NCBI GenBank assembly: GCA_010356995.1
Contig: ML996692.1
Coordinates: 1,251,933-1,279,343, forward strand
Source of the DNA: Trichodelitschia bisporula
Taxonomy: Eukaryota
Direction: 5' to 3'
Length of the DNA stretch: 27,411 bases
Positions within the stretch are counted from its first letter, which is position 1; each line of letters begins with the position of its first letter. The notes beneath the pieces were generated by a model. It did no database searches. It saw only the letters and a program-made list of their open reading frames with translations, and was not told the DNA's origin. Positions 1-27,411 of this stretch are shown one piece after another. The position numbers and the translations under genes are program-made.

Positions 1-1455
1 GATAGAAAGGATCTTCGAGGTGGAGGAGAGGGAGAGAGGGGATTTTGACGTGAGCGAGAAAGAAAATGTCCGACGAAGCACAAGACGACGAGGCATTGGA
101 TAGGCTATATGTGTAAGTTGGGGTGGGGCCACCGGAACAAGAATACGGAGATCTCCATGACAGGCAGGGGACGGAAAGTGGTAGGCTTAGATGCCAGGCA
201 CGCCGCAACACCAGGTTGTATGGTTTGTCGATTAGTTCTAGGTCTCACCGTTCGGTACAGGCGTACAGCGCACGCACACTCGGCTTGTGATGATCAGGAC
301 GCAAGCAGCTAGAACCTTGAAGGCCGCAGGAGGCTCAAAGCCTCCTACAAGGTTGCCTATTCGGAGAGCTGAGAGCGAGGTGCAGGCCAAGCGATGGTGC
401 ATCAGCAAGATGACCTATTTTTGGCCCCCAACTCGCCGAGCTGCTGGAAAGTGAACAGCGGAGGAGCTTGTTTGTTTGTTTGAGGTTGGACCTTGGCTTC
501 GGCCTTTCCTTCCAACCAGCCTCATGCTGTGCGCAGCTTGGAAACACGGCAAAGAGCGGGGATGGTTGTACGCGGGGATTGCTGTAAGTCTTCGGGCCAT
601 TCGATGTCCCTTCCTACCGACTCCTTGAGGACGACACAAGACCGACCTTTGGATGACCGACATCCTTCTAGCCAGAGAGCTGCGTTCCACTATGTTGTCC
701 GGTCGACACATGCAAAGAGGGGGTTTGCCGGACATTCACGGAACCAAGAGATGATGGGCAAGATTGATGCTTTTCAGGTGTCCAGCAACGGTCGCGGTAT
801 GCGCCCCACTTCCCAGCCCGTGGCTTTGCAAGCATTTCCCAGGCCGGGGGCCAGTTACGGTAGGGGACCATGTGCTGCCCTGTGCATCCGAGCTAACCAC
901 CCCAAGAGGAAAGGCGCAGTCCTGTTCAAGTCAAGCCTCCCCCGCTCCCGTTCCCGGCACGGCTTGGCGCGGCGTGGCTTGACCCTACAGCCTTAAAAAG
1001 CGCCTGAATTGGTGCCTGGCGACTTATCTCAACACCAAAAAGAGCTTCGGATGGCACTGTGATCGACGGTCATCAATTGATCGCTCATCTACCGTTCCAT
1101 CGTCCCACTGCTTACAGGACTGCTGCTTCTTTTGTCCTTTGGGAATGTCAGCTTCGACCTTGGCCCTCCTTCCTTTGACTGGAAATTGCTCTCTCGCCAC
1201 ACTGCTCCTGCCGGCGTCCGCGACCACCTCATCCTCATTCCACTACAATACTCCGTAATCTCACGAGAACGCTCCCGGATCCCACGCGCGGTTCTGGAAC
1301 GCAATCTGGTCTTTGGACCTCATTCACTATACGGTATACCCCTCAGCCCAAATCCAGCCACAATCCCGATCCCCCGAGTCCAGACCAAACATCTCGAACA
1401 AAGCAAACGCGTCATGTGCACGTTTTTCGCCTCATACCGGTCTTGACACATGCCT

Positions 1456-2081
1456 TCACGAAGCCGGTGTTCCAGCTGCGATACCAGTAGGGCTATTGCT
1501 CATCGCCGCTGCTTCACCTCCAGATCCCAATCCCCCGAATAGCGCCCCGAAGCCACCTGCAAAGCTTCAGACTTCCGAGATCACCCAAATCGGAGGAACT
1601 GGATCTGGTCAAGACGTACCACCACTGCTGCTTCCTCCCAACAGCCCACCGATCCCTAAACAAAAGTTAGGATCGCTGTCGACGTACAGTGTGCGCGGAA
1701 GGCTCATTACCTCCACCTCCGCTCCCAAGCCCGCCCAGCAGCCCAGCTAATGCCCCGCTACTAGCTTCACCACGTTAAAACCGACTTCAGAGTCACATGG
1801 GAAAGCGTACCTCCGGTACTGCTTCCAAATCCACCCAGCAGTCCTCCAAGGCCGTTGAGGTTCCCGAGCGACGGTAGAGCACCTGGAGATACATCAACGT
1901 GCCGTCCCACCCAATTCGTCACCAGAAAGACGTACCCCCTCCCCCAAACAGCCCACCACCACTCGCCAGTCCCAAACCTATCCTGATCAGCCTCGAATAT
2001 CGTCATACATTGGCTAGACGCACTTTGCGGGACGGGAACCGCGAGCGCTGCAGGGACGGCCAAAAGCGGGAGAAAGCGCAT
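1456..2081 (-). CDS. Small secreted Gly/Leu-rich protein, ~120 aa, 6 exons (2081-2024, 1977-1936, 1882-1811, 1764-1711, 1655-1620, 1556-1456)
   Basis: Signal-peptide-like start MRFLPLLAVPAALAVPVPQ. Five introns have fungal donors (GTGCGT, GTACGT, GTACGC, GTAATG, GTACGT) and YAG/AAG acceptors; branch sites GCTGAT, TTTAAC and CCTAAC are visible in three of them. Splicing gives one open frame: ...SLGLASGGGLFGGG/GALPSLGNLNGLGGLLGGFGSSTG/ASSGALAGLLGGLGSGGG/GIGGLLGGSSSG/GGFGALFGGLGSGGEAAAMSNSPTGIAAGTPAS*. The exon 4 acceptor could instead be the TAG at 1747 (same frame). Confidence 0.75.
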
Positions 2082-2098
2082 ATCTGCCGCGATGTTGA

Positions 2099-2191
2099 GT
2101 TGCAGAGCAAGAGGGAGTGAATGCAGAACGCGATACTGGGTTGCAGAACAGAAGGGAGTGGCGATGCCCAGTTGCAGAACAGAAGGGAGTG
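2099..2191. repeat. Three copies of a 21-bp direct repeat in the predicted 5' UTR of the secreted-protein gene
   Basis: GTTGCAGAACAGAAGGGAGTG is identical at 2140-2160 and 2171-2191, with a diverged copy GTTGCAGAGCAAGAGGGAGTG at 2099-2119. Confidence 0.9.
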
Positions 2192-2234
2192 AATACCGCA
2201 CACGCGTCCAGTTTGCAAATGCATGTCGTCGGGC

Positions 2235-2240
2235 TATATA
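2235..2240 (-). promoter_or_regulatory. Candidate TATA box for the secreted-protein gene
   Basis: TATATA ~155 nt upstream of the ATG at 2081, in otherwise GC-rich sequence. Confidence 0.4.
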
Positions 2241-2710
2241 CCGCACATCCAACCCCCAGCTCGCATATCACCTGGAATTCCTATAGCTCGAACGCACCAG
2301 CTTCGCACCTTCCAAACCACATCATTAACCCCGGCGTCGCTATAATTCTCACAAGCCCTTCCCAGCGCTCTCTCCACAGTAGCCCCTCCCCACCCATCCG
2401 CCCTCGCCGACCAGCCCTATATCCGAAACACGCACACAGCACCCGCTCGACGTCACCAGAACGGAAGGCTGCAAAACGGGCACTAAACGCCAATTCCCAG
2501 GAACGACGATCGCCGTTCGACGGGGCCGAGAGTAGCAGCGTGATAAAAAATATAAGCTTTGGGCCTCGGAGCCCCTCCCGCCATCTGTCCATTCTTGCGT
2601 GCTTACTATGTGGTCTCATATGTCGTCCCCGGAGCTCTAAAGTGCCGAAGGTCCAGCACTAACTCATCCCTGGACGTTCTGCAATACCGCTGTCCGACGC
2701 TGTACACGCC

Positions 2711-4271
2711 CTACACACCATGCCTATCCCCAGCACCCGCCACAAGCCTCTTGACCATCCCGCAAAAGCTCTCAAACACCACCGCCTCCACGCCATACAC
2801 CCACCTAACCTCAACCCCCTCCTCCCTAACCTCAATCCCAAACCCAAACACAACGGGTGCATTCGTCTCCATACCCTCCCCCCCCGCATGCCTCTTCCGC
2901 CGCGCAGCGCGCGTCCACACAGCTCCCGTCGCGAAGCCCGCGCCCCGCAGGGTATCTGCATCCCATGTCCAGCGCATATCGAGGGTGCGCATCTCCGCGT
3001 CGAGACACGTGGCTACACCTGTGTGCGTCATCCCGGTGAAAGGGACTGTGAACTCAGGCGGGAAGGGCAGAAGGTCCTTCGCGCCGACGTCGCCGCGGGC
3101 GACATCCTGGGTGGATCAGCATCCACAATGGAGAGACAAGAATGGAGGTAAACGCACACCGCTAGGCCTCCACGCCCCCCAGCTCCACGCCACAACCCAG
3201 CGCCTCGTCTTCCCCCCCGGCCTCAGCACCCCCACCGCCCAATTCGCGCACCCAGCTTGCCGGAGCGCCTCCACCACGGGCCGCAAACTCACCAACCGGC
3301 CGAGCAGACTCGAGAACCACTGTACGCGATCCCGCGTCCCGGGCGCGGCGCTCTCAGCCACAAGCCGCGTGACGAAGGCGACTTCCCCGCCTGGCGTGAT
3401 CATTTCTGATTCCGAGCCGGTGCAGACTGCGGAGGGGGGGGTGGATTTGGTCCATGTTGCGGAGAGCTCGGACTGGGAGGCGAAGAAGGGCGGGTTGCAC
3501 ATGGTGAAGTCGATGGGCCCGGGCGGGAGCGGGGGGAGGAGCGGGGGTGTGCAAGGGGGGCCGAGTAGGTCGACGGAGGAGCCGAGGGAGGGGCGGTGGA
3601 GGGTGATGTCGCCGGCGAGGTTGTTGAGTGCGATGTTGAAGGCTGCGGAGGTGATGCTGTGGACGTCGAGTTCGGTGGCTATGAACTTCCAGGTTGGGTG
3701 GGTGGCGCAGGCGAGGAGGGGGTAGATTGCTGATGCGCCGGTGCCGCTGGGTGGGTTAGTCGGGTTGAGGATGTGGGGGGGGGGAGGGGGCGGACATATC
3801 TATGCCGGTGATGGGGCGGTTAGGGTTGGCGGGGGTGGGGAAGGTGGGTGTTGTTGAGTCCAGGAGGCGGGATATCCATTGGATGTAGGCCCATCTGTAG
3901 GATTAGAAGGGTTGATGGTGGAGGGTGACGATGCGGTGGTCTTACCGCTGGGGAACCTGGGTTCGAGGTTAGCCTCTTGGACTCGTCGCTTGCAAAACAC
4001 ATACCGGTGGACACAATCTGTCACTTGGAAGCTCGATCTGGAGCCCAAAATCTCGCTTCAGGAGACTCTTGGTTAACTGCCTGAGCAACTTAGCGAGGTC
4101 CGTATGTAATAAGAGCAGCCCAAAGCGAACTAACTGGACATGTTCTGGGTTCTGGTAGTCGATATGGCCCTTATTGGCCTTGAAAATTTTAGCAAAGTCC
4201 TCGTCATTGCGCGCGAGGTCGGCAAAGCTAATCTTCGTGCTCTCGTAATCGGGACCGTGGGGGGTGGACAT
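2711..4271 (-). CDS. METTL16: METTL16/RlmF-family (DUF890) RNA N6-adenosine methyltransferase, U6 snRNA m6A writer, ~435 aa, 6 exons (4271-4135, 4080-4005, 3956-3946, 3894-3796, 3746-3158, 3106-2711)
   Basis: Family motifs LTKSLLKRDFGL..LPSDRLCPPVPQR, the SAM-binding GIDIGTGASAIYPLL, the catalytic MCNPPFF, EMITPGGEVAFV, WFSSLLG and TRRWVVAWSW. All exon junctions are phase-consistent. Confidence 0.92.
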
Positions 4272-4546
4272 GGTGGGGTTCGTCGTGGTGGGGTGTGGAG
4301 ATGAGGTTGGGATGTATCGTTGCGAGCGGCACGTGAAGTTCCTGTGCTCTCAAACTCAGCCTTGGGATAAATCTGGCACACCACCTACGATCGACGATGA
4401 GAGACGTGATGAAACGTATGAAAAGGACGTCCAGGGCTGGAGTTGCGAAAATGAACATCAATTTTGCTGTCCTCTAGGGTATGGACAGACAAGCCGGTTA
4501 CAGAGTCGCCTCTGGTTCTAGCATATCAACACGCATCCGAAGCCCA

Positions 4547-5387
4547 TCACCACCATCCGAATGATCCATCAAATACCGGTGCCACGGGATTGTTCGCCAG
4601 TCGCAGCTCCTCCAATGACGGCACAATGCCAGACTTGTAGTACTGCAGCAGCCAATTCATGTCCTCCTCCGTCATCTCACACAGGTCGTCCAGACTCCAC
4701 TTCTCACACACCTTAGACATCCTGCAAACACATCAGAAGCGGCACAGAAGCACCTCAATCTCACTCACCACTGCATCCTCTTCGGCCCCTCCTCCTGAGC
4801 CGGCGCCATCTTCCTCAACTTCCTCCTCAAAACCCCCACCTTCCGAATCGCCCCCCCCGTATTATCCGGCAAACACGCCGCAATCCTCCTCCTAATAATA
4901 TTCGCCAGTTTCGGCCCATTCCCATTCGTACTAATCATAACCTGTAACGGCCCATCACGATGCACACTCCCGAAGTAAAAATCGCACTCCGGAGGCACAT
5001 CCGCCACATTCACCGGAATGCGCCGCTCCTTGCATAACGTCCACACCTGCGTGCTCGCCGCAGGATCATCCACCGCCGTAAGCACCATATCCACGCCGTC
5101 CAGGTCCTCGGGCAGGAAATTGCGGTCGATGTGGGTGACTTGCTTCTGCGCGACGCGGAAGGCGACTTCGTCATTTAATCCCTCGGCAGGACATACGACC
5201 GTGACTTTGGCATCGGCGTTGAGCACGTTGAGGATGCGGCCTGCAGCGACCTGCGCGGTTAGCGGGGTGTGCGGCATGTGGGAGGGCGGCTTACTTCTCC
5301 CCCGCCGACGACGAGGATGTGCTTGTTGCGCACTTGCCAGGCGAGGATGAGGGAGCCTCCGCCTTGTACTTCGGGGAATTGCTTCAT
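4547..5387 (-). CDS. MET8: Siroheme biosynthesis protein Met8 (precorrin-2 dehydrogenase / sirohydrochlorin ferrochelatase), ~249 aa, 3 exons (5387-5295, 5250-4769, 4721-4547)
   Basis: GGGSLILAWQVRNKHILVVGGGEVAAGRI (NAD-binding), VNVADVPPECDFYFGSVHRDGPLQVMISTNGNGPKLA and RMQWMSKVCEKWSL. Introns are canonical. Confidence 0.95.
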
Positions 5388-5459
5388 GGCGGTAGAGAGT
5401 GGGGGTTGGGCGGCATTGGTGACAGGCGGTGCTGTGGAGCGGTACGTGAAGCGCGGGTG

Positions 5460-5553
5460 ATGGCGATGGCGCAACGCGTCACGGGCTTGGGCGGAGGGAT
5501 CTGCTTTTTTGGTCAAGCACGTGGTAGGCTAGATTTTTGGGTGCTGGCGTCAT
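5460..5553. promoter_or_regulatory. Candidate sulfur-regulon sites in the MET8 promoter (CYS3/MetR-like and E-box)
   Basis: CTGGCGTCAT at 5544-5553 matches the Neurospora CYS3 consensus ATGRYRYCAT at 9/10. ATGGCGCAAC at 5466-5475 matches at 8/10. CACGTG lies at 5518-5523. Confidence 0.4.
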
Positions 5554-5835
5554 GGCATGTGATAGACACCCACGAGCTTCGAACAGTATGCTTTGTTGAC
5601 TTCGGTACCTCCGTACAGTTACAACTATGGACAATCTTTTCTACGCCATCCTAAACTCCGTCGCTACAGCTAGCTTCCAGCAGATGATCCAAGGGCTGCC
5701 TTGGCCTCTGACCAAATTACCGCCAACTTCTCCAACATCTTCGCGATTGCGGCGAACTAGCCTTCAATCCGCTTCAACCCCCTTCTATCATATGTACACT
5801 CCAGAATTCTTCGATATGCACACTCAGCAGCTCCT

Positions 5836-7664
<1,829 letters not shown>

Positions 7665-8169
7665 TGCGGGCGGATAGTGTCGAGTCGAGAAACAGCTCCC
7701 ACTCTGCGGAACCAAGTGAAGATAGCTTCGAGGCGAGTAAGAGTTCGAGGGAAAAACTCTGGGGGCGACGCGGGGTTTAGGCACAGGGCTTTATTATTCG
7801 AATTTCACGACGGACCCACCGCTGCTCGTGGGGCAATGGGGAGCTATGGAAACTACGCAATCATGCACCTGTCGGAGCGTGGGTTGAGAGTGCTCATTGG
7901 TCTACTCCGCCTCCCCCGCGGTTCCTGAGGAGACTTGAGGGGCTTAGCGTCACTCTCCCTCATAGCCGCCCCAGCCCGCGGGCGGGTGGGCCGAAATATC
8001 CCCGTTCGGCATACTTCTGGACCATACGATAGCAATACTAGCCAAAATATCCGGAGATCCCACCGATCGGATTACGAAAGCAACTACCCACGCGCTAGTC
8101 GCTAGTACGCTGCTTAGTAGGCACATCGTGACATCCTCCCGGTACCGTACTCGTACGTCCGGGGCCTTG

Positions 8170-11100
8170 TCACAGTGTGGGCTGCAGAAGCCTCCTCAGC
8201 AGGTGCATAGCCTGCTCAGCCGCCTCCTCCAACGAATCTATCTGCTTGTCAGTCGTCTTGCGAACATGCGCCATGAAAATTTGCGCCACATCTTCCCAAT
8301 TGCCGCTTGGGTATTTCTCCCAAGAACTAGTGTGCTGTTCGGGCTCGGAGTCGGTCGAAGAAGAATCGGGCTTGGGCTCGGAATCAGATTTAACGGAATT
8401 CGCGACCCTTGCCAATTCGATGGCATCGATGAGCAGGTCGAGTCCGTCCTCCGCCAGAAGACGTTCCAGCAAGTCGCCGTTGATATGGCTCCCGCCCTTG
8501 CGCTGCCGAAGGGGGGTCAGAAACTCCCGTTCGGGATCAATGGCGGAGGGAGTATTCAAGTCGCCTTCTGGCAGGTCTGTATGCATCCATTTAACTTTTT
8601 TGACAAGGTTCTCGAGATACTTCAGGACACACCACAATTCCTCGTTGACTATGGTGAAGCTGTACACCGTGCCGTCCGTTGTGGAGCCGATGATGTTGTC
8701 CACCAGAACACCGGAAGCCTTGAGGTCCTCGATGCGGCGCCAGGGCGGCCGAATGTCCGCTTGAACAAGCCGAGTGACCGACTGGAGTAGCTTTCCTTCG
8801 AAAACCGTGGGCACAGCATACTGATTCGCGCGGGCCTTGGGATGCAAGAGCCCCGCGATGCCTCCAGCTCTGTCGGCCACCAAGACGAGGTCGGGGCATT
8901 CGTCAACGGGCTCCTCGTGCAATCCGAGGGGGTTCCGGAACTGCTGTCCAGTTTCGCCCCAAGGCAAGGAAACTAGCAGATGGCACTCTGCGTCTCGTGC
9001 TCGACTGTCGCTGAAGGACCTCTCCAGCTTGACTCCAGAGGTATCGGCCGTGTCGTCTTTGGCAAGTGTAAACACTTGCAGAGAATCAGAAGCCGTGCTG
9101 ACGTAGATCAGAGGAGGTGCTGCCGTTATATGGAGGCCAGATGACAGCAACGGCGTAGAGCACAGCTGCTTCCATTTGAAACTTGACTGAGATGAGTGAA
9201 TTGCATCGGGAAAGGGGTCAAACACTTACCGCCCAGAGACGACAGTCAACTCGTAGACACTGAGTTTATTATCAGTGCACAAGACGAACTTTGTCTTATC
9301 GTACGAGGCGATTGCTGTAACAGGTCTATCCAAGTCGCTGATTTTGCGCGTTTCCAATCGCACACCTCCATCTTTGGTGCGAGCAGACTCGAAGAAGAAA
9401 ACCCGACCACCCGGGTCGTCGTCCTTTGGCTGGAAGCTCGTACCGACAAGTAAGAAGTGCCACCTTGTACCACCGAGGTCCAGCGTCAATTCAGCAATCG
9501 ACTTGACCAATTCCCCCGGATCCAGGTCGACTACTGTGCTCTCAGCGGCGACCTCCTCACCATGGACTTTGGCAGAAGGCATGATTTGAAGTACACCGCG
9601 ACTGCGTCGCTTTCCCTTCCACGCTGCATGCCTTGTTTCGGGGCTCGTAGGCGGTACCCATTCGTATCTTACGCTCCCGATTACCATAGCGTCCAGATAC
9701 GAGGAGTAGTGTATCTTGATCGGTGTCCCTACCGAGTTGTCTGACGTGTCGTTGAGGTCCTCTACGTCCAAAGGCAACCTGCGGGGAATAACCCGGAGCT
9801 CTGACCACACCTGAGCGATCAAAAGGACCGATTTGTCCAGGCCTCCCAAGGTCGCGTTCCCATCAGCATCTGACCAAAGAGCGCAGAAGGACGACATAGC
9901 CGGCTGGTGCTGGTCGTGAGTTTGGGTGTTGTAAAACCACACGTTCGAAAGAGAAAGCCCTTCCCCTTCAAAGCCCGGATCAAAGCCCACTCGGAAGGTG
10001 TCCGAACCGCATGTAGCAAATGCAACAGATGAGCGGGTGCCGGCTTGACTGAGCCGGAGCGGGCCTTCGCCCAGTTGTGTGATGGTACTGGTTTGTAGAA
10101 CTACATAAGTTTAGCGATGTATAGGGTAAAATAAGGAAGATATACCTGTCTCATTGTCGCGAACCAACACTTCCGCAACATAAAGTCTACCATCTCGCAA
10201 ACCACATACCAAGAGGTCGTTGGCGCGCTTCGGATGCGATAAGACCGCAATTGACTCAGCGATGAACGTTTGGAAAGGCTGCAGGGAGCTGTGCATGATA
10301 TAATGTGCGTGGCGATGATGTAGCCCCGTTGTATGATCGATAGCAAAGAGATGAATCAAACCGTTCCTCAACCCAAGAGCAGCATAGAGCGAGTCGTTTT
10401 GCTGGTTCTCAAACAGTACAAGGCAAGTCGGATCCGAGTCCAGACGGAATGGCTGAGCGATTAGACGTATGTCTTCCGTCCCCAAGCGCTCTCCGAGCGC
10501 ATAGACCTGGAGGAACGCAGCATCCTGCTCCTGAACCGCCACGATAATAACGCGCTTGGTGTATGCAGCACACAAAATTTTGGAATCAGGAAACCGTATG
10601 ATGGCCATGGGGTCGGGGGGCGGTTCCGTAGGCCCAAAGACTCCCACAAATATCGAGTGCTCCATTATATGAAGGATATGCCTGTCCATCACAAGCACGG
10701 CTAGCACCGTTGCACCGTCGGCGTAGTCTCCAATGTCATTGACCGGTTCTGCCTCCAATGTTTCTGAGAGGTACAAAATAGCAGTATGGCCAGGAGAGGA
10801 GAAGAAAACGATCGTCTCCTGATCGTTTCCCGTTGGCAGTGCCCAAAGCCCAGTAGCACTGGCCATGCCAAGGAGACCACTGGCGTCCATCTCAATGATG
10901 GTGTCCGCGCCGGACCCGTAACGAAGTTCAGTTACTGCACCGTAGGGTTGCCGGCCTGAGGTGACATAGAGAGATGGCCGCTGAGACTTGGGGCCCAATT
11001 CGCGCGAGCCGATCGCCGCCACCGCGAGGTCGAAAATGGGCGACCAATCCGCGAGGCGCTCGAACACAGCGGCTCCCATGGCCATCTCTCGATCCGGAGC

Positions 11101-12626
11101 CTGGGTAAGAGCCTTAGGCGTCAGTGCTGTGACATTAAACGGGGGGTAGAGACGACGTTGTACACCAGACTTGTCATAGCAGCCGATCTAGGGGCTTAGT
11201 CCGACGTCAGAATGTGGTGAAAGACTTACCTGCAGAATCTCGCCCATGCACAAGTCTCCCCCTGCGATCAGAAGGTCGGGACCGGCGAGGGTGTCTATGA
11301 GGAAAGTTGCAAATGCGGTGGAAACATTGCAGTTAAACCGGCCGGCGACCGAACGCGACGATTGCATCGAACTGTTAAGCCAGAGGTAGTGCACCGTTCC
11401 GTCCTCTTGAACGAGATACAAGGCTTCCTGTTTTTTATCCTTCCACTTTTGGCTGCGGATGCACCGTGACCAAGCCGTGTACACCGGCAGCCTTTTGGAG
11501 CTGGCCCAGTGAAGGGGAACATCGCCTCCCGTGTCTGTGCGAGAAATGGATGACAGTTTGGGAGAGCCTGACAAAACGTCTTCAACAAGGATGATTGAGT
11601 AACCGGCTACGAGGAGGTAGCTAGGCGAATGCTCAAGGGGGATAATGAAGTGGAAACGTTCATAGTCTCGGCTGTCAGTAAGATATCCGTAAGGACCATT
11701 GGGGCCATACCCTTTGCTAGTTTGTAGGAGCGGAGGGACCGGTTTATCTTATCCGGGATGCCAGCCGCGTCCCAGAAGCATGTTACGATCGTGGTGTCAT
11801 CCCCGTCACGCGTGACGATCACAAGAATGACCTGGTCTTCATCCTCTAGAAATCCGAGGCCAAGGATAGTGCCTTTCACTGCGATCGGTAATTCTTGTGA
11901 CGCCGGGCGGAAGAGACCGGGATCCGGACTCCCCTGCATCTCGCGCTCCAGTATAGCTCGATCCTTGAGACAATACACCAGAACCTCCTCAGCGGTAGCG
12001 GCCACAGCGAGGGCCCTGCCCCTTGGATCGACGGCCAGATGCTTTCCTGGATAGCGACCCGGCAAGTTGCGGACCGGCAGGGGGATAATGCATTCTTGGA
12101 GATCGAGGATACCATTTGAGGAGACTTTGTCGCCAACAAGGAAGCTGATATGTCCAGAGTCAAGCGTGAGCACCAAGATATGGAGAGGGAGGTAGGAGTT
12201 TGGGCGGCTCCGGGATGAATCGTTGACCTGGGGGGCATACTCTGCCGGAAGGACTTGCTCTCCAAGTACAGCTGCTGCTATGATCCTGGAGGTGAAGTCT
12301 GACTTTTTGCCAACGTCCTGAAGATGGCCATTCGGCAAGATGGTTTTGATTCGAATTTCGTTCTCCGTCACGAATATCAGTTCGTTCGCTGGCCGGTGGC
12401 TGATTCTGGCGGGGATAATGCTTTTGACCAAGGAACTGGGAATGAGCGTCTTTGACACAAAACCGAGGGCGCTGTTCGGCTTCCGTCTCCATCCACTCGG
12501 CAAGTGCTGAACGTCCAAAAATCTCTGTGTAGGATCGCGGGCCTGGTTAGCATTGAGAATGGCGTCAATGGGGATGCGTCGAGTGGTGTATATCCCGTTG
12601 ACGGAAACATGAGTTTCGATCTCCAT
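8170..12626 (-). CDS. MMS1: Mms1/DDB1/CPSF-A-like multi-beta-propeller protein (fungal 'thermotolerance protein' type), ~1425 aa, 5 exons (12626-11711, 11666-11230, 11187-10146, 10100-9230, 9181-8170)
   Basis: MMS1_N-type segments (ILVLTLDSG, PGKHLAVDPRGRALAVAA, LADWSPIFD, LYVTSGRQPYGAVTELRYG) and a CPSF_A-like C-terminus (IIGSTTDGTVYSF, HINGDLLERLL). Four 42-48 nt introns join the track ORFs in frame. Exact orthology to MMS1 is less certain than the superfamily. Confidence 0.82.
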
Positions 12627-13733
12627 GCTGACCTAGCTTGCCGCGAGATTTGAGCTGATGAGAAGCGCCGCTGCGGGTGTTGAAGCTGGCGCGCGGCTTT
12701 GCTAACTAAAGCGGCACCTATGGGAAAGTAAGAAATAGTTCTAGGTCCCCGCACGGGCAAGGCTAGACGAACTGTTGGACTACCAGCGGTTCGGTGCGTC
12801 TGCACGACATGTCAGCAAATGTTTCGAGCGGCTGTTTCGGTCTGTCGAGGTGACAGTACCGGGTCCAGATCTCCAATGCACAATCACCAGACATCGAATC
12901 GGAGAACCAGGCGAGCGGATAATAGGCTAATGGCAGGCAAAAGCTAGGCGCTGGGTGGCGGTATCTGATGGATTGGACGCACGACAGAAGGCTAAAGCAC
13001 GTATCCAGTCGCCGACGCCCTTATTCGAGCTGCGGGCTGCAAGCAAGGCAAGCCAGCCGGAAGATATTTGATTTACGTTTGAGATATCAACAGAGAGGAA
13101 GCTTGAAGGGAGGAAGGTACTGGTGTAGGAGGGATGATTACTGCAAGTGGGTTAGCCGCGACATGCATCACCGGTACCGCCCTGCGCCTGGCCTGGTGGA
13201 GGAGAGTGCATTAAAATCAAGTTGCGAGGAATAGGTAAGTTAGGGAAGCACACGCACTTCCTTTATAAGACAAGATGAACAGAATGGGATTCTTTTAGAT
13301 TCCCCAAAGCTTCATTGTGAGATCGACTTCCTGTCAACAACGTGGATTTGGGGGGAAACGGGACGGAAAGATGTTGGCGTCGCACGACATCAAATCTTGT
13401 CGCAAGTCAAATGCGATAGCCCTACCATGGTCCGCCAAGCTTCCGGAGCGCGGGCAGCGGCATGAGGCGCCGACGACCTGCGACGTACCCTCGTACCTCT
13501 TCATTTTTCTCCCATCCGACTCGCTCTCCACGCCATATCGATCACCGCCTCAAAAAAGGAAAGGAGAGAGTCCATACGCATCTCCACAGTCGCCAGCTTA
13601 TTCGAGAAAGCCTCGCCTTGCCTGTCGCTACCCGTCTATTCGGCCCGTCCCTTCGCTTCCACCCCTCACGCCCTCCGCGGCTTAACCCCCCACCTCCACC
13701 TGCAGTCGCGCTTCCACCCCAACATGGAGACAA

Positions 13734-15021
13734 ATGGCGGAGAACGGTGACGCAAGCCCTGCCAGCTCTGCGTGCGCTTCTGCACCCTCACCGCACGAAA
13801 AAGACAAGGCGGAACGCATCCTCGAGGCCTGCCGCAATCATGATCTAGACTCGCTCGCTGCACTGGCGACGTCACCCGGCGGGCTGGTCGATGACGCTCT
13901 TCGGCGGACTGCCTGTAAGTCATATTATCTATACATGTAGAGGAGTGGGGCCGTGTCTAAGATAGATCGCAGGGCCCGTGTTGCTAGGATGTACTGGTCC
14001 TCCTCCAGCCAGTGACGACGCAACACCATGGTCGGAGCTGCCGCCTCACCGCGACGAGGGTCAAGTCGCGCTGGACGTGAACCGATCCTTTGTCTTCTAT
14101 CCCAACAACCAGTCCGATAAGGAGCTTGAAATCAGGAAGCAGCAGCTTTCGGATGTAATTGTGGAGACGCTACGCCGGCATCCATCGCTCTGTTACTTCC
14201 AGGGCTTTCACGATATTGCCCAAGTCCTACTGCTCGTCTTGGGGCCCGAAGAGTCCGCATATGCAGTGCGGCGCCTCTCGCTCCTTCGCATTCGGGACTT
14301 CATGCTTCCAACACTGACAGCCGCCCTTCAGCATCTGCATCTACTCCCATCGATATTGTATGCCGAGGATCCCGAACTCTGCACTCATCTACCACCCAAC
14401 CCGTTCTTTGCGCTCTCTGCCACCATAACCCTCTACGCGCACGACATTGAGGAATATTCATCTATAGCACGCCTTTTTGACTTCCTCCTGGCGCGGGAAG
14501 CCGTTATGTCTGTCTACCTGTTTGCTGTCATCATTTTGGTGCGAAAGGACGAATTGCTCGAAGTGGGGCTGGACGAGCCAGAAATGCTGCACTTTTTGCT
14601 GTCCAAACTCCCGCAGCCCCTCGATCTAGAGGGTCTGATCGAGAAGACAATGTCGCTGTTCGAGCGCCACCCACCGGAGCGGCTTCCGTTCCGCGCTTGG
14701 CGCGGCATCTCGCAGTATAGCGTGCTCAAGACGACGAGGGATTACACCGCTTTGGCGCGCATGACGCTAGGTGATGGCGAGGAGTTGCTGGACATGCAGG
14801 CGAGGTATGTGCGTAGGCAGGAGGCGCTCCAGAAGCTAGTGGCCGGAGCCAGGAAGACGCTACGGACCAACAAACGTCCAATCATGTTTTCGCTCGCCAT
14901 TGTCATGGGCGTGCTTGCAGTGTTCATGGGCCGCAAGAATGGGACCCAGCCTTACTGGAGCGGCCTTCTGTGGCCCGGGCTGTGGCAGAGCGGTAGGAGA
15001 GGGCTTGCTGCCCTATTTTAG
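13734..15021 (+). CDS. GYP8: TBC-domain Rab GTPase-activating protein (Gyp8/TBC1D20-like), ~409 aa, 2 exons (13734-13914, 13973-15021)
   Basis: GGLVDDALRRTAWPVLLG, arginine finger QVALDVNRSF, glutamine finger LCYFQGFHDI, and a C-terminal hydrophobic anchor PIMFSLAIVMGVLAVFMG. The intron is GTAAGT..CTAAG..CAG. Confidence 0.9.
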
Positions 15022-15149
15022 GGCTTGGCTTGGATGGCGCAATGATAGGCACGAGTTATGAATCGATTATGGGACTGAAATGCTTGTGTCATGTTTATTC
15101 TACGAAGGCTGTAACATGACGAGCCATGGCCCCAATCCATGGTGCCCCA

Positions 15150-17126
15150 CTACCGCCCGAACGGAAACCACCGACTCTTGGTGGACTTCTTCTCCTCTTC
15201 CTGCTGCTTCTCTTCCGCAGACGTGTCCTTGACCGCCACCGCCGGCGACCGCCCAGGGTAGTCAATGTAGTTCCACGCCACATCCAGGAAAAGCGGCTTA
15301 ACGGGAACAGGCTGCAGCTTCGGCGGCCAAGTGACGATGTTCTTGAGATCGACGGTCCCGGCCACGGGATACTCGTGCAGCTGCTTGATGACGGGATTAG
15401 CGGGTTGTTTCTTCGCCGCCGCGGTGGTGGCATCGGTGATTTTGCGCAGCTCGACTACGCCGTGGAAGTGGTACACGAGGGAAAGCAAGTGCTCGTGCAG
15501 GGATTTGGCGAGACTGGACTGCACGTCGAGTTTGGGGATTGGCGTGGGCGCTTCGGCGTCTTTGAGGGTGGACACGACGGTTGTGGCTAGGGACTGGGCG
15601 CGGAGGAGGAGGGATAGGGCTTCGCGGTAGTTGGAGATGAGGGCGTGCGAGTAGGCGATGTTCAGGCACCTGTAGCATTAGTATGCGTCAAACGAAAAGC
15701 GGACGACCTACTTGAGTGCCTGGAAATAGGCCCGCCGGCCGTCTAGTTCCTCCACAAAAGTGGCGTCACGGGCAGCACCGCGCAGATCCTTGATCGAATC
15801 GATGCTCTGCAGAATGGCGTCGTATAGGACGATGCGTTCGCGCAGCCGCGCCACTTTGCGACCGTTGCCTTCAGAAGCCGCAGTCCATTCCTTGCCGTCT
15901 TTCCGCGGCCGCTTGGGCTTTCTCGCCGGCGGACCTTCCAGCGAAAGTCCGTCATCCGCACCGATAAGGACGCGGTTCCGGCCAACACGCCACCCGATAA
16001 GCTCGTAGTTGACGGCAAGGCTCGTAACTCGGAGGTCCTGCATGCGAGGGTCAGACTCGGAAATCTTCTCCTTTTCATGCTCTTCGATGGCGTGGCGCGT
16101 TGCGTCGGAAGCGTCCTGGGCAGCTGTCATGACATCATCGTAGGCTGCGGCCCTGTCGCGCAATGGCAAGTCAGGGCTCGCTCCGGAGAGTGTGGCGCTC
16201 AGCTGCTCTTCGGCAGCACGGACGGCGGCGATGGCTTGTCCGATGGAGGCATCAACGATGTTGGCTTTCCGAGAGCGCCAGGAGATAGACGTGGGGAACT
16301 TGTCCCCGGCCTTGTCTGCACTCTCGCCCTCGCCCCCGAGCGCCGTCGGGTCGACTGCTTTGATTACTCGAGTGAGGTCCTCATCGTCGTCCGGGAACAG
16401 CCGACGCGCGACTGACACGGATGGGACGGTCCTAGGAATGTGAGACTGGTAGGCGGCGAAGCGTATGCTGGGGTCTATGGTGCCGGATATCAGGTCCTTG
16501 AACAACTCTTGCTTTGTAGCCTTCAGGAGAGCGGAGTAGGCGACGCGAGCGGCCGAGAAGTTAACCAGACACTCCTGCCACTTTTCCCGCTGCGCTTCAG
16601 CATCAGTTCCCCGTTGGCTGGTAGCATGCTTCTCGAACTCCTCCGCACCGGACAGGGAAAACCGGTAGGCCTGCGCCTCAAGGACATCTTTGTCACTGGC
16701 ACCGGTAGCTGCCTGGTTTCCGAGCAGCTCGGCCAGCTCCTTTGCGTGTTTGGCGGCTTTATTCAGACAAGTAACAACATGTTTGCGCCTTGAGCCGGCG
16801 TGGCTCTGAGATGCGGCGTCTTCGCCAGTGGATTTGATGGACATGGCATGTGCCCAAGCCCGTTCGGCAGTAAGAAGGACCAAATGCACGAACCTCGGCC
16901 AGTTAGCTATTTTCTCACAGTCTAGATGAACATACTCCTTGTTGGCACCGATGTCTTCAGCGGTGACAGGCGCCTTGGGCGTAAACTTTGCGTTCTTCGG
17001 CGTCGCACGGCCAAGCTTCCTCCGAGCTGCGGCCAGCTGGCGCGAGAGCTGCGCGCGATATGCGCCATGGTCGCCGGCGAGGAAAGCGCTCTCGCGGTGC
17101 GAGACGACGAATTCGGTGATGTTCAT
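15150..17126 (-). CDS. SRP68: Signal recognition particle subunit SRP68, ~630 aa, 3 exons (17126-16936, 16893-15712, 15669-15150)
   Basis: YRAQLSRQL, LLTAERAWAHAMSIK, IDPSIRFAAYQ and the C-terminal PPKLQPVPVKPLFLDVAWNYIDYP..WFPFGR signature. Confidence 0.95.
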
Positions 17127-17434
17127 CTTCGTGGTTGGCGTAGTGTATGGCGGGGTTGGAATATTGATGCGGAGAGCGGGGCGGAAAAGCTATGGATCCG
17201 GGGGTGCTAAGGGCTCTGTGACGAACCACCTTTTCACGCGATGCCACTTTTTTTGCCGATACAGCATTTATCGATTCTCTCAGGCACTTTGCGACACCTG
17301 GCTTCCTCCGTTTGGAAATGCAACTGCGTGCGCGCCAACACGCTCATGAATAGACCCACTTCCGAAGCTCTCTACTCCTCAGCATGGCACTCAATTCCAA
17401 CAATAGCTACTTGTAACACCAAAAGTACATAGCG

Positions 17435-20400
17435 ATGCTGGAAAAGGCGGTTCCATGGCTCGAAACGCCTATCCGTCACGTCTCACGTCCTGGTCAACTT
17501 GTATGCCGCCGACAACTTGCGCAGGGCTGGTATCGCCGGGCCGGTCGGATCGGCTTCGTACACGCAACCAATGTTCCGGAAGCGTCCCGAAACGCTTCCC
17601 GACAGCGCCCCAGCCGTCCCTGGCCACGGTCCTCCGAGGCGCTCACGCCTCTGCCGAACCTCTCATCGTGTTCCGGAAAGTGGCCCAAAGTGTGCACTGG
17701 AAACGCCGAAGATCCACCTCAATTACCTTGGACTTGCGTTCGACAGTACTCGACTCGACCTGGAGAGCAGCCGGTTGTCCTGAGTGTGCCTGGCCACTCT
17801 CCAGTTGGACTAAACGCACCATCTTTTGCCACCGAATTCGAGACACTTGGGCTACCTGAAGAGCTTGTTGAGTTAGTCTTGCAAGGCAGAGCGAAGGAAG
17901 CGCTGGAGAGGCTACTCGAACGGACCCTCCCGCCGCCGAAGTCATCAATATACGTAGCGATATGGCGGCTGTACCAGCGACTGGACCGTCTGGAGCGCAC
18001 TAAGTCCCTCACGGTAGATGTGTTGAACTACCTATCTTTCTCTGGAAGTCCAACAGACTTTTTATCCGCATTTAAGCAAGCTTTGTGGCGCAACGACGAC
18101 GAGATTTCGTGTTGGCTATCTGTACTCGGTCGTCTCCAAACCGAGAACGGGTTCAGCACCGCCCTCATGTGTTACGACGAAGCGTCTCAGAATGCACCGC
18201 GGAGCTACTGTGGCGGCAACGTACTCCTCGCACACGCGATATTAAGGAAAGACTGGGCCGCTGCCATGCGGATATGCACACAAACGGCCGATGCTCCGTG
18301 GCATACCTCCGGCCGCCCAGGCCTAAAGCACGCTTGGAGGTACGTTGCCGTTCTCCCTGGCTCCCTGCGCCTCGCATCATCCTTTCTCGCCGACGCGAAC
18401 GGCACTCTGGACCTGACATCCCCAGAAGTCCGTGACCTTTGTGCTAAGTTCATCGGTGAAACAGCATGGCGGCTTTCAACAGAAGATCCCGTCGGCGTTT
18501 GGAAGCTCCTTCAAGAGGTGCACGCTCTGCGGCTGAGCTCTCCCGAGCTTTTTCTGCCTCTCATTTCCGAATTATGCACCTCTTTGGTGCAACTGGACCG
18601 CTTCGATCATGCTGCCCTAGCGCGTCGCAAGCTGCTCCTCGATGCCTTCCGTCTGTATCGCGAAGTGCATGCAACACCCCCTTGGAATGTACTGAAAAAC
18701 ATGCTGTCTATTTTGACTCGGTCTTCGCTCCTGCCTACCCAGGATGTCGGCGACCTGACACTCATTGTCGTTGAAGACGTACATCGACTGTACCGTCAAC
18801 TTCCCATCTTCACCCTTCTACCCCTCATGAACAAGCACGCCCGCGCCGGTAACGTGGAAACGGTACGCAGGCTCTTCGATTCGCTACCGAAAGATGATCT
18901 TACGACGCGGGCCATGGTACGGCCTTTGCTATATGTCCATGCCCGGCGAAGCGAAGCAGAGAAGTGTGCCCGGCAGTTCGACCGGTTATGGAATGAATTC
19001 GGCTTGTGGCCAGATACGGAGTGCTGGAACATCCTGCTCTATGCCTACGCCCGTGCAAACGAAACTGAGAGGGCACTGCTGTGCTTCGACGACTTGCTGA
19101 ACTCTGGCTGTCCCCCGGACCAGTACTCCTTTGGGACTTTGCTTAGCCTCTGCGCTCACCATGGGGACACTGATAGTGTCTTCGAACTGCTTGATCTGGC
19201 CCGGCAAAAGGATGTGGCCATCAACGCGGTTATGTTTGGGAGTCTCGTTCTGGCGTACGTGAGGTCTGACAATGTTGCTGCTGCCGAAGATGCCGCGGTA
19301 ATGCTCGCCGAAGCCCAGACACAAGGCAAGCTTGAAGGGCAAATTACGACGAGTTGGAACATAGTGCTTACGTCATATGCTGCGCGGAGAGACTATAGCA
19401 ACGTTCAGCGCCTGCACAAGGAAATGCAGAGGCGCGGCATCCCGTCAGACAGCCTCACGTATGCGGCCTTGATGCTGGCTCTCTGTGCTAGCCACCAAAC
19501 CAATGCAGCCCGCAAAATTTTGGAAAGGACCATGCCAGACAGTGGGATCCCCCGCTTAGCATCCCACTACGCCATTGTCATAACGGGTTTCGTCAAGCAG
19601 GACCAGAAATTTCTTGCGCTGGATGTCTATGAGAACATGCTCAAGGACGGCATCGCGCCGGACGCCAGCGCCAAACTCGCGTACTTACGGGCTATGTCAC
19701 ATGATGTCCGATCTGAGATCAAGGAGCCCGACAACCAGACCAAACTGGTTGACGAAATAGTTAAAGAAGTGATGGCAGTGGAAGCGTCCGAGCTCTCTGG
19801 AAATGATCTACGTCTGGGGCTGGGCCCGTGGAGGGGTGCACCGCCCATCGATTCCTACATTGCTCATCTCATCTTCAACTTTGGCGACGCCGGCTTGCCC
19901 CAAGTTGTCGAGAGACTGTACGAGCTTTACCAGTCTCAGCGGGTCGCGTCTGGTGAAAGCAGGACAACACCAATCGGGATTCTGAGCGCTCTCATGGTTA
20001 GTGATGTGCGGCAAGGAAACCATGATGCCGTTGCGCGATGTTGGACCCAGTGCTACACAATCGCCGTGGAGCAGGCCAATCTCCGGGAAGTTGCGACAGG
20101 CTCGGCTAGCGTCTCTGCCGGTGAAGGTTCTCCACCGTTTCCCACGAACACTTCCAAGACTATCTCCCTCGGTCGCAAGATGACTCCGCTGCACAGAAAC
20201 ATGCTCTCGCAGCCCTTGGTTCCGTACTTGAGGTCGCTGCGTGACCAGGAGCGGTTCTCAGATATCTATAGGACGGTTGCCGTACTACTGTCGCAGGGTT
20301 TCACTCTGGACCACGGTGCGTGGAACATGTACATTCAGGCATTTGCTCGGACACCTTATTCAGCACACACGCTCGCTGCCTTTCGAGCTTGCGAGGACCA

Positions 20401-20764
20401 TTTGATGGGCGGGTTCCCCGGTTGGGCGAAAAAGCCGCTTAACATCAAGTGGATGCAGCGGCGAAGCAAGTTCCTGGGGGGATATGAGCACATGGATGTG
20501 AGCAAGTTGAGCAGCAGATGGCACAGGCAACTGGCTCCCCACTTTGAGACGCTGTTAGTGCTGAAGGGGGTAGCGACCCGACTCACTGAAGCATTGGCAC
20601 GCGACCAGGAGGGGGAAGTAGCGACGGACCGCGCGCTCTACGATTCGTTGTGGGGGTTCGCCCCGCAGACGATGGAGGCCCTTGAGACGATGCCGGAGGT
20701 AAAGGAGCCCATCCGGCCAAGGGTGGAGATTGAGCGGGCATCGTCGGATCCGGTAGACACGTAG
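17435..20764 (+). CDS. cya-5: Mitochondrial pentatricopeptide-repeat protein, COX1 translation activator (CYA5/PET309-like), 1109 aa, intronless
   Basis: Arg-rich N-terminus resembling a mitochondrial presequence and tandem 35-aa PPR units (PDTECWNILLYAYARANETERALLCFDDLLNSGCPPDQYSFGTLLSLCAHHGD; TSWNIVLTSYAARRD..MQRRGIPSDSLTYAALM). The C-terminal LDHGAWNMYIQAFAR..AFRACEDHLMGGFPGW is typical of fungal CYA5-like proteins. Confidence 0.85.
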   Translation: MLEKAVPWLETPIRHVSRPGQLVCRRQLAQGWYRRAGRIGFVHATNVPEASRNASRQRPSRPWPRSSEALTPLPNLSSCSGKWPKVCTGNAEDPPQLPWTCVRQYSTRPGEQPVVLSVPGHSPVGLNAPSFATEFETLGLPEELVELVLQGRAKEALERLLERTLPPPKSSIYVAIWRLYQRLDRLERTKSLTVDVLNYLSFSGSPTDFLSAFKQALWRNDDEISCWLSVLGRLQTENGFSTALMCYDEASQNAPRSYCGGNVLLAHAILRKDWAAAMRICTQTADAPWHTSGRPGLKHAWRYVAVLPGSLRLASSFLADANGTLDLTSPEVRDLCAKFIGETAWRLSTEDPVGVWKLLQEVHALRLSSPELFLPLISELCTSLVQLDRFDHAALARRKLLLDAFRLYREVHATPPWNVLKNMLSILTRSSLLPTQDVGDLTLIVVEDVHRLYRQLPIFTLLPLMNKHARAGNVETVRRLFDSLPKDDLTTRAMVRPLLYVHARRSEAEKCARQFDRLWNEFGLWPDTECWNILLYAYARANETERALLCFDDLLNSGCPPDQYSFGTLLSLCAHHGDTDSVFELLDLARQKDVAINAVMFGSLVLAYVRSDNVAAAEDAAVMLAEAQTQGKLEGQITTSWNIVLTSYAARRDYSNVQRLHKEMQRRGIPSDSLTYAALMLALCASHQTNAARKILERTMPDSGIPRLASHYAIVITGFVKQDQKFLALDVYENMLKDGIAPDASAKLAYLRAMSHDVRSEIKEPDNQTKLVDEIVKEVMAVEASELSGNDLRLGLGPWRGAPPIDSYIAHLIFNFGDAGLPQVVERLYELYQSQRVASGESRTTPIGILSALMVSDVRQGNHDAVARCWTQCYTIAVEQANLREVATGSASVSAGEGSPPFPTNTSKTISLGRKMTPLHRNMLSQPLVPYLRSLRDQERFSDIYRTVAVLLSQGFTLDHGAWNMYIQAFARTPYSAHTLAAFRACEDHLMGGFPGWAKKPLNIKWMQRRSKFLGGYEHMDVSKLSSRWHRQLAPHFETLLVLKGVATRLTEALARDQEGEVATDRALYDSLWGFAPQTMEALETMPEVKEPIRPRVEIERASSDPVDT

Positions 20765-21034
20765 CTGTTCATGCGGGTAGTCCTCGCTGGAACGATATGT
20801 GTCAATTGTACATTAGATTATGACTGAATGTCAAAATTCAACTATTGCCATCCGTTGCGCCACTTGCTGCCATCCATTGCGCCAGTGCCTCGTAGCATAA
20901 TCATCATGGTTCAGGACCCGCTGAAATTCTGGTCTCCCTTTTTATCACTTCTAATCATGCCCGAACCGAGGACCACCTGCCAGTCGACCATGAATTAGTC
21001 GTTATTCTGGAGTGGAATTCGGTTCTAACCCTAC

Positions 21035-21226
21035 CTATCTCATAGAAAGGTAGGCGAAGGTTGCCTCTTGCCTGGTCTGCCTTTCAGTGCGGGGCTTGTC
21101 GTCGACGACTGCTGTGGGTGTCCGGAGCGGTTGCTTCTTCATTAAGGACTTGAGGAAATCCGTGAGCCGGCTGGAGGTCGTCGAAGTGGTTTTCAGGGAG
21201 GCGGTCTCAGACATGTTCTCTGCCAT
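21035..21226 (-). CDS. Hypothetical 63-aa basic Ser/Thr-rich microprotein
   Basis: MAENMSETASLKTTSTTSSRLTDFLKSLMKKQPLRTPTAVVDDKPRTERQTRQEATFAYLSMR*. The start context is good (AAAACAATGG), with TATAAAT at 21331-21325 about 100 nt upstream. It sits in an otherwise empty gap between two genes. Confidence 0.65.
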   Translation of the reverse strand: MAENMSETASLKTTSTTSSRLTDFLKSLMKKQPLRTPTAVVDDKPRTERQTRQEATFAYLSMR

Positions 21227-21324
21227 TGTTTTAAGCTGCAAGTAATTCGAGTCGAGGTTGATGTGCTGCGATGGATTGCGATTGATTGTGAGGAAGTACT
21301 GTCGCCTTGGACTTGCCGCGTGGC

Positions 21325-21331
21325 ATTTATA
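21325..21331 (-). promoter_or_regulatory. TATA box of the microprotein gene
   Basis: TATAAAT on the minus strand ~100 nt upstream of ATG 21226. Confidence 0.5.
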
Positions 21332-21676
21332 TTCATCTGGTTGAGGGGTCCATTGGTCCCAAAGCGGACTGACTGCACCCTTGGAGTCAGAAATGTCAGC
21401 CATGGTGCGGTGTGCGAGTGTATTCATCCGGACACCGAATCCTAGCAAGACTCAACACGAGCCGCTGCGAACGACATGCACGACATGCACGAATCAGCGC
21501 CTGCTCTCGGCATCTTCTGACAACCCATGGCGGTATACGCGGTGTCTGCCTGGACGCCAACATGTCAAAAGGCGTAAAAAAGCCACAGCAAGCAACGTTG
21601 ATAGTTCTAGGCTCACATTTGAAGCATAGGCTTTTCTCGCATGCAAGTTTACCTAATTCTGACTGGTAGACTTCCA

Positions 21677-23118
21677 TCATGATGCCGGCATTGGCATCAC
21701 GGCCGGACTCTTCTGGCCATTTCTTCCAACCGCTCGCACACCGAAAATGACATTGTCCTTACTAATTGGCAACGTGGCACTGCCAATGTTGCCGACATCG
21801 CGGTAGAATTCCCACAGCGGTGCATCTGTCCTCCGCCAGACGATCTCATACCCCTTGAGGTCCGATTCCGCACTTCTCGTCCAGCGCAGGCGGCTATCGT
21901 CAGCAAGCGTGGTAGTGTCGATCACGACATTGCGAGGCCTACCAGGCGCGCTGGCCAGCGACCACAGCGTGGCGAGATTGAGCCGTGTTACGCGAGCAAC
22001 AAAGTCGTAGTCGATGAATTCCGGCAGATCGCCATACTGCTTACCATTGACCATGCGCACATCCTGATGCTGGTGCGTGAAGTCCTCATTGGGCTCGGTG
22101 AAGCGAACGGCCGCATAGCCCTGCTGCAAGAAGCTAGAGTGGTCGCCGCCCCGCAGATAGCGGTCCAGCCGGTATACCGTCTGGGTCCGCATCTCCGGCA
22201 GCTGGGTCTCACCGATGAAGCGCGCTAGCTCCCGTGCCGGTGAGTCGTTTTCTCCTCCGATGTTTAATCGGCGCCGTGCCTCGGCTGCGGATTCGGTCAG
22301 CGGCGGTCCTTGCGCGAAGACTCGGATGCTGTGCGCATCACGTTGGCCCCGCGCGCCAACAGAGCTGCCGACAATGTCGTTGTTCAGCATGGCCTCGACA
22401 TAGGTGCCATTCTTCTTCAGCGACTGTGCCAGGAATGCCGATCCGTAAAGGCCTTGCTCCTCGCCCGCTACGGCGGCGAAGATGATGGTGGCCTTAGGTG
22501 GCCGCTGAGAGATGATCCGGCAGAGCTCCATCACGACTGCTGAGATGAGATAACGCTGGGAATAACGGGTTTAAACCTACCAGCCACTCCCGAGGCATCG
22601 TCATTGGCTCCAGGCGCGTCGCTTTCGTAGTCGTTCACGTCCGTAACCCTGCTATCGTAGTGTCCGGCAACCACGTAGACGCGCGACGGATCGGCCGTGC
22701 CCTCGAGTGTTGCAACGACGTTGCTGATGCGCACGGGGAATGGGATGCGCGATGCGACGCCTTGATCGTAGCCCGGGGTGTCGACGGTCAGCCTGACGCC
22801 CGCTGCTGCGGCGTAGCGTTGCATCTCCGTCGCGATCCAGTCACGCGCGGCGCCGATGCCGCGCTTGGGGTCGGTTTGCGTGGAGAGCGTGTGACGCGTG
22901 CCGAAGGAGACGAGTTTTTCCACCGTGTGCCGTATGCGGGCCGGGTCGACGGCGTCAAGGAGACTCTGGAGCTCGGGGTCGGGAATCCGTCGTTCTACTG
23001 CAGTGCCAACGCCTTGCCATTCTGGTGCAGGCCACGAACAGTTGCCAGTTACGAAGGGAAAGGTCTGCGCGCTCAGCGACGCAGCGAGGGACAACAGGAG
23101 CCATGCCGCCAGAGCCAT
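21677..23118 (-). CDS. Secreted M28-family Zn-dependent exopeptidase with FN3-like C-terminus, ~465 aa, 2 exons (23118-22581, 22536-21677)
   Basis: Signal peptide MALAAWLLLSLAASLSA. Zn-ligand motifs VVAGHYDS, APGANDDASGVA, AGEEQGLYGS, MLNNDIVG, RGGDHSSF and HQH. One 44-nt intron. Confidence 0.92.
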
Positions 23119-23417
23119 TCTGTGCTGTCAAGCTGTCGTTGAACGAGTATCCTGAACATGTCTTCACCGTCGTGCATTTTGATCTCGAATCGAAGCCGAT
23201 ATATTGCATGTCGTCAGGTCGATATAGTACCCGCAGTGTGCTTGGGCCCCCGTGGTCCCCATGGCCCCGTAAGGCTGATTTCCGCTGATGCCTCAGCGCC
23301 TGACAGTGGCCAGCGACGTCAACCCCTGTCAAAATGTTGGTACGAACAGGTGGACATTGCTATGCTCCCCCAACACCACACACATTCACGCGACGGGCGA
23401 ACCCGTCCTTTTTCGCC

Positions 23418-24267
23418 ATGGTACGTCTTTCACATCATATGGGTCTACGCTAACATGTTAGAACGCGCTCTACAACTCGGCGCTCCGGCAAGGCTCGTCG
23501 ATCCGCAGAGACCTGGACACGCTGGCGGAAGGAGCGCAATCATCCCCAGCGCTTCTCGGTGCGTGCCCTCTCCTTTCAGGGGGTCATCGAGCTGTCTAAC
23601 CAGCACAGGCCAGATCAACGCCTCACTCACATCCTTTTCGCGTACCATTGAGGACTACAACAAGTTGGCCAAGCAGGAGCTCGTGGCAGAGAAGCAAGCA
23701 AAGGCCTTCGAGCGCGTGAAGACCTTCCGCACCGAGCTGACCGATTATCGCGCTCGTTTAGAACACACCAAGCGGGAGGCCGAAGAGGCAGTGCGTTATT
23801 TCCGCCTCGATCCTCGACTCAGCTGATCGCTGTAGCAAACAACCCAGGCCCGCACCGAGCTGCTTGGTCGCCGTCCACACCATGCCGCTACGCCGGAGAA
23901 CCCTTACGCCGGCGCGTCCACGCCGCAGGGCCGCTACGGTGGCCACGCTTCTGCTTTTGGGGCGGCGCCGGCGGATGTTCCCCGCGAGGCGCACGCCCTG
24001 CGCGAGCAGACCTTCTTCCAGCAGACGCATACGCAAATCGACGAGTTCCTCGAGCGTGGGGCCGATGTGCTCGCGGGCCTTGGACAGCAGCGCGAGATGC
24101 TCAAGGGCACGCAGCGCAAGTTGTATAGTGTCGGTAACACGTTGGGTATCAGCGGCGACACCATCCGGCGGGTCGAGCGTCGCGCACGGCAAGACAAGTG
24201 GATCTTCTGGGGTGGAGTAATAATCTTTTTTGTCTTTTGCTACTTTGTGCTGCGGTGGCTGCGGTAG
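23418..24267 (+). CDS. BOS1: ER-Golgi Qb-SNARE Bos1 (membrin), ~237 aa, 4 exons (23418-23420, 23462-23558, 23609-23790, 23836-24267)
   Basis: MNALYNSALRQGSSIRRDLD, GQINASLTSFSRTIEDY, RTELLGRRPH, SNARE helix QQREMLKGTQRKLYSVGNTLGISGDTIRRVERRARQDKWIFW and a C-terminal TM. The first exon is ATG only. Confidence 0.93.
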
Positions 24268-24369
24268 GCGTTTGCTCGGGGTCTGGCGTTACTGGGCAGA
24301 TTTGGCCAGATATGGGCAGTTTGAATTGAGCGACGTAATGGTACAGGTCTCTACATTGACAATCATATC

Positions 24370-25347
24370 TCACAGTATCAGCTCACCGACATCATCACGA
24401 AACAGATCATCCTCGCTCAGGTAATCGTCGTCGTCGTACATCACCCCTGAAGCAGCATCCTCCATCATATCCTGTCGCCGGGCCAGGTCGTACACATTAC
24501 GACCCAGCTCGTGCACGCTGTGGCTCAACTCGTTCACCTTGCGGTCCAGCGCATCCCTCCCATCAAGTCCGCCTTGTCCCATCAGCATCCCACGCCGCCC
24601 AAACCTACGGCCCTGCGGCCGCAAGTAAGGTGGTCGTCTCCCCAGATGCAACCCCCGTCCACCGGGGAAATCGAGTGCTGGAATATCCACGCGCTGCAAG
24701 ACCTCAGCGATGCTACGACACACCTGTAGCCCCGCCGTAGTCCGCGCCACACGCGACAGCTCCTCCAGGACGAGTGGTCCACGCGCGATAATGATTTCAC
24801 GCAGACAGGCGGCCAACTCGATCTCGCGGCCGCCGGACAGGAGGACCGTGCGTGCCCAGTTCAACACTTCGCCCGGACTGAGGCTCAGCGTGATTGCAGC
24901 GCCATGCTTGGCGAAGAATTGACATAACACACGGCGGATGCGGTTTGAGCGGCCCAAGGCCGCGATATCGGCGAAAGACTTGAACAGCCGGAATGTGTGC
25001 TGGAAGTTTGGGTAGAGCGATAGATACTCGCGCTCGAAGGTCGTCTCCAGGGCCTCCATTATGTCCAGCGCCGGGATCTCGGAGGGCCCGACGTGGCGGG
25101 CAAGGGAGGTGAGGAGGATGTGCATTGCTTCCATCAGCGCCTTGGTGTCTACGGGGTGGAGGAAGGGCATGAGTTGCAGGATTATGGGGCGCAGGTCGAT
25201 GACGCGTTTGAACTCGGCTAGCTGGGCTAGCCCGGGGAGATAGGCTTGCAGCACGCGCTGGTCGACGATTTGGCAGCGGCCGGGGCCGGTTGCGATGGCG
25301 ACGTCGTTGTGGAAGGGACGTAGGGGGCGGCGGGTGAGGAGATCCAT
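24370..25347 (-). CDS. Hypothetical protein, 325 aa, intronless; possible degenerate N-terminal BTB/POZ-like fold
   Basis: Long ORF with natural composition, ATG in a good context (CAAACCATGG), and TATAAA about 65 nt upstream. It has a helical core, a Gly/Arg-rich segment, a short coiled coil and an acidic tail. Confidence 0.75.
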   Translation of the reverse strand: MDLLTRRPLRPFHNDVAIATGPGRCQIVDQRVLQAYLPGLAQLAEFKRVIDLRPIILQLMPFLHPVDTKALMEAMHILLTSLARHVGPSEIPALDIMEALETTFEREYLSLYPNFQHTFRLFKSFADIAALGRSNRIRRVLCQFFAKHGAAITLSLSPGEVLNWARTVLLSGGREIELAACLREIIIARGPLVLEELSRVARTTAGLQVCRSIAEVLQRVDIPALDFPGGRGLHLGRRPPYLRPQGRRFGRRGMLMGQGGLDGRDALDRKVNELSHSVHELGRNVYDLARRQDMMEDAASGVMYDDDDYLSEDDLFRDDVGELIL

Positions 25348-25655
25348 GGTTTGCAGTGTAGTTTGCAGTGAGTTTTGCACTGGCAAGCACCTGGCCGCGG
25401 CTGCCTGTCTTTATAACTGTCTGTCATGGCGGGCAAACTGGTCGTGAACTGCTCCTTGTGCTACCGGACGATGTTTGCGTTCGTGGCTGTGTTGCCGAGC
25501 AGCGCAAACACCTGGCATGGAGCGGCAGGGCGGGCGGTCTGAGATGGCTTGAGTGGCTGCTATGGCCTTGCGGTGGACTGTCGATGGCGTATCTCGGCCC
25601 GCATCGGTCACAAGCTGTCGTCATCCGCGTGGTTCTGTTGCACTGTGCAACACAT

Positions 25656-25735
25656 CCCACGCTCTTGCTCTTCAGGCGGGTACGACTGACGAAGGCGAAG
25701 CGACAACGCGCCCCACGTTCTTGCTCTTCAGGCGG
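25656..25735. repeat. 24-bp direct repeat pair (1 mismatch)
   Basis: CCCACG(C/T)TCTTGCTCTTCAGGCGG at 25656-25679 and 25712-25735. Confidence 0.9.
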
Positions 25736-26423
25736 TTCCAAGTGATGAAGTCGAAGTGACGGCGAGGTACTTCTTGCATCTTCCACGCCCATCCGATAGC
25801 GGACACCGAATCTGTCCCACCGTCCGCTTCCAAATCCGCTGATGAGTTCGAAGGTGCGGGTGACAGGCCATTGGGTTTGTTGGAATGACAGCTGCTGCCT
25901 CTGGGTGGTGGGTAGGAGTATATGACATCAAGGTAAGTATTCTCAAGGCACTCATGAGTACGGAAGGTATCGTTTGTATTCTGGAAGGGACCTATCTGCG
26001 AGGAAGGCAGGAAGCGAGGGTCAACACCTGGCCTAAGGGCAGGTATTGGCCAGGACAGTGGAAGGCGATATGGGACTACTGTTGTATATACTGCTGAGGG
26101 CCTTGCGACCCTGTTGTCTTCTTTGTCTTTTCCCAACCTTTTCAAAGGCTTACTTGCACTTTGCCTGCGATTAAGCCTTGCATGACCTACCATCTATCAT
26201 ACTTTCGCCCACTCAGGCCGCCATCCGGAGTTGCATATTCCAGCGGATCGCGCACCATCTTCCCAATGCCGAGATATTCAAACCATGTACAGCTAGCCTC
26301 AAGGAAGGGAAGCACCGGGCGGGTTCGTAGGTGCTTAAATCCACCCAACATCGTCTAACAATGCTGATCGCTGGTGGTGTCCAGTCTGAAGTGGTGGGAC
26401 ATATGAAAGTGGGGCTCACGCAA

Positions 26424-26447
26424 GCGCAGGCGCAGGCGCAGGCGCAG
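26424..26447. repeat. (GCGCAG)4 hexanucleotide microsatellite
   Basis: Four perfect tandem units in the intergenic region. Confidence 0.9.
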
Positions 26448-26923
26448 GGGCGACCCGTCAGATCCCTGCATGCCGATCCAACTTGCTCAGTTTCAACATC
26501 AAGCCGTCAACTGTTCACCTCAGTTTTCAGAGCGATATGATGCTCCACGTTTGCACTCATTTTTGCTTGCCATGCTGCAACCCTCCCTCCGCTTCTAGCC
26601 CGGCGAGCTCCCACTGGTCCTCCTTCTGGAGTTGGGGGACAGTGTGGCCCTCGAGATAGGCTGTCTGTGGTCAGGCTGCGCCCCCCGGTGCCGGTACCAA
26701 CTGCAGCTGCTACTGGATGGCCAGGATACACCGAGAATGCCTTTGCGCACTTGTCACAGCCTCCATGTAGTACACGGGGCTGGGAGCGCCGAGCCCCTCC
26801 GCACTGAGTACTCCCACAGCTGAGGGCGAGTCGCTCGCGGACCTGGTTCATTTCCCATCAGCTTTTCGCCTCTCTAGCATCTCGGATCTGATGGACGAAG
26901 CGTCTTGACAGCTCTGAACCATT

Positions 26924-27411
26924 ATGGTACGTATGTTTCTTCTCCGTAACCCCTTCTTCCTTGGGGTCGACTGTATTCCATTTTCTCCGCGATGTGCGGT
27001 GCAGTTGTATCGCCGTTTCTGAGCTCTGTCGACCATCGCATTTTGGCCCTACTGACTGTGTTCAAGCTCAGATTTCTGTTTAGCCCAAAGCCCACACATG
27101 GCAAGAAGCGCGATAGAGCTGTTGATGGGATCGAGTCGGACGCAGCTGATGATCACGTTGCACGCCGTGTCTGCGTCGGCCAACCCCCTCCCGAGCCCGG
27201 CGAGCAGCGCGTGTCACGATCATCATCGAGTCCCGGCCCCACAGGTCGCGAGACGGTTGTTCCCACATCGCTACCAAACTTGCGCACCCTAACCCTCGTC
27301 GCGGCGCCGAGCGGTTCTCCCGCTGTGGATGTCATATTCGTTCACGGACTCGGTGGTTCAAGCCATGCAACCTGGGCCAAAGGCGGCAACCCGGAGCTCT
27401 TCTGGCCAGGT
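26924..27411 (+). CDS. 5' end of a SesB/SERAC1/PGAP1-like alpha/beta-hydrolase protein, probably the N-terminal effector domain of a NACHT(-WD40) fungal NLR; partial (exons 26924-26926, 27067->27411)
   Basis: The ATG is followed directly by a GTACGT donor, with an ACTGAC branch site and an AAG acceptor at 27066. The spliced frame MLRFLFSPKP...PAVDVIFVHGLGGSSHATWAKGGNPELFWPG is open to the window edge and carries the D(V/I)IFVHGLGG..TW...FWP motif of this family. It is absent from the ORF track. The NACHT domain is not in the window. Confidence 0.8.

What the first reader, a model, noticed from the sequence alone, without database searches (positions are those of the whole stretch)
1456..2081. 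Hidden secreted Gly-Leu protein built from symmetric phase-1 mini-exons, one GLLGG/GLFGG motif per exon
Seen: all five introns are phase 1 and the four internal exons (42, 72, 54 and 36 nt) are multiples of 3. Each exon after the signal peptide carries one G-G/A-L-(L/F)-G-G core. The predicted mature chain (~105 aa) has no Cys, Lys, Arg or Asp and a single Glu. Inference: any internal exon can be skipped or duplicated without frameshift, so this looks like a modular cassette gene grown by exon duplication. It could give length-variable isoforms of a Cys-free, self-assembling (glycine-zipper or amyloid-like) surface or membrane-active protein, distinct from the 8-Cys hydrophobins. The ORF track misses it.
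Basis: partly seen in the sequence, partly recalled or inferred. Interest (0 to 1): 0.75.

Follow-up and report, generated by a model that had tools for sequence, protein, structure and literature searches.

The report
Exon-modular secreted glycine-leucine fungal protein
A fungus carries a probably real but unconfirmed small gene for a secreted, cysteine-free protein of glycine-leucine repeats, with one repeat per short exon; it seems to have grown by copying exon-plus-intron units and may coat or stick to water-repellent surfaces.

Summary
The six-exon model (minus strand, 2081-1456, 120 aa) is in the sequence as described. All five introns are phase 1 and fit this fungus's own splice signals (0 of 300 shuffles score as well). 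One core lies in each exon after the signal exon (about 1-2% by random placement). Splicing is not confirmed: contigs of two RNA runs from one sample splice ten neighbouring introns but cross this locus unspliced, plausibly as an antisense transcript. No homologue was found. The repeat kind is not unique: Gly/Ser/Leu arms behind the same signal-(X-Pro)n-Gln start precede fungal cutinases and a GH114 enzyme, where they lie in one open frame. A second secreted Gly-rich gene in this genome has 3.8 near-identical 57-nt-exon + 50-nt-phase-1-intron units, so growth by module duplication is supported. Isoforms by exon skipping are unsupported and unlikely in a short-intron fungus. Best reading: a condition-specific, constitutively spliced gene for an uncharged amphipathic surface protein. 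It is not a hydrophobin, repellent or micro-exon gene by definition. Poor codon use leaves a decaying remnant open. The scan's index held no look-alike of this sequence.

The parts
2235..2240 (-). TATA-like box (TATATA)
   Evidence: only TATATA/TATAAA match in 2082-2300; function inferred
2089..2217 (-). pyrimidine-rich probable 5' leader with an imperfect direct repeat
   Evidence: two 57-nt copies 72 nt apart, 72% alike; pyrimidine fraction 0.66 over 2082-2200
2024..2081 (-). exon 1 (58 nt): Met, signal peptide, two X-Pro dipeptides and Gln
   Evidence: Arg at 2, 16-residue apolar run, Ala at -3 and -1 for cleavage after residue 14; no signal-peptide predictor was available
1978..2023 (-). 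intron 1 (46 nt, phase 1, donor GTGCGT, branch at -13)
   Evidence: 14.0 bits; same donor in 2 of 10 RNA-confirmed introns; not seen spliced
1936..1977 (-). exon 2 (42 nt), core GGLFGG
1883..1935 (-). intron 2 (53 nt, phase 1, donor GTACGT)
   Evidence: 11.7 bits; not seen spliced
1811..1882 (-). exon 3 (72 nt), core GGLLGG
   Evidence: 8 Gly codons in the predicted frame against 1 and 1 in the others
1765..1810 (-). intron 3 (46 nt, phase 1, donor GTACGC, AAG acceptor)
   Evidence: 8.4 bits; a competing out-of-frame acceptor at 1758 scores 9.0; not seen spliced
1711..1764 (-). exon 4 (54 nt), core AGLLGG
1656..1710 (-). intron 4 (55 nt, phase 1, weak donor GTAATG, branch CCTAAC at -15)
   Evidence: 7.4 bits; an overlapping alternative 1687-1628 scores 11.3; not seen spliced
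1620..1655 (-). exon 5 (36 nt), core GGLLGG
1557..1619 (-). intron 5 (63 nt, phase 1, donor GTACGT; holds an in-frame stop if retained)
   Evidence: 13.8 bits; retention ends the frame at 90 aa; not seen spliced
1456..1556 (-). exon 6 (101 nt): core GALFGG, polar Ala/Ser/Thr/Pro tail, TGA stop
   Evidence: no catalytic domain visible downstream in three frames
860..906 (+). 47-nt GT..AG intron on the opposite strand (branch GCTAAC, AAG acceptor): sign of an antisense transcript heading into the gene
   Evidence: joint 858-906 in one contig of run X2, depth 2.1, 27 letters on the short side; signals read; weak
906..2387 (.). span of the unspliced contig of run X1 that crosses the whole gene
   Evidence: record 1 (1482 nt, no gaps); in run X2 an unspliced piece runs 1198-3105 and is joined to the spliced methyltransferase transcript

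Best explanation
A real but condition-specific protein-coding gene of a filamentous fungus, silent or rare in the one sampled culture. Origin (inferred, well supported): a unit of one short Gly/Leu exon plus its phase-1 intron was copied in tandem several times, so repeat number changed at the DNA level; the copies have since diverged. Expression (inferred): the six exons are spliced constitutively by intron definition into one main 120-aa product. Processing (inferred; dipeptide trimming recalled, from no call): the signal is cut after residue 14, the two X-Pro dipeptides may be trimmed, and with no Lys or Arg there is no Kex2 cut, so an uncharged chain of about 9 kDa is released whole. Action (inferred, least secure): each core folds at an interface into a short amphipathic helix with a Leu/Phe face and a Gly face, the Gly/Ser linkers stay flexible, and five cores act together to adsorb to wax, cutin, lipid or the air-water surface and pack on each other through GxxxG faces. 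It would work like a repellent or hydrophobin film, a coat, surfactant or adhesive of aerial or reproductive structures, without being a member of those families. It is the stand-alone form of the Gly/Ser/Leu arm found in front of many fungal cutinases.
For: Shown: splice signals match this genome's confirmed introns, with branch sites at -13 to -15; Gly codons sit in the predicted frame of every exon; TATA-like box, pyrimidine-rich leader and signal peptide are in place. The DNA motif for GG-L/F-L/F-GG occurs 106 times in the 25.8-Mb genome and 3 of them lie in this locus. Register and donor statistics favour module copying; exon ends with their donors are alike (37 nt at 73%, 21 nt at 81%). 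Locus L157 (G000:C18) holds a secreted, Cys-free, Gly-rich gene with 3.8 copies of a 107-nt exon+phase-1-intron unit, introns 43-49 of 50 identical. Four of 5 cores have a helical hydrophobic moment of 0.9-1.44; GxxxG count is 21 against 15.0 +/- 2.4 (24 of 2000 shuffles reach it); GRAVY 0.58, no transmembrane-strength stretch after the signal. The same start and repeat kind precede cutinase domains in 17 of 62 metagenome loci and 8 of 115 representative proteins, and a GH114 domain in this genome. Cys-free amphipathic repeats replace hydrophobins in Ustilago (PMC13514795, PMC3133707; passages).
Against: No spliced junction in the RNA contigs, which cross the locus unspliced. Codon use is unlike that of other genes here (GC3 0.52 against 0.65-0.79 in 9 comparison stretches; GGC 3 of 40 Gly codons), which is unexpected for an abundant structural protein. 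Introns 3 and 4 score lowest and have competing sites. Intron interiors are not clearly more alike than unrelated introns (mean z 0.93 over 10 pairs against 0.27 +/- 1.07 over 45). No homologue was found, so there is no conservation test. Likeness to cutinase arms is mostly compositional: 2 of 18 and 1 of 17 targets beat all 300 shuffles. The register statistics were defined after seeing the data. Nothing here tests the function.
Confidence: 0.42

Rival explanations
1. A decaying or silenced remnant: once a secreted Gly-rich gene, or the detached N-terminal arm of a cutinase-like enzyme, now under weak selection and overlaid by antisense transcription.
For: Unspliced RNA across the locus and a plus-strand intron at 860-906; poor codon use; weak introns 3 and 4; no homologues; about 23 cutinase loci in the genome could supply fragments (34 matches).
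Against: Frame, signal peptide, five donor-branch-acceptor sets and TATA-like box are all intact. No cutinase remnant lies downstream (read by eye). The in-genome cutinase arm has no introns and only z 1.1 against the finding.
Confidence: 0.2
2. The product is a membrane-active peptide like the Gly/Leu-rich antimicrobials (plasticins, leptoglycin): glycine-zipper helices insert into and damage membranes of competitors.
For: Gly/Leu-rich, uncharged, GxxxG-enriched, amphipathic cores. Such peptides are described as uncharged or weakly charged and active against Gram-negative bacteria or fungi (PMC8156082, passages); snail mucus peptides carry the same GGLLGG word (PMC11206429, passages).
Against: No dibasic sites to release short peptides, no cationic residue, one acidic residue. 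Cores are too short to span a bilayer; best 19-residue hydropathy after the signal is 1.28. The same repeat kind serves as an arm of secreted enzymes.
Confidence: 0.12
3. Origin rival (compatible with the same function): an intronless Gly-rich gene gained five introns independently at Gly-codon proto-splice sites, which gives phase 1 and symmetric exons without exon duplication.
For: 60% of G|G junctions in this CDS are phase 1. Phase-1 sites correspond to Gly codons and are enriched near signal cleavage sites (PMC1626468, passages). The single introns of two other Gly-rich genes here are also phase 1 at Gly (L016, L190). Intron interiors are not alike.
Against: It does not explain one core per exon (1.5% at phase-1 G|G sites) or three GTACG donors, nor five introns in 363 coding nt when cutinase arms of 147-290 aa have none. 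The C18 gene shows module copying in this genome.
Confidence: 0.2
4. A micro-exon-gene-like cassette system: internal exons are skipped to give a set of length isoforms.
For: All 16 combinations stay in frame, 52-120 aa. Symmetric small exons carry 204 of 363 coding nt, with a signal peptide, as in schistosome MEGs (PMC4350168, passages).
Against: No spliced or skipped form seen. Introns of 46-63 nt point to intron definition, which favours retention over skipping in fungi (PMC12861292, passages); skipping is 1% of coding events in Schizophyllum and 0.5% of events in Coprinopsis (PMC5034255, PMC12230235; passages). Retention of any of the five introns truncates the protein (38-90 aa).
Confidence: 0.07
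5. No protein gene: a G-rich stretch inside a non-coding or read-through transcript that happens to allow a spliced model.
For: Only unspliced RNA is seen; no homologue, Pfam family or Atlas hit.
Against: 0 of 300 shuffles reach the splice-chain score, and the opposite strand scores far lower; five cores in register with a signal exon. The plus-strand frame over the gene (1259-1750) has no Met; Rfam finds nothing.
Confidence: 0.05

Closest known systems
Gly/Ser/Leu-rich N-terminal arms of fungal cutinases (PF01083) and of a GH114 enzyme (PF03537); seen here's sequences, no paper describing them found
   Same: Signal peptide, then X-Pro or a short spacer and Gln, then nearly Cys-free Gly/Ser/Leu repeats with short Leu/Phe cores; arm length varies among close relatives (147-215 aa in seven loci of one cluster).
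   Different: The finding has no catalytic domain and its repeats are split one per exon. In all 17 metagenome loci the cores lie in one open frame. Homology beyond composition is not shown.
Ustilago maydis repellents (Rep1) and other Kex2-processed repeat proteins (PMC3133707, passages)
   Same: Signal peptide plus amphipathic repeats with no enzyme domain; the proposed surface role is modelled on them.
   Different: Rep1 is cut at Kex2 sites into peptides of 34-53 aa; the finding has no Lys or Arg after the signal, units of 12-24 aa, and is Gly-rich.
Hydrophobins (PMC13514795, passages)
   Same: Small (70-130 aa), secreted, probably interface-active.
   Different: No Cys at all against eight conserved Cys; no compact disulfide fold.
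Schistosome micro-exon genes, MEGs (PMC4350168, passages; bioRxiv 10.1101/2023.06.21.545858, search listing only)
   Same: Secreted product, most of the coding region in small symmetric exons.
   Different: MEGs have long introns, shown alternative splicing and are limited to flatworms; here introns are 46-63 nt, exons are repeats of one motif, and no skipping is seen.
Gly/Leu-rich antimicrobial peptides: plasticins, leptoglycin, XT7 (PMC8156082, passages)
   Same: Gly/Leu-rich, uncharged or weakly charged, linear, GxxxG motifs.
   Different: Those are short animal peptides; the finding is a five-core chain of about 100 aa with no release sites, and activity is untested.

Membership tests
Hydrophobin | Eight conserved Cys forming four disulfides | tested here: not met
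   0 Cys; definition from PMC13514795
Hydrophobin | Small secreted protein of about 70-130 aa | tested here: met
   120 aa with a signal-like N-terminus, if spliced as modelled
Hydrophobin / repellent | Self-assembly into an amphipathic film or amyloid | not testable with these tools
   needs bench assays
Repellent / Kex2-processed repeat protein | Repeats separated by Kex2 sites | tested here: not met
   no Lys or Arg after residue 2; definition from PMC3133707
Repellent / Kex2-processed repeat protein | Signal peptide followed by amphipathic repeats, no enzyme domain | tested here: met
   five cores, four amphipathic; no Pfam match for the two window frames scanned
Micro-exon gene (MEG) | Most of the coding region in small symmetric exons, with a signal peptide | tested here: met
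   four internal exons of 36-72 nt, 204 of 363 coding nt
Micro-exon gene (MEG) | Isoforms made by exon skipping | tested here: inconclusive
   no spliced form of any kind in two contig runs of one sample
Micro-exon gene (MEG) | Long introns; restricted to flatworms | tested here: not met
   introns 46-63 nt in a fungal genome
Cutinase with Gly/Ser/Leu arm | Cutinase domain PF01083 | tested here: not met
   none of 34 genome matches lies on this contig; stop at 1456 and no remnant downstream
Cutinase with Gly/Ser/Leu arm | Signal, X-Pro/Gln start, Gly/Ser/Leu repeats | tested here: met
Cutinase with Gly/Ser/Leu arm | Sequence homology of the arm beyond composition | tested here: inconclusive
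   2 of 18 and 1 of 17 targets beat all 300 shuffled queries
Gly/Leu-rich antimicrobial peptide | Gly/Leu-rich, uncharged, GxxxG-bearing | tested here: met
Gly/Leu-rich antimicrobial peptide | Antimicrobial or membrane activity | not testable with these tools
   needs bench assays
GPI-anchored wall protein | Hydrophobic C-terminal anchor signal (recalled definition) | tested here: not met
   the tail is a polar Ala/Ser/Thr/Pro stretch; hydropathy peak after the signal is 1.28 at residue 63

The most novel reading that the evidence does not exclude
Filamentous fungi have an overlooked class of Cys-free, Kex2-independent Gly/Leu surface proteins, a third way to make interface films beside hydrophobins and repellents. 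Their genes change valency by copying whole exon+phase-1-intron units (old copies here, fresh copies in the C18 gene), and in this gene the units are also skipped in splicing to give length isoforms, with an antisense transcript keeping the locus off until needed. The class would be missed by gene callers (short exons), homology search (low complexity) and trypsin proteomics (no Lys or Arg in this member).
Probability: 0.1. Interest if true: 0.72.

Novelty: new variant of a known kind. Interest (0 to 1): 0.38.

Why it matters
If real, it is a secreted protein that ORF tracks, homology search and tryptic proteomics would all miss. With the C18 gene it gives an old and a young snapshot, in one genome, of intron number and repeat number rising together by tandem copying of exon+intron units. 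It also offers the Gly/Ser/Leu arm of fungal cutinases as a free-standing protein, which makes the role of that arm (surface anchoring or surfactant) easy to test. The importance is moderate: one orphan gene, no expression proof, no function.

Tried and rejected
Homologue searches, all blank: own genome by DNA and by the unspliced 104-aa frame holding exons 1 and 3 (self only); word-indexed protein search with that frame (0 of 27 candidates), with an alignment of exon units (0 of 8000) and with the repeat part of the C15 protein (0 of 8000); Atlas twice; Pfam; JGI metagenomes (0 of 597 pattern hits). These used single exons or the unspliced frame, never the spliced protein, and low complexity blunts them, so they show neither absence nor novelty. 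Run finder: no holder on record as RNA was listed; the two runs proved to hold spliced neighbours. Parts of the stretch without contig cover were not used as evidence. Four copies of the exon-6 peptide were folded as a complex: no answer, score 0.02, no evidence either way. Two other pairs of close GG-L/F-L/F-GG matches (C4, C18:668 kb) were read and are not paralogues (the first looks by eye like the antisense of a DnaJ-type gene, a recalled label). 38 further motif loci were screened (3 were this locus): L007, L016 and L062 are Gly-rich repeats, and none showed this gene's one-core-per-short-exon layout in the motif screen. Upstream regions of 20 of about 23 cutinase loci were checked: only L030 had a core in frame. 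C6:632.5 kb is a 60-nt tandem repeat not followed further. The second exon-end pattern gave 105 matches, fewer than its reversed control (166); 100 were listed, 2 read in sequence, 2 more stretches fetched and not read. A further donor at 1517 that would extend the gene scored under 6 bits (absent from the list). GLFG nucleoporin (recalled motif) rejected: signal peptide and 120 aa. A coding gene on the plus strand was not supported: the long frame over the locus has no Met; short Met frames exist and were not searched. Rfam blank. Paper searches for this protein kind or architecture in fungi found nothing relevant; PMC8528282 has no passage on dipeptide trimming. No supplements were read.

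Full report
Setting. The window is fungal: 44-54-nt introns with CTRAY-type branch sites and a compact run of housekeeping genes (Pfam: Methyltransf_10, sirohaem synthase, acetyl-CoA hydrolase, RSE1/DDB1 propeller, TBC, SRP68, PPR, peptidase M28). It lies on contig C6 of a 25.8-Mb, 44-contig assembly, and the locus is single-copy at the DNA level. The finding sits on the minus strand between a GMC oxidoreductase to the left and the methyltransferase to the right. I did not identify the organism further.

The observation. The six-exon model is in the sequence exactly as given: exons of 58, 42, 72, 54, 36 and 101 nt, introns of 46, 53, 46, 55 and 63 nt, all phase 1, and an open frame of 120 aa. 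After residue 14 there are 40 Gly, 17 Leu, 15 Ser and 12 Ala in 106 residues, one Glu, and no Cys, Lys, Arg or Asp. A TATA-like box at 2240, a pyrimidine-rich leader and a signal-like N-terminus with Ala at -3 and -1 complete the picture. No signal predictor was on hand.

Is it more than chance? I trained a small splice model on ten introns of neighbouring genes that RNA contigs show joined. All five predicted introns score 7.4-14.0 bits, four have a consensus branch at -13 to -15 as in the confirmed set and the fifth a CTGAA variant at that place, and 0 of 300 dinucleotide shuffles reach the chain score at either threshold; the opposite strand scores half or less. Gly codons fall in the predicted frame in every exon. 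The core occurs five times against 0.27 in shuffled proteins (0 of 2000). The DNA motif for GG-L/F-L/F-GG has 106 matches in the genome, three of them here. Weak points: intron 3 needs an AAG acceptor with an out-of-frame rival of similar score, and intron 4 has a weak donor and an overlapping alternative of higher score.

RNA. Two runs of one sample hold the stretch. Laid on 600-8000, their contigs join ten CT..AC introns and one micro-exon joint in the neighbours, so they contain spliced RNA. None of the five predicted introns is joined: contigs cross the gene unspliced (906-2387 in X1; 1198-3105 in X2, there linked to the methyltransferase transcript). One shallow contig of X2 skips a 47-nt GT..AG intron on the plus strand at 860-906, with a textbook branch site and an AAG acceptor, and the X1 contig begins at that acceptor. 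The simplest reading is a plus-strand transcript over a gene that is off in this culture; read-through, retained introns or some DNA are not excluded. Contigs drop rare forms and give no strand. This result is against the gene being active here and leaves the model unconfirmed; it does not refute it. Codon use adds doubt about high expression: GC3 is 0.52 against 0.65-0.79 in nine comparison stretches and GGC is used for 3 of 40 Gly, whereas the C18 gene below uses GGT or GGC for 85 of 90.

How the architecture arose. Phase 1 alone says little. Forty of 67 G|G junctions in this CDS are phase 1, giving about 0.08 for five of five, and phase-1 sites are known to match Gly codons and to cluster near signal cleavage sites (PMC1626468, passages). 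The ten confirmed neighbour introns are six phase 0 and four phase 2. The register is stronger: five random junctions give one core per exon in 0.8-1.8% of 200,000 draws, and 0.15% together with all phase 1 at G|G sites; three of four internal donors are GTACG against 6 of 59 intron-like elements in 184 kb of this genome. These tests were framed after seeing the gene. Exon ends with their donors are alike, aligned cores share codons in 18 of 46 cases against 11.7 expected, but intron interiors are not clearly more alike than unrelated ones. The best support came from elsewhere in the genome. A pattern for two successive Gly|phase-1 donors (16 matches) led to L157 on contig C18: a gene for a secreted 231-aa protein (Gly 90, no Cys, four L-x-x-L-L-G-K-L/F-G cores in exon 1) whose 3' part is 3.8 copies of a 107-nt unit, a 57-nt exon plus a 50-nt phase-1 intron, with introns 43-49 of 50 identical. 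That is recent tandem copying of exon+intron units in the same kind of protein. It is a model from sequence, not checked against RNA, and it shows no sequence-order likeness to the finding (z 0.3). I read the finding as an older, diverged product of the same process.

Skipping. All 16 combinations of internal exons stay in frame (52-120 aa), but that is a property of the layout, not evidence of use. Short introns favour intron definition and retention in fungi (PMC12861292, passages); skipping is 1% of coding-region events in Schizophyllum (PMC5034255, passages) and 0.5% of events in Coprinopsis (PMC12230235, passages). Retaining any one intron truncates the protein to 38-90 aa.

Relatives. 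No homologue turned up, but every external query was a single exon or the unspliced frame. The repeat kind is common in secreted fungal proteins. In this genome: a cutinase on C16 with a core in its arm, a GH114 enzyme on C4 with five, a 444-aa Cys-free secreted protein on C15 with six and one phase-1 intron, and a Gly-rich gene on C11 with a phase-1 intron at Gly. Outside it: 8 of the 115 cutinase representatives with a located catalytic start (150 returned) have a core upstream, and 17 of the 62 metagenome cutinase loci with at least 400 nt upstream (80 returned) have two or more Gly/Ser/Leu cores, all in one open frame. These 17 form 7 clusters, 13 show a signal Met in that frame, several start signal-(X-Pro)n-Gln like the finding, and arm length runs 147-215 aa in seven loci of one cluster. 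Likeness to the finding is mostly compositional: 2 of 18 and 1 of 17 targets beat all 300 shuffled queries. So the repeat is a known sort of low-complexity arm; what is distinctive here is that it stands alone and is cut one unit per exon. The genome has 34 cutinase matches at about 23 places, which fits a life on waxy or polyester surfaces but proves nothing about this gene.

Mechanism. Shown: composition, repeat layout, amphipathy of four of five cores (moment 0.9-1.44 at 100 degrees; 0.24 for exon 2), modest GxxxG excess (24 of 2000 shuffles), mass 8.9 kDa, no membrane-spanning stretch after the signal and no anchor-like tail. Inferred: secretion, possible X-Pro trimming to an N-terminal Gln (recalled; not found in PMC8528282), release as one uncharged chain, folding of cores at an interface, and multivalent adsorption and packing into a film or adhesive layer. 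The precedent for function is the Ustilago repellents, amphipathic repeats that replace hydrophobins (PMC13514795 and PMC3133707, passages). The main functional rival is a membrane-active peptide like plasticins and leptoglycin (PMC8156082 and PMC11206429, passages), weakened by the lack of release sites and cationic residues.

Membership. Not a hydrophobin (no Cys), not a repellent or Kex2-processed repeat protein (no Lys or Arg), not a cutinase (no domain), not a micro-exon gene (short introns, skipping not shown, wrong lineage; PMC4350168, passages; bioRxiv 10.1101/2023.06.21.545858, listing only). It may work like a repellent. Paper searches for such a fungal protein, for phase-1 exon duplication in fungal Gly-rich secreted genes and for the cutinase arm found nothing relevant; the library lacks most subscription papers. 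The scan's index had no look-alike of this gene or of the C18 gene; it lists, unchecked, another orphan Gly-rich secreted gene and a tandem intron array in this genome.

Verdict. The gene is probably real (about 0.75-0.8) but unconfirmed, origin by module duplication is likely (about 0.75), a surface-film role is the best guess (about 0.6 given a real gene), and isoforms by skipping are unlikely (about 0.07). New variant of a known kind; interest 0.38.

Noticed in passing
L157:1341-2236, minus strand (G000:C18, about 390.0-390.9 kb): Gene for a secreted, Cys-free 231-aa Gly/Ala/Pro/Lys protein with 3.8 near-identical 107-nt units of 57-nt exon plus 50-nt phase-1 intron: a fresh case of intron gain by tandem exon+intron copying. 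A 35-nt repeat (3.2 copies, 98% match) ends at its TATA box. May deserve its own follow-up.
   Followed up: partly
L016:563-1996, minus strand (G000:C15, about 289-290.3 kb): Secreted 444-aa Cys-free low-complexity protein with six GLGALLGG-like cores, one phase-1 intron and no Pfam match.
   Followed up: partly
L190:1240-2801 and L194, minus strand (G000:C11, about 698.4-700.7 kb): Long Gly/Lys/Pro-rich repeat protein with a signal-like start and one phase-1 intron at a Gly codon whose ends resemble the C18 introns.
   Followed up: partly
G000, 34 matches at about 23 places: Large cutinase (PF01083) family for a 25.8-Mb genome; several members have long low-complexity or short Cys-containing N-terminal extensions.
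   Followed up: partly
L007:1204-2559 (G000:C4): Secreted GH114 enzyme with an N-terminal run of five LFGG-type repeats and a Pro/Ala/Glu-rich linker.
   Followed up: partly
window 3895-4003, minus strand: An 8-nt micro-exon between two introns of the methyltransferase gene, seen as letters between the sides of a joint in both runs.
   Followed up: no
window 860-906, plus strand: Spliced intron with AAG acceptor in a shallow transcript that runs antisense to the finding; a 132-codon Met frame starts at 562 in the spliced form, not searched.
   Followed up: partly
window 1-150 and L023:7286-9037, minus strand: Promoter and body of a secreted GMC oxidoreductase; the contig reaching into 600-846 is deep in run X1 and shallow in X2, which contigs cannot turn into an expression level.
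   Followed up: no
window 2089-2217: Imperfect direct repeat in the probable 5' leader, just downstream of the TATA-like box; the C18 gene also has a short tandem repeat at its promoter.
   Followed up: no
L083-L088, L104 (metagenome cutinases): Close relatives of one cutinase gene differ in the number of Gly/Ser/Leu repeats in an intron-free arm (147-215 aa).
   Followed up: partly
L191:1020-1197 (G000:C6, about 632.5 kb): Three copies of a 60-nt unit (90% match) that hold donor-like and acceptor-like words on the plus strand; role unclear.
   Followed up: no
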